From: Carcharhinus amblyrhynchos
Lineage: Eukaryota
Length of the DNA: 64,000 bases
Assembly: GCA_965287045.1 (NCBI GenBank)
Contig: OZ336871.1
Span: forward strand, 66,278,001 to 66,342,000
Direction: 5' to 3'
The notes under the pieces are model-generated. The model searched no databases. It had not been told where the DNA came from and saw only the letters and a list, made by a program, of their open reading frames with translations. Positions 1-64,000 of this stretch are shown here, piece by piece. A program made the translations under genes and the position numbers. Positions within the stretch are counted from its first letter, which is position 1, and every line of letters starts with the position of its first letter.

Positions 1-14
1 GGACAGACCCGGTC

Positions 15-530
15 ATCAGGAAGAAGAGATCATGTACAGCCTTGTCTCCAGGGAGTTGCAAGGAATGAGGAGTGGTGTTGCAATGAGGAAAGACTTCAAT
101 TTCAGATTGATTCCAGGGATGAAAGGGTTGACGTATGAGGAGAGATTAAACAGTTTGGGCTTATAAAATTTATAATATAACAAGTTTATAAAATTATGAA
201 GGGTACAGATAAGGTGAACAGTTGAAAGCTTTTTCCCAGGGTTGAAATGACAATTACAAGGGGGCACAGGTTCAAGATAAGGGGGGAAAGGTTCATTGGG
301 GATGTGCAGGGGGAGTTTTCTACATAGAGAGTGGTGGGGGTTTGGAATGCACTGTCAAGTGAAGTGATTGAGGCAGATACGTTAGCGACATTTAAGACTT
401 ATCTGATAGAACATGAACAGACAGGGAATAGAGAGATATAAGCAGCTGATCTGGACAGGACAATATGTTCAGCACATGCCTGGAGGGCCGAAGGGTCTGC
501 TCCTGTGCTGTACTGTTCTTTATTTTTTGT
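15..530 (+). mobile_element. CR1 LINE 3' fragment (ORF2 C-terminus + 3' UTR)
   Basis: Degenerate CR1 C-terminal motifs (IPGMKGLTYEERL; RGHRFKIRG; RVVGVWNAL) and 3' stem-loop GGAGGGCCGAAGGGTCTGCTCCTGTGCTGTA. Confidence 0.85.
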
Positions 531-534
531 TTGT

Positions 535-950
535 TATACTCACTGGGATTTAGAAGGATGAGAGGGGATCTGATGAGGTACACAAAATACTAAAAGGGAT
601 TGATAAAGTAAACGTAGACCAAATGTTTCCCTTGTAGGATGATCTAGATCAAGAGGTCACAGATATAGGATGAGAGGTGGTAGATTTAAAATTGAGGTGA
701 GGAAGAACTATTCTCACAGAAGGTGGTGAATTTGTGGAACTCACTGCCCCATGGAGTCTGAAGCATTAAATGATTTCAAGAAGGAGGTAGGTATATTCTG
801 ATATAAAAAAAACAGGTTAAAGGGATATGGGACACAAGTGAGGAGGTGGATTTGAAACCAGGGAGAGAACAGCCATAATCTGATTGAATGGCGGAGCAGG
901 TTCAAAGGGCTGAATTGCCTACTTCTGCTCTTAATTCCTATGTTCCTATG
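535..950 (+). mobile_element. CR1 LINE 3' fragment
   Basis: FRRMRGDL, RGHRYRMRGGRFK and KVVNLWNSLP motifs; ends in (TTCCTATG)2 tail. Confidence 0.85.
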
Positions 951-1809
951 ACTTTTCTGTCCCTCCTTCCTCTCCCCACCACCCCGTGGCCCATCTACAT
1001 TTCACTGCTAACCTAGAGTTTGCGAGAACTTATCTGCATTTCAACGAAGTGCTGAGCCACCAAGGCAAACTCTACTGCATTCTGCACAAAGTGACAGAGT
1101 GAAAAAGTCTTTGTTTATGTTGAGCATACACTTGCTAGCCTGCATCTGATTCTTTCCAGGGAGATGGACATTTGTGTAATTGACTGAGATATCAGCACTC
1201 ATCCTAGAAATGGACTCCTCAGTCTCTCTCAGAAGTGCCCACTGCCTGTAGAAATGTTGACAGAATCTCACACATTTCCTTTTGCTCCTTCAGACATGCA
1301 CTTTTTATGAATGACTCCTGAAGTTCAGCAACTGCATAAAGCTGAGCAGAGCTTGGAGTTTCCTATACTCTCTGACTGGGACTCTGCACTGCTGTACCTG
1401 CCTCCAGCTCCTGCTCCTGCCTCAAGTTCCTGGTCACATGCAATGTGCTCCTCAGCATGTGGCCACTTGTTAATTCTCATGGAGTCCTCACTGAGGAGTG
1501 TATATCTGCATGAGTCATGCGATTGCTCCCTCAGCCTGCACATTCTCCTCTGAGAACTCCTCAACTTCTTCCCACTCCAATTCCTGCATCACTTTTGAAG
1601 GAGTTGTGGGAGCTGAAAGACATGAATTAGAATTCGCATTTGGAAAAGCTTTGAAGTCTACCATGATCTTGACAATTCTGTTTGATGTGACAGCAATTCA
1701 GCATTTATGTGTCAAATGACATTGTGATTTCCAGTTCTACCATAAAGTATGTGGGCGATTTCCATCTCTCCATTGTCAATGACTATATCTGTGCCAGCCT
1801 CCTAATCTT

Positions 1810-2700
1810 CAACACGTTCCAGGAATAAAGGGTAACCTCGGGGCTAAAAGGAGTGAAGAAACTAAGATAATTAGTATCAGCAGGGAAAAGTTATTGGAGA
1901 AATTTAGGGGACTAAAATCTGACAAACACCCAGGACCTGATGCCCTACACCATATGGTTCTAAAAGAGATAGCTGCAGAAATAGTCAATGCATCAGCTTT
2001 AATTATTCCAAATTCCTTAGATTCCTGAATGGCCCCATCAGTTTGGAGGTTGGCAAATGTTACACTGCTTTTCAAGAAATGAGGGGGAGAGAAAGCGTAA
2101 ACTACAGGCCAGTTAGCCCAACATCAGTCATTGGGCAAATGCTGGATTCTATTACTGAGGAAGTCATAGAGGTTTACAGCATGGAAACAGGCCCTTCCGC
2201 CCAACTTGTCCGTGCCGCTCCTTTGTTTTTAACCACTAAGCTTGTCCTCAATTGCCCGTGTTTGGCCCATATCCCTCTATACCCATCTTACCCATGTAAC
2301 TGCCTAAATGCTTTTTAAAAGACAAAATTGTACCCGCCTTTACTACTTCTGGCAGCTTGTTCCAGACGCTCACCACCCTCTGCGTGAAAAAAATTGCCTC
2401 TCTAGACCCTTTTGTATCTCTCCCCTCTCACCCTAAATCTAGCTTTAGACTCTCCTATCTTTGAGAAAAGATGTTGACTATCTAGCTGCTCTATCATTAT
2501 TTTATGGACCTGTATATGATCATTCCTAAGCCTTCTACGCTCCAGAGAAAAAAGTTCCAGTCTATCCAGCATCTCCTTATAACTCTGCAAGTCTTAACAA
2601 TGCAATTAGAAATGTATTGTATGATTAGAACAAGTCAAAATAGCTGTCTTACAAAAGGGCAATCCTGTTTGACAAATATATTTGGTGTTTTAAAGATTGG
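1810..2700 (+). mobile_element. Degenerate CR1 RT fragment interrupted by a younger CR1 3' end
   Basis: DKHPGPD, WRLANVTLLFK, NYRPVSPTSV motifs; after the nested insert resumes with KGQSCLTN. Confidence 0.8.
2166..2585 (-). mobile_element. CR1 LINE 3' end nested in an older CR1
   Basis: ORF 2402-2590 LDRLELFSLERRRLR; 3' UTR shared with copies at 22459 and 63555. Confidence 0.9.
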
Positions 2701-3195
2701 CAGTAATATTTCTGTAATCAAAACTCGACCAACTAGTATTCGCTCGTTAATAGAAGTCTGGGGTTGAGCCTGTTGGATTTGTTTTTCAACTGGAGATGTT
2801 TTTTATCACTCAGAACTCTGTGCTAACACTTGTTCACCTGCTCACCCCTCATCAGTCCCAGCCTCATTAATAATTGTTGAACTAGTTGGTATGGGGTGAT
2901 AGCCTTTGCTTTGGTCTCAGCCTCCCACTTTCCTGCAGCATCATGTCCAGTTGGCACCGCTCACTAGATCCATATGCTCCTGAATCTGTCACAGATCCTC
3001 AACACCTGCATCATTAAAAGACAAAAAAAGGAGCTTCCTGACTAGATGAGAAAGCAGAATTCACCTTACATCTTAGTTAACTGGTGTATTTCATTAACTG
3101 ATACCACCTATTCCCTCTGCATACCTGATAATAAAGATTTTACCGTAACTAATAAGGCAGATAGACAGAAACCAGTACAGGGCATTTGATATATT

Positions 3196-3300
3196 GGAGG
3201 TCTTGTGGCACACTGGGTAGTGTCCTTGCTTTTCGGCCAGAAGTTCTGTGTTTGATTCCCATGCCAGACTTGATGGTCAACAAAGAGGTGTTCATAATCG
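3196..3300 (+). mobile_element. Old tRNA-derived SINE head
   Basis: A-box-like GTGGCACACTGGGTAG and B-box-like GTTTGATTCC at tRNA spacing; diverged. Confidence 0.45.
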
Positions 3301-3647
3301 ACAATGAATTTGAAAATCTTTCCAACATGTGGTCGGTGGTAAGAGTGGAAGAAATTCCTGGTCTGTCATACGATGGAAGGAAATTGGAGCATCACCATAG
3401 CTCCAAGTAAGACTCCTTCAGGTGGATGAAGGAAGGTGGCTTGATAGACAGTGTGCATCAGATTGGTGCCAACAGGGGCTTGACCCCCCGGCTTTCTGCT
3501 TGATGTGGATTAGGGACCTGTCTCATTGCTCTACTTGTGGTGCTACCTTTGAGCAGAGAACTTAAGAAGATGTGATAAGGTGCCACACTGAAGGTTAACT
3601 GACAAGATAAAGGCTCATGGAGTTGGAGACAGTGGATGGAATTCTCT

Positions 3648-3777
3648 GGCTGTTTGCTAGTGGCAAATTCTCTGGCCTCTCCGGCAACGTACCCCCACCA
3701 CTTTGGGTTTCCTGGCAGTGAGGTGAGGCCACAATGGAAAATCCCATTGACAATAGCAAGACCAGGAGATCCTGCCA
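3648..3777. mobile_element. Short MITE
   Basis: Imperfect terminal inverted repeats GGATGGAATTCTCTGG ... CCAGGAGATCCTGCC, resembling other ~120-bp elements in the window. Confidence 0.5.
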
Positions 3778-3789
3778 CTGGTGAATGAT

Positions 3790-4345
3790 GATTTGATTTG
3801 ATTTAATTTATTATTGTTACATGTATTAACATACAGTGAAAAGTATGGTTTCTTATGTGCTCTATAAGCAAAGCATACCATTCTTTGAGAAGGAAACAGG
3901 AGAGTGCAGAAAGTAGTGTTACAGTCATAGCTAGGGTATAGAGAAGTATCAAGGTAGGTCCATTCATAAGTCTGACAGCAGCAGGGAAGAAGATGTTCTT
4001 GAGTCAGTTGGTACGTGACCTCAGACTTCTATATCCTTTTCCCGAGGAAAGAAGTTGGAAGAGAGTACGTCCAGGGTGTGTGAGGTCCTGAATTATGCTG
4101 GTTGCTTTTCCAGGGCAGAGGGAAGTGTAGACAAAGTCAGTGGGTGGAAGGCTGGTTTGAGTGATGGACCGGGCTTCGTTCATGACCCTATGTAGTTTAT
4201 TGCAGTCTTGGACAGAATATGTCTTGGACATACCAAGCTGTGATGCAGCCAGAAAGAATGCTTTCTGTGGTGCATCTGTAGAAGTTGGTGAGAGTCACAG
4301 CGGACATGCCAAATTTCCTTAGTCTTCTGAGAAAGTAGAAGCATT
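3790..4345 (-). mobile_element. Rex1/Babar-clade LINE 3' end
   Basis: ORF 4004-4231 HPGRTLFQLLSSGKGYRSLRSRTN; (CAAAT)n tail; homologous to 40845-41680 and 60465-60705. Confidence 0.85.
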
Positions 4346-4409
4346 GGTGGTGCAATGCCTCTCACTGCTGAGAAACCTGCTGATGGGAGGCCAGAGATTT
4401 TCGGCTAAT

Positions 4410-5140
4410 ATATTAGCATGGTTTAGAAGATTCATTAATGAACAGGAAGCAGAGCACAGACATAAACAGGGCATTTTGAAGTTGGCAGGCTGTGGTTACA
4501 GGAGTGCTGCAAGGATCAGTGCTGGCATCTCAACTATACGCCATCTATACTAATGGCTTAAATAAAAAGACAGAATAATGTATCTAAGTTTGCTGTTGGT
4601 GCAAAGCTAGTTGGGCAGGAAAACCGTGGGGAGTTCAGGCAAGATAAAGACAGGTTCAATGACTGGGCAACAAAATGGCAGCTGGAATATAATGTGAGCA
4701 AGTGTGAAGTTGTTTGTTTTGGCTGTAAAAATAGAAAAACAAAATATTTTTTAAAGGTATAAAACTTGTAAATGTTGATGTTCAAATAGTCTGGGGAGCA
4801 CTCATGCACAGATGCAGGAAGTTAGCAATAGCAAACAATGAGAAAAGCAAGAGGAATATTGACATTTATAGTAGGGGGATTGGTGTACAGGAATAATGAA
4901 GTCTTGCTACAATTTTGGAGGTTTTTATTGAGACTGCATTTGGAGCATTGTGAGCAGATTTAGTTTGCTAAATAAGGAAGGATATACTTGCAGTGAAGGC
5001 AGCACAGCAAAGGTTCACTTGATTGTTCCCAGTTGGGATGAGGAAATTGTCTTCTGATGAGAGGCTAAGTAGATTAGGTTTGCATTATATGGTTTAGAGA
5101 AATGGGAGATGATTTCACTAAAACATAGGCCTGCAAGGAG
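4410..5140 (+). mobile_element. Degenerate CR1 RT fragment
   Basis: SKFA(D), W..KWQLEYNVSKCEV and LRLHLEHC-like motifs with many stops. Confidence 0.75.
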
Positions 5141-5409
5141 TGAGTTTCTAAGGTCTATCCACCAATGTGCAGTCCTTGGAAGGACTTTGGGAAAGGGAAG
5201 CAGAGATATTCAGGTCTACAACTTTCCGTGTAGGTTCAGAGAAGCATCTACCAACCTAGTGAGAGTGACTTCCCCTTCAGTTCTCTGTTAAAATGCAATT
5301 GGGCCCTATTAACATAATAGGCCTTCTTGCTTTATGTGGGGCCTGTCCGCTTCTTACAGAACCATGGTTTTTAGGATCATAGATGATGGGATCTAACTAA
5401 TTAATATAG

Positions 5410-5745
5410 CAACAGGTGTAGGCCATTCAGCTCATCTGGCATTCTCTACCATTCACTTAGATCATGATGAATCACATCTCAAGTCTATTTACTTGCTTTG
5501 GTGCATATCCCTTAATTAAGAAAAATATATCAATTTTAACCTTCAACATTTCAATTGATCTAGCAAACACAGTCATTTGGGGCAGAAATTTCAAGATTTC
5601 CACATAAATCTGTGTGAAAAAGTGCTTCCTCATTTCATTTTTCAATGTTTTTGCTATAACTTTAATATACCTCTTTTTAGATTCCATTTCTGTATCTACC
5701 TTCTTGAATCCCTTTAGCGTTTAAATATTTGAATTAGATCACCTC
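5410..5745 (-). mobile_element. Degenerate CR1 3' fragment
   Basis: ORF 5472-5687 NEMRKHFFTQ; tail GGTGTAGGCCATTCAGC on the plus strand. Confidence 0.7.
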
Positions 5746-5826
5746 TTTTGTCACGTCTTAGCAGGGGAGTAGGATAGGTAGAAGAAAGAACAAAACACTG
5801 CTTAAAGTCTGCTTGATTTGAACCTG

Positions 5827-5984
5827 ATGTGGAGATGCCGGCATTGGACTGGGGTAAACACCGTAAGAAGTCTGACAACACCAGGTTTAAGTCGCTCGAT
5901 GAAGGGGCAAACCCCGGAAGCTTGTGAGTTTACTATCAAATAAATTGGTTGGTCTTAAACCTGGTGTTGTCAGACTTCTTACTG
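5827..5984. mobile_element. Short Penelope-like inverted-repeat insertion with target-site duplication
   Basis: Inverted arms 5863-5891 / 5954-5982; flanking direct repeat TGATTTGAACCTG at 5814-5826 and 5985-5997; hammerhead-like core GATGAAGGGGCAAACCCCGGAAGC. Confidence 0.7.
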
Positions 5985-6261
5985 TGATTTGAACCTGTCA
6001 GACTTGTTGAAAATTAAAGACCTGTTGATAATCTCCCTTCATAGGAAATTCAATTTTAACACTATATTATAGAGAAATTTGGACCTTATAGGCCATTATT
6101 CTGCCTGAAGAGCTCTGAGTGTGCAACAGGAGCACTGGGAATTCTGATGGGAGATGCCTTGTCAACATTTGTGCCTGATTCCTGATGTCAGGCCATCGAT
6201 GAGGTGGATGGAATTTACACCCAATTCTATCATTAGTCCCCAGTGGGAATTTGCAGAGTAA

Positions 6262-6500
6262 GATCATAAGGCGTAGGAGCAGAAGTTGACCATTCAGCCC
6301 ATCGAGTCTGCTCTGCCAATCAATGAGGTCATGACTGATCTGATTTGAAAATCCTCAACTCCACTTTCCAGCCTTATTCCCGTAATCCTATTTCTTATGT
6401 TCTTAAACCTTGATTCTGCTACTAACTAAAAATCTCTCTATCACAAACCTTGAAACGTATAATGACACAGCCCCTGCAGTAACAAATTCCACAGATATAC
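6262..6500 (-). mobile_element. CR1 3' tail fragments
   Basis: TAAGATCATAAG..TAGGAGCAGAAGTTGACCATTCAGCCC tail/stem-loop. Confidence 0.65.
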
Positions 6501-7869
6501 TAATGTCTTCAGAGCAGGGACCAGTGTTTCTGGGTCAGAACTGATTTTAAGACAGAACTGTGGTCTGAGAAATTTTGGAGTATACCATTGGCTAATATTT
6601 GATTGCACTACTGAAGTTGTGAGAAATTGTAGCAGCATTGTCTTTGTTATAACTACCACAGCATTTATCAAAGGGAAGTATTCTGAATAATACACTTCCT
6701 TCAACCAAAACAAGATGAATTTCCCTTTGCAGTATGTTTATTGGATAACTTTCTTCAATTATACTCAATGGGCAATGCAGTCATTTTTATAGGATCGAAA
6801 GGCAAAATGCTTTACTTGGGTTAGTCAGTTTCTGAGGGTAAGGACCTTGAGCGCTAAGCATTGCACAGATGCCCACTGCCACAGAGCATGGAGTTCCAGT
6901 CAGGCATAGTTTCAAAATGACGAGGGTACATGTAGAACCTAGGTTAAAAGAGGAAGTTTGGGTGCAACTTTAAACACACACATTCGTTTTTCTTACATGG
7001 GAGAGTCATGGGTGAATCAAAGGTAGTGACACAGGACTTATGACTGCAGCTGATGAAGATGATAAACTTTGAAGTTAAACCTCATACGCCAGAAGCTACA
7101 CATTGCACAGCAGTGGTCTTTTTGTTTATTTAAAGGTTCTATCCCTTGTGAGTGGGAGATTATTCCTGGTGTAGTTATACAGTCAGGAAGAGTGTGATTG
7201 TGGGGGTGGGGAGTGGGGGTGGGGGGGGGTGGAGTGGGGTTGGTGGGTGGGGGATGGGGGATGGGGAGAATTGTGGTTCTTACTTTGTGCTAGGTAAACA
7301 GGTGTTTGTGGCTCAGAAGAGACCCAGGCAAATTATGCAGCTGTCATGGTGTTGTGGTTATTACCCCCTGCCACCACTCCCATGCCTCACACATTTGCCC
7401 CCACTCCCCGTCTCTGCTTCCAGACAGACAATATCAGAAAAGTAAGGGTAGAACTGAACGCAGCCCTCCTCACTCAGTGTAAGGATGAAAGTCATTCTAC
7501 AACAAGCTCCAGAAACAGCATAATTCTTTATTTATTTTTAGAAAATCAAAGAACTTTATTAATCTGTGAAAAAATGAGTAGCAGTCTGTCCCTGAGGACA
7601 GATTGTGCTTAAGCGGCAGTTCTGAAAGCAGTAATATTAGGTTTCTGTGGGAACAGTTTGTCCTTGAACTGTACATACTGCTGTAAGAGAAAGCTTGAAT
7701 ATAACAATCTCTGACATTCATTTGCATGAATTGTTGCCCCTTCTTCAGATGCAGACACCAGAGAAAAGTTTCAAGTTCAGTGCTATTCAGGAGCAAATTT
7801 GGGAAATCAAGGATCAGCTGTCATTCTCCCTCTGCATTCCATAAATATCTTAGGTATTTTCTAGGAATA

Positions 7870-8132
7870 GAACAGAGGACCAAATGCTGGAAAATCTCAG
7901 CAGATTTGGCAGTATATGTAAGGAGAGAAAAGAGACAATGTTTTGAGTCCAGATGACCCTTTGTGCAGCATATGTCCATCACATATAGAAGCCTATGTGA
8001 TGTGGATAAAGGGTCACCTGAACTCGAAATGTCAGCTCTTTTTCCTCCTTACAGATGCTGCCAGACCTGCCGAGATTTTCCAGCATTTTCTCTTTTGGTT
8101 TCAGATTCCAGCATCTGTAGTAATTTGATTTT
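7870..8132. mobile_element. Penelope-like inverted-repeat element
   Basis: AAATGCTGGAAAATCTCAGCAG...GACCCTTT inverted against AAAGGGTCACCTGAACTCGAAAT...GAGATTTTCCAGCATTT; same family as 20988-21190. Confidence 0.7.
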
Positions 8133-8139
8133 ATCCTAT

Positions 8140-8660
8140 TGCATATAGGTTCTGTATGGCATTTGTTAAACATAGTGGGAAGTTAGCTTGAACAATGAGG
8201 TTATGCTGAATTTGTACAAGACACTAGTAAGACTTCAGCTGAAGTTCTGAGTACTGCACTTAAGAAGGATGCGAACGCAATAGAGGGAGAGCAGAAGAGA
8301 TTTACTAGAATGGTTCCAGGGACGAGCAAGTTCGGTTATAGGGAGAGATTGGAGATGTTGGGAGTGTTCCCCTTGGGAGAAAAAAAAGCTAAAAGGAGTT
8401 TTGATAGCGTGTTCAAAATCATGAAGGGACTCAACAGAGTAGGTAAGGAAAAACTGCACCCGCTCTTGAAAGGATCAAGAACAAGAGGGCACAGATTTAA
8501 GGTGATTTGCAAAAGGAGCATATGTGATGTGAGAAAAAGCTTTTCCACACAGCAAGTGGTTTAGGTCTGGAATGCACTGTCTAAAAGTGTGGTGGAAGCA
8601 GGTTCAATGAAGCATTCAAGAAGCCATTAGATGATTGTTTGAATGGAAACTATTTGAATA
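8140..8660 (+). mobile_element. CR1 3' fragment
   Basis: ORF 8310-8564 YRERLEMLGVFPL...SRTRGHRFKV. Confidence 0.85.
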
Positions 8661-8814
8661 GAAACAATTCCTAAAATGACTGAGGATGCTGAAGCTGACC
8701 ATACGTGTTGGACCTGGATAAAGCCTTCATCTTATTGATCATGAAAACAAGGAAACTCTACTTTTGTAGCCCACTGTACAGATAACTGTGCTTGCAATAA
8801 CATGAGAGTATAAA

Positions 8815-10760
8815 AAAGAGCTGGAGTAGGCCATTTGGTTAATTCTACCTTCCCATACTATCTCCATATTCTTTAATTTCTTTAGTAATCAATAATTTAT
8901 TGATCACTGATGCGAATATGCTCAATGACTGAGCAACCACAACTCCCTGGGGGTAGAGAATTCCAAAGACTCAAAATCCTTTGAATGAAGGAATTTCTTT
9001 TCAAAATGGCTGACCTCTAATTCTGAGACTGCTCTAGATCCCCAGCCAGGCAGACATTTTCTCAACATTTATTCTGTCAATCTCCTTAAGAATTTATATG
9101 TTTCAGTGAGGTCATTTCCCTTTCTCTGAAACCCCAGAGAATAAAGCTTTGTCTATTCAATCTCTCCTCATAGGACAATCCACTCTTTCCAGGAATAACC
9201 AATTTTGTGAAATTTTGCTGCACTCCCTCTAGGGCAGGTATATACTTTCTTAGGTAAGGAGACCAAAACGGCACACAGTATTCTAGTGTGGCCTCACCAA
9301 TGCTCTTTATAATTGTAGGAAGATTTCTTTGCTCTTGCACACCAATTTCTTTGTAACAAAGCTAACATACCATTTGCCTTCCTAGTTTCTTGCTGTATCT
9401 GTATGTTAACATGTTGTGATTCACTGAGGGGCCTACTCCTAATTCATATGATCATATGTAAAGGACATCCAAATCCCTCTGAGTACAAACATTTCCTAAT
9501 CTCTAACCAATCAAATAATATTTTTGTTTTTCCTATCAAATGGGAATAATATCACACTTCTCTGCCTTCTATTCAATCTGCCATCTTCTTATCCACTCCC
9601 CAAACTGTTTAAATTTCTTTGCAGCCACTTTGCATCTCCCACAACACTTACTTTCCTGCCTAACTTTGTGTCATTATCATACTTGGATACATTACACTCA
9701 ATCCTTCATCTAAGTAATCAGTGTAGTTTGTAAATAACTGAAGCTCAAGTACTGATCTTTGTGGCACCTCACTGTCAACCGTAAAATGTCTTATGTATTC
9801 CTACTCTCTGTTTAACTAATTCTCAATCCATGTTAATATATTACCCCCAATCCCAAGAGACCTAATTTGCTGTAATGACCTTTGATGTGGTGCCTAATCA
9901 AATGTGTTTTGAAAATCCAAATACACTGGTTCCGTTTTATCTGTTAGTTGCAATCTCCAAATCTTCTAACAGTCTTGTCAAACACAATTTCCCTTTCATA
10001 AATCTGCTTAATCATATTAAGATTTTCTCAGTAGCTTACAACACACCCCTAATAATACAGTCTTGTATACATGCCATAAACTCATCTGCATACTGTCATA
10101 ATATATCTGGTTTGCCCATTCAATGTTCAAGGCTTCCATATTTACTATATCATCCTTATTCCAGGCACACCTAATTTCCTGATTTAAACTCTGCCCTACA
10201 CTCCATCTACTGTTAGGGTCCATATGGACAATGGCAATCAGCATTATCTGTCCCTTGCTGGCTTTTAGCTCCACCAAAACTGATTTTACTTCTTTATTTT
10301 CTGAGCTAATGACCCCCCCTCTCTCTCAACTGTCTTTATCTCCATCCTTTATTATAGGCAAGGTGTCTCAAACCCGGCTATCCTAAAACTGGTGATGTCT
10401 GAAAATTGGGCATCTTTTTAAGCTACCATGTAGAAAGTTAATTATTCTTAGGTTAATAAGCTAACTTACCAGCTTTGGCCTGGATGTGCATTGACTAGTT
10501 ATCGGCTTTGCATGCCTGTCTTTTCCCATGCACCAAGTAATCTGAGCATCTCTTGACCCTCTTGACCCAACTTGGCCCTGATCTGAAAACCGCTAAGATC
10601 CAAAATCCAGTACAAACCCAATGCCAATGTTACCAGTTTTCAGGCACTATCAATATCAGGGCCAACCATCCTCTTTTCTATTCTGCCAATTTCTTTAAAA
10701 GTTAAGAATCCTGGAATTTTTAATTCCCAACTTTAGTAACATTGCAACTCTGTTGCTGTA
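8815..10760 (-). mobile_element. Old, deleted CR1 ORF2 (endonuclease to 3' end)
   Basis: ORF 9086-9340 LEYCVPFWSPYLRK; ORF 10017-10277 VELK..KGQIMLIAIV (APE-like). Confidence 0.75.
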
Positions 10761-10796
10761 ATCAACTATAATCCAAATTTGCCAAAATGTTGTGTT

Positions 10797-10844
10797 AATT
10801 TTAGGACACATGAATTTTAGGACACATGAATTTTAGGACACATG
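10797..10844. repeat. Tandem repeat (AATTTTAGGACACATG)x3
   Basis: Three perfect 16-bp copies. Confidence 0.95.
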
Positions 10845-10879
10845 CAACCAGTGTGTAGCAGAAGTCCATTTTGCCATCA

Positions 10880-11336
10880 CTTCTGCAATAGGTGATTCAG
10901 ATGAAGCAAGCTGAAAGATTGAGTAAACTGTGGGCCTATACTCTCTGGAGTTTAGAAGGGTGAGAGGTGTTTCCATTGAAACTACAAGATTCTGAAGGGG
11001 TTTTGCAGTGAAGGCAATGAAAAGTGTTGTTTTCCCTGGCTGGGAAATTTAGACTTCAGAGGAACAATCTCACAATAAAGGGTTAATCATTGAGGATTGA
11101 GATAAGGAAACATTTATTTATTCAGACGGGTGGAAATTGTTAGAATTGTTTATGTTGGATGTTTCGTCACTATTTTTCAGGCTGAGATAGACCTTTGGTC
11201 TCAGCGAATCAAGGGATATGAGGAGTGGGTGGGAAAGTGAATTTGAGACAGGAGGTGAGTCAGATTTGTATTGAATGATAGAGAAGGCTCGAGGATCATT
11301 TTGTTTAATCTCCTGTTCCTATTTTTTATGTTCTTA
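10880..11336 (+). mobile_element. Degenerate CR1 3' fragment
   Basis: GLYSLEFRRVRG motif and CTCCTGTTCCTATTTTTTATGTTCTTA tail. Confidence 0.75.
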
Positions 11337-11699
11337 GATGCTTGAGATTGTGTACGTGAGACTTAATTGTACCAATCAGGATTTTAACTTGATTCTTCCC
11401 AATTTGATTACTGTTTCACAATTAAATGTTTTTATCACGGAAGAGACTGAGTACAAATTTTCACCAGTTATTTGAACAAAAATATAATGTAACATGGAAA
11501 CCCAAGGTACCGGGGAGGAAACAGTTGGCACTGAGCAGACTGAACATTGTGTACTTTGCCTGGCTTTTCTTTTATTGACTTCAGTGAAAAGAAAAATTGG
11601 GCAGTGCCTAAAATGATTGGTTTACCTGCTTTCACCTGTTTGGGAACAACTGGGGACAATTAAGATTGATTCCATTCTGGGGGAATATGAGACACAATT

Positions 11700-11825
11700 G
11701 GTAGGATTTTATGGCCTCGCTTGTCCTGAAACTGTAAAATCCCATCTGAAGTAAATGGACCTTTCCATGGTCTGCCCCTCACCCGATCCAATTCCCATGG
11801 TAGGCAGGGTGGTAAAATTCCAGCC
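11700..11825. mobile_element. ~125-bp MITE
   Basis: TIRs GGTAGGATTTTA ... TAAAATTCCAGCC; internal AATGGACCTTT shared with 55201 and, inverted, 23638. Confidence 0.65.
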
Positions 11826-13674
11826 AATAGCTTTCACATCCTGATGCTATCCATAACTAGAATCTGATCTGAAGCTACCGAATAGATAATCAGTGTTCTA
11901 ATTTTGTTTTGTTTCAAGGTCTGACAGTAGGACCTAACTGACTCGCAGTTGTTCATTCATTTTTCATTCGATACTCATCATCAAAACTGCTACCCTTTTG
12001 TAAAAGATGAAGGTTGAACTCCGCAGAAATTCAGCATACATTGTCACACCTGATTTGTGCTGAACACTGGCACACCCTAGCACACACACTAAGGTCTCAT
12101 ACCCTTAGCATTTATAAAACACATTCATTAGCTTTTGGAAAATCTTATCTATGAAAGGATGTAGCTCATTTTTCTTATCACCATAAAATATTTAAGGAAA
12201 CACTGACTGACCGCATCAGAATTTGGACCCAGGCTACCCAACTATGTTAGGCAAAGTTAAGAGTATCCCTGGAGGTTTGCAGCCGTATGGGATACATCCA
12301 GGAATGTTTGCCACTCTGAAGAACCTAATTGTGTCCACTAATGCAAATGGACTATTAGGAGCCCTCAGAAGCAAGATCTGAGCCAAACATAGACCTGTGT
12401 GGCAGGACATTTACTTTAATGAAGTTCACTCGATTAAGGCAATAAGAAGCTTTGTCTAACATGCAAGGTCAGCGTAAATATATTTCAGCAGCCTAAATCA
12501 ATAAATGTTGCTAATATAGGGAGTGTCTTGGATGCTCAGACATCAGAAGCTCACCTACATCATGTCTGCCTATACCCCCAGGGGTGTAGCATCCATAAGG
12601 TGTAAATTCTCCATTTTACATGATGTAAAGATGGATGATTCGTCAAATTACTTCATGACAATGTGACATGATTAATAGAACAGAATTAAGTGCAGAATGT
12701 GTAATAAAATAAAAGTAATCAAATCATAACATTATATACAAAATTAAACCTATCCCAGCACAAGCTACAGTAACATTGCATTTAAATATTTAAACAAGAT
12801 TAATTGTTGCTTCTGACATTCAAATGGAATGAGATATATTCTCAGTGTGCTTGATATAAATACATAGAGACCTAGAGTTGGGTATTGGGTAATATGTCTC
12901 TCAGTCTCCGTGGTGACGAGGACATTCTTTGATCATCTATGAGTTTTAGAGAGGAATTTGTAAGAGCTTTTTTCCTTCATTAATCAAAGAATGTTTCCCC
13001 TTATTAGTTCATCTCTTCCAGATGATGGTGTGACTAGCATTGTAGTAGTTGGGAAGGAGGGTGACGTTAGTGTGCAGAAATTACATAATGAAAATATAGG
13101 CAAACTCGATAGACCAGTGGTCTTTACCTACTATTCAGTCCACATTGATACATCGACTCCGATGTTATAAGGAGATATGGTGCCAGAAACTGTTGACCTC
13201 TACTACTGACCTTGCATGATCAGAGGGAGGATATCACATCTGCTTAGAGGAGCAGGTCAGGTGTGCACCTGGGATATTGCAATATATATCTGGACCCGGG
13301 CCCGTGGTGGGACTCTGTAACAATGTGCATTGTGATTGTTGCCAAATGAAGGCATGTTTCTCATTAATTACATTGAACTTGAAACCAAAATGAATAAATT
13401 GTATATTTTACCTTTGAATTTCACAAAAAATACCTGGGATTTAACAATATGTATTTGTTAGGTTGAGCTTTGGCCTACAGCCCAAATTGTCTGGTGTCGA
13501 GGCCAAGGTAGGTAAAATTGTTGAAACACAGGACTGCTGAATGTCCTTTTCCCAAGTATGCTGCCTTATGGTACAGGCCACTTAAGTTTAGGAATGTGTA
13601 GCAGGGAGTTTGAAAGCTGGTATGTCAATCGATGAAGGCTGTTGTCCACGAGTAAGAGGATTGATCAAGAGTGA

Positions 13675-14022
13675 TAGAACATAGAACATAGAACATAGAA
13701 CATTACAGCGCAGAACAGGCCCTTCGGCCCACGATGTTGCGCCGACCAGTTACAAAAACAATGACCCACTAGCCTATACCAATCCCTTTTCGTCCATAAA
13801 CCTATCCAGAGATCTCTTAAACGCCCCCAAACTAGACGCATCTACAACTGCAGCAGGCAGGGCATTCCAATCCCTCACCACCCGCTGGGTAAAGAACCTA
13901 CCCCTGACATCCGTCCTGTAGCTACCCCCCCTTAATTTAAAGTCATGCCCCCTCGTGCTAGCTTTCTCCATCCGAGGAAAAAGGCTATCACTATCCACCC
14001 TATCTAAACCTCTAATCATCTT
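13675..14022 (-). mobile_element. Young 5'-truncated CR1 insertion
   Basis: Intact MIRGLDRVDSDSLFPR...RFFTQRVVRDWNALP; perfect (TAGAACA)4 tail; CpG retained. Confidence 0.95.
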
Positions 14023-14104
14023 AGTTTGGAACAAAAGAATATCTTTGAATTTCACAAAAATAACCTGATAGGTTTTACTGTGTAACTGAATTTTAATGAG
14101 AACT

Positions 14105-17100
14105 TATATTTATGTAGCATCTTTAACATAAAACACCCCAAGGTGCTTCACAAAGGCATCATGAAACACAGAATCATACCAAGCAACCTAAGGAAATATT
14201 AGGTCAGATGAGCAAAAGCTTCCTCAGAAAGGTTGGTTTAAGGAATGTCTCAAGGGGAAGTGAGGTAGAGAAGGGAAGACGTGTAGAAAGGAAATTTCAG
14301 GAAACTGAATGCATGACCATCAAAGTGATTGATTATGGGGGAAGTCAAGAGTTCAGACTATTATAAGCCCAGTTATCTGAGAGGGTTGTGGGGCTGGGTG
14401 AAGTTACAGAAATAGGGAGTGGTGAGGTAATGGAGAGATTTGAAAACACAGATTAGAATTTTAATCAAGATGTTGCTTGTCTGGAAGACAACAAAAACCA
14501 GCGAACACAGGGTTTTAGCAGATAGGGAATTGCTGCAAGTTAAGACAGGGGCAGCTGAGTTTCGGATGACCTCAAGTTCAGGGAGGGTCAAATATGGGAG
14601 ACCAACCAAAATGCATTGGAATAGTCAAGTCTAGAGGTACCAAAGGCATGTATGAGGATTTCAACAACAGATGAGCCTAGATGGGGTCAAAGTCAGGCAT
14701 TATTAAGGAGATGGAAATAGGCAGTCTTAGTAACGGCATTAATATAAGATCAGAAGCTCATTTTGGGATTAAATGTGATACCAAGGTTGCAAGCAGACTG
14801 GCTTAATCTCAGACTGTTACCAAAGAGAGGTATGGAGTTGGTAGCTACGGAATGGAATTTAGAGCATAGATTGAAAACAATGACTTCAGTCTTCCCAAAG
14901 TTTAATTGGAGGAAGTTTTGGCTTACCTGTTACCAGATGATGGATCAGCAGTCTAATAATTGAGCAACAGTACAGCAATTGAGAAAACTGGTGGTTGTAA
15001 TATTCAATTGTTCAGTGTTTGATTGTGTGTGTCTGTTGACAGTTCACCGTGCAGCTAGTCAGTCACTCTTGGCTGTGGTTACACAGAAACTGAAATTAAA
15101 CTGAAGGCTAAAAGCTGTAAACATGAGAGTGCAGATGTTTTAAAAGCACATGTAAATTAATCTCCTGTATGCTCACAGCAACTGGTGTCATCTTTGCATA
15201 TCTCCAAAGAATGTAATACAACAGTGGCGAGGTATAGCTTGTGATATATGTGAAAATTAACCCTGTGCTGCTGGCTGAGGGGTAACAGGCAGATGAGAAG
15301 TGGAAGGGAGCCAAGGACCAATCCTCAGGGAACATCAGAGTTAATGGTGCGGGAGCAGGAAGGAAAACCATTGCAAGTGATTCTCTAGAACATATAACGT
15401 AGAACATTACAGCGCAGTACAGGCCCTTCAGCCCTTGATATTGCACCTGTGAAACAAATCTAAACCCATCTAACCCACAATATCATCCAATGACCATTTA
15501 AATGTCCTTAATGTTGGTGAATCCACTACTGTTGCAGGCAGGGCATTTCACACTCTTACTACTCTCTGAGTAAAGAACCTACTTCCGACATCTGTCCTAT
15601 ATCTATCACCCCTCAATTTAAAGCTATGTCCCCTCATGCTAGCCATCACCATCCCAGGAAAAAGGTTCACATTGTCCACCCTACCTAATCCCCTGATCAT
15701 CTTATATGCCTCTATTAAGTCACCCCTTAACGTTCTTCTCGCTAATGAAAACAGCCTCAAGTCCCTCAGTCTTTCCTTATACCAAACCAGACAACATCCT
15801 AGTAAATCTCCTCTGCACCCTTTCCAATGCTTCCACATCCTCCCTATAATGCAGCAACCAGAACTGTACGCAATACTTCAAGTGCGGCCACACCGGAGTT
15901 TTGTACAGCTGCAACATGACCTCATAGCTCCTAAACTCAATCCCTCTACCAATAAAAGCTAACACACCGTGCACCTTCTTAACAACCCTATCAACCTGGG
16001 TGTCAGCTTTCAGGGATCCATACACATGAACACCGAGATCTCTCTGCTCATCCACACAACCAAGTAACTTACCATTTGCCCAGTACTATGTATTCCTGTT
16101 TTTCCTTCCAAAGTGAATCACTTCACCCTTATCCACATTAAGCTCCATTTGCCACCTCTCAGCCCAGCTCTGCAGCTTATCTTTGTCCCTCTGTGACCTG
16201 CAACATCCTTCCGCACTGTCCACACTCCACCAACTTTAGTGTCATCCGCAAATTTACTAACCCATCCTTCTACGCCCTCATCCAGGTCATTTATAAAAGT
16301 GACAAACAGCAGTGGCCCCAGAACAGATCCTTGCGGTATACCACTAGTAATTAAACTTCAGGATGAACATTTCCCACCAACCGCCATCCTCTGTCTTCTT
16401 GCAGCTAGCCAATTTCTGATCCAAACTGCGAAATCACCCTCAATTCCATGCATCCATATCTTCTGCAATACTTACCGTGAGGAACCTTATCAAACACTTT
16501 ACTGAAATCCGTGTGCCTCATATCAACTGCTTTACCCTCATCCACCTCTTTGGTCACCTTCTCAAAGAATTCAATAAGGTTTGTGAGGCACAACCTACCC
16601 TTCACAAAACCATGTTGACAATCCATAATCAAATTATCCCTTTCTGGGTGATTATAAATCCTATCTCTTATAATCCTTTCCAGAACTTTGTCCACAACAG
16701 AAGGAAGACTCACTGGTCTATAATTACCTGGGTTGTCTCTACTCTTCTTCTTGAACAGTCTTCTGGCACTATTCCTGTAGACAATGATGACCTAAAGATC
16801 AAAACCAAAGGCTCTGCACTCTCCTCCCTAGCCTCCCAGAGAATCCTAGGATAAATCCCATCTGGCCCAGAGGTCTTATCTATTTTCATACTTTCCAGAA
16901 TTGCTAACACCTGCTCCTTATGAACTACAATCCCGTCTAGTCTAATACCCTGTATCTCAGTATTAATAGTGGATATCTCAGTACTAATATCCCTCTGGCT
17001 GGGATCTTCTAAGCCCAATGAAAGTCCAAGCACTCTTGATTGGCTGGCTGCATCCCTTGCAGGGGGGTTGGAGGGAGGGGAAGGGTACTGTCATGGGGGG

Positions 17101-17780
17101 GGTCTGAAAACCCTGGCCTTTGTCTATGATTAAGCAGATAAGAATGGAACCAGGAGAGAGCAACATGTTTGGGGAAGATGGCCAATGGTGTCAAAGGCTG
17201 CAAGCAGATTGAAAAGGATGAGGAGGGAAAATTTACCTTTATTGCAGTCACATAGGATGTAATTTATAGGAGCTTTTTCAATACTTTGGCATGGGGCGGG
17301 AACTCTGATTGGGGATCAAGCATGGAATTCTGGAAAAGATTGGCACAGATTTGGGTGGTAACAATGCTTTCAAGGACTTTTGAGAGGATAGGGAAGTCAG
17401 AGATAAGAGGGTAGTTTATAAGGACGGCAGGATCCAGGGATGGTTTTTTCAGGATGGGCACGATGATGGTAAATTTAAAGGAGAGAGTGAAATTCATAAT
17501 ATCGGTTAACATGGAGGCTCGGAGGGGAAGCTGGATGATCAGCAGTTTAGTGGAAATAGGATTGAGGGAACAGGAGTCTCCTGGATGAGCTCAGCTAGGA
17601 CATAGTAAAGTTAGAAGAAGTACATGTTTAGGGCGAGGGCAGAGAGAAGGAGTAGAGGAAATTTGTCCAGGTGGGCTAGAGGAAAGAGGTGGCACGGAGG
17701 ATGTGCGGCAGATTAGCGGATTGTCTCAATTATTGTGACAAAGGAATGACAAGATCCTTGCACTTGTTTTTGGAGGTGTT
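14105..17780 (-). mobile_element. Old L2 LINE, interrupted by CR1 (15387-16990) and other inserts
   Basis: ORF 14373 NSAAPVLT..KILICVFKSLH; ORF 17264 PILKKPSLDPAVLINYPLISDFPILSKVLE; ORF 17009 ALSWFHSYL. Confidence 0.8.
15387..16990 (-). mobile_element. 5'-truncated CR1 (~1.6 kb, RT + 3' end) with frameshifts
   Basis: ORFs 16710, 16405, 15777 and 15548: DKTSGPDGIYPRILWE, QHGFVKGRLCLTNLIEFFE, HLKYCVQFW; TAGAACA-type tail. Confidence 0.92.
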
Positions 17781-18724
17781 TTATGAAAAATAAGCCATGC
17801 TGCTGCCAGTTATTATTCCTATCAATTCCTATATTACATTGTTGAAAATACCTTTATTCAAATAAATGAGTTAATGTCTAATTATGGAACAAACAGGATT
17901 TGCATTATTGATGAATAAATCACACCTAATCAGTGTGGGTAGCATATGTATTTGAGAGAGAATTACTCATTTCTTTAAGTACATGTCTATTTTTCATTTT
18001 AAAGAGGAACTCCCCCATACTTTTAATCTCCATTAGTCACAATGAATTTGTCACCCTGAGCACAGTTATATATTGTTCCCAATGCAGTATTAGATATTGC
18101 ACATGCCTTTACTCAAGTGTGATGGAAACTTTTGTTGTCATCAATTTAGTTGACTGCATTATCAAATCAACCAACAGAACTGATTGTACGTGATGTAGTT
18201 ATAAATACAATATCAAACAAAATTAGTAACTAGCTTCTTTGGCACTAATCTTAATTGTTCATTATGATAAAATCTGTGGCTTGATAGTCAAATCAATGAA
18301 CTGTAAATTGTTTCAGCAGACAGATTTGACAACTGCTTTGGCTGTTGATAATACTTCTACCTTTGCTTCTTTTCAAACAATTTTCTCCCAACTCCTTTTG
18401 CCTCTAAAAGGTGCTGAGTTTGTATGAGCTGTGCTGGGCAACTTTCAGTGCTCCAGCAAAGATAATTACTGAAGATCTGGAGATGCCTTTCAAGGTGCCC
18501 CATCAATGCTCTCTCAACAGTTATAGTCTGCTATGTCCTTCACAACATTGCATTAAAAAGAGAAGCACAGATGCAGGAGAGGAAGCAGCAGCATGAGTGG
18601 CAATCTTCTCCTCTGAGAAGCCAGATGTGACCACAGTCCCTGCAGCCACACAGCTGCCTGCCAGATAAGTCTGCAATGGTCTCATCCAGATATGCTTTAC
18701 TTAATCTGTGCATGCCCTCAGAAA

Positions 18725-19310
18725 CCCAATGCCTCTTACCCACCCTAAACTCCATTCCTTCCATAATTCAACAATCTGACCACATTGAATACACATTGCT
18801 ACTGTCCATTTTATTCTTTGTTCACAAGTTTGTTTTGTGGCACTGTATCAAATACTGCTTGGAAGTTGAAGTACACTACATTAACAGCATTGCCCACATC
18901 AACTCTCCCAGTTATCTCTTCAAAAAAAGCACCAGCTAGTTAAACATGAAATTCCCTTCAGAAATCCATGCTGACTTTCCTTAATTAACACATATTTATC
19001 CATGTGAGTATTATATCTGTCCTGAATTAGAAGGTTCCCTTCTACTTACGTTAAACTGACTGGCCTATAGCTGCTGGACTTATTATTTTTACTTTCTTGA
19101 AATAAGGATGTGACATTTGCAATTCTCCAGTCCTCTGGCACCAGCCCTGAACTTCAGGAAGGCTGAAAAATTATGGCCAATCCTTCTGCAATATCCACTC
19201 TCATTTCCCTCCAAATCCTTAAATGCATCTCATCTGGTCCTGATGCTTTATTGACTTTTAAGTGCAGACAGCCTATCTAATATATCCTCCTTATCAATTT
19301 TAAATCCTAA
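18725..19310 (-). mobile_element. Degenerate CR1 RT fragment
   Basis: Reverse strand shows KVNKASGPDEMH, WRIANVTSLF and SQHGFLKG motifs. Confidence 0.75.
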
Positions 19311-19965
19311 AAGTTGTCCACTTTGGCAGGAAGGTAGAGCGAGAGTAGTTCTGTGTCCAACTGGTTTTCCCAGTTCTTATGCATCTGGATGTAAAAACCA
19401 CATCACTGGCGCAACCGACTGGGAAGTGATGCCCTAACTGACTGCCTCTGTGCTGCTGACCAATTAAGGACGGTAGCAGTTTCCTGAAGTTGCAGGATCA
19501 ATGAGAAGTTTTAGAGCTGGGAACAACAAACAATGCTGGGTGACTGCTGCCACTCCTTATCTATCATTTTTGCAATCTGCTGAAGGGACTTTTTGAGATG
19601 GTTCTCAAATGGATGGTTCCTCAGCCTGGGAAATGAAACCTTTATCCACCTTTTCTAAATAAGTAGGGAGCCAAAGTAATCAAGTGTAGCAGAAGTTTGG
19701 TCAGAGCTGTTATTCTATATTTGATGAGAAATGAAATGAATTTTCAGGCTCTAAGGTTGACAAACATACTGACAACAGTGATAATGAGCCAGTGCTGTGC
19801 AAGTCTCCTTGTCCTCTGTTACTCAAGCATGTTACTCTAGTGCCTATAATACTGAATAGTCATCTACAAGGCTCTGTGGAGGATTTCTATACAACATGTT
19901 GAAAAGAACAGAAGTACTCAGTGGCTTAAATGTGTGTCATTGTTTGCACTTCCCTCTAGTGTTAC

Positions 19966-20176
19966 TGTAGTGCTTTGTAGCTCAGAGATGTGCAGAGGTG
20001 GCACCAGTTTCTGCATGCATACAAGAGCTTTATTTACAAATGTTTTTGAAATGTCTGCAGTATGAGCTTCCAGCTAACGTTTAGTTCCTCGTTCTCCGGT
20101 AACCATACCCAGGCTTGACTAACAGCACATTGGACAGAGAACAGTTAACATAATCAAACACTGAATATTGAATACA
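19966..20176 (-). repeat. 3' LTR
   Basis: TG...CA ends; AATAAA on the minus strand; shares blocks CTCAGAGATRTGCAGAGGTG and GCTTGACTAA with 22238-22428. Confidence 0.75.
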
Positions 20177-20987
20177 ATATCTCCCCCCCACCCCCCACCC
20201 CCACCATCCTTTATAAGCGGAAGGACCTTATTTTAAATTAAATCATCATAAACAACAAACATTTGTATATCGAGTAATTTCTTAGTATTCAAGAATATTT
20301 GTTTTCTTCAAGTGCAGAATAAGTTGTTGAGATATAAAGGTTGTTGATTTGGTGCTGAGGTCCATAAACATAAGGTTGATGATCACGAATATGGTCAACG
20401 TCACAGTTGGGTTGCTCATTGGAAAGGGAAATGTATCCTCATAATCATTTTCCTTGAAATGTCCTGGTCTGCTCACTATCAGACATTTCATGTTGCACTG
20501 TGCCTTGTCGTCCAACAGATAAACATTGGTTCTGAGCAACTGTTTGATCTGCATTGGTCTTGACAGAAGCTGACTGCCACACATTATTTTATGGACTCGC
20601 TGTTTCCTGGCATCTCTGGGTCGATATATTTTGTTCCATCCTCACACTTTTCATTGACCCAAAGCGTTTGTTGAGAGCATTTACTTGATGGTCTGTCTGC
20701 TTTAAGTTGTTGCAGCTCCTATGACACTACAGTATGGATTGCAAATGGTAAATATCTCAAATTTTGCAAAACTAGCGGAATTGATATATCAGTGTAAAGA
20801 AAATGAAAGTAAACCTTAATCTCCCCAAATCTGGCTAGGAAGGAAGGATTCCAATGTGTATTGTGTACGTCATCATTTGAGTTTATGTGTGCTTTGGTAT
20901 AGCCTTCAAGTTTGAATCCAAATGTACTGAAAAGGTTTATCCACATAAGACTTCTGTTGAGCTACGTAGAACATAAGACAGTCTATG

Positions 20988-21190
20988 GATAAAAGCAAAT
21001 TATCGTGGATGCTAGAATCTGAAAACCAAAAGAGAAAATGCTGGAAAATCTCAGCAAGTCTGGCAACAACTCTAAGGAGAGAAAAGCTTCAGCAAAGGGT
21101 CATCTGGACTCAGTAAATGCCAGCTCTTTTCTCTCTCACAGGTGCTGCCAGATCTGTTGAGATTTTCCAGCATTTTCTCTTTTGAAGTCA
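20988..21190. mobile_element. Penelope-like inverted-repeat element nested in the LTR element
   Basis: AAAAGAGAAAATGCTGGAAAATCTCAGCA inverted against TGTTGAGATTTTCCAGCATTTTCTCTTTT; core CAAAGGGTCATCTGGACTC. Confidence 0.7.
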
Positions 21191-21434
21191 GTTTATGGAG
21201 ATTTTTTGTAGCATGATGGAACTGTGATTGTTCCCAAAACCAGAATAATTGAGTTGGCGTAAAGACAAGACTGTCTGTTGCAGGAATGAAAGTTGTGAAA
21301 AATACTGATGATAAGAGTTTTTCATTCAACATTGATATTTTTGTGCCAATGTCATTGAGGAGTGACACTAAAATGAAATTAAGAGAATTTCTTAAAATGA
21401 TCTGGTGCTATGCCAGCCGCGTACATGTCGTACC

Positions 21435-22223
21435 TCAATCTCGGGAAGAGAGTCCCACCTCGAAACGAAACACCTTTGCAAAATGATTCCACTTTAAACA
21501 AGAGTTACATGTTTTCCCACAACTTGGACATGCTGCTGTGATTACGTTCATAACTTGGACACATTTCTGAGTGTATCTGACTGTGATGGGGCACATGTTG
21601 CTGAGACTGCTGATGTGCTTTTGTCCGTAACCGTTGCACATGAATTTGTTGGCTGTGTCTGCGATCCTGAATCTGAGAGTGTATACATTTGTGTCATCCC
21701 TTTTAATCAAACATGCTGGATTGGACCACCATGGTCCTGGATTTTCCAAGGTTAAGACATCATTTTCCATGAGGAAGTGTTCCTGAACTTGTGGAGTTGG
21801 AGCTTTCTCAATCAATTGGTCACAAATTAATCCGTAAGTTAGAGTGACAAATTCTCATGTAGAAGACAACTGCAGCAATACTGCCACATATTATTTTGTG
21901 GGCTCACCATTTCTTGGCGTTTTTGGCAGGATGTATTTTGTTTGATCATCACACTTTTCTTTGATCCAAAGTATCTGTTGAGAGCATTAATTACTGTATC
22001 AAATGTAGACATGTCTTTTGTGAAATGCTTGAATATTCACTGGTCTTGTGCTTTGAGATAATGCTCGAGTTTTGCCTTCTTGGGGGTCACTGCTACATCC
22101 AGGCTGTCCATCCATTTAATGAGCAAGTCGATCTTGAACCCCAAAATCCATCAATTCCAATTATAAATCTCTTGATGAAGGAAGGAAAGGTGCTGGAATC
22201 CGTAAGTTTAAAATATTCTCCAT
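21435..22223 (-). pseudogene. Gypsy gag pseudogene (capsid-like region + CCHC zinc knuckle)
   Basis: N-terminal MENILNLRIPAPFLPS after ATG at 22223; ORF 21435-21815 MIEK..PQVQEHFLMENDVLTLE and CPSCGKTCNSCLKWNHFAKV; stops and frameshifts. Confidence 0.8.
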
Positions 22224-22237
22224 CTTGTGGTGACAAC

Positions 22238-22428
22238 TGTTGTGTTTTATGCCTCAGAGATATGCAGAGGTGACATACCCCTATATAGAAGCTTTGTTTA
22301 CAGTTCCTTTAAAATGCCTGCAACACATGCTTCCATTTACTTTAGTTTGTCTTTCTCAATAACCACAATCAAGCTTGACTAAAACATACAAAACAGTGAA
22401 CTGTAAACAAACAAATATAATGAAGTAC
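22238..22428 (-). repeat. 5' LTR
   Basis: Diverged direct repeat of 19966-20176; right boundary uncertain. Confidence 0.7.
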
Positions 22429-22458
22429 TGTGGGCAATTCAATGCTATAATTATCATA

Positions 22459-22632
22459 GAAGAGTAGAGGTTTACAGCATGGAAACAGGCCCTTCAGCCC
22501 AACTTGTCTATGCTGCCCAGTTTATACCATTAAGCTAGTCCCAGTTGCCCATATTTGGCCCATATCCCTCTATTCCAAATCTACCCATGTAATTGCCTAA
22601 ATGCTTCTTAAAATACAAAATTGTACCCACCT
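22459..22632 (-). mobile_element. CR1 3' tail
   Basis: GAGGTTTACAGCATGGAAACAGGCCCTTCAGCCCAACTTGTC, same subfamily as 2166 and 63555. Confidence 0.85.
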
Positions 22633-22849
22633 AGGGGTCATAGTATGAGGATAAAGGATAAACCTTTTAGGACTAAGTTGTGGAGAAATCTCTTCACCCA
22701 GAGGGTGGTGAGTCTCTACCTTTGAATAACCTGTCTGCTTCAGTTCCTGTCCTGCCACATAACCATAATCAGGCTAATAAATCATAATGAAGGAAAAAAT
22801 GGCTTCAAAAAACTATCAAAACTCAACTTTCATCATTGGGACTGCAAGG

Positions 22850-23270
22850 AGGGGTGGGTAGATTAAGGTGGGCCGGGAGGGGTGGTCAAGTCTGGCCTGC
22901 ACATGTCTGGGAGGCCAGCGATCTTTAGGTGGTGATGGTGAGGGAAGGGGTGGTCACATGGTCAGTGATGTGGAATCGCGGGCCTGGCCAGCGACCGGGA
23001 AACCAGCAGTGCGGGATTAGTAAGCATGCACCGAATCTCCATTAAGACAGATCAGTGCATGTGCAGTGCGCAATCAGTGCAATGATATTGGCCTCTCCAG
23101 CAGGAATAGGCCCTGCCCACTGATGGTTAGCATGATTCATGCGAGGGCACTCTGCAGTGAAAAGAGTGTGGTAAATTCATTTTGAAAATCCCATTGAAAA
23201 ATGAACGGGATTTATTCCAGTTTTTATGCAAATTCAGCATTTAGAATTTTTTTGGGAGAATTCCACCCAA
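22850..23270. mobile_element. GC-rich non-autonomous element (MITE-like) fragment
   Basis: Ends GGGAGAATTCCACCC; internal similarity to 27700-27990 and, inverted, to 63140-63360. Confidence 0.5.
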
Positions 23271-23274
23271 CATC

Positions 23275-23637
23275 CATCCCTCTGACTGCAATGTCCTCTC
23301 CCACTATCACATTCCTTTTCATTTTCTTATTTGAATAACTTTCTAGATCGCAGTGGCGTGGTTAGTTTGCTCAAGCACCCATAGACTTTGCCATTAACCA
23401 CCTAGGCAGCAAGAATATTATATTATAACTGTTGGATGTGGGAAGTGGCTGAGGCTGTTCCATCACTGCTGCTTTGGCATCTCCTTATCATCTGTTTTAA
23501 AGACATACCTTCTGGCTCCTGACCACTAACCACTGTACCACTTCCTAACCTATGCATTGTAACTGCCTCCTGGATCAATGTGTCCAAGTAACTCTCTCCT
23601 TCCCTGATGCCCCACAACATCTGCACCTCAGACTCCA
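23275..23637 (-). mobile_element. Old CR1 ORF1 fragment
   Basis: LWGIREGESYLDTLIQEAVT coiled-coil segment and NVIVGEDIAVRGMD (esterase block I-like). Confidence 0.65.
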
Positions 23638-23783
23638 GGGGCAGGATTTTCCTGTCACACCTGCCCAGGGATCAGAAATTCGCCCTCTCTCCCTCGTGAT
23701 CAAAAGCCTCTTAAAGGTCCATTAAAACTGTCCGTTCTGCCACAACAATTTCTGCAATAGATGGGATCAGAACGTTTACCCCC
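23638..23783. mobile_element. ~140-bp MITE
   Basis: GGGGCAGGATTTTCC ... GAACGTTTACCCC termini; AAAGGTCCATT core. Confidence 0.55.
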
Positions 23784-25189
23784 AACTCAACTGATCTCTA
23801 CAAACAAGAATATTTTACTGGCTTCAGTGTATGCCCTTTCAACTTGTAATTTATTGTTGCAGTTGGCCAGATTGGGGCAAGAAAGGAGTGGCTAAGTTCC
23901 AAGCTCCATTTAACCACTTACCCTTCTAGTTACAACTCAGTGAATGTGCTTCAAATTGACCCCTGTTCTATGTTGAAGCATCTGATTGTCTATTGGGTTA
24001 GGAATGGGGGTTGTGCAATTGAACCTGGTGCCCTTGGCTAGGGAGGAAATAACTATCGTAAAAACATTGGTGATTTACGTACAAATCCTGTGATTTTTAT
24101 TGCTTGTGATTCACAGTTTAAATTAACAACGTAGAATTATATCAAAATTACAACACAGAAATGGGTCATTCAGTCAGATTATCCATGTTGGTGGTCAGCA
24201 GTCACATAAGCATTAGTGCTAATTCTATGAGCCTGCTTTGTTTCCACATTTTTTCATTCCTCTTTCCATCAACAGCTTAGTTAACCCACTTTAAGATGTT
24301 GACGTAATCTCTGCTTTAATCATTGACTGATTGTACAGTCCACAGCCTCACAACCCTCTGTGAAAGCTGTTCCTGCCCTAGCCTAAATCTCTCACATTTC
24401 ATCTTATATCGACATCCTCTTGACATAGAGTCCTTAATCATTGTCTGTTTCCATCTATTCCATCCCAACCCTTTGTAATTTAAACACCTCGATCAAATAA
24501 CCTCTCTGTTCTAATGAAAACAGCCCAGGCTAGAAATTCATTGATGCAATGTCCATTAGAGGCGTATAAAATTGGCACCAAATGTCCAACATGGCAGGTG
24601 GCCATATTCTATGTCAGAGGTGTACTGACTTTCCATATTGATAAAAGCTCCAGTATAGATGTCCTGGAAGAGTCATTGGGCTCTATGCATAAGCAAATAG
24701 CTGGTCTAACAACTGATCAAGACCCTCTCTGCAAAACATCCTAGGCCAGCTGCATTCATGGAAAGCATGTCTACGTGGTACTTAAACAATGAGTCCTGAG
24801 ACCAATGAATTCAATCACTAAATAATCGTCAAATACTTCCCTGATTGTGGAGCCTGCAGAGAGCAGCAGTGCTCTCCTCAGATCCATAACAGTCCTGAAG
24901 ATTCTTGTTGTTTCCTACTTTCCCCTCTCCTGGATAGTCTTCTTCTCTTCTGATTTCCTCCCTCCATGCCATCCCCTGTTCTGCAGCAGGATGTAGCTGA
25001 GAGCCTTGCAGGGAAGGCAGCTGACCCAAGCTTTCAGATGCCTAATTGATTTTGGAAGCTCTCTGGTAAGATGGTAATGAAGCCAAAGGCCCAATTTCAG
25101 AAGAGCTTCAAGCCACTGCCTTCTGGTGTATTTCCAGTATGCTGCCTTCATCAAACAGGAAAACAGCAAAATCAAATTTCCTCACCGCC

Positions 25190-25535
25190 AAGATTTTATT
25201 CTAATTAATTGATATTAGATAAGAACAGCATGGTTCCGAATGCAATTCATTCTGGAGCACAGGCTTTAGTACAACAACCGGGGTGATGAAGGTGCCTGCG
25301 TCTTTTGCTTTGTTCAGCACATTTAGCCATTTCTTACTATCACATGGAGTGACTTGAATTGGGTGAAGCATTAGCATCTCTGATGGTAGAAAGCTTAGGA
25401 GGAGACAGAGAGGATCATCCATTCAACAGCTTTGGCTGCAAATAGTTGTAAACCTTTTAGATTGCATTTTGAATTCATATGCTGGACTCTGCCAACATTG
25501 GGGATGGGGTGTTCAAGGGCCCTCCTCCTCCCACT
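25190..25535 (-). mobile_element. Old CR1-group LINE RT fragment (second lineage)
   Basis: ORF 25201-25422 IQVTPCDSKKWLNVLNKAKDAG...VVLK. Confidence 0.6.
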
Positions 25536-25559
25536 GGTTTTAGGGTCTGTGCAAGAGGA

Positions 25560-26420
25560 TGGAGCATACAGGAATAAATAATGGAAACTTGTCAGAAAGG
25601 TACAGCAATAATTATGGGATATTTTAATCTATGTGAATTGGAAAAGATAAATGGACAAAAGTAGCAAAGACAGGGCAGGCTCAAGGGGCCAAATAGCCTA
25701 CTCCTACTCCTAGTTCTTATGAGGAGTTCATAGAATATTTTCGGGTTAGTTTCGTAGAACAGTATACTCTGGAGCCAACCAGAGAGCAGGCTATATAAGC
25801 CCTGGTATTATGGGATTAATTAATGATCTCATAGTGAAGACACTCATAGGTAGCAGTGATCATAATATGATTTAATTTTACATTCAGTTTGAAGGAGAGA
25901 AGAATGGATCTGAGACTATGTTTTCAAACTGAAATAAGGGCAAATATGAGAACATGAAAGCAAAATTGGATAAAGTGAATTGGCTTATTACGTTAAGGGA
26001 TAGGTTAAGTGAGATACAGTGGCAAACATTTAAGGGAATATTTTAGAATACACTGAATAGAAATGTTCCAATGAATAAGAAAAAGTTGAACGGGTGGTCA
26101 CACCATCCGTGGTTAACTAGAAAAGCTAGAGACATTATCAAACTTAAAGAAAAAGCATAGAATAGTACAAAGCTAAGTGGAAGGTCAGAAGATTGGGCAG
26201 AGTATAAGGAACGGAAAAGGATGACTAAAAGATTAATAAGAAAGGCACGTTAGCGTATAAGAGAAAGAGAACGAGAAAGATCAAAACAGATAGTGAGGGT
26301 TTCTATAACTACCTTTTAAAAAAACGTGTTAACAAAATGAGCATTGGTTCTATAGAAAGTGAATTTAGAGAATTCATAATAGAAAACAAGGAAATGGCTG
26401 GTAAATTGAAAGGGTATTTC
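25560..26420 (+). mobile_element. Degenerate CR1 endonuclease/tether fragment
   Basis: IIMGYFNL, GSSDHNMI, HPWLTRK, ENKEMAGKLKGYFA motifs. Confidence 0.8.
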
Positions 26421-26679
26421 GCTGGCACTGCCCAAGGGGCACTACCCCTTGCCCCAACCTCAATGTCCTTTGGTTCTATTGGTGAGGCCATCAAGACTAG
26501 TCCTGGTTGCTGGGGACCAGCTGTGATTCTTGCCAGAGAGAGTCTTTCCTGGAGAGGCCACACAGTCAGGTGAGCCTACATGATTACGTCCCGGACTCAA
26601 TAATTCAATGCAAAGTTGCACTTGAATGTAATTTAAATAAATTATTCAGCCTTACACCGGAAATGGGCATGAGACTGAT

Positions 26680-27990
26680 GGCGCCAGATATCCAGTGCAG
26701 ATAAGATTGTGTGAGATGAGAAATCAGGCGTGAACCTATTTTCTCGGCTCCTTCATGATCTCAATGGCTCACCCCGTCCATTGGCCAGCAGGGTGCAATG
26801 GTAAGATTGCCCCCAAAGAACCTAATATTTATGGGGAGGTGTCAGTGCCTGGGAAATTCAGAACATTTACCAAGTATAGGAGGCGATTCTCCCATTCTGA
26901 CCCGTTAATTTTTTGGTAGAGCAGGTTGGGAGATGTGTGCTGGCGCCGATTTGTGGGATTGGTACATGCATTCCTGATGCATGCACATCTCCCACACTGA
27001 AAAGCAGGCACGGTTGGGACCACGGAGGAAACCAGCAGGAACACTAGGTAAATAATTTTAATCTATTTTTAATGTTAATTGAACGTCATTATCGAGCCCG
27101 GGACTGAATTCTCCAAGCCCGAGAACATCTCCCACTCCGCCAGTACAAACTTACTCCAGCGAGGTTTAGAGCAGCTTTACACGTTCGGGAACTAGTGGGA
27201 GACCCTGCTGGAGTGAAAGGGGAAATTGGGGTCCCCCAGGGGGTCAGGCGGCGAGGGGTGGTACCCATGGGCACCCTGACAGTGTCCATAATTTAGGGAC
27301 ACCTTGGCACTGCCCACCAGGCATCGGGCAGTATTAAGGGGTGGGGCCAACAGGGACAGGGCCAGCTGGGGGTGGGGTCTAGAGGGCGAGGCTGTGAGTG
27401 GGGCTTAGGGGGCAGAGACAAGGGTCTGGGGCTTAGTGCCCAGAAGAGGGCAGGGACTAGGGTGGGTGTGGGAGGGACCTGCTGCCATTCTACGTTGGGA
27501 TCCATCAGGGCTGTAGGGAGGTGAGTGATCGGGGCGGGCAAGAAGAGGGGGGCTGCTGGGATGGGTCAGCCAGGATGCGGGGGGGAATCGTCACTGCTGG
27601 GAGGGGTGGCTGGAGATTGGAGTGCTCTAAGGGGGGTGGTGGTGGTCAGGGCTGGCCCGGGAATACTTATGGGAGCTGCAAACAGCCATGGGGGGGCATT
27701 GAAGGGTCAGCACTGTGGGGGTCCTGGGCTGGTCAGCAATCGAGCTGGCCAGGAAACGGGAAGCTGACAGATCAGAGCCACTGTGCATGCACAGAGGCCC
27801 AGAACTGTCAGACTCTGGCGTGAATAGGAACCTCCACCACCACCACTACTACCACATCCCCCCCTCCACCCCCCCCCCCCCCCCCCCCCCCCCGAGCTTT
27901 TAATGATATTCCCAGTTGTGGTGTTTGCAGTGCACAGAGTGTGGGAGATTCAATCTGAAGTCGCACTGACATTTTTTTGGGAGTATCATA
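26680..27990. mobile_element. GC/G-rich non-autonomous DNA element(s) (MITE-like)
   Basis: GGCGATTCTCCC-type terminus at 26882; G-rich interior; poly-C tract 27858-27893. Confidence 0.5.
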
Positions 27991-30403
27991 GTGTCAGGAT
28001 TCCATTAGAAGAGTTATAACTCTATTTTCCCCTGAGTAGCTGGTCAGATTGACCATTTGCAGACTGTTGTCTGGGAAAGCCTGAGATACAAGCAGCATCC
28101 AGGTACTGTTGATCTATGAGGTTGAGGGAGGGTGGGGGAAGGAATGGTCACCAGTCAGATGGGAGCTAGAGATCACAGCAGATTTATTGAGAGGTTGTGA
28201 GAAACCAGTGCTCCAACCCCACTTGGCCCACAAGCAGTGCTGGATAAGCAGTAGCCTGCTGGCTTTGGCATCCCTTTGGGTGCCATGGTTCCTGAGCCTC
28301 ACGATGCCCAGATGCTACTACTAAATTTAAAACTGTGATAAAATCTGAGGAATGCAGTCTCATTTTAATACTGAAGTCACTGCCAGTCTCTCTGGAGCAG
28401 GTTACCTGGTCAACTCCAGATGAACCACAGCTAATCTAGAATTAGGTATGTTTTATGTTTTTTTAAATTGAGTTTTGTTCACATTTAATCTGTCCAGACC
28501 CTTCCCTGCGGTCATGGTCTTAAGATTAACCTTACAGAGCCCAAATTTGCATGTATTCACGTGACAACCATCTGCTTCTGGTAGGTGCCTCGGATGTTTA
28601 AACAATGTAACAGTTAAAGTATTGGTAGATATGAAATTGGCAGGAATGAGGCTGTAGGTCCACCCGTTACATTTTCACTCTGCTGCCACCCTGTTCTAGC
28701 TGGGCTGTGTGAATTTTAATAGCCCATAGCATGTTGTGTATGCAGATTGTGGTTGACAGTTGTTCAAGTTGCATTTGTTTAAGGTGATAACATTTGTGTT
28801 TAAGTAACACGTGGAACCATCTCAAAGCACACAATAAATTGCTTTTGAGGACTAAAGTTTATCACGGCAAGAAATCTCAAGTCAATAAATAAAATTCTTT
28901 AATGTTTCTTTATAAAAACGATAATGGTTTGGCATTTCCTCAGAGCTACTGCTAATCAGTGGCCATTTTCCACCTTAACTGGGCTTGCATGCAGAAACAG
29001 AATTTCCGTCGCACTTCTGACTTAGTTACAGCTTCAAATCTGAGCAAATGAACTCCCAATGCTTCTTCTGAAAAGCCCAAAGAATTGTCTACTTAAATTT
29101 TTAAATCTGACGCTATTTACTGCTTTTATTTTTGACCTAGGGTTCATCAGGTGTGTTCCATTACTCATTGGAACTATTCCTGGTGCGGCGCAGAGTGGTT
29201 ACCATCTGTAAGAATGATAGTCATTACATTACTTTAACATTGCTTTAATTGAAAGCATAAATCCCTCTGAATAGTCACTCTGCTTGCGATCTGCATCGTC
29301 TGACAGAAATGATCACGGGCTTAAAAAAATACCTCTTACAGATCCCCACACATCTTCCATCTCAACTTGCTGGGAGATTGCTAGAAAACTGCACCAATTT
29401 ACTGCTCCCAACTGCCTGATAATGGACACTTTACTGTACACTTTTCCTTCATTATGGCAGAGGTCATGGCTGTCGAGAAGGGTTCTGCCACATTTGACGG
29501 ATAGTCAGGTGCTGTCTAGATGAATGGCACTGACCACATGACCACTTAAAGCTATGCTTACCCTTTTCAACTCCCTTAAAGCTTTCAAAATGTCCTCTGA
29601 AAAAAAAAGTAATTTCTTTTTCTTTACACTGGCAGTGCAGAGGATAAAATTAATTGATTAAAAAAAATGAGTAAATGAGTACGATGCACCATTCCTGGAT
29701 GGCCAATACTTATTTATGATTCAAAAGCATGCACAATTTTAAAGAAATTTGATGCAGTTCATGACAAAAGATTAATTAAATTAAAGAGCATGGTATACAT
29801 CTAAATTAATTTGAACCTGTTATCCTTGAAAGGTACAAGGAAGTGTCCTGATTATTTAGGACCTTTTAACATGCTATGAACATATAAATGGTACATGTAA
29901 TAATTGTACCACTTACCAGAGGATGTTCAATTTCTATTGGGCAAATTTGTAAAGTGCTTGAAGGTGTGTACAGCCCAGTTATTCTACTCTTCTCTGGACT
30001 GGAATTCAGGCACAGGTCAAACATAGTACTGGAATTTATGTCAGAACTTAGATTATCTGATATCTGAAATAAAAGCAGAAAATGCTAGAAATACTAATGT
30101 AAGGAAGCATCAGTGGAGGGAGAAACAGAGTTAATGGCACTGGAAGGGCTGGGATTGACAGGGCGGAAGTGGAGGCAAAATGCAGGGTGAAGAGGAATAC
30201 CTTGGAGTGGGAGTCTCCCAGGATCACAGGGTGCTAGCTGCTACTGTGCAGCCAGGACACTTGGCACCAGCTTCCCCTTTCATGGGAAAGCTCGCAGTGG
30301 CTGCAGGAGGAAACCCTTAAGTCATGGCTAATTGGCCACTTAAGATTCTCAATTGGCCTATTGGCATACGAGGCACCCAATGGCTTCACTGCTGTGGGGA
30401 TCC

Positions 30404-30548
30404 TGGCTCTGCCAGCCCTTCTAGTGCCATGTTGAGGCTTTCCAGTCTGGCTCTGCCAGCCCTTCCAATACCTTGTTGAGGCATGCCAGTGTGGCTCTGC
30501 CAGCCTTTCCAGTGCCTTTGTTGAGGTGTGCCAGTCTGGCTCTGCCAA
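30404..30548. repeat. Minisatellite, ~44-bp unit x3.3
   Basis: Unit TGGCTCTGCCAGCCCTTCCAGTGCCTTGTTGAGGNNTGCCAGTC. Confidence 0.9.
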
Positions 30549-31514
30549 GACTCTGGACCTGCCTGTAACTTTGGGTTCCACTGGTGCAGCCTGTTCTATT
30601 TGATTGGTCAGTGGCACTCAGAGAAATGCCTTCCTCGTCAATAGGGGCAGGAGGCCAACCTCAAGTCAATTAGTGACCCAGCACCTGCTAAGTGGCTGCA
30701 TGCTGAGCTGGCAACATGGAGCTGGGCTCACCCCTGATTACAATGTCAGGGTGGGAGAGAGGCACGGCTCATTGCTCCCACGTTAAATTTACCCCAATCA
30801 TTCAAATTGATAACCTTTCTTTGGAACTGAGCTGCTTTCTGCTATGTTGCTAAATTTGACTTAAATGTGGGGAGATAGTAGGTGGATGTGAGGTTAGGGA
30901 TAGGGCCAGGATGGTGAAATGTCTGCTGTTTACCTCACTCTCGATTCACATCTGCTTAATCTTACCAAAGTAAAGGTGAGAAGTGGAAAGTGCTACCCTG
31001 AATGCCATTTTGGTTTCCAATTCTGATGGAAGTTTTGCTACTAAAACATCATTTTCCATTTACAGATGCTGACAGATATGTTATGTATTTCCAGAATTTT
31101 ACGTTCTTATTTAATAATATTTTATTGTTTAACTGTGAATAGAAATTTAATTTGTTTCCATTTTTCAGCAATACTGAATCATAAGTACATCCCACTTGCT
31201 AATATTTTGGACAAGAGGGTTTATTGTCTGTAGTTTTCTTCCTATCTGCATGTATTTTCCTTGATGTGTACCATTTTATTTTTAGCCAACATTATTATTG
31301 AGCTGAAAAAGATCAATTGCACATAATTCTGATGGGCAATAATTATAAAGAAGGTAGCTTGTAAGAACTCTGGCTCTATTCAATTCTGTCAGCATATATT
31401 TAACCCTTCAAGGACAGCATTTGCAGTCTCTGTACCAAAAAAGAAAGAAATATATTTGGAGAAAATTTGCATAAGGAATGCTTTCTTCATTTGATTATTA
31501 TTTGATAATGCTTA

Positions 31515-32500
31515 GGGCTAAATTTTCTGTTTCTTGCACAGAATGCTGGCTGAGGTGAGGAAACCAGTGGGTAGCTTGCCCACTGCATAGCTGGCATTTC
31601 TGGCTATGTTGTGCAGCACTCTATGCAAAGAAAATCTGCAGGCAAGGCGCACACTGGTGGTGTAGGGCCAGAAAAATCCGGCAACGCCAGGAATCCGAGT
31701 TCACCCTTTTTAAAGTGGCCCCTGTCTCCAATAAGGAAACAAAGAATCCCCCACCCCATGCCCCCTCCACCATACATTCCAGGAGGCAGTGCCGGGGGAA
31801 GAGCCAGGGTATTTCCCCGGCTTGTCTCTCTCGCCCCAGGGCTATAATTCCCTATGTGCCCCCTGTGAGTTCCCTTCGCCTAGTTTCCATTTTTGAAAAC
31901 TTTTAGAATCATAGAATCCCTACAGTGCAGAAGGAGTCCATTCAGCCCATTATGTCTGCACCAACTCTTCAAAAGAGCACACATAGGCCTGTTTCCCTGC
32001 CATATCCCTGTTACCCTGTGCATTTACCATGGCTAATCTACATCACATTCTTGAACATTAATGGGCAGTTCAACATACCCAATCCACCTAATCTTTGAAC
32101 TGTGGGAGAAAACACAAGAGCCTGGAGGAAACCCATGCAGTCACAGGCAGAACATACAAATTCCACAGACGGTTACCGATGTCAGAAGTGAATCTGGGCC
32201 CTGGCGCTGTGAGGCAGCAGTGCTAGCCACTGTGCCAGCATGCCGTCCTGTTGTAAACTTGTTGTAAACTTCACCAACACTGCGGGGGGAGAACCAAATA
32301 TGGGGGGAACATTTGCCAGGGAAGCCCTTTAACGACATTTTAATTTATTTAAATTAGGTTCCCGACCTTTCTGGGTGGAAACCTCATTAAAAGCCAGTAG
32401 AGGGCGGGGAGAATCTTAAAATGAGACCTCACTGGCAAGATTCTCATTTTTTGACTCTGGTGGGATTTTGTGCCCATGTCACAAAACATGGGTGCCAACC
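31515..32500. mobile_element. MITE-like element with nested HE1 SINE
   Basis: GGGCTAAATTTTCTG start, GC-rich interior, split by the SINE at 31904-32248. Confidence 0.45.
31904..32248 (-). mobile_element. HE1-type V-SINE
   Basis: tRNA head GGCACAGTGGCTAGCACTGCTGCCTCACAGCGCCAGG, V-domain, CR1-type tail (TAGAATCA)n. Confidence 0.9.
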
Positions 32501-33655
32501 CCTGGCCTTAATATCTAATTCCTATGTTTTAATCATGAACTTCTTTGTGGCTTTGCAAAATACATTCTTTATTACACAAAGGGTTAAGTATCCATTGCTG
32601 TAAGCTTCTGATCTGTGGATCAGGAAGAAGGGTGAGAATTAACTAAAATCTGAATGATACAAATGCCCAACTCTGAATTTCCAGGATCTAAATAAAATAA
32701 ATTGCTAAATTGCTGTGAATTTCTTTTAGAAAGATAAGAAACAGAATGCTGCTGGCGCATTGGTTTCTCTGCAAACCCTGCTGATGTTGGAGAAAAACCA
32801 TTTTTCTAACCCAGAAATAGTCAAGTACTTACCTTCATTTCCAAAATATACCTGGTCTCTTTTGTCTTTCCACTGTCTTTATGCATCATCACCCCCACCT
32901 CCCCAAACCCCACCCCACCTCACCTCCGCACTTCAAAAAAATAGTTCCAGGCAAACATGAGTGACATCTGTTAGGATTTAAAGATGCCGTTAAAGTCTGG
33001 TGTTCATGATGAAATGTCATAAGGTACAAAAGAGTATTTAATATGATGTGACTGGTACTAATTCATGTTGAGACCTGCTTCCATAGCATGGATGTGGTAA
33101 CTCATCCAAATAAAAACATTGTTCATGTCTGAATCTGGGCAGTGGTGATCCGGAAACTATTTGATGATGGATGGCAGCACTGTGACATATTTACATCTGA
33201 TTTCCGATGCGCATGCACACACATATCAAGCTTTGTTGATGGGATGCCTCCTTTCCCCCACCAGCTGACACTGGTCCTAATGGGTTTCCCTTTAAGAATC
33301 TCTAGTATCAATGTTATGTGGACAAAGAGGAGGAGCAATGGAATGGTGCCAAGCTGGTCAGAAAGCGCCAGAGCGACTCTTTTCCTGTCCCTATCTGCAG
33401 AGTTATGTTAACAGAGGCACAAGAATGTACTACTTTGGCAGAGGATTTATGAATTCAGAGGTCTCTATTCCCAAAGGAAACTGGAACAGCAGAGTTACTG
33501 AGACGAATAAGATAACTAGAATCCTGAATAAATGTAATGCTGGATGCTGTAAGTTATACTTTCAATGGCATTGTGAAAAAAGACATGTTAAGACAATCTA
33601 TGACCCAATTGACCTCATGTGCCAATAAGCTACCTATTGTAGTATATCTTTAATG

Positions 33656-33718
33656 ATTTCTTCTTGGCCTTTTGGCTCAGATCAAGCCCAGGATAGGCTG
33701 CAATGCCTTATCTTGTTA
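33656..33718 (+). pseudogene. U2 snRNA-derived sequence, 5' part
   Basis: ATTTCTTCTTGGCCTTTTGGCTCAGATCAAG matches vertebrate U2 nt 1-31 (ATCGCTTCTCGGCCTTTTGGCTAAGATCAAG) at 27/31; diverges before the branch-recognition GTAGTA. Confidence 0.8.
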
Positions 33719-34036
33719 TAAAGAACAAAGAACAACCCAGCATGGGAAACAGGCCCTTCGGCCCAACGAGCCCGTGCCGCCGCATCACCCTACACCTATT
33801 CTACCCTGCGTGTCTACGAATGGAACCCCTAACTTAGCCAGATTCAGGGGAGAATAGTGTCAATTTGGTAAAACCAATCAGCCTAAGAGCACATCTTTGG
33901 GGTGTGGGAGGAAACCGGAGCGCCCGGAGGAAACCCACGCAACCACAGGGAGAATGTGCAAGCTCCCACAGACACAGACCCAAATCCATGTATCTGCACA
34001 GCTAGCAGTGCTAGTCACCGAGCTGTTGCGGTGCCC
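33719..34036 (-). mobile_element. V-SINE-derived 3' UTR segment of the LINE
   Basis: V-domain TTGCACATTCTCCCTGTGGTTGCGTGGGTTTCCTCCGGGCGCTCCGGTTTCCTCCCACACCCCAAAGATGTGC; degenerate head GGGCACCGCAACAGCTCGGTGACTAGCACTGCT; no B-box. Confidence 0.85.
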
Positions 34037-34239
34037 GTCTACCGGTCCAGGATCAAGCACACACACCGACACGAAGTACTAGGCCACTCCCGGAACCTCC
34101 AAGAGCAGCCCACGCACGACCCACCGTGTGCATGCCCCTCGTTTGACACGAGGTGGACTTCCACCTGCGGAATAAAAAGACAAAAAACGTTAATCTTACA
34201 AGCCTGCTTTTCCGGTGTCTCCTGAGGTTCCAACCTTAT

Positions 34240-35811
34240 TTAATAGCCCCTACCATAACCCTCCATCCTCGTTTCACCCATGTGTCTATCTAACTGAACC
34301 TTAAACGAGTCCAACGTTCCTGCCTCCACCACCCTACTCGGTAGCGCGTTCCATACCCCCACAACTCTCTGCGTAAAGAACCTTCCTCTCACTTCCAAAT
34401 TATACCTCTCCCTCCTCACCCTTAAATCACGACCTCTCGTGTTTGTACCCAGTCTAGGGAGCAGTCTCTCACTATTAACTCTATCTATTCCCTTCAGTAT
34501 CTTATATACCTCTATCATGTCCCCCCTCAATCTCCGTCTTTCCAAGGAGAATAGTCCCAGTTTCTCCAACCTTTCCTCGTAACCCAGCCCCTCCATGCCA
34601 GGCAACATCCTGGTAAACCTCCTCTGCACCCTTTCCAGAGCCTCCACGTCCTTCCGGTAGTAAGGTGACCAGAACTGGACGCAGTACTCCAAATGTGGTC
34701 TAACCAACGTTCTGTACAACTGAAGCATTAGACGGCAGCTTTTATACTCTATACCCCTTCCTATAAAGGCTAACATTCCATACGCCTTCCTAACAACATT
34801 CTCCACTTGTGTCGCAACCTTCATGGATTTGTGAACCTGCACTCCCAGGTCCCTCTGTATGTCTATACTCCTAATCTGTCTACCTTTTATCACATAGCTC
34901 CTCTCTGCATTATTCCTTCCAAAATGCATCACCTCGCATTTGTCAGGGTTAAATTCCATCTGCCACCTATCTGCCCAATGCACCAACCTATCTATATCCT
35001 GTTGTATCACCTGACAATCCAGTTCAGTAACCGCCAACCCTGCCATCTTGGTGTCATCAGCAAACTTGCTGATCACACCACCTACACTCTCTTCCAAGTC
35101 ATTTATGTATACTACAAAGAGGAGAGGTCCCAGTACTGAGCCCTGTGGCACACCACTGGTCACTGGCCTCCAGCCCGACAAGGTCCCCTCCACAACTACC
35201 CTCTGTCTCCTATTACCCAGCCAGTTCTCAATCCACCTAGCTACCTGGCCTCGTATCCCATGCGCCTTAACCTTTTCTACCAGCCTACCATGAGGGACTT
35301 TGTCAAACGCCTTACTGAAATCCATATAGATGACATCAACGGCTCTCCCATCGTCAACCGTTTTTGTCACCTCCTCAAAGAATTCCACCAGATTCGTAAG
35401 GCAAGACCTCCCTCTAACAAAGCCATGTTGCGTATCCCTAATCAAATCGCAACGCTCCAAATGCTCATACATCCTACCCCTAAGTATTTTTTCCATTAAT
35501 TTCCCTACCACCGATGTCAAACTCACCGGTCTATAATTTCCAGGGTTATCCCTACTACCTTTTTTGAACAGCGGTACTACATTTGCTACCCTCCAGTCCT
35601 CTGGGACCGCACCTGTGTCCAAAGAAGAGACAAAGATTTGCGCCAGAGGCCCAGCAATTTCATCTTTCACCTCCCTAAGCAGCCTGGGATAAATACCATC
35701 AGGCCCCGGAGCTTTATCCGTCCTTACGCTACCTAAAAGCCCTAGCACTTCCTCCCTCGTAATAGATATTTCCTGCCACTGATCCTCCGCTCCCTCCAAG
35801 AGAGACCGCAC
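34240..35811 (-). CDS. CR1 ORF2 C-terminal part: reverse transcriptase
   Basis: [74 protein letters not shown]; 523 aa without stops. Confidence 0.97.
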   Translation of the reverse strand: MRSLLEGAEDQWQEISITREEVLGLLGSVRTDKAPGPDGIYPRLLREVKDEIAGPLAQIFVSSLDTGAVPEDWRVANVVPLFKKGSRDNPGNYRPVSLTSVVGKLMEKILRGRMYEHLERCDLIRDTQHGFVRGRSCLTNLVEFFEEVTKTVDDGRAVDVIYMDFSKAFDKVPHGRLVEKVKAHGIRGQVARWIENWLGNRRQRVVVEGTLSGWRPVTSGVPQGSVLGPLLFVVYINDLEESVGGVISKFADDTKMAGLAVTELDCQVIQQDIDRLVHWADRWQMEFNPDKCEVMHFGRNNAERSYVIKGRQIRSIDIQRDLGVQVHKSMKVATQVENVVRKAYGMLAFIGRGIEYKSCRLMLQLYRTLVRPHLEYCVQFWSPYYRKDVEALERVQRRFTRMLPGMEGLGYEERLEKLGLFSLERRRLRGDMIEVYKILKGIDRVNSERLLPRLGTNTRGRDLRVRRERYNLEVRGRFFTQRVVGVWNALPSRVVEAGTLDSFKVQLDRHMGETRMEGYGRGY

Positions 35812-37100
35812 GATTCCGAACCCCTCTCCTTCGGGAATACTGACGCAAAGTATTCATTCAGGAGCTCCCCCATTCCCTCCGACTCAATACATAACTCCCC
35901 ACTTTTGTCCCTAAGAGGACCAATTTTCCCTCTAACCACTCTCTTGCTCCTAATATAGGAATAAAATGCCTTTGGATTTTCCTTAATCCTACCAGCCAAA
36001 GCCATTTCATGCCCTCTCTTCTCCCTTCTAATTCCCCTTTTTAGCTCCCTCCTACTCTCTCTATATTCCTCCAGCGCACTCTCCGTACCCAGTCGTTTCG
36101 ACCTAACATACACCTCCCTCTTCTTCCTGACCAAGTCTTCAATACCCCCTGTAATCCACGGCTCTCCAATCCTACCTTTCCCATCCTTCCGCTTAACTGG
36201 AACATACCTCCCCTGCAACCATTTCATTTTGCCCTTAAAAGCTTCCCACTTGCCAACCGTGGACTTTCCAGCTGACAGTCCCTCCCAATCAGTGTCCTGC
36301 AGCTCCCTCCTAATCCTGCCATAGCTCGCCTTTCCCCAGTTCAGCACACTCCCGTTCGGCCGGCACTCGTCCCTTTCCATTTTTATCCTAAAGTAGACGG
36401 ACTTGTGGTCACTGTTAGCCACATGTTCGCCTACCTCTACCTCACCCACCTGCCCTGGCTCATTACCCAACACTAAATCCAGTATAGCCCCTTCCCTACT
36501 CGGGCTAGTTACATACTGCTCCAGCGACCCTTCCAAAACACATTTCACAAACTCCTCTCCCTCTGTACCCCCAGCTCTAGGCCCCCTCCAATTCACTCCA
36601 GGAAGATTAAAGTCACCCACTACAACCACTCTATTCTTCCTGCACCTATCCAAAATGCCCCTGCAAATGCCTTCCTCCACTGACCTCGGGCTGTTGGGTG
36701 GCCTATAATACACCCCTAGCAACGTAATCTCTCCCTTTTTATTCCTCAACTCCACCCACAGTGACTCAATCCCTGTCTCTTCCATATCGTCCTCCCTCTG
36801 CACTACTGTGATGTTTTCCTTTACTAACAGTGCCACCCCTCCACCTCTCTTCAACCCTCCTCTGTCACACCTAAAACACTTGTACCCAGGAACATTCAGC
36901 TGCCAGTCCTGCCCTTCCCGTAACCACGTCTCCGTTACAGCCACCACATCTAACTGCCTCACAAACATCAAGGCCCTAAGCTCATCCGTTTTCCCTGCCA
37001 CACTCCTAGCATTGAAACAGACACAGTTCAACCCATGAGTGTCCCTCGGAACCTCCTTCTCCCTGATAATTTTCCTTTCACCCGACCCTCTCCCAGCCAC
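35742..37100 (-). CDS. CR1 ORF2 N-terminal part: APE-like endonuclease + tether (frameshift near 35810; no AUG start)
   Basis: CFNARS, VTETWL, GGGVALLV, GVYYRPP, VGDFNLP, LDLVL, SDH catalytic motifs; PWIT and NEYFASVF. Confidence 0.95.
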   Translation of the reverse strand: MAGRGSGERKIIREKEVPRDTHGLNCVCFNARSVAGKTDELRALMFVRQLDVVAVTETWLREGQDWQLNVPGYKCFRCDRGGLKRGGGVALLVKENITVVQREDDMEETGIESLWVELRNKKGEITLLGVYYRPPNSPRSVEEGICRGILDRCRKNRVVVVGDFNLPGVNWRGPRAGGTEGEEFVKCVLEGSLEQYVTSPSREGAILDLVLGNEPGQVGEVEVGEHVANSDHKSVYFRIKMERDECRPNGSVLNWGKASYGRIRRELQDTDWEGLSAGKSTVGKWEAFKGKMKWLQGRYVPVKRKDGKGRIGEPWITGGIEDLVRKKREVYVRSKRLGTESALEEYRESRRELKRGIRREKRGHEMALAGRIKENPKAFYSYIRSKRVVRGKIGPLRDKSGELCIESEGMGELLNEYFASVFPKERGSESCGLSWRERRISGRKYLLRGRKC

Positions 37101-37120
37101 CTCCCCACCCCCCTTCCCTA

Positions 37121-38014
37121 TTAGTTTAAACCATTCCTGAACACCCCAGCTAACCTCCCCGCTAAGACACTAGTTCCCCTCCCGTTCAAATTCTCCCCAC
37201 CCCTCCTGTACAGTTGCCCTTCTCTCCTAAACACCTCCCAGTGATCCACAAAAGTAAAGCCCTCTACCCTATACCAATCCCTCAGCCATGCATTCAACTG
37301 CATGATCTCGTCATTCTTTGCCCTGCTAATACTGGGCAGCAACCCAGAGAGTGCCACCCTGGAGGTCCTGCTCTTTAGTTTAGACCCCAACTCCCTAAAT
37401 TGCCTACGGACCTCTACCCTACTCCTCCTTCCTATGTCCCCCTCCCCTACGTGTACTATGACCTCTGCCTGTGCCCCCTCCCCTTTCAAAATTCCCTCTA
37501 CCCTGTCCGTTACATTCTTTACCCCTGCTCCAGGGAGGCAGACTACCATCCTGGTGTCGCGCCTCTGTCCACAGAACCTCTTATCAATACCTCGGACCCT
37601 CCCATCCCCTACCACTATCACCTTGCCAGCCCCCTTCTGTCCCTCTAAGTCAGTCTCCCCCTCCTGCCTATCTTTCTGTGCCCCTGTCGACGAACCTTGA
37701 GGGGCCTCCGGGGAGGCCGGGGGACCCTGACTACTCTTCTTCTTCCTCTTTCCCCTCCTAACAGTCGTCCACCCTTCCTGCTCTTCAGCCCTTGGGACCT
37801 CTTCCTGCTCGTGGCTCCTAGCCATCAACTCCTCGTTTTCCCTGACTAGAAACGCATCCTCCAAACGCCCCTCGAGTTGCCTGACCCGGGCCCTCAAGCA
37901 CTGCAGTTCTAAACATTTACTGTAGATGTGGACCTTGGGGACACGCGACACCACCAAGAACTCCCACATGTAGCACCTGACACAACTTATATTCCTCCCT
38001 ATATTCCCTGCCAT
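37121..38014 (-). CDS. CR1 ORF1p: zinc finger/coiled coil + SGNH esterase-like domain
   Basis: ATG at 38014; CVRCYMWEF..HIYSKC, heptads LRARVRQLEGRL, WTTVRRGKRKKK, VIVVGDG, CLPGA, VHVGEGD, SGLLP, LNAWL, ends GLN*. Confidence 0.92.
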   Translation of the reverse strand: MAGNIGRNISCVRCYMWEFLVVSRVPKVHIYSKCLELQCLRARVRQLEGRLEDAFLVRENEELMARSHEQEEVPRAEEQEGWTTVRRGKRKKKSSQGPPASPEAPQGSSTGAQKDRQEGETDLEGQKGAGKVIVVGDGRVRGIDKRFCGQRRDTRMVVCLPGAGVKNVTDRVEGILKGEGAQAEVIVHVGEGDIGRRSRVEVRRQFRELGSKLKSRTSRVALSGLLPSISRAKNDEIMQLNAWLRDWYRVEGFTFVDHWEVFRREGQLYRRGGENLNGRGTSVLAGRLAGVFRNGLN

Positions 38015-38170
38015 GTCCCAACCTCCTGTATGTGGCAAAAGGTAGAAATCTGTCACTCACCTTCTCTAAGCCTGCTCTCGCCCAAGCCCAGTGAGCCAAA
38101 GCCCTTCTCACTCAGTTCCCACTCACTCCGCTGCCCGCTCCCGACGCTGCCCGCTGTGTGCTGCTACCCC

Positions 38171-38265
38171 TTTTTTATACCCCCCGCACCCCCTTAACGA
38201 CTATCCCCTCGCCTAACTTCCGGTACGGAAGTAAACTACACTCACAAGCCCCGAGAACCGGAAGT
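38171..38265 (-). promoter_or_regulatory. Candidate internal Pol II promoter of the LINE (three ETS sites + TATA)
   Basis: ACTTCCGG 38216-38223, CGGAAGT 38226-38232, ACCGGAAGT 38257-38265; TATAAAAAA on the minus strand 38179-38171; CpG-rich. Confidence 0.55.
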
Positions 38266-38344
38266 ACAGGAAAAAAGCGGTTTTCAATTCAAATCAGTCA
38301 CTCACCACAGCCACAGCCACCAGGTTCAATGCTCCGGAGAACAA

Positions 38345-38452
38345 TGTTAACTTGGATCTTGTTTGTCTCTCTTGTGGGGACAAAGTGGGGATTTTGAATT
38401 TGTTTTTTTACAGCAAGCAAGGAATGGATTTGTATTTGCCCGGTCCATTCTG
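38345..38452 (+). pseudogene. U2 snRNA-derived sequence, 3' part (continuation after the LINE)
   Basis: Hairpin TGTCTCTcttgtGGGGACA (cf. U2 stem IIb GTCCTCtatccGAGGAC), T-rich Sm-like tract, then CAGCAAGCAAGGAAT...TTGCCCGGTCCATTC (cf. U2 GAGCAGGGAGATGGAAT...TTGCTCCGTCCACTC). Confidence 0.55.
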
Positions 38453-39124
38453 AGTGTTAGCTTTGTAATTCTAAGGATGGAGTTTAAAAAAATCATCAAG
38501 GATATGAATATCTCTGTATACATCCCTAGAAGGGAAATAAGCAGCAGGGCAGATAACACAGCTCCTAGTGGCCAGGCTCTTCAACAATGTCAGACTGTTC
38601 TCATGTAGCCAATCTTCATAAATGAACATATAACATGTTTACACAATCCTTTATAAGTGATTAGTGCCTTGTGTCTTATACAGGAGACACTGCCAACCAC
38701 ATCTACAGCTATTTTTTCATTTACCTGGAGATGGTGTGGGGAACCATCTCCATTTGGGTCTTCTGAAAGTCAGGATCAGGGCTATGCCATCTTTTGCTGG
38801 GATAGCTGGAAGCTACATTATGGAGCACTGCTGGTACAGGTAGAGACAGCGCTGGTCAGCTGTGACTTTAAGTTTGCCTTCACCTCCTTGCAAGCATACT
38901 GCAATCCCAAGAGTAGGGCCATCTTTATCACAACAACCTCCTGTTGCACAACTTCATTTTAGCAGCTTCCAAATAGTGGTTGTTCTGCTACTTGCCTCGA
39001 GACTGAGGCCTGTATCTTATGCTTCCTTTCAATTCACTTTTGTTCATCACTTCTTAGCCCATTTCCGTTTTACTGATCAAAAGCTGCCAATGGGCCAAGG
39101 TGCCTTCTGAGTCTTTCCCATGAT

Positions 39125-39625
39125 TGTAAGGACGTGATGGCAGTAGAGAAGGTGCAGAAATAATTTCACAAGAATGCTTACAGGCATGAAGAACTTTAGT
39201 TACTTGGAAAGATTGGACAAGCTGAGGGTGTTCTCCTTGGTGAAGAGGAGATTGAGAAGAGATTTGATACAGGTGTTCAAAATCATGAGTTGTCTGGACA
39301 GACTAGATAGAGAAAAGCTCTTCCTACTGGTGCAAGGATCAAGAACCAGTCAACACCAATTTAAGGTTATTGGCAAAAGAAGAAAAGGTGACATTAGAAA
39401 AAGTTTTTTTAAACAGTGGAGGTTAGGGTCTGGAATGTATTGCTTGGGACTGTAATAGATTGAGCGCATTTAATTGTGGCTTTCAAAAGTGAATTGGATA
39501 ATTGTCCAAACAGAAAAGAAATTGCAGGAATCAGGAAAAGACAGGGAATGGACATAAATATTTTGCTCTTGCAGAGAGTGAGAACAGGCGTGATGAGCTG
39601 AATAGCCTCTGGCATTCTGTACTAG
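39125..39625 (+). mobile_element. CR1 3' fragment
   Basis: ORF 39174-39455 FSYLERLDKLRVFSLVKRRLRRDLIQVFKIM. Confidence 0.85.
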
Positions 39626-40156
39626 TTATATTGTTATATTATTTCTAAAAAACTAGGAACTAATTATTATGCAAATTTGTATCCAGGGTGTCACGTTTAC
39701 TGCTATGCTGTAGTCATGCACTGAGCAACAATGTATCAGTCCACCAGCCACATTGAGAAGTGTAAGAAATGCACTTGTTGAAGCTCCAGTATCTGAATCT
39801 AGATGTAAGGATATTTCAAACTTATGGGAGCCAGGGGACTTAACATGGTAGCAGCAAGTGACTATCTCTAAACCATTTTAAATGTTGAATTGGATGGAAA
39901 AGAGAAAGAGACAAAGCGTGCGTGAACCATGCAAAAACAAGATAGCCATCACTGCAGCAATGAACGCACAGCCCATTCATATCTCCATGGGAACAAGTTC
40001 ACAGTGGTCACCATCCCCTGGAGCAGATCTACAAGAAAATTTTGTGTAGCGTATAAGCAAAGAGTTACAGATGCTCTCTTAGCAAGTGATCCAGACACGG
40101 CCTCATATCATAGATCAAAAACAGTGCCTACTGCAGTAGTGGTCTTTCAGAGATGA

Positions 40157-40262
40157 TGGGCGGAATTTTCGTGACCTGCCTGCTATGGGAATTGTAGTGA
40201 GCGGGACACAGATCATACAGAGGTCCGTTGAACTCGGGAGGGATTTTCCTGTCTTGCTCGAC
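40157..40262. mobile_element. Short MITE fragment
   Basis: GGGCGGAATTTTC start; GAGGTCCGTTGAACTCGGG core of the ~125-bp family. Confidence 0.55.
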
Positions 40263-40339
40263 AAACCCAGGATAATCATAAACAAAATGATGCCAAGAGA
40301 ACCTCTTCAAAAGATACATAAAAATCATATATATGTGAA

Positions 40340-40667
40340 GGGCAGCATGGTAGCACAGTGGTTAGCACTGCTGCCTTACTGCGCCAGAGACCTGAGTTCG
40401 ATTCCTGGTTTGCGCCACTGTCTGTGGGGAATTTGCATGTTCTCCCGTGTCGGCATGTCTTTTCTCCGGGTGCTCCGTTTCTCCTCCCACAGTCCAAAGA
40501 TGTGCGGGTTAGGTGGATTTGCCATGTTAAATTGCCCCTTCATGTCAGGGGGACTAGTTGGAGTAAATTCATGGGGTTACGGGATGGGGCCTGGGTGGGA
40601 TTGTGGTCGGTGCAGACATGATCGGCCGAATGATTGCTCCTTCTGTACTGTAGGATTCTATGATTCT
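40340..40667 (+). mobile_element. HE1-type V-SINE (full length)
   Basis: A-box TAGCACAGTGG, B-box GTTCGATTCC, V-domain, tail GATTCTATGATTCT. Confidence 0.92.
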
Positions 40668-40844
40668 GAAATTCATGTTGGATTGGAGAAATGTGAGCTC
40701 AGACAGATCAGAATGTATTGGATATGAGTCTATAAAGACATCAAAAGAATGATGTTACATACAAAGTGTGTCAAAAATACAGGAAAACACAGCAGAAAGA
40801 GGAGATGATGGCCATGAAAGTACCTCCTAGTGCTGAGGAGGCTC

Positions 40845-41680
40845 ATTTATTCACACATTAGTATACAGTAAAAAATATTGTTTCTTGCACGCTATACAGA
40901 CAAATCATACTGTTTATAGAGAAGGAATGGAGAGAGTGCAGACATGTTACAGTCATAGCTAGGATGTAGAGAAAGATTAACTTAATGCACGGTAGGTTCA
41001 TTCAAAAGTCTGAGGACAGCAGGGAAGAAGCTGTTCTTGAGTCGGTTGGTATGTCTCCTCAAACTTTTGTATTTTTTTCCTGACGAAAGAAAGTGTAGGA
41101 GAGTATGTCCGGGGTGCGTGGGATCCTTAATTACGCTGGCTGCTTTTCCAAGGCAGCGGGATGTGTAGACAGTATCAATGGGTGGGAGGCTGGTTTGAGT
41201 GATGGACTGGGCTTCGTTCACGAGTCTTTGTAGTTTCTTGTGGTCTTGGGTGGAGCAGGAGCCATACCAAGCTGTGATACAACCGGAAAGAATGCTTTCT
41301 GTGGTGCATCTGTAAAAGTTGGCGAGAGTCATAGTGGACATGCCAAATTTTCTTAGTCTTCTGAGAAAGTAGAGGTGTTGGTGGGCTTTCTTAACTATAC
41401 TGCTGGCAGGGAGGGACCAGGACAGGTTGTTGATGATCTGGACGTCTAAAAACTTGAAGCTCTCGACTATTCCTACTTTGTCTCCATTGATGTAGATAGG
41501 GCATGTTCTCCACTATGCTTCCTGAAGCTGATGACAATCTCCTTCGTTTTGTTAATATTGAGGGGAGATTATTGTTGCTGCTCCAGTTCACCAGATTCCC
41601 TATCTCTTTCCTGCACTTTGTCTCATCATTGTTTGAAATCTGACTCACTACAGTGATATCATCAGCAAACTTGAAAATCG
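40845..41680 (-). mobile_element. Rex1/Babar-clade LINE 3' fragment
   Basis: KFADD at the 5' edge; ORF 40982-41341 FYRCTTESILSGCITAWYG...HPGHTLLHFLSSGKKYKSL..TNRLKNSFFP. Confidence 0.9.
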
Positions 41681-42694
41681 AATCGGGGTTGAATTTGATT
41701 CAGTTTCAATGGTGTTACATTCATTAGGTAATGGATCTTTCTACCATGTTACCCCTGTGATGACAACCCAGTTGACACCATTTCTCTTCCCTGACTTCTG
41801 ATTCAGAGTGAAATCATAAAACTGAAGTCTCAGGAGAATGCAGTTTTAATGGTGCTGTGCGCAGATTTTCCTTGTAGATGTGCTCCAGTGGATAATAATT
41901 CCCAGGGCCTCTCTGAGTTTTACTGTTAGATATTGCCTAGATTGGTCCAGAGGTAACTGGCAAGTTGCCTCAGGCAGGCTGACAAGTGCTTGCAGCCAGC
42001 TGGAATTATTCAGAGAAGGCCGTGGCTCAAATTTTGGATAAGCCTTGAGGCTACTGCCCTGGCATGTGCAGCGAGTGCACTGGTTGCTTCTAGCCCAAGA
42101 GTGGGTCAGGAGAGATTTCTCCTTCAGGAAATTAAAGCAGTGTGAACCTGTGTGTTGGCAGCAATGTTTATGCTGACAATAAAAAGGTAACACTTCTTAA
42201 AATCAAAATATTCAATTTATAAACAAATACTTCTCATCTGTTTGTATTCATGAGCATATAATAAATAGAATAATTGATTAGCAAGATGCCAATTTGTACA
42301 TTACTCATGAGAGAGACCTGTGTAATTCAATCATGAAGTAAAAATCTATATCTCACTCCTCATCATCTATTATCCTATTACTCTAATGAAAATCATAGTT
42401 CTGTGATGCAGCGAAATCAAAACATTAAAAAGTCTGTGATTACAGATGAATCATGTGCTCATTACTGGGAACAGCTTTTCTACCCAAGAATTTTCCACTT
42501 CACAATTATAAAGCCAAATAGACATTTTTGAATCAGTATTTTGAATGTGTTCTGTCTGCTGTTTCTTGATACAGCTATTGTCATATTGCCCCATACAACT
42601 GGTGATATCAGCATTCAGAGAAAACTTCAAATTTCTGAATTTTTACTTCCAGATCCTTTCTCTTTGCTCTGCTCTCCAGAAGAAACTGTGACTT

Positions 42695-42960
42695 CTAGAA
42701 CCCCTGCAGTGCAAGAAGGAGGCCATTCAGCCCATCAAGACTGTACCTACAACAATCCCATCCAGGCCCTACATATTTACCTTGCTAATCCTGCTGACAC
42801 TAAGTGGCAATTTAGCGTGGCCAATCCAACTAACCTGCATGTCTTTGGACTGTGGGAGGAAATGGGAGCACCTGGAGGAAATCCATGCAGACATGGGAAG
42901 AATGTCACCTGAGGACAGAATTAAACTCAGGTCCCTGGCGCTGTGCCACGATGCCACCAT
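42695..42960 (-). mobile_element. HE1-type V-SINE
   Basis: TTTGGACTGTGGGAGGAAATGGGAGCACCTGGAGGAAATCCATGCAGACA (V-domain, reverse) plus head and tail. Confidence 0.88.
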
Positions 42961-43629
42961 TTTTGCAAGATTGTAGTTCCATTTGCAAGACTTGCTATCT
43001 GTTATCTTGATCAAATAGTCATTGCAGTGGTGTTGGAGCCTTCAACATTATTATGGGAGTGCAAGGAGCCTTCAGAATAAAACAGTAATAGCAAAGGAGG
43101 TTATGACATTATGGAAATTGCAGACACTGCATGTTTAAAAAAAAATTCAAATAAGATTAAACACATGATGGGCTAGAACTTACTGTAGCCAGAAAATGAA
43201 TAGCACCCAACATTCATTAGACATGCCCTTTCCCATTAAATTTGCATTGCAAGTGTTAGTGAAAACAGGTGCAGCACACCTACAACTCGGAGCTCTGGAA
43301 ACAGGGCAAGCAATTATGGTTAAGGAGATAGAATCAGGTTGAATGGCTGTGAAGTGAACAATGCATTTTGTAGTTATCCAACATTGAATCCAAATGCAGA
43401 CAGTAATGTAAAGAGAGGGTAAAAAGGATTGGATCATTAGAGAGAAAAGAAGTAAAAGAAGTAAATTTTATTTTTACAGTATCCAACTACAATTAAATAC
43501 CGAAGGAATAGGATGCCTCAGTTGTTGTAGTCAATTTTCAGTGCCAGAAGCTGTGATTGAAAGTTATCATTCCATTAAAAGGGTATTGAGATGGAACTGG
43601 ACAAGCCTTAATCTTTTGAATTTTTTTTA

Positions 43630-44440
43630 TTGCTCATCCTTAGTTGCCCTTGAGAAGTTGGTGGTGAGCTACCTTCTGAAATTGCTTCAGTCCTTGCAAT
43701 GTAAATATACCCAAAGTGCTATTAGGGAGTGAATTCTAGCATTTTGACTCAGTGACAGTGAAGGAATGGTGAGGAGCTTGGAGTGGTGTTCCCAAGTATC
43801 TGCTGCTCTTGTCCTTCTAGATGGAAGCAGCCATGGGTTTGGAAGGTGCTACTTAAGAAATATTGATGAGTTCTTGCAGTGCACCTTGTAGAATGGTACA
43901 CGCAGCTATTCGTCAGTTGTAGAGAGATGAAATGCTTGTGGAAGGGGTAGCAATCAAACAATCTATTTGTGCTGGAGGGTGTTAAGCTTCCTGAGTGTCG
44001 TTGGAGCTGTGCTAATCCCAGCAAGTGGAGAGTATTCCATTACATTTCTGACTTGTGCCTTGTAGATGATGGACAGGCTTTGGGGAGTCAGGAGGTGAGT
44101 TACATGCTATAGGATTCCCTAGCCTTTGACCTGCTCTGGTGACCACCGTATGTATATGGCTAGTCTAGTTCAGGTTTTGGTCAATGGTAATCTCCCAGGA
44201 TGTTGGTAATGGAGGATTCAGTGATGATAATGCCATTAATGTCAAGAAGCATTGGTCCTTGCATGGCACTCATGTGGCATGAATGTTACTTGCCACATGT
44301 CAGCCCAAGCCTGGATATTGTCCAGGTCTTGCTGCATTTGGACATGGACTACTTCAGTATATGATGAAGCATACACAGTCATCAGCGAACAATCTTACTT
44401 CTGACCTTATGATGGAAGGAGATTGTTCGTGAAGCAGCTG
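43630..44440 (-). mobile_element. Old CR1-group LINE 3' fragment (second lineage)
   Basis: Homologous, inverted, to 52315-53828; YKAQVRNVMEYSPLA motif. Confidence 0.75.
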
Positions 44441-44849
44441 GACATTACAACATTAGGCTTCTCAATGCATTTCAATGGTGAGACAGACAGAGAGATGCTA
44501 TTTGTGTGAAGCTGCACAGTGACACATTTCGGACAGCGACTTCTGAATTTTCACATTAAACTATACATCTGCTCTCACCTGATGTTTCTTCGCTATTTTT
44601 TTCATAGATAGTAAGGTTTTAGCCTTACTGTTATTTTGACAGGAAAATCAGAGCTGATAATGGGAATTGTAGTACAAAGGGTTAATGGTGAATATATAAT
44701 CTACATCGTCAGTGATGACAACAGAGTGAAGAACCAGCTGATAGAAGAAGCAGCAAGAGAAATGATTGAAGGACAAGGACAGTGTGGGAAAATTGCCAAA
44801 ACTTGGGAAACACTATTGCTCTTCTTCAATGATGGTGCCCACCCAAGCA

Positions 44850-45065
44850 GGCAGATGGGGCCTCGGTTTAATGTTGCATCTGGAAGATGGCATGTCTGAC
44901 AGTGCAGAACTCCTTCAATACTGCTCTGGATTGTTAGCCTTGATTTATAGGATCAAGAGAAACCAGAGTGTACTTGATCTTCATACTCAAATCCTGAAGT
45001 AGGGTTTCAACCCAGAACTTCATGATTAAGAGGTGAGAGTGCTCACGTCAGAGCCAAAGCTGACA
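44850..45065 (-). mobile_element. Deu-SINE (SacSINE1/AmnSINE-like) fragment
   Basis: GGGCCTCGGTTTAATGTTGCATCTGGAAGATGGCATGTCTGACAGTGCAGAACTCC resembles the reverse Deu-domain; tRNA-like head at 45000-45065. Confidence 0.7.
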
Positions 45066-46714
45066 TTCAAATTGAATGATGTGCTCAACTCATACAGTGA
45101 TTAAACTGAGAAAGGTGACATACAGGTGACCCAAGGTCCCAGGGTCAAATTTGGTTAGCTCATTGAGTCAGCTCATCTTATCTGGTAATTGGCTCAATAC
45201 CCAAGGCTAGGGAAAGAAAATGCAGATTTTTGGTTTTGATCACCATCCAGTGACCTCTCAATTGCAAAGTGCATGTTTCTGGATATCAGATGAGGGCCTG
45301 ATTAAACTTGTCTTTGATACTATCCACTGGTTTGACACTCATTTTGAAATATCTCACTGAGCTCGGAAGATAATTGAGCAAAAAGCTCCAGAGTCTTGAC
45401 TTAACATTAGAACTGCTATTACTCAGCTCTGACTAGTTGCGTTCCACAGAAGACTTTTCACCAATCCCAGTGGCACTGAAATCTTTGCTCTTATATTCAG
45501 CATCACCTGGTAGCAGATATACGTCTACAGCATCATCATCACAATGAATGCATTGAGATAAATGAGACACTGCTGTTACATCCAGAATCACCAACACCCA
45601 TTGAAGGAAGTGAGCTTGCTGGTGGCAGTAAAAGGAGGGGCATCCTGGCAGTGGGCGGAAACTCTGCTCTCTACACCTTGCAGGAGCTTGGTCTCATTTT
45701 CACAAGCTCAAAAAAGAAATTCCACAGTCATTGAGGAAGTTAAATGGTAGCTGGAAAATTGATCCAAGGAGGTAGATTTTGGTCTGGGCGACTGTTTAGG
45801 CACAGATTCAGGACTGGGTGCCTGGTGCACAGCCAAACTAACGCCCGAGAATCAATGGAAATTGATTTATTGTTGGCAGCAGCTCACTGTCAACTCCGGT
45901 AAGGGTGGGTTGGAAAGGACTGCAGGGAGTGGGGGGTAACAGGTTGTGGTTGTGACTCCTGGATTTGGGAGAACACTCCTGTTCTCAAATTATGTTTATT
46001 TACAAAAAAAGTTGAAGTGTGCATATGACATTTGGTGTGTAGTGTACTGGAACATCAGCATGAGATGGTCATAATGAATATTTTCTAGTGTAGTGGCTTT
46101 GAATTTAGTGGTGATACATAATGATTTTTCATTTGAACTTGTGCTGAGTGCAGAAAGATTTGGCGACCAAATTCATAGCGCAACAACAGCTTTAGAATAA
46201 CTACACTACTACACAAACCATACTGGTGCGCATGAATCTTACGTTCCAAAGATCCAGCTTGTGCAGGTCACAAATAAAGGGGTTAATTTTAACTCTTGTT
46301 CCCAGGGTATTCGTGGAAAAGAAAATTGATTGCGTAGTATCTAAATGTCAGCTATCATTGTACTTTGCCAGTGATAAAAGTTAAAGTTATTCTTAAACTG
46401 AATGATCAAAACAGAACTTATATGAGGTAGAAACTGCCTCAATCTAATGGAATAGTTCAGAAGGCTTCGTACAGGTCAATATGGAATTGAGTCCATCCCA
46501 GATTTACTTCAATTCCACTTCAACTTCAAAATTACTGTGGTCAGAAAATAAAAACTAATGAAGAAGTTAATGTATATTAGCATTCTCAAATGAAAAGAAC
46601 CATCACAATAAATATAACCTTACTAGAAAAAATCTGTCTTCTTTTAGATCTTTGTAACTTGGTATTTATAACTTTCGTATCAGTTAGTCATCTGCATAAT
46701 GCAAAATAAGATGC

Positions 46715-46910
46715 CTGGTGTGAATTTTCTCCCTCTCCGTGTTGTGTTTCATGGCAGTGGAAGGCGGTGTGCGCTCGCTGGCGGTGGGATCGTATGGTCC
46801 CTCTGTTGTCAATGGGGGTTCCCATTGAATACGCCCCTCCCTGTCGGGAAACACGTGGCAGAGGTGCGCTGCTGTTGGGACCGTAAGATCCTGCTGGCGT
46901 AAATGCCAGC
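46715..46910. mobile_element. ~190-bp GC-rich MITE
   Basis: GTGAATTTTCT ... GTAAATGCCAGC termini; internal TTCCCATTGA motif shared with other MITEs. Confidence 0.55.
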
Positions 46911-49900
46911 AAGATTTCTGTGGTAATTGCTAATGAACATGTAAAATGAATAGTTTCTGTTATAAACCTGTAGTAATTGGAAACTTCCTTTACTGGACAT
47001 TCTAAAAACTTCAAGAAGGATTTCCAAGTAATGCAGTTATTCTTTTAAAAATCTATCGGATTGTATAGTCCAGGCTATTTTTCAGAAATATTGATATCCA
47101 CTTTACAGAGAGTTTGTGGATGCTGACGACTCACAAACATTGGTACTGAAGCAAAGGAGCCATTGGCTGATAGTTTGCTGAATTAACTGTTCAGAGGAAA
47201 CTATGAAGTATACATTTGTATTCCACTCAAATTTGCTGATCTGCAGAATTTATTCATAGGAGCTCAAATCCCTGTTATTTATCCACAAATGCTACAAGTC
47301 CTGTACCAAATTACATGGTTATTGATTTTATTTCTTGCAACAGGTTCTTGGCTCCTCTTATGAACATGACAGTAAAGTAAGAAATGCTGTCAGCCCCTCT
47401 ACTCCAGACCCTGAGCGAGGGTTTTCGATATCCATTAGTCTCCCACTATCAGTCAGCAGGCATGAGCATGCAAAGTTTATATCTCTGAATCCTGATCAGA
47501 TATTCATTTTTACACAAGTTGCTTTTAGTTATGTAAAGCTGGCTTTCAGATTGTCAGTATTTTAATCTGACCATCCAAATTAATGTAATGAAAACCATCT
47601 TTGGCAGAACTTTACCAGAGAGAAATGAAAGGCACCAGGGGGCACAAGCACACAATACTTGTACTCATTAGCCTGAAAATGAGGGAGGGAGAGGGTCAGA
47701 TTTGGAGGGCATCATTGCCAGAATTCTGGCAATTCTGGTTGTCCACGTTTGCCTTTGGTTCATTTCGGCTCAGCAGTAAGGAAGCTGGCATTATCTATTA
47801 TCAATACCATATTGTATCTGCTTTCACATTCACTTACCATCCTCCATTTCCCTCAAAACATCACTTGACTTTCATGTGAGATGGTTTAGTAGACTGATGT
47901 TGCCTCACTAGAACATCTCTATTCATCTCTATCCAACTTGTCCAACAGCTTTTTCCGTGACACCTTTTTCCTGTCAATCCAGAGTGCTAGAAAAACTGCA
48001 TTACAGCTACAAGTGAGCTAACCTCGTCATAGCCCGATTTAAGAAAGCTGTTGAAGTCCTAAAACAGCTCAATAACAACATTGACAAGTGCAAACATGTC
48101 TTAACACAGAGTTTCCTAACTTAAACAATGGACTTACACTTCTTCATTTCTATTGTAGCAGAAAAATGTAAGTAAATGGAAATATAAAAGGCCAATCCTA
48201 ACTTTGAAGACATACAATTGATGTTGCATTCCACACTGGAGATGTTGTGGAAAGCTTCCCTGAGAAATAAGGGAGTCTTGCATTAAAAATTATGCGTCCT
48301 GATTATTTGTGAGCACTTTTTAAACTTCAAAACTAACAGAGATTTCATTTATAAAGTGAAACAACCTATGACTTACCTAAAGGTTATCCTAGACCCTAAG
48401 ACAATCTACCCTCTTCCAGACTATTGTATATTTTATATCTTGGAGCTATGCAAAGATGACACTAGCTTCTATGTATCTAAAAGGTTTTATTCACAGTACT
48501 TTAAAATGTCTGCTCCATGCTTACCTCACTAGTTTCCAACAACTTCTACAGTTGGTTTATTTTTCTGAGCCCATACTTAGGCTTAACTAATCAAGCGCAG
48601 TAACCATCAATAGTAAATAGACTCACATAATCAAACATAGAACAATTGAACACAAAAACCAAATCAGAGAAACACTGAGGGAATTCTCTGGCCATTCATG
48701 CTGATGAAGTTTTCTGATCCTGTTGCAGTGAACAGAGATTTGGCTGAGCACCAAATTTGCCATCCTCACTTGCAGTGGCGGCGAGGCATGAACGGCTGAA
48801 AAATTCCCACCACTATTTGTTCTCAATTCAATTTCCCATCTTTTCATAGAACAAAATTCAATTTCAACAGCTTTTCAAATTTATGTTGATATACTTTTGT
48901 CTCACCAATTCAACAATATATTCTATTCCAATTAACCTGGTATTTGACTTTCACACTCTCCCTGTTCAAGCAGAGAACCCTTCCCTTCCACTCTTTGCTC
49001 TCTTTCCCAGCATTCTCCCTCATTACAGCTTCTCGGTTAATGTCAGCACTCTCCTTGAATCCTCCTCCTCGCTTCTATGCTCTTTTCCCCAAAGCAATGC
49101 TCTTAGTAACTATTCTGGCCATAAGATGCTCCCCCTTTAAAGTTATATCAGGAGTATTCTGGACCAACCAAGTCAGCTTGAGGCTTATTCTTAAAATAAA
49201 AACAAAAATCAACAAGGAATTTCATCTATTTGGCCATTTTGATTCTTGGCTTGTGCTAAAATTTGCTATTATGACCTAAGCTGGGGCATGTAAAGGAATG
49301 TTACAATTGGTTATAGCAGCCCTGGGCTACAGAAAGGAAAAAATCTGTGATTGTTCCAGTAGCTGATGATATCTAGTGATTTTTGTTGGAAAGTGCAGAT
49401 TTCTTGGCTGAGAGCAGGATTGGACTTGACTGTAGAGGCCTCTTTTAAAGTAGCTTTTCATCATTATCTAGGTATTGAGACAAAATACTGGAAGGTGATC
49501 AGCAGATGTGGAACCATAAATGAACTTAAGTTCGTGCCATCAGGAGAGCAAGGGAGAAAAGTGGAAAATAAAACACTGTGTTGTGTCGTAGTCCTATTCT
49601 TTCTTCATAAAATGTTGTCATCAGTTCAAAGAATCACAAAACTTAATAAAATAATGAAAGCAGTTACTTCCAAGCACACACACAGAGCTCTCTAAGTATG
49701 TGAAGTCTGTACAGAGAAAATGCTTTCTTTTTTAACCAAAATTGAAGCTTTTGAAAATGCAAAAATACAACAAAATACATACATGCATTACAAATAGCTT
49801 TGAAGCTCGTTGAAAATATTCAAAAGCCTGCATTGTCTGTAGGCAACCACTGTAATGTAAATCTTTAAAAGCTTTTCTTGTCTAAGGAATCATTTCAGGA

Positions 49901-52314
49901 AAGGCTCAGCAGCAAGCAGGTTGAGAAAGTAGAGTCAAAAGCAACAAACAAGCAAGCCAAGTGGAGAGATGATTATCAGAATTTAGTGACCTACAGTATT
50001 CTTCGCTACAGCTTTATCACTGGGTAATAAAAAAGCATCCCAATTTGTGTCAATGTCATCGTACAGTGCAGAAAAGACATGGATCCATTAGGCCCTTCAG
50101 GAAAAAATTGAGATCCTCTCTTTCAAAATAACAACCTTTAAGACACTCTCCCTGGCGGCCCTAAGAAATGACATTTTATTTCACATGCGACCTATCCTCC
50201 ATGGCATTTTTCAATGCGCTGTTAAAATATTTCCCTCCTCGCCATGCAAGAGAAAGCACAAATATATCTTTGTCATGTACATACCTTTCTTTCACCAGAG
50301 CGCTTTGTAACTTTTCCCATGTCTATAAGACCTTGCAGTCTAATCTTGTAGTACCAATAGCTCCCATGGTGAGATCATTAAGAGAATTATTTTAAGATCA
50401 AACAGCCAGCAGTGACAATGAGGTCCGATGGAAGGTGAATGCTTCAAAGGCTTCCTCTTCAAATTATGGCTCTACAGGCTATTCATCACCTCTCGATGGG
50501 GCTTGCCCCACTATTAGTTGGCTTTAGCTGCAGGCTAAGGTAGCACCACTAATTGGCCTTTGCAACAATACTGACCTGTGGACAGGATAAAACTTGTGCT
50601 AAACTTTTAAAAAAAGATTGAAGGTCAAAGCAGGACTGCTACAGCTACAAGCTATATCTACTAAATGAATTTCTTCCTCTACAGACAGTTCACATTATGA
50701 GACATCTGCATTGTTACCTGAGTAAAACAATTGCTCCTTCAAGGAAATCAGAAAGGTCCATTTTTTGTACCTCAAGGACAAATGGATCTATCATTTTCTT
50801 CATTTTCTCTAGGTTCCTCACAGTACGAGTCTTTGATGTCGGGGAATAATGGCAGACAGAGCAATTTAACTGCTTCATACAGGTGCAAGGAGTTTATTTA
50901 GCAGGTTGTGCCTTTCTCCCCTAGCACATTAGCTGCATGCATACAAATAGATTTTTACTGATTAATGCAGGTGAAATGGCGAAAGAATCACAACAAAGAC
51001 TTGGTCACACCTGCAGGAATTCGCATTTTAAAACACGACATAATTAAAGTCAAGGAGAATAGGTTCTCCCCCTCCCAACAACCCCACTCTGCTGACAATG
51101 AAGCTCTATGGTCGAAGCAGAACTAGATCATGTAAAGTGAAAAAGAATGCTTACCTAGGAACACATCTCAGCTGTTTCCCACATATAAAAGACTTCCAAT
51201 TACAGTAGGCCTGCATTTGAAAGAAAACGTTTGCCCTAGGTCGATTGCTAGATCCTGCCTTACACAAACATAAAGTGAGGGGGAGGGGATCATGGTAAGC
51301 TGTAAATCTGCATCTAGTCAGGCAAAAAAAGAAATTGGGCTGGTTAATGCCATTCATAATCAAAAGTTTGTAAAGCTTTTAGTGATTTGTATGCACATTT
51401 TTTAAATGGCCATTTGTCTCCATTCTGTGTCCTTATATTGGTGAGGAGGGAGTGGTGGGGGGTGGTGGGGGGGGGGGGGGTGGTGGGTGGGTGCGGGTGC
51501 AGTGGTGGTAATTTTGCCGATCCACCAGACAAGGGAACTTGTCTCAGCTTCTGTAGTTGGCTGTCCAGATGTTGGAAATAAGTAAAGTACTGTGTTATTG
51601 TACGGTATCCAATCACCACCAAGAGCAGACTGAACAAGGAGTAAATATAAAGAAATCCATGGATATTGGAAGTCTGAAACTGCTTAATGCTGGATCAATG
51701 CAGAAACATCAGTCAACTTCAGTCAGTATTAGCATTTGTGTATTTTGATTTCCACCCTTATCTTTAGCCTTCTTAAATGCTGTTTATCTGTAAGATCTTT
51801 TAAACTGAGGTGCAGTTTTACACCCCAAACCCCTGCTGTTTTCTGTCTTCTGTTTTTCCCTCAACCATAGGTTGTCTGCCCTGTTTGCAGCACTTTCTGT
51901 TTTTATTTCAGATTCCCAGCATCTGCAGTACTTTTCCTTTGTTAATGATTGTTCCTATTTTAGTTTCAATCCTGGGAGTCTGGTGTCTGCGAGTAAGCTA
52001 CAAAATCCAGCCCCTTGCTCTGGCTGGCTTTTAAACCAGTTTTTTTTTCGGTCCTCTGAATCAGGCACCGGGATAAGTAAGCAGTTTTGATATTTTAAAC
52101 CTGAAATGACTCAATCTGCCAGTCTTCTGGGATTTAATCTAAAACAGTGGTTATATAAGAACAGCTATTGTGGAAAGGATGAAAAGAACTGGTGTCCTTC
52201 ACACTAAGGCTGCATTTGCCTGAGTTTAGCATCAAGGAGTCCTGGCAAACTGAAGTCAATGGAAACTGGCGTTTGGATGGGGGGGGGGGTGGTAGGGGAA
52301 GAATCCTCTGCTGG

Positions 52315-53828
52315 TTCAGTCACATCTGGCACAAAGGAAGATGGTTCAGATTGTTGGAGGTCAATCGTCTCAGTCCTAGGACATCATTGCAGCAGTTCCT
52401 CAGGATAGTGTCCTAGGCCTAACCAACTTCAGCTGCTTCATCAGTGACCTTTCATCGCAAGGTCAGAACTGCAGATGTTTGCTGTTGTTTGCAGCATTAC
52501 ATCTCCTCAGATAGTGAAGCAATTCATGTCCATGTGCAATAAGACTTCGACACCATTCAAGCTGATAGTGGCAAGTTACATTCGTGCCACACAATTACTA
52601 GGTAATTAAATAGAATTATAGAATCCTATAGTGCAGAAGAAGGCTATTTGGCCCATTGAGTCTGCACCAATCATAATCCCACCCAGACCTTAGCTCCAGA
52701 GCCCCATGGATTTTACCTAGCTAGCTCCCCTGTCACTAAGGGGAAACTTTAGCATGCCCAATCCACCCAACTGGCACATCTTTTGGACTGTGGGAGGAAA
52801 CCGGAGCACCCAGAGGAAACCTACACAGACACGGGGTGAATATGCGAACTCCACACAGACAGTGACTCAAACCGGGAATTGAACCCAGGTCCCTGGCGCT
52901 GTGAGGCAGCAGAGTTAGCCACTATGCCACTTCAATTACAATCTCCAAGAGAGAATCCAATCTTCCTTTAACATTCATGGACATTACCGTCGCTGAATGC
53001 CCACTATCAAAATCCCGGAAGGTACCATTGATCAAAAACTGAACTGGACTAACCATATAAATAATGTGGCTATAAGAATAGGTCAGAAGCTGAGAATTGT
53101 ATTGCAAGTAACTCACTCCTGACTCCCCAAAGCCTTTTCATCCACTATAAGGCAAAAGTCAGGAGTGTGATGGAATACTTCCCACCTGCCTGGATGGGTG
53201 CAGCTCCAACAACACTCAAGAAGCTTGGCACCATCCAGCTCAAAGCAGCCCAGTTGATCCCCCATCACTTGCCTCAAACATTGGGTGGGATTTTCTACCC
53301 ACCTCCCCACTCCACAGAATGAGCTGTTACAGCAGAGACAGCCTGCCATTGGCTTGTGGTGGGATCTTCTAGTCCCACTGCTGTCAATAGGGCTTTCCAC
53401 TTTTTGCAACTTCGACTGCCGGGCAACCTGTGGCAAAATGTCGCTGTTGGCAGAACCAGAAGATCTGCTGGTGGGAATAGCCAGAAAACCCCACCCATTC
53501 AATTCCTCCACTCCTGATTTACAGTGGTAGCAGTGTGTACCATCTACAAGACACACTGTAGCATCTTCCAAATCTAGAAGGACAAGGACAAAAATGCATG
53601 GGATCACCATCACCTACAAGTTCTCCTCCAAGGCACACACCACCCTGACTTGAAACCATCACCATTTTTCACTGTTGCTGGGTCAAAATCCCAGAACTCT
53701 CTCCTTATCAGCACAATGAATTTACCTACACCACATGGACTGCAGTGGTTCAAGAAGATGGCTCAGTCCTACCTTCTCAAGGGCAATTAGGAGTTGGTTT
53801 AGTCAACAATGCCCATATCGCATGAAAT
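52315..53828 (+). mobile_element. Old CR1-group LINE 3' part with nested SINE and MITE
   Basis: VPQDSVLGL, KAKVRSVMEYFPPAW and PHGLQWFKK motifs; tail GCCCATATCGCATGAAATAA. Confidence 0.78.
52610..52929 (-). mobile_element. HE1-type V-SINE
   Basis: GGGAATTGAACCCAGGTCCCTGGCGCTGTGAGGCAGCAG head (reverse), V-domain, TAGAAT tail. Confidence 0.92.
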
Positions 53829-54963
53829 AATCTCTCTTGTTCCTCCTCTAAGACACTCCTTAAAAGTTTTTGGCCATGGTTTTCAGTCATCTGCCTTAAT
53901 ATTACCTTATATGGCTATATGTCAAATCTTGCATTATAATGGACCTGGGAAGCACCTTGAGACATTTTACTGTGTTAAGGGTTGTATTAAATGTTAAAAG
54001 TTTTAGGTAAGTACAATTTGTTGTTGCTGTTGTTGTTGTACAAAGTGAAGGATAAAAGGACAATGTTGGGGTGTGATTTCCAATAACTGGTCCTCTCTAG
54101 TAATGTATTGGCCTCCAGCATTAAATTGTCATCCTTTAGGTTAGGTGTATGTCTGAAACACATGGAAAGTTTTTGGCACATGAAAATCTTGGGCTTGTGG
54201 AACCCCGATGCAAAATTTGGATACAAATACGCAAAGTTGTGTAAGCCCCACCTAGTTGTACCAGGACTTGAGCTTCCTCACCAGTATGGCTTAATGAAAT
54301 TGCTGATGGTCGCTATAGAAATTGGTGCAAAATTCTGTGGAGACAGTTTTGGAGCTGGATTGTTCCATCTGACTCCACACAAAGCCTTGGCTCAACTCTG
54401 CATTTTTACTTCCTCTATGCCATGCGAATGGGATGAACTATTGATGTTTATTGCATGGAAGGAGGCCTTTCGGCCCATTGTGTCTTTACTGCTTATTTGC
54501 TACAAAAACTGTGCTCTGCTGTCCCCATTGTCTTACATCTTCCTCTGCTACAAATGTTTATTTACTTTTACTTTAAAACGTTTTAAAATCATTCCTCAAA
54601 TACACCTCTGTTATCAATGCAAACCTTCTCATAATGAAGTTTCCTCACTAGTAGTAATTTTAAATTAACAACTGTCTATCACAGCCTCCCCAGCCAGCTG
54701 AAATAATCTTTTTCCACTGTAACTGTTGCCTAAACAATTCTTTATGCAAATATATTCCTACTTCTTGCATTCAATTTAGAGTCATATTTATTAGCTGTAC
54801 ATGTTTCCTTACAAGATTTTCTACACTTGAAAAGTATTTCACTGCTCGTGCAGTTTTGGACTTTGGTCTGTTCACTTCTAATCCATTTTTTGTTACAGAT
54901 CCTCCTTTATCCACATCTATTCTCACTTCCAGCATTATCCACATTTATATTCACTTCTATGCT

Positions 54964-55438
54964 GGGGCAGCACAGTGGTTAGCACTGCTACCTTGCAGCA
55001 TCAGGGACCCAGGTTCGATTCTGGCCTTGGGTGACTGTGTGGAGCTTGCATATTCTCCCTGTGTCTGCGTGGGCTTCCTAGGGCACTCCGGTTTCCTCCC
55101 ACACTCCAAAGATGTCAAAGTTAGGTGGATTGGTTATGCAAAATTACCCCTTGGTATCCTAAGATGTGTAGATTAGGGAGATTAGCAGGGTAAATACACG
55201 GGGCAGGATATTCCGGTCACAAATATTCCCCAAAACCAGAGAACCCTGCCCCAGGTCAATGGACCTTTGTATAGTCCAGTCCCCCATGCCCACTGCGATT
55301 CGCATGAGAATGGGAAAATAGACCCTGTGGAGTTACAGGAAAGAACCTAAATAGGATCCTGAGTCGGTGAAGACTTAACAGCCTGAATGGCCCCTTTCTG
55401 CACTGTAGAGATTCTATGATTATTTGATTCTATGATTA
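54964..55438 (+). mobile_element. HE1-type V-SINE with a MITE inserted (55201-55325)
   Basis: GCACAGTGGTTAGCACTGC, GGTTCGATTC, V-domain, GATTCTATGATT tail; insert begins GGGCAGGATATTCC. Confidence 0.88.
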
Positions 55439-57454
55439 TTACCTAACATCATCACTAAGCATTTATTTTATATTAAAGTTTTTCCTTAAATATTATGTGC
55501 TTCTCTGCTTTTTCACATTCTCCATCGGCCTTTCCATTCTCTTTTTTCAGCTTACCACTACATTTGACCTTACAATTTTTATTGGGAATCTTACTTGTAT
55601 ATGATCACTTTGCAGAATAACTCAATTATTTAGGAGTGGAAATCTAGAGAATAGTTGCCGCTGAAGTAATTGTTCCTCTTGCTGAGTTCCGTAACTCAAC
55701 AGGAATCTTCTTGATCTTTCTCAGTTGCAGGATGAGTAGCATATTTATCATGTGAGCCATGAGGAGCCTGTCGTAGTGGGTTATTTGTAGGCTGGCCGTC
55801 TCTTTCTTTGATGCTGTAAGCTATGGGCATCATGATTGGCACAGGCTTGGAAGGCCAAAGGGCCTATTCCTGTGCTGTAATTTTCTTTGTTCTTTGAATT
55901 CTCAGTGTGACTGAAAATTAATGTTCAGTACAATGTTAATACTCCAGTAATGCAGATCCGTTTCATAAGCAAGAAAATGTCCCTATAATATTAAATAATA
56001 TTTTAAACTGGAAGTACAATTGAGTTTGGTATCCTGTGAATGAAGTAATTATGACACACTCAATTTGATTTAATAATAAGTGGACATATTCCGACAGGGG
56101 CCTGTTCACACTTTATTAGGCTGTAAATCAACATATCAAATTGCAATTACCTTTGTTTGTGGCTCCAGCAAAATGCAATAATTATGACATAAAATATGGA
56201 ATAATAACCATGGAGCAACGGGTTTGAATGCATAACCGTGCTGTATCAAATAAAACTGAGTCAAATTACCCTCATCTTCCCAAACAAACAGTAGCTCCGT
56301 GTAGCCCAGCCGGCATGTGAAATTCCACGATTAGGACCTGAAGGGTTAAGAAAACCTCCCATAAGCTGATACAGCTTGTTAAATATGGCTTAACTTAGAA
56401 GAGGTTTATTGCTCCTTTGATCTTTGGAAGTTGTGGGAGGGGGAGAAAAGAAGAGTTTGCTTATGCATGTTCAGTAAAATTGACACCAGTACACATTTCG
56501 GCTCTCCCCTTAGGATATGGATGTCAATCATTGCCTTGTTGTTTTGCCGTACAGTAGAAAAATAGATGGAAATGCCATTTATAGGAAACATTAGAGGCTA
56601 AGTGGATAATTTTAAAAGTTATATCCCTTTCGTTTGATTGGTTTAGACAGGCATTTTTTTAACCATCAGAATTTTGTCACCTCCCTAGGCTACTTAGGTG
56701 TTCATATTTAAACAACTATAATCTCTTCAAAGTACTGTACATTTCACACGGTTCATAAAAGGTGCAAAGATGCATGTCCAAAATGTCATGGAATTTACTT
56801 TTGCAATTTGAAACAAGAATATTCTCTGGAGACATTGTATTATGTATATTGCCGTTTTCTGTCCCAGTTTAAACTGACAGCCCAATCTCATCCTTAGATG
56901 TACAACTGTCAAGATGCGGTGTTTAGAGAGCAATTTTCCCTGCTTAATTCTATGTGAGCCTATTTCTGCTTTCTGCCTCATAACCAGACGTACTTATTGC
57001 TAAGTCCTGTTGTAATCTACACTCCCATTCTTAATTATGCAAATACTAATCTGTTAATTGTTCACTAGTTCTTGAAAGACCACACAAATTATGATATCTT
57101 TAGGTGTCATAAAAACTTTAGATATCATGGAACTAATTGCACCAGAAATCATTCAATCTATCGTGCCTATGCCGATCACTTAAAAGAGGTTAGGCCTATT
57201 AGTGAATACCTACTGAGAGCGCACTGTCACTTGTTCTCATTTTTTCCCATGGAAAGGATTCAGAAGAATAGTTATGTACTTAAAAGCATAGTGCACTCAC
57301 TCAAGTTAAAGCAAATAGTTCTGACATAATCAATGATAGGTTGCAATTGATCTATATTTGATTTTGTTTCCTTACAATCTGTAAATAGTAAGTAATTTGA
57401 TAGCTTATCTCTGAAACTGATTAGTGCCTCAAACTCATTGTTTTGGGGAGTCAT

Positions 57455-58178
57455 ATCTGACCCCCAATTGACCCTATACTCATGCTAACTCTCAGATTGT
57501 CTATTTCCACCTTGGTAACGCTGCCTGACTTCAACCTTGCCTCAGCTCATCTGCTGCTGAAACCCTCATTTATGCCTTTATTGCCTCTGGACTTGATGTT
57601 TCTAACACAATGTTTCCCATATCCTACTCTCTATAGACTTGAGGTCATTGAAAACTTGCTGTCCACGACCTAACTTACTCTTAGCCCTATTCACCTATCC
57701 CCCCTGTGCTTTTTGACCTATGCTGGCTCCTGGCCAAGCAACATCTCTATTTAAAAAAATCTCAGTCTTGTTCTGAAATCCCAGCATGTATCCACCGCCC
57801 CCCCCACCTCCCAAACTCCTACTGCCACCCGCATCTCTGTAGTCTGCTCCAGTTTTAAAATCTTCTGAATTTCTGCACTCATCGAACTTTGGTTTCTTGA
57901 TCATCCTTGATTTTATCGCTCCACCATTGGTGGCTGCACGTTCAGTTGCTCTAAGTTCTTTAGTTGCCCTTCCTTATGCTATAGAATTCAGTCCCGACAC
58001 ATCCCAGCCTCACTATCTCACTTTCCCCTATAAGAAACTCCATAAAGCTTTTGATCATTCGACCTAATATTGCCTCTCATGGCACAGTGTCATATTTTGT
58101 TTATGAATGCGCCTGTGAATGAAGCGCCTGGGGGTGTTTTATCACATTAAAGATGCTATATAAATTGTTGTTGTTGCT
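57455..58178 (+). mobile_element. Old L2 3' end
   Basis: LSSSAAETLIYAFIASGLD motif; tail GTGAATGAAGCGCCTGGGGGTGTTTT..AAAGATGCTATATAAATTGTTGTTGTTG. Confidence 0.78.
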
Positions 58179-60464
58179 TCTTCTTTGCTGGCCCTGGTTG
58201 CTGGCAGGAATTCTGGCAGTCCTTTCCTTTTGGCTGTGAACAATAAAACATAGAGATAGAGACCTCAGCAGTCAGCCTGCTTTTGAAATGGAATGCTGAG
58301 AGGCAGTCAGGCAGTAAGGGCAGCAAGAACACTGGAATGTTAGAGAGCACAGTCAGAAAATATTTTGTTTATGACAAATCAAATGACCCGCTGATGTGGG
58401 AAGTTATATTGAATTATTATGCAAAGACCAAGTGTTACTGATTGAACAACGTCGACTATTGCTCTGCATGTTCACTCGCTGTAAAACACGATTTGCATCA
58501 GACCCCATATCTCAGCAAGTGTTTGCTTGGTTCATTTACAGCTAGATTGAGGAAGTACATGTGCTAAAGACCATGTTCATGTCATAAAGGGGTGTTATTG
58601 TTACACCCCCACTACCAGCAACCTCCCCCACTCCACCTCGCCCCACAAACCCACCATGTGTTATATTATTGCACAAGTGGATATCAGAGAGTGCAAATCA
58701 ATTCCCGTAGAAGTAAGATGGTGTTGCTGAACCTGAGAAGGTAATTATGGCAGTGCTGAATTTGGGCAGGATCTTGAGCCCACTCTCTCCATCTGTTGGG
58801 TTGCTGGCGCAGACTCAAGTTGTGGAGAGTTGAGAAGAAAGTGATTCTTGCTGGCGAGATCGCATTCCCTGATTTTCAATGAACCTCACTGGCGGAGTGA
58901 TGTGAAATACACTGGGGAAGGGTGGGAACCTAATTTGAATGCATCAGCATAGCATTAATGAGCACTCGCCACACTGAGTATTCAGCCGGAGCCCCAGCAA
59001 AGCAAGTAAAATTGAAGTTGGTGGGGATTGGGGGAAAACTGGTCAGAAGTGTACTTACCGTGAAGGAAGTTTGGAAACCAAACTTCTCAGTCCCAGGATA
59101 CTGCTGCAGAAGTTCCTCAGCATAGTTTCTTTGGCCCAAGCATCTCCTACTGCTTCATCAATGACTTCCCCTCCACCATGGGATTGGAGTGCGGATGTTG
59201 ATTGATGATTGCACAATGTTTAGCACCTTCTCTGGATCAGAGCCACATCTTTAATTATCCAATGATAACTAAAAACAATCTTGTTTTTGATGTCCTTTCT
59301 TTCCCCATTAGGGAATGTATCTCATCTATACTCAGACCATCTCCTTCCTAAAGGGATCCCAGGCTTACTTATCATTTTGTTTGCCAATCCATGATTCCAG
59401 TCCACTGGAGACAGATCCCCTTCCAATTCTCTGAGAAAAAAACATCCTCCAGTTGAGTATTTTCATATTTGATTTGTTTTTGTCCATTTCCGTAAACCAA
59501 TATGATATTGTGATCACTGCTTCCCAAATTCTGTATGGTTCATTTCAACTGTGATTATGTCCTGTACAATAAACTTTTCCCACCACAGGAGCCTCATTTA
59601 AAAAACATCCCACAGCAGCTGTAATTTCCATAAGGAGGCAGTGCGGTGTGTTATATCAGCAAGGGATAGCAAATAGCTGTAGCCTTGATGGTTTTTTATT
59701 GAAAATCGAGCATTGTAACCAGTAAGAAAAGATGCTACAAGGGCAGACAGTTTAAAAGATTCCTGTTATTAGTTATATATGTGAATGCATGTTATAGATT
59801 ATACAGTTCTAATGATGAACAAAGTAGCTGGTTTTTGAAATAGCCGACTGCACATATTCCATTGACATTCTGTCTACACACTGAAAAGAAATAAACTGGT
59901 TGTCCGATTACATTGCTAATCATCGTTTTGAAGCCAGTACAGTAACATTTTGTCATCAATTTGTCAAGATTCCACAAAAGGAACTTCAAAAAGATGAAAA
60001 AAATTCAGAACTAACTTTGCAAGAACCAGAACACTACCATATCAATTCCTTCTGCATTGCAGCAACTGACAAGGTCATTCTCTTTAAATGTGTGTTGTTG
60101 CACAGTGAACATTTTGGAAAAGTATTTTTCTTCCTGTCCTGCCTGTAGCAAATGCAAACGTGTTCACCTAACTGGGTCAGTTTAGTTCTCTCGCTCGTGC
60201 AAGTTTTGTAAACCTGAATGTGTTCCTGAAGTAAGGTATGGAATGGAACACAGCTGTGTGAGATGTTGTGAGTGCAGCACAATATTAAAGCACCATAAGT
60301 TTCCTAACTCAATCAAAATGGCTTGAGGGAAAAACCAAAGTGAGTGCCAACGCACTCAGATTGGGAGAGTATTTAATTGGGCAGGTTGGCCACTTCAGAG
60401 GAACTCAATGCATACAGCTGATGTGATATGTTTGTGGAGAAACTGCAGCAAGAAACCATGATCA

Positions 60465-60705
60465 AGTTTGATTTGATTTATTGTCACATGTGCTGGGATA
60501 TAGTGAAAAGTGTTGTTTTTTACGTGCTATACAGGCAAAACACATCATTCATAAAGAACATAGGGGAAAGGAAAAGATAGGTTGCAGAATATAGTGTTGC
60601 AATTACAAGTAGGGTGAAGAGAAAGATCAGCTTTATATATGATAGGACCATTCAAAAGGCTGATAACAGCAGAGAAGAAGCTGTTCTTGAGTCTGTTGGT
60701 ATGTG
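60465..60705 (-). mobile_element. Rex1/Babar 3' end
   Basis: TTTGATTTGATTTATTGTCACATG tail; TNRLKNSFF end as in 40982. Confidence 0.82.
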
Positions 60706-61056
60706 AGTTTTCGTAAGTTCTCATTTAAAGGTTGGCAGATTGATTTCATGTTTCATATTTCTAGGTTTTGGCTACTATGTGGATATTATTTAGAGCTTCT
60801 CTGGCAGAGAAGGATCTTGGCAGAGAAGGGTCAGCAAAAGCAGTAAAGATTTGACCATAGTTAAAATCTGAGGTTAGGTCTGCCTCAATGAGTGTCCATT
60901 GGCCGCTTAATAACTAAGAGCTCTTGAGATAAACTGTACCTGAAACATTAGCTATTGTCCCTCTTTTTCCTTGGGCTTAAGGAAATCTCAGGCTCAAGAT
61001 TATGTCCTGGGGCCTGTAACTGCCCTGATTGACCATTCTGAATGATGTCTAATAAA

Positions 61057-61181
61057 GGGCGGAATTTTATGGCCCTGGTGAGGTGGAGTAGGGCTGTAAA
61101 ATACTGTGAGCCATTCAAAAGTCTATTGACTTTGGTGGGACCGGAAAATCTGTCAGAGGGAGGGACAGAAAAATTCCACCC
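61057..61181. mobile_element. ~125-bp MITE
   Basis: TIRs GGGCGGAATTTT ... AAAATTCCACCC; flanked by AAA/AAA. Confidence 0.7.
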
Positions 61182-63554
61182 AAAGGTTTCAGTACTTGCT
61201 TCAATATGTCCACAGATTCTTCAGTTAATGTAGGGACATGCCAATTTCTTTCAGGCACATCAGGGGTCCAATCAATCAGCAAGGTGCAGTGGGAATCTGG
61301 GATCAGCATCTCCAAACTCACTCTATTTGCTCAGGATTCCTGGAACTGTTTAGTGAAGGTGGAGATCTGATGTAATGGGTCCGCAGCGGCTGTCAGTATT
61401 GCTTTTTCTACTTTGCTTGACACACCTAGTCTTTCGGGCAGGTGAGAAGTAGTGCGTTATGGCCTTCAGTTCCTTATGGATGAGCCTTCTTTCCCTGAGT
61501 CCGTGCAGAAATATTTCCAGGCTCACAGGCAAATCACATTTGGTTTTCTCACTCAGGAATGTCCAAATTGAAAGTAATTTAGTGAATAATCAGCTAGTTT
61601 TGCCTTGTTAGTGCTATTTCAGGTGTTTAATTGACTTCTGAATGCAGCTCACAACTGATTTATAGGATGCTGCTGTTTCCCTTTCAATGGCTGACTGATT
61701 GTACAGAATAGAATTCCAACAGTTCTGTTCACAGGGTGAAACCAATGTTGTGGGTGAAACAGCAGGACAACATTCTTCCTGAAATTTCAAGGAGACCACA
61801 GCTTTCCCACAATTAGCAGCAATTTTCAGCTATATAGTCGAATAATTGCTGGTCCGAGACATTTAAAGTCCTTTATTTTTAACCTTTATTTGCAATGTTC
61901 TATTATATTATTTCAGTATGCTTGCCTGCTATGAGTGGATGGTAAAATCTGTGGCTGTAGAGGACATGTGGGTTTTTCAAACACTGAGGGATATTGCTCT
62001 GCTGTGGTTATGGGACAAGTGTTTCTTCCATGGGTGCAATAGGTAAAATTGTTCTCACATTTCTTTGCAAGTTATTTAACAGATGTAAAATCGCCAATGA
62101 ATCAATGAAGTCAATTAACTATTACTAGAATAGAGTCTATGAGGCCCCCAAACTATGAGGATGGGTTATATAAAAAGTGACTTAAAACTTCCCCTGCACA
62201 GTAAGGTAAACAGCACTTGTCTCACTGTCCTGCAAACCTATGCAGTAATTATTTTAAATCACTCTGTAACCAGTCTGAAGCATTTCAAACATTTCCCGGT
62301 CCAGATAGCTGATAGCAAGAAGTATGCCTTTGAGGTCTTCAGAGGAGGTCTTCAGGTCCTCAGCTTGAAGAAAAAATAGGGGCAAAACAGGGCAAAATGG
62401 GGGAGGGGTGGGGGGGATGGTGCTGTTCAACTTTTCAGTGCAGTGAGATAGCTTGAGAGGTCGGGCTGCATGATTTAACTTAAGACCTGTATCGTGGGAT
62501 GCAGGGAGCAGTATTCCTGATTCATGAACAGCTGGCTGTAACAATCAATGAGGCACTGGCCTGTGGCTCATCAAACTGCCATCCTTGCGCCACACCACAA
62601 GTAGCTGCACAATCCCAGACAGCTGGTAGACAGTGCAAGGATGGGGGAAGTTGGTAGAAGAGCTAAAATGGGCACAGGATGGGGTGGGCATCAATGTGCC
62701 ATGAGACAGGAAGTGGAATTTTCTGCTTGTCTCTTCTCCCTTCGCTTGCTGCTCCTTAACATTGAATCAGGGTGTGCAGTGCTGGCAGGGTGTGGGGAGA
62801 AGCTGCAAAGCTAGAAGACAGTTGTTAAAGTTTAGTACTTTTTTTTGTACAATATTTGAATTTTGTAATATTTTGTGTTCTTGTTCATGTTCAAATATTA
62901 GCATTTAATAGAGTCTGCACAATTTTCAAACACTATTATTTAACCTTGATAACTGCCACGTTAAAGTTTTGTATTTATACAAAACAATTGCATTTTGAAA
63001 ACTGCAGAAGAATTTTAATTTTCCACATATAATTCTTGTAACAAATATCTCTTTTGAATTTGAACAGATCTGATTTTAAGTCTACCTGCTCACCGACCCA
63101 TGGGGAAGAAGGCTCATTATGTGAAAAATGTTTTTTCAGTGTGATTTCCAGATTGAATCTCCCACACTCTGAGCACTGCAGAGACCCCTAGCAGGATTCT
63201 CTCTGAAAATCTGGGGGTGGAGTCTTCCTGCGCTGAGCGGGACACTGCACATGTGCCAATCTGTCAGAGCAGAGATCGGCCCGCACTGCCGGCCTCCTGA
63301 TCATTGGCTAGCCTGATTGCTGGCCAGCCCTGCAACCCCCCATCGCTGTCCCTTTGACTGTCCCCCCACCCACTAATCACTAGCTTCCTGGACCTCTCTG
63401 GCTAGCCCAATGGGTTAAAATTTGCGAGAATACTCCCTTGCATGCATTACTATAGCAGAGCTCTGCAATGAACCAAAAGACAAATACTTAACATTTCTTC
63501 CCCATTAAGTTTGAACACCCCAAAGCATGAACAATCATCAGGGTTAGTCATTAG

Positions 63555-63875
63555 AGTTATAGAGCATAGAGGTTTACAGCATGGAAATAGGCTCAACTTG
63601 TCCATGCTGCCCTTTTTTTCCAACCCCTAAACTAATCCCAATTGCCCACATTTGGTCCATATCCCTCTATACCCATCTTACCCATGTAACTGTCTAAATG
63701 CTTTTTAAATTGTACCTGCCTCTACAACTGTATCTAGCAGCTCGTTCCAGACACTCACCACCCTCTGTGTGAAAAAATTGCCCCCCTGGACCTTTTTGCA
63801 CATCTCCCCTCTCACCTTAAACCCATGCCCTCTAGTTTTAGATTCCCCTATCTTTGGGAAAAGATATTGACTGTT
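63555..63875 (-). mobile_element. CR1 3' end
   Basis: ORF 63705-63908 LFPKIGESKTRGHGFKVRGE..FFTQRVVSVWNEL; same subfamily as 2166. Confidence 0.9.
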
Positions 63876-64000
63876 GATAACTGCAAATTCAGATGGTCTG
63901 GAGGTCATTATCCACAGAACAATTGATGGTGAACTTCTGGTGTTTTTCTCTTCACACTGGCAGGACTTCCACCCTTTTCATCTTCACACTGGCATCAGCG

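Follow-up and report, generated by a model that had tools for sequence, protein, structure and literature searches.

Background

LINEs are expected to be without introns, since their RNA is the template, and the known splice sites of L1 have been viewed as riding along with promoter or coding sequence. In retroviruses, a donor in the leader and a distal acceptor bracket the coding sequence, and the unspliced RNA is the template for replication.

Human L1 SpIREs, according to sections of Larson et al. 2018 (PMC5860796), are retrotransposed copies of spliced LINE RNA that use one 5′ UTR donor, lack portions of the 5′ UTR or of the ORF1 start, move mostly in cis and are dead ends, at ~1.8% of full-length L1. 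The zebrafish ZfL2 LINEs (Tamura, Kajikawa, Okada 2007, as cited in part of PMC3091869) are fish LINEs with functional splice sites. In SIDEs such as Persaeus, derived from the CR1 Zenon (sections of PMC6740152), the CR1 5′ and 3′ ends are joined without the coding middle; such elements arose repeatedly, in Persaeus by deletion at direct repeats, in an account that does not mention splicing, and Persaeus amplifies as a family. HE1/V-SINE is described from elasmobranchs and zebrafish (part of PMC2911107). Here we describe a CR1-type LINE of a shark in which a conserved intron holds the whole coding region. No published account of such a layout in a CR1 was found in the mainly open-access literature searched.

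Results

The window, i.e. the whole 64,000-nt stretch of Carcharhinus amblyrhynchos DNA that was analysed, carries a full-length LINE on its minus strand (Table 1), and contigs link the two flanks of the element (33716-38351). Its ORF2 matched the Pfam families Exo_endo_phos (E 2e-14) and RVT_1 (E 4e-34). ORF1 gave OSK/GDSL matches, with PDB 4C1B (E 1.7e-17), which we take to be the ZfL2-1 ORF1 esterase, as the best solved structure and with named relatives from rays, skate and shark. Copies have common 3′ ends, as in the CR1 group, and all 30 tails examined end in a tandem repeat; 5′ truncation is frequent, as just 8/80 unbiased copies extend to the 5′ end. We tentatively assign the element to CR1, rather than to the L2 clade, on its RT motifs and architecture. 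By analogy with known CR1/L2-SINE pairs, the 3′ tail is presumed to be what the RT recognises. An Rfam search returned no match within the LINE.

Table 1. Features of the LINE copy in the window
Feature	Position	Strand	Remarks
Full-length CR1-type LINE copy, subfamily A	33720..38346	minus	sharp 5′ end, GTTCTTT-type tandem tail
Exon 1, 41 nt	38306..38346	minus	fused to the 3′ exon where copies of sister subfamilies are spliced
Donor 1 (GTGAGT), the one used	38300..38305	minus	intact in 36/37 A/A2 copies compared
GT-AG intron, 4,141 nt, holding ORF1, ORF2 and most of the 5′ UTR	34165..38305	minus	homologous interval precisely absent from 14 genomic copies
TATA-like box within 5′ UTR, candidate	38172..38179	minus	present in A, A2, C, E, H; TACA in B
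Donor 2 (AAG/GTGAGT)	38055..38060	minus	GT at 38060; no spliced product found
ORF1, 297 aa, SGNH/GDSL esterase-like domain	37121..38014	minus
ORF2, AP endonuclease and reverse transcriptase	34240..37169	minus	frameshift near 35800 breaks the window copy
Acceptor: branch-like TTAAC 34193-34189 (A at 34190), pyrimidine tract, CAG, AG 34166-34165	34165..34193	minus
First part of exon 2: non-coding, conserved, with long hairpins predicted	34035..34164	minus
Captured SINE: tRNA-like head without the B-box stretch, central domain	33870..34034	minus	aligned to three free-standing SINE copies in the window
3′ tail and tandem repeat, conserved; presumed RT recognition end	33720..33774	minus

An earlier note, made from the letters of the window, had pointed to two donors within a duplicated 16-mer and to a branch motif, tract and AG in the 3′ UTR. 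Every one of these motifs was found where it had been placed: the 16-mers (38306-38291 and 38061-38046, minus strand) are 94% alike, the GT of donor 1 is at 38305, and 35 nt separate donor 2 from the AG at 38026 in the window copy. In the window copy taken alone, these motifs are no better than chance: 3 G/GTRAGY donors were observed where 300 shuffles predict 3.34, and 1 strong acceptor where they predict 0.26 (P(>=1) = 0.22). It is their conservation across subfamilies, together with 14 spliced genomic copies, that makes them real.

The subfamilies are 75-87% identical to each other, and they keep the splice motifs while the intron-side bases drift. Donor 1 is present in all five subfamilies in which this region was seen (A, A2, B, C and E); between A and B its positions +1 to +6 are 100% identical and the next 54 nt only 52%. 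At the other end, the CAG/G acceptor is 100% identical among four subfamilies, at which the intron side shows 44% identity, and a YTRAY motif lies at -26 to -29 in 29/40 copies from six further subfamilies, with differing letters. Motif bases that stay fixed while the adjoining intron bases drift are the pattern of true splice sites. Site conservation, which had been suggested as a check, held for donor 1 and for the branch and acceptor. Donor 2 is conserved in five subfamilies, degenerate in C and lost in an active A sub-lineage (7 copies); the identity of the 16-mers outside GGTGAGT is not common to B, E and H, and the AG at 35 nt is not retained in B. Other candidate sites are an AG/GTAAGT directly behind ORF1 in B, C and H and a putative local intron of 83 nt in B.

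We searched all subfamilies for the junction with pattern gaps of 2-25 nt and obtained 52 matches, of which 48 were read and 4 were called unspliced from the matched string. Fourteen independent retrocopies of ~0.49 kb, 12 in the sister subfamily B and 2 in a closer D/E-like lineage, are joined exactly from donor 1 to the acceptor, with both ORFs gone. Their flanks are unrelated, the full ones measure 485-498 nt, 4/14 attain the RNA 5′ end, and no exon-1 copy in this search had another register. Hence a conserved GT-AG intron encloses both ORFs and is cut out in sister lineages, as SpIRE-like removal of LINE sequence at precise GT-AG borders. The proposals that a 5′ UTR donor is spliced to the acceptor in the 3′ UTR with removal of both ORFs, and that the short RNA could be mobilised, are both borne out by these copies; the expected length of ~0.5 kb is right for donor 1 (41+445 nt), while donor 2 would give 731 nt. 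The spliced copies make up ~0.8% of subfamily B (12 of about 1,540) beside 9,057 unspliced acceptor matches overall, where the subfamily shares (including ~4,000 A/A2 and ~1,540 B) rest on a hand count of the first 100/9,057 matches. The exon-1 stretch often ends after 7-20 nt, as a block to the RT by an exon junction complex would predict.

The same junction search detected no spliced copy among ~4,000 A/A2 copies, so that the spliced product anticipated for the window's own subfamily was not found in the genome. The literal junction strings of the earlier note had no genomic match, partly owing to position 34159, where the window copy has a private A and 29/29 other copies have G, which put those strings off-family. 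With the corrected base, the A-type junction gave 0 matches for both donors versus 1,743 exact unspliced ones. Donor 2, joined to anything, yielded three matches (one variant 5′ UTR, one chance match and one 11-nt deletion), and its proposed role as a splice partner is not upheld by any junction in the genome searches, besides its loss in the 7 copies above. Donor 1, again joined to anything, yielded six, four with an extra repeat unit and two from one inversion source. The acceptor was preceded by foreign DNA in 12 matches, 10 of which start at 34164-34170; ~8-18 such starts were estimated by hand from the truncation rate (80 copies), so there is no excess, the 10 copies fit ordinary 5′ truncation, and the matches give no sign of host-exon chimeras. 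Contigs from sequencing runs, which are not on record as RNA, were compared with subfamily A and contained no donor-acceptor joint among the joints listed for X1, X2, X3 and X6 (15/42) or among the joints (8/8) and loose ends (24/299) listed for X1, X3, X4 and X5, a result that weighs neither for nor against splicing. One X3 contig joint (38235-38316) ends at AG, with a 5′ side unlike donor 1. Since the motifs are intact in A/A2 in spite of 0/~4,000 spliced copies, their retention is independent of visible completed splicing.

Exon 2 is conserved at 77-88%, compared to 78% for ORF2, and its start at 77% mean identity among four subfamilies (34035..34164). Since the full-length RNA carries exon 2 as its 3′ UTR, this conservation is no mark of the spliced form in particular. 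Fold prediction for 34164-33980 gave a z of -3.4; covariation is minimal, with double changes in 1/58 pairs. The captured SINE is presumably a V-SINE/HE1 with its V-domain. An exon-2 peptide, open for 44-63 codons in most copies, was rejected for want of third-position bias: changes by codon position were 5/6/3 in the small ORF versus 85/142 at third positions in the ORF2 control.

Discussion

The earlier note had suggested a mobilisable, SINE-like RNA; that such an RNA gave rise to a SINE-like family able to propagate itself now appears very improbable. Spliced copies do exist, they share the LINE's 3′ tail as members of SINE families do, and four are complete to the RNA 5′ end. On the other hand, there are just 14 of them against 9,057 unspliced matches, and in the tree they are interleaved with unspliced copies, with 10 label changes in the best tree and at least 4 forced by well-supported branches. 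None of 200 bootstrap trees recovered a single origin, which speaks against amplification from own source copies, and the nearest neighbour was unspliced for 9/13 scored copies and tied for 1. The 5′ end is LINE exon 1 and not a pair of Pol III A and B boxes, the embedded head being internal and without the B-box stretch, and the promoter-like stretch lies within the intron. Because splicing removes the part of the 5′ UTR that holds the TATA-like box, the spliced RNA is predicted not to be re-transcribed, and its copies have probably lost transcription. Scattered as they are among unspliced copies, they are likely dead ends that arose repeatedly, and not a new family of parasites.

Why, then, is the intron kept? 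Across ~25% divergence, non-coding sequence has preserved a donor, a branch motif, a tract and an acceptor that are shown to work, which points to selection that favours an intron enclosing all of the coding sequence. We give a probability of about 0.5 to the reading in which this conserved intron left 14 dead ends, probably copied in trans, and its signals are kept most likely since binding of splicing factors helps the full-length RNA. The unspliced RNA is message and template, as the 9,057 unspliced matches record. A cap-proximal U1 site and the terminal branch and acceptor may recruit factors that aid transcription, stability or 3′ end handling of this retained-intron RNA; support of the full-length RNA would then be the purpose of the splice signals. 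L1 offers a parallel in its G98U99 donor, which is costly yet retained for the sake of expression (sections of PMC5860796). Completed splicing would be a leak, cut below detection with the motifs retained in A/A2, the largest lineage. It would give a non-coding RNA of exon 1, the structured segment, the captured SINE and the tail, which is insertable as the tail is kept and whose ~0.49-kb copies were likely made in trans by the LINE's own RT. Coupling to a terminal exon is uncertain, given the tandem-repeat tail and that no polyadenylation signal was identified in the LINE. Evasion of HUSH through splice sites is not favoured, since a spliced stuffer between splice sites gave no protection (part of PMC8770142).

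The main rival is a regulated off-switch, in which splicing, likely mostly somatic, discards both ORFs and perhaps leaves a tail-bearing decoy, while the germline retains the intron. We consider it rather unlikely: splicing is proven by the 14 copies, the fixed distance of the branch motif suggests selection on splicing itself, germline-derived copies are >99% unspliced, and for L1 a suppression specific to cell types has been put forward as a speculation by Larson et al. (sections of PMC5860796), but a site so harmful to the element would be expected to be selected away unless the benefit to the host were strong. If splicing is somatic, this off-switch predicts the same genomic record as support of expression does. 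A fuller version modelled on retroviruses, with both ORFs in a selected intron, an off-switch that makes a structured, tail-bearing RNA, and fossils that record an exon junction complex stopping the RT ~20 nt before the junction, seems to us possible though doubtful; if true, bipartite SINE-like elements could arise through splicing directly and repeatedly.

It is also conceivable, albeit improbable, that the motifs are kept for a transcription-factor site or an RNA structure and that splicing follows only as a side effect, the view taken for human L1, whose donor sits in a RUNX3 site (sections of PMC5860796). The conservation of exons 1 and 2 themselves, and of donor 2 in five subfamilies without ever being seen spliced, would suit this; however, the tract and branch hold class and spacing while their letters change (44% identity), which fits a spliceosome code better than one DNA-binding site. 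Less probable still is a reading in which selection acts for the 0.49-kb spliced RNA, as a structured non-coding RNA that helps or regulates the LINE: exon 2 is at least as conserved as ORF2 and folds well, but the most numerous lineage has no spliced copies and covariation is minimal. Hardly credible, finally, are template-switch or repair deletions at 3-4 nt of microhomology (G/GT). The junction ends do share GGT in B or GGTG in the D-like copies; nevertheless, 14 independent events in two lineages use one GT-AG register, and none lies elsewhere in the searched gap range.

The family offers a splicing route to non-autonomous elements and a natural comparison of how a retroelement tunes intron retention, as B leaks 0.8% and A/A2 none detected. 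The host genome holds thousands of portable strong acceptors, which, as the earlier note proposed, might trap host transcripts, and the short exon-1 stretches hint, in a way that can be tested, that the RT copies spliced RNAs poorly close to the junction.

With retroviruses the LINE shares the bracketing of its coding sequence by a donor and a distal acceptor, although its spliced product has no conserved ORF and the element has no LTRs. Beside ZfL2, whose layout may overlap with this one, what is shown for the shark LINE is conservation across subfamilies and processed genomic copies. As with HE1/V-SINE, exon 2 contains a LINE tail and, as a whole copy, the tRNA-headed SINE that is common in the window; unlike it, the captured head is without the B-box stretch and the spliced RNA begins with the LINE's own leader. 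The 5′ and 3′ ends are joined as in SIDEs, but by a GT-AG splice and without the amplification seen in Persaeus. Closest are the SpIREs: the shark copies are likewise rare (~0.8% of subfamily B) and non-propagating, and they work like SpIREs, without being SpIREs in the strict sense, as they are of CR1 and not L1 origin and do not retain ORF2. In the shark LINE, the acceptor is in the non-coding 3′ UTR, with a conserved branch and tract, and both ORFs are removed, so that the spliced RNA must be mobilised in trans.

The LINE copy and its surroundings

The window carries a full-length non-LTR retrotransposon of subfamily A, probably of CR1 type to judge from its architecture and RT motifs. Named relatives of its ORF1 come from rays, a skate and a shark. 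Its tandem tail is the common 3′ end of other copies in the same genome (2.9 Gb), where complete copies begin sharply at the position equivalent to 38346, a 5′ end reached by 8 of 80 copies sampled in genome order. Exon 2, downstream of the 3′-UTR acceptor, consists of a conserved segment predicted to fold, a captured tRNA-headed SINE without the B-box stretch, and the tail; its small ORF has no coding signature.

Features of the LINE and of the surrounding window
Feature	Position	Strand	Remark
LINE copy	38346 to about 33720	minus	full-length
ORF1	38014-37121	minus	esterase-like domain
ORF2		minus	endonuclease + RT; frameshift near 35800 breaks the frame of this copy
Donor 1	38305 (GT)	minus	ends exon 1 (38346-38306)
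Donor 2	38060 (GT)	minus
Acceptor	34166-34165 (AG)	minus	exon 2 from 34164
RT-end fragment	40982-41699	minus	presumably another LINE clade
gag-like fragment	21435-21854	minus	presumed from resemblance
Tandem array	30403-30547		44-nt x3.3
Tandem array	10797-10844		16-nt x3

In some copies the 5′ end holds a tandem monomer, about 190-207 nt long (38346-38148 in the window; L033, L038, L040, L050, L060, L085, L108 and L158 among the loci fetched from this genome), which we take to resemble mouse L1 monomers. A TATA box closes the monomer, about 30 nt upstream of the point where the following unit sharply begins; this upstream TATA is missing from copies with a single unit. The monomer joint is also present in contigs of sequencing runs X3 and X5.

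The LINE lies within a sequence (33656-33719 and 38347-38420, plus strand) whose first 31 nt or so match the 5′ end of U2 snRNA (Rfam E 0.003, under the gathering score) and which continues as non-U2 sequence; contigs in 4/4 runs join the two flanks. This may be a U2-headed repeat, of which the fetched loci contained no further copy. Many older CR1 and SINE fragments are also present in the window.

Conservation of the splice motifs

The two donors in a duplicated 16-mer, the branch-like TTAAC, the pyrimidine tract and the AG all lie where the earlier note had placed them; in the window copy, taken by itself, they do not exceed chance expectation. In subfamily B, full-length copies (77-79% identical to the window's) retain both donors. 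Between A and B, identity is 100% through +6 and then 52% at donor 1, and 83-100% through +6 and then 33-35% at donor 2. At the 3′ site CAG/G is invariant in four subfamilies, with 44% identity on the intron side and 77-88% in the conserved blocks of exon 2.

Diverged relatives among the fetched loci also keep the acceptor. Six further subfamilies (40 copies) were chosen by a CAG-containing pattern, so that their AG is present by construction; their tract has 11-15 pyrimidines per 16, and YTRAY lies at -26 to -29 in 29/40, spelled differently between lineages and missing in subfamily H. Donor 1 was found in A, A2, B, C and E, and donor 2 in A, A2, B, E and H. Donor 2 has degenerated in C, and other sequence takes its place in 7 element copies, one amplified A sub-lineage among them. 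Four near-identical H copies with one flank in common (L271-L274; C1, 5.33-5.52 Mb) are a local tandem or segmental duplication.

Other splice-like sites were noted. Donor 1 in B has a second, well-formed local acceptor 83 nt downstream (L192, L197; about element nt 32-115), whose AG is AC at the homologous place in the window's subfamily. A strong AG/GTAAG donor lies just past the ORF1 stop in B, C and H (L193, L195, L197, L272, L281, L202; homologous to window 37091) and is missing from A, A2 and E; spliced to the 3′ acceptor, it would leave an ORF1-only message.

Spliced copies in the genome

Junction patterns of subfamily A gave 0 matches in the shark's own genome, vs 1,743 exact unspliced acceptors. 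The junction strings proposed in the earlier note also matched nowhere in this genome, partly owing to a base at 34159 that is private to the window copy. Open-ended patterns matched 3 times from donor 2, 6 from donor 1 and 12 at the acceptor, with no spliced copy among them. Ten copies begin at the acceptor, as many as ordinary truncation predicts (hand estimate 8-18, from the 80-copy truncation rate). Three copies truncated there (L065, L066, L070) bear short inverted extensions of a hairpin straddling the exon-2 start, which suggests cDNA fold-back.

Across all subfamilies, a gapped pattern, tied to the ends of the exons and to the conserved beginning of exon 2, had 52 matches, 48 fetched and read and 4 classed as unspliced by the matched string. 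Fourteen have exon 1 fused exactly to the acceptor exon, lie in unrelated flanks and, when complete, measure 485-498 nt; twelve belong to B (L207, L215, L222, L227, L233-235, L237-240, L242) and two (L236, L241) to a lineage closer to the window's. The look-alike L220 was excluded as a truncation into a SINE. The proposed joining of a 5′-UTR donor to the 3′-UTR acceptor, with its ~0.5-kb product, is thus borne out, in sister lineages only; 0/14 copies use donor 2, for which a distal partner had been postulated.

The matching unspliced pattern gave 9,057 matches, the first 100 listed being 17% B, 28% A and 16% A2 by hand count. With denominators from these shares, spliced copies number 12 in about 1,540 for B and 0 in about 2,540 for A, a difference with Fisher p 9e-6; A and A2 together give 0 among about 4,000. 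The spliced counts are lower bounds, since the patterns were exact and required ≥5 nt of exon 1.

Of exon 1, 10/14 spliced copies keep only 7-20 nt and 4/14 keep 30-37 nt, with no intermediate lengths; the gap at 21-29 nt is weak on its own (p about 0.05). Exon 1 is whole in 8/8 unbiased unspliced A copies that reach it (Fisher p 0.002 against spliced copies, the subfamilies differing); the unspliced E copy L260 is likewise cut within exon 1. Exon junction complexes are deposited some 20-24 nt upstream of splice junctions, and we infer that an RT blocked there would yield this pattern.

Two loci (L157, L161) have about 950 nt in common and different 3′ flanks. The common part comprises host sequence, an inverted exon 1 that stops at donor 1 or ≤2 nt away, and the element's last 115 nt; it is a small chimeric unit, copied at least 2 times.

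Origin of the spliced copies and retention of the motifs

The earlier note had suggested a SINE-like RNA that could be a mobilisable non-autonomous element. The spliced copies do not form a SINE family. Mapped onto a tree built from 72 exon-2 sequences, in which L204 is a long outlier and the bootstrap had not settled fully, the spliced label requires 10 changes, at least 4 of them forced by well-supported branches, and a single origin appears in 0/200 bootstraps. The label is mildly clustered (15/500 shuffles as low) because the younger branch of B holds most spliced copies, with unspliced ones as their neighbours. Spliced copies arose repeatedly from LINE transcripts; they are predicted to be silent, since the intron removes a stretch with a TATA-like box.

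The genomic copies establish that the intron exists, is conserved and is occasionally excised, and that its product is inserted. The element's RT would mobilise the spliced RNA in trans via the shared tail, and the resulting copies would be dead ends. As to why the motifs are kept, we give about an even chance (roughly 0.5) to the retained-intron RNA being helped by recruited splicing factors, U1 close to the cap and U2/U2AF towards the 3′ end. We favour this reading because the largest lineage has kept the motifs unbroken even though it shows no trace of completed splicing. The main rival, a tissue-regulated off-switch, predicts the same genomic record; we consider it rather unlikely. The more U-rich stretch after donor 1 (50% U in B vs 40% in A) and the TACTAAT-like branch motif of B may account for its leaking more than A.

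Comparison with known systems

A 2007 paper reportedly described functional splice sites in zebrafish LINEs and could overlap with the present layout. Human L1 spliced retrocopies (SpIREs; PMC5860796) work alike, whereas here both ORFs are removed and the acceptor lies in the 3′ UTR. SIDE elements (PMC6740152) look alike, but the copies described here are made by splicing, without amplification.

What the first reader, a model, noticed from the sequence alone, without database searches (positions are those of the whole stretch)
37081..37132. Candidate programmed -1 ribosomal frameshift (U-UUA-AAC + G-quadruplex) fusing CR1 ORF1 to ORF2
Seen: the sense strand reads GG T TTA AAC TAA TAGGGAAGGGGGGTGGGGAGGTGGCTGGGAGAGGGTCGGG. 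TTTAAAC (37130-37124) is in X-XXY-YYZ phase with ORF1 and abuts its stop. The -1 frame (TTT AAA CTA ATA GGG AAG...) is open straight into the endonuclease. ORF2's first AUG lies after the conserved FNARS motif, so AUG initiation would truncate the enzyme. Six G-runs start 5 nt after the heptamer, typical stimulator spacing. Known: UUUAAAC is the coronavirus 1a/1b slippery site, RNA G4s can stimulate -1 PRF, and L1 ORF2 uses reinitiation instead. Inference: this LINE makes a Gag-Pol-like ORF1-ORF2 fusion.
Basis: partly seen in the sequence, partly recalled or inferred. Interest (0 to 1): 0.85.

Follow-up and report, generated by a model that had tools for sequence, protein, structure and literature searches.

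The report
Conserved frameshift signal in CR1 LINEs
In this abundant vertebrate jumping gene (a CR1 LINE), all eight families examined in the genome end their first gene with the same seven-letter slippery sequence followed by a G-rich motif at a fixed distance, so the second gene (the copying enzyme) is likely made when ribosomes slip back one base, as in retroviruses.

Summary
Observation confirmed. Eight CR1 families in this genome (55-74% DNA identity) end ORF1 with NNT-TTA-AAC-stop; the stop codon and the preceding residue vary, the heptamer does not. Of 17 invariant degenerate residues near the ORF1 end, only these two use a single codon. Spacers of eight lengths all keep the -1 phase, with 0 stops in 480 codons (24 and 46 in the other frames). 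Distant relatives carry G_GGA_AAC, another classic shift site. No AUG is conserved before the endonuclease. Best reading: programmed -1 frameshifting to a ~1,260-aa ORF1-ORF2 fusion (0.85; inferred, not measured). The G-quadruplex part is weaker: the conserved element is two G-runs (GGGGG-NN-GGG) starting exactly 11 nt after the heptamer; four-run G4s occur in only two groups. Its spacing matches the protein-bound PRRSV stimulator. Against: the intact youngest subfamily has an in-frame AUG just after the stop, one family has UAAUG, and the endonuclease's first Leu is mostly CUG/UUG. Ten literature searches found no CR1 report, but the founding CR1 papers were unavailable; a review states that Dictyostelium TREs need -1 frameshifting. 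This scan noted the heptamer earlier on other genomes.

The parts
33720..38346 (-). Full-length CR1 LINE copy (about 4.6 kb), 96-97% identical to other family copies
   Evidence: blastn against 8 family copies
37121..38014 (-). ORF1, 297 aa, SGNH-esterase type, ending ...NGLN-stop
   Evidence: (Lipase_GDSL_2 and OSK, near or below curated cut-offs)
37124..37130 (-). Slippery heptamer U_UUA_AAC (last two ORF1 codons plus the preceding base)
   Evidence: commonest letters in 10 of 10 groups; exact in 100 of 116 copies
37121..37123 (-). ORF1 stop (TAA here; TAA, TAG or TGA across families)
37104..37113 (-). Conserved 3' motif GGGGG-NN-GGG at +11..+20 from the heptamer; candidate stimulator
   Evidence: invariant in 8 of 8 families by column; exact in 70 of 100 copies that keep the heptamer
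37081..37118 (-). Wider G-tract, G4-capable in this family only in part
37014..37124 (-). Transframe linker: 37 codons of open -1 frame between heptamer and the NARS motif; includes the TTG-coded Leu at 37031 that begins the endonuclease
35802..37013 (-). ORF2 endonuclease half; first AUG at 36968, inside the domain
34240..35802 (-). ORF2 reverse-transcriptase half; out of frame with the first half in this copy (break near 35802)

Best explanation
The ORF1/ORF2 junction of this CR1 LINE carries a conserved slippery heptamer, phase and 3' G-motif, and is likely a programmed -1 ribosomal frameshift site. Shown: the heptamer, the -1 phase, the open linker and the GGGGG-NN-GGG motif at +11 are conserved across eight families. 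Inferred: tRNA-Leu and tRNA-Asn slip back together on U_UUA_AAC just before the ORF1 stop, so a minority of ribosomes make a ~1,260-aa ORF1-linker-endonuclease-RT fusion (junction ...NG-L-N-L-I-G...), and the rest release ORF1p, setting a high ORF1p:ORF2p ratio. More speculative: the G-motif is the stimulator. I rank a bound G-run-binding protein (PRRSV-like) about 0.35, a G4 (two-tier, or three-tier in some families) about 0.3, a long-range duplex about 0.1, and a peptide or other role about 0.25.
For: (1) Commonest codons are NNT-TTA-AAC-stop in 10 of 10 groups while the preceding codon (GGT, ACT, GAT, CGT) and stop (TAA, TAG, TGA) vary. (2) Among 17 aa-invariant degenerate columns in the last 68 ORF1 codons of 7 families, only this Leu and Asn use one codon; TTA is 14 of 89 other Leu codons. 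(3) The NARS motif falls in the -1 frame at eight different spacer lengths (37-61 codons); stops 0 in 480 codons versus 24 and 46 in the other frames. (4) 55 of 84 distinct homolog C-termini end in Asn: 43 LN, 8 GN, 2 SN, 1 EN, 1 KN; named LN carriers include snake, lizards, turtles, frog, sturgeon and eel. The GN ends predicted G_GGA_AAC, and both GN loci with DNA have it (L096, L098); in L098 the stop is one codon later. (5) Only 1 of 43 LN ends has a preceding residue that cannot end in T (P 0.006 against a local background). (6) An amniote-type lineage keeps heptamer and G-motif at +11 (L099), and two further copies carry its -1 peptide unbroken into sequence that joins the endonuclease. 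(7) No AUG before the endonuclease in 5 of 10 groups, and no shared position in the others. (8) U_UUA_AAC and G_GGA_AAC are listed among the most shifty heptamers for mammalian ribosomes (PMC5009743).
Against: No frameshift product or rate was measured. The six intact copies of the youngest subfamily all have an in-frame AUG 5 nt after the stop (TTG in 11 of 11 older copies), and family 5 has UAAUG in 12 of 18 copies. The Leu opening the endonuclease is CTG/TTG in 7 of 8 families and ATG in L096 (P about 0.03). 28 of 107 copies are not in -1 phase (read as decay). Four decayed outgroup copies (L099, L100, L104, L105) are in net phase 0 as they lie; only for L099 was this traced to a private indel. 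L100 reads TTTAAAG. 29 of 84 homolog tails do not end in Asn. No Watson-Crick stimulator exists downstream (z +1.83; 197 of 200 shuffles fold as well). Families are related, so the P values are optimistic.
Confidence: 0.85

Rival explanations
1. Termination-reinitiation, as in SART1 (UAAUG) or L1 (AUG-independent): ribosomes stop at ORF1 and restart at a nearby AUG or at the CUG/UUG that opens the endonuclease, giving a free ORF2p.
For: UAAUG in family 5 (12 of 18 copies), AUG at -1 codon 3 in 6 of 6 intact youngest copies; CTG/TTG at the endonuclease start in 7 of 8 families, ATG in L096; this is the accepted mechanism for two-ORF LINEs (PMC2881922, PMC5972666).
Against: Does not explain a fixed XXXAAAC, its switch to G_GGA_AAC, or a stop one codon away in L098; a restart at the endonuclease would not keep 37-61 spacer codons stop-free and in phase; AUG positions are all different or absent. 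It may co-exist with frameshifting in some families.
Confidence: 0.09
2. Protein-level constraint only: ORF1p needs a C-terminal Leu-Asn, and the G-motif encodes a Gly-x-Gly peptide; the heptamer is a by-product.
For: LN is conserved at protein level across vertebrates; the G-motif reads G-x-G in the -1 frame in 10 of 10 groups.
Against: Synonymous positions are frozen only here (2 of 17 columns); the third base of a variable codon is fixed; both Gly codons are GGG although GGG is 14 of 40 downstream Gly codons; a G-x-G constraint would itself require translation from the heptamer onward.
Confidence: 0.03
3. Splicing or transcriptional slippage joins or frees ORF2 at RNA level.
For: ACTAAT after the heptamer resembles a branch point in this family (recalled consensus).
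Against: That hexamer is not conserved (TAG-ATT, TAG-AAA in other families), there is no pyrimidine tract, and runs are only 3 nt long; no GT-AG joint was listed at the junction in contigs of the 7 distinct runs laid (contigs only, RNA status a guess, so weak).
Confidence: 0.03

Closest known systems
Retroviral gag-pol and coronavirus 1a/1b -1 PRF at U_UUA_AAC (IBV; PMC5009743 passages)
   Same: Same heptamer class, in ORF1 phase, joining a structural ORF to a polymerase ORF in the -1 frame; natural alternates G_GGA_AAC.
   Different: Host is a non-LTR retrotransposon; no pseudoknot or hairpin 5-9 nt downstream; conserved 3' element is a short G-motif at +11.
PRRSV nsp1beta/PCBP-stimulated frameshifting (CCCANCUCC 11 nt 3' of the shift site; PMC5009743)
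   Same: Short unstructured homopolymer-rich motif at a fixed 11-nt position behind the shift site.
   Different: G-rich instead of C-rich; no trans-acting protein identified; PRRSV shifts -2 (and -1, recalled).
G4-stimulated -1 frameshifting (PMC3919603)
   Same: G-runs 5-10 nt behind UUUAAAC; this family's tract could fold a three-tier G4 (L139).
   Different: That work used synthetic or transplanted G4s, optimum spacer 6-8 nt, at most 7%; here only two G-runs are conserved and they start at +11.
[quoted passage not shown]
   Same: Non-LTR elements said to need frameshifting.
   Different: Other clades; no heptamer or assay given in the passages read; primary papers not seen.
SART1 UAAUG coupling and L1 ORF2 reinitiation (PMC2881922, PMC5972666 passages)
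   Same: Same problem (ORF2 from a bicistronic LINE RNA); UAAUG is also a -1 arrangement and occurs in one family here.
   Different: Gives a free ORF2p and needs no slippery site; AUG not conserved here.

Membership tests
Canonical CR1 LINE | ORF2 with APE endonuclease and RT | tested here: met
   Pfam PF03372 and PF00078 above cut-off
Canonical CR1 LINE | Esterase-type ORF1 | tested here: met
   SGNH-type Pfam hits at or below cut-off and 39-59% identity to SGNH-annotated homologs
Canonical CR1 LINE | RT phylogeny within the CR1 clade; 3' octamer tail | not tested
   No tree built; 3' end not analysed
Programmed -1 ribosomal frameshift | X_XXY_YYZ heptamer in the upstream ORF's phase | tested here: met
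Programmed -1 ribosomal frameshift | Open, conserved -1 frame from the heptamer into the downstream ORF | tested here: met
   0 stops in 480 codons, eight spacer lengths in phase
Programmed -1 ribosomal frameshift | Nucleotide-level conservation or covariation of the heptamer | tested here: met
Programmed -1 ribosomal frameshift | 3' pseudoknot or hairpin 5-9 nt downstream | tested here: not met
   z +1.83; no shared fold in 12 loci; pseudoknots not modelled explicitly
Programmed -1 ribosomal frameshift | Measured transframe product dependent on the heptamer | not testable with these tools
   needs reporter, ribosome profiling or mass spectrometry
G4-stimulated frameshift | Four G3+ runs with short loops 5-8 nt after the heptamer, conserved | tested here: not met
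   1 of 12 loci with loops of 7 nt or less, 3 of 12 with loops of 12 or less; only two runs invariant
G4-stimulated frameshift | Two-tier or intermolecular G4 forms in K+ | not testable with these tools
   G4Hunter-like score in the top 0.1-5% of windows in 12 of 12 loci leaves it open
Protein-stimulated frameshift (PRRSV type) | Short motif at a fixed 10-11 nt spacing | tested here: met
   +11 in 8 of 8 families and L099, L104, L105 (G-run); shifted by 2 nt in L096
Protein-stimulated frameshift (PRRSV type) | Trans-acting protein that binds the motif | not testable with these tools
   no candidate tested
SART1-type stop-start coupling | Conserved UAAUG overlap | tested here: not met
   present in 1 of 8 families

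The most novel reading that the evidence does not exclude
CR1, the dominant LINE of most vertebrates, has for over 400 million years (and in invertebrate relatives) made its RT as a Gag-Pol-like ORF1-ORF2 fusion by -1 frameshifting that is driven not by an RNA fold but by a protein bound to a G-motif 11 nt downstream, a G-rich mirror image of the PRRSV signal and a possible host or ORF1p control point on transposition.
Probability: 0.3. Interest if true: 0.9.

Novelty: new variant of a known kind. Interest (0 to 1): 0.74.

Why it matters
How two-ORF LINEs make ORF2p is an open question, answered only for L1 and SART1, both by reinitiation. A conserved -1 site would give the most widespread vertebrate LINE group a retrovirus-like strategy, redefine ORF2p as a fusion carrying the esterase and zinc-finger/coiled-coil domains, explain why CR1 ORF2 often lacks a usable AUG, and correct how CR1 ORF2 is annotated and cloned. 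This genome holds intact copies, so the claim is directly testable. The fixed G-motif could be a new natural class of 3' stimulator.

Tried and rejected
Viral contigs: no relatives. Plasmid and phage collections: no match. Own-genome searches with P0026 and P0020 returned nothing at the strict E-value I set, which shows nothing. Local hairpin: rejected. Long-range duplex partner for the G-motif: a C-rich tract about 1,000-1,120 nt upstream pairs well in 3 groups (median -22 to -26 kcal/mol) but not in the other 7, and no G-rich control motif was run, so not accepted. Branch-point reading: not conserved. Sequencing runs: no RNA holder on record, so nothing is claimed on expression; contigs showed no GT-AG joint at the junction, and one contig in X10 had a 5-nt insertion in the G-tract; none of 28 variant rows fell in the heptamer or the G-motif while flanking positions varied (weak, same family). 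Family 2 was left out of the 68-codon test because its four copies broke the column frame. The G4 script stopped before L096 and L104. L102 and L103 were unrelated hits; L097 and L101 lack the ORF1 end. No structure prediction was run, as it would not decide the question.

Full report
What is there. The finding lies in a full-length CR1-type LINE on the - strand, 33720-38346. ORF1 (38014-37121, 297 aa) is esterase-type and ORF2 has APE endonuclease and RT domains. The best named ORF1 homologs are from rays and sharks and the genome is 2.9 Gb, so the host is inferred to be a cartilaginous fish. This copy is dead: its ORF2 breaks near 35802 against a family copy with an open 975-aa frame.

Close copies. 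All 30 loci returned (the best of 40 scored among 2,020 candidates, so selected for likeness) keep the heptamer and stop. This only shows that the junction is the family's and not a private mutation. The fifth G-run is private to this copy.

Divergent families. Using homologs as queries and direct fetches, I held 135 own-genome loci; 15 were dropped as duplicates or mis-anchored and 4 had no anchored ORF1 end, leaving 116. They form 8 families at 55-74% DNA identity; two were split, giving 10 groups. Anchors did not include the heptamer. 100 of 116 copies have exact TTTAAAC at the ORF1 end; 79 of 107 with both anchors are in -1 phase, 14 and 14 in the others. By column, all 10 groups read NNT-TTA-AAC-stop, with GGT, ACT, GAT or CGT before and TAA, TAG or TGA after. 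In the last 68 ORF1 codons of 7 families (family 2 left out), 20 residues are invariant, 17 of them degenerate, and only the terminal Leu and Asn use a single codon; TTA is 14 of 89 Leu codons elsewhere and AAC 18 of 38 Asn codons. The NARS motif lies in the -1 frame at 37, 41, 45, 46, 49, 51, 52 or 61 codons: seven length changes, all multiples of three. The -1 spacer has 0 stops in 480 codons; frames 0 and +1 have 24 and 46. The families are related, so these are not independent draws, but the pattern is what a translated transframe linker gives.

Distant relatives. A profile search gave 150 proteins; with the first 18 there were 166 ids and 84 distinct C-termini behind the DGxH motif. 55 end in Asn: 43 LN, 8 GN (all QGN), 2 SN, 1 EN, 1 KN; 29 do not. 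Named LN carriers are a snake, two lizards, turtles, a frog, sturgeon and an eel. LN, GN and KN are what U_UUA_AAC, G_GGA_AAC and A_AAA_AAC encode. I predicted G_GGA_AAC for the GN group, and both GN loci recovered have it; L096 has an open -1 frame of 70 codons to the endonuclease, and in L098 the stop is one codon later. Only 1 of 43 LN ends is preceded by a residue with no T-ending codon (P 0.006 local, 0.0008 overall; the two positions before have 16 and 14, further ones 3-5). An amniote-type copy (L099; the label rests on its RALN end) has heptamer, stop and G-motif at +11; its -1 peptide continues unbroken in two other copies (P0198, P0199) into sequence that L099 joins to the endonuclease motif, so its own frame break is private. 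L104 and L105 keep TTTAAAC-TAG and a G-run at +11 in an A+T-rich lineage. Against: L099, L100, L104 and L105 are all decayed and in net phase 0 as they lie, traced to a private indel only for L099, and L100 reads TTTAAAG.

The 3' element. Invariant positions in 8 of 8 families are -6..+1, +11..+15 (GGGGG) and +18..+20 (GGG), plus one G at -12; 70 of 100 copies with the heptamer have the exact motif there, and it occurs at only two places in each of three full-length loci. A four-run G4 pattern is found in 1 of 12 loci with loops up to 7 nt and 3 of 12 with loops up to 12, although the G4 score is in the top 0.1-5% of windows in all 12. There is no hairpin and no universal duplex partner. G4s can stimulate -1 shifting on UUUAAAC, best at 6-8 nt and up to 7% (PMC3919603, passages). 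The +11 position equals that of the PRRSV motif CCCANCUCC bound by nsp1beta/PCBP (PMC5009743, passages). A protein-bound roadblock is therefore my first guess, narrowly ahead of a G4; neither is shown.

Evidence for reinitiation. 5 of 10 groups have an in-frame AUG before the endonuclease, at codons 1, 3, 8, 23 and 36. The youngest subfamily, 6 of 6 copies with intact 310- and 979-aa frames, has AUG at codon 3 where 11 of 11 older copies have TTG; family 5 has UAAUG in 12 of 18 copies. The Leu that opens the endonuclease is CTG or TTG in 7 of 8 families, TTA in one and ATG in L096 (P about 0.03). Reinitiation may therefore operate alongside in some lineages, but all of them retain the heptamer, and reinitiation does not account for it.

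Literature. Ten searches of the open library found no paper proposing frameshifting for CR1. I read keyword passages only: PMC5009743 (first 300,000 of 449,034 characters; no 'CR1'; LINE ORF2 ascribed to unconventional initiation; HeT-A gag frameshift), PMC2881922 and PMC5972666 (reinitiation for L1 and SART1), PMC13343379 (2026 CR1 survey; no 'frameshift'), PMC4316615, PMC3905857, PMC3708506, PMC11835228, PMC5006619, and PMC5911963 (legend: TRE5-A and TRE3-A require a -1 frameshift). Haas 1997 and 2001, Kajikawa 1997, Kapitonov and Jurka 2003, Kojima 2005 and Alisch 2006 were not held; any of them may mention this junction. No supplements were read. Earlier unchecked notes of this scan reached the same heptamer reading on other genomes (consulted after my own analysis); they are not independent evidence, and gave me the TRE lead.

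Verdict. The G-quadruplex claim should be replaced by a conserved two-run G-motif at +11 of undetermined action. It works like retroviral -1 frameshifting and lacks the classical folded stimulator: a new variant of a known kind. Interest 0.74.

Noticed in passing
window 37124-38014 (-): In this lineage the ORF1 esterase motifs are altered (GDG for GDS; no His in the DxxH motif), also in the closest homologs P0001 and P0002: the family may carry a catalytically dead esterase yet spread recently.
   Followed up: no
L126-L131 (G000:C2:145557400-145562800 and five others): A very young CR1 subfamily with intact 310-aa and 979-aa frames in 6 of 6 copies fetched and dozens of equal-scoring hits; probably active.
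   Followed up: partly
L126, L133, L057 about 1,000-1,120 nt upstream of the heptamer: C-rich tract in the 5' region complementary to the G-motif in three groups, with changes that look compensatory; absent in the others.
   Followed up: partly
proteins P0088, P0067: ORF1 homologs ending in FFR and FFH may use a U_UUU_UUY heptamer instead; no DNA held.
   Followed up: no
P0016; L037: Copies in which ORF1 runs on in frame through the junction into the endonuclease, presumably by a private 1-nt indel.
   Followed up: no
window 38014-38130 (-): The 5' UTR has GTGAGT motifs and a pyrimidine tract ending in CAG just before the ORF1 start, resembling splice signals.
   Followed up: no
L104, L105: Animal-type CR1 copies lie in contigs of a bacterial MAG in the genome collection, and P0009 is named as a Pseudomonas protein: host contamination in public bacterial assemblies.
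   Followed up: no
window 15473-16940, 18817-19261, 4423-5082, 8202-9926, 25527-26423 and others: Many further truncated LINE fragments in the window.
   Followed up: no
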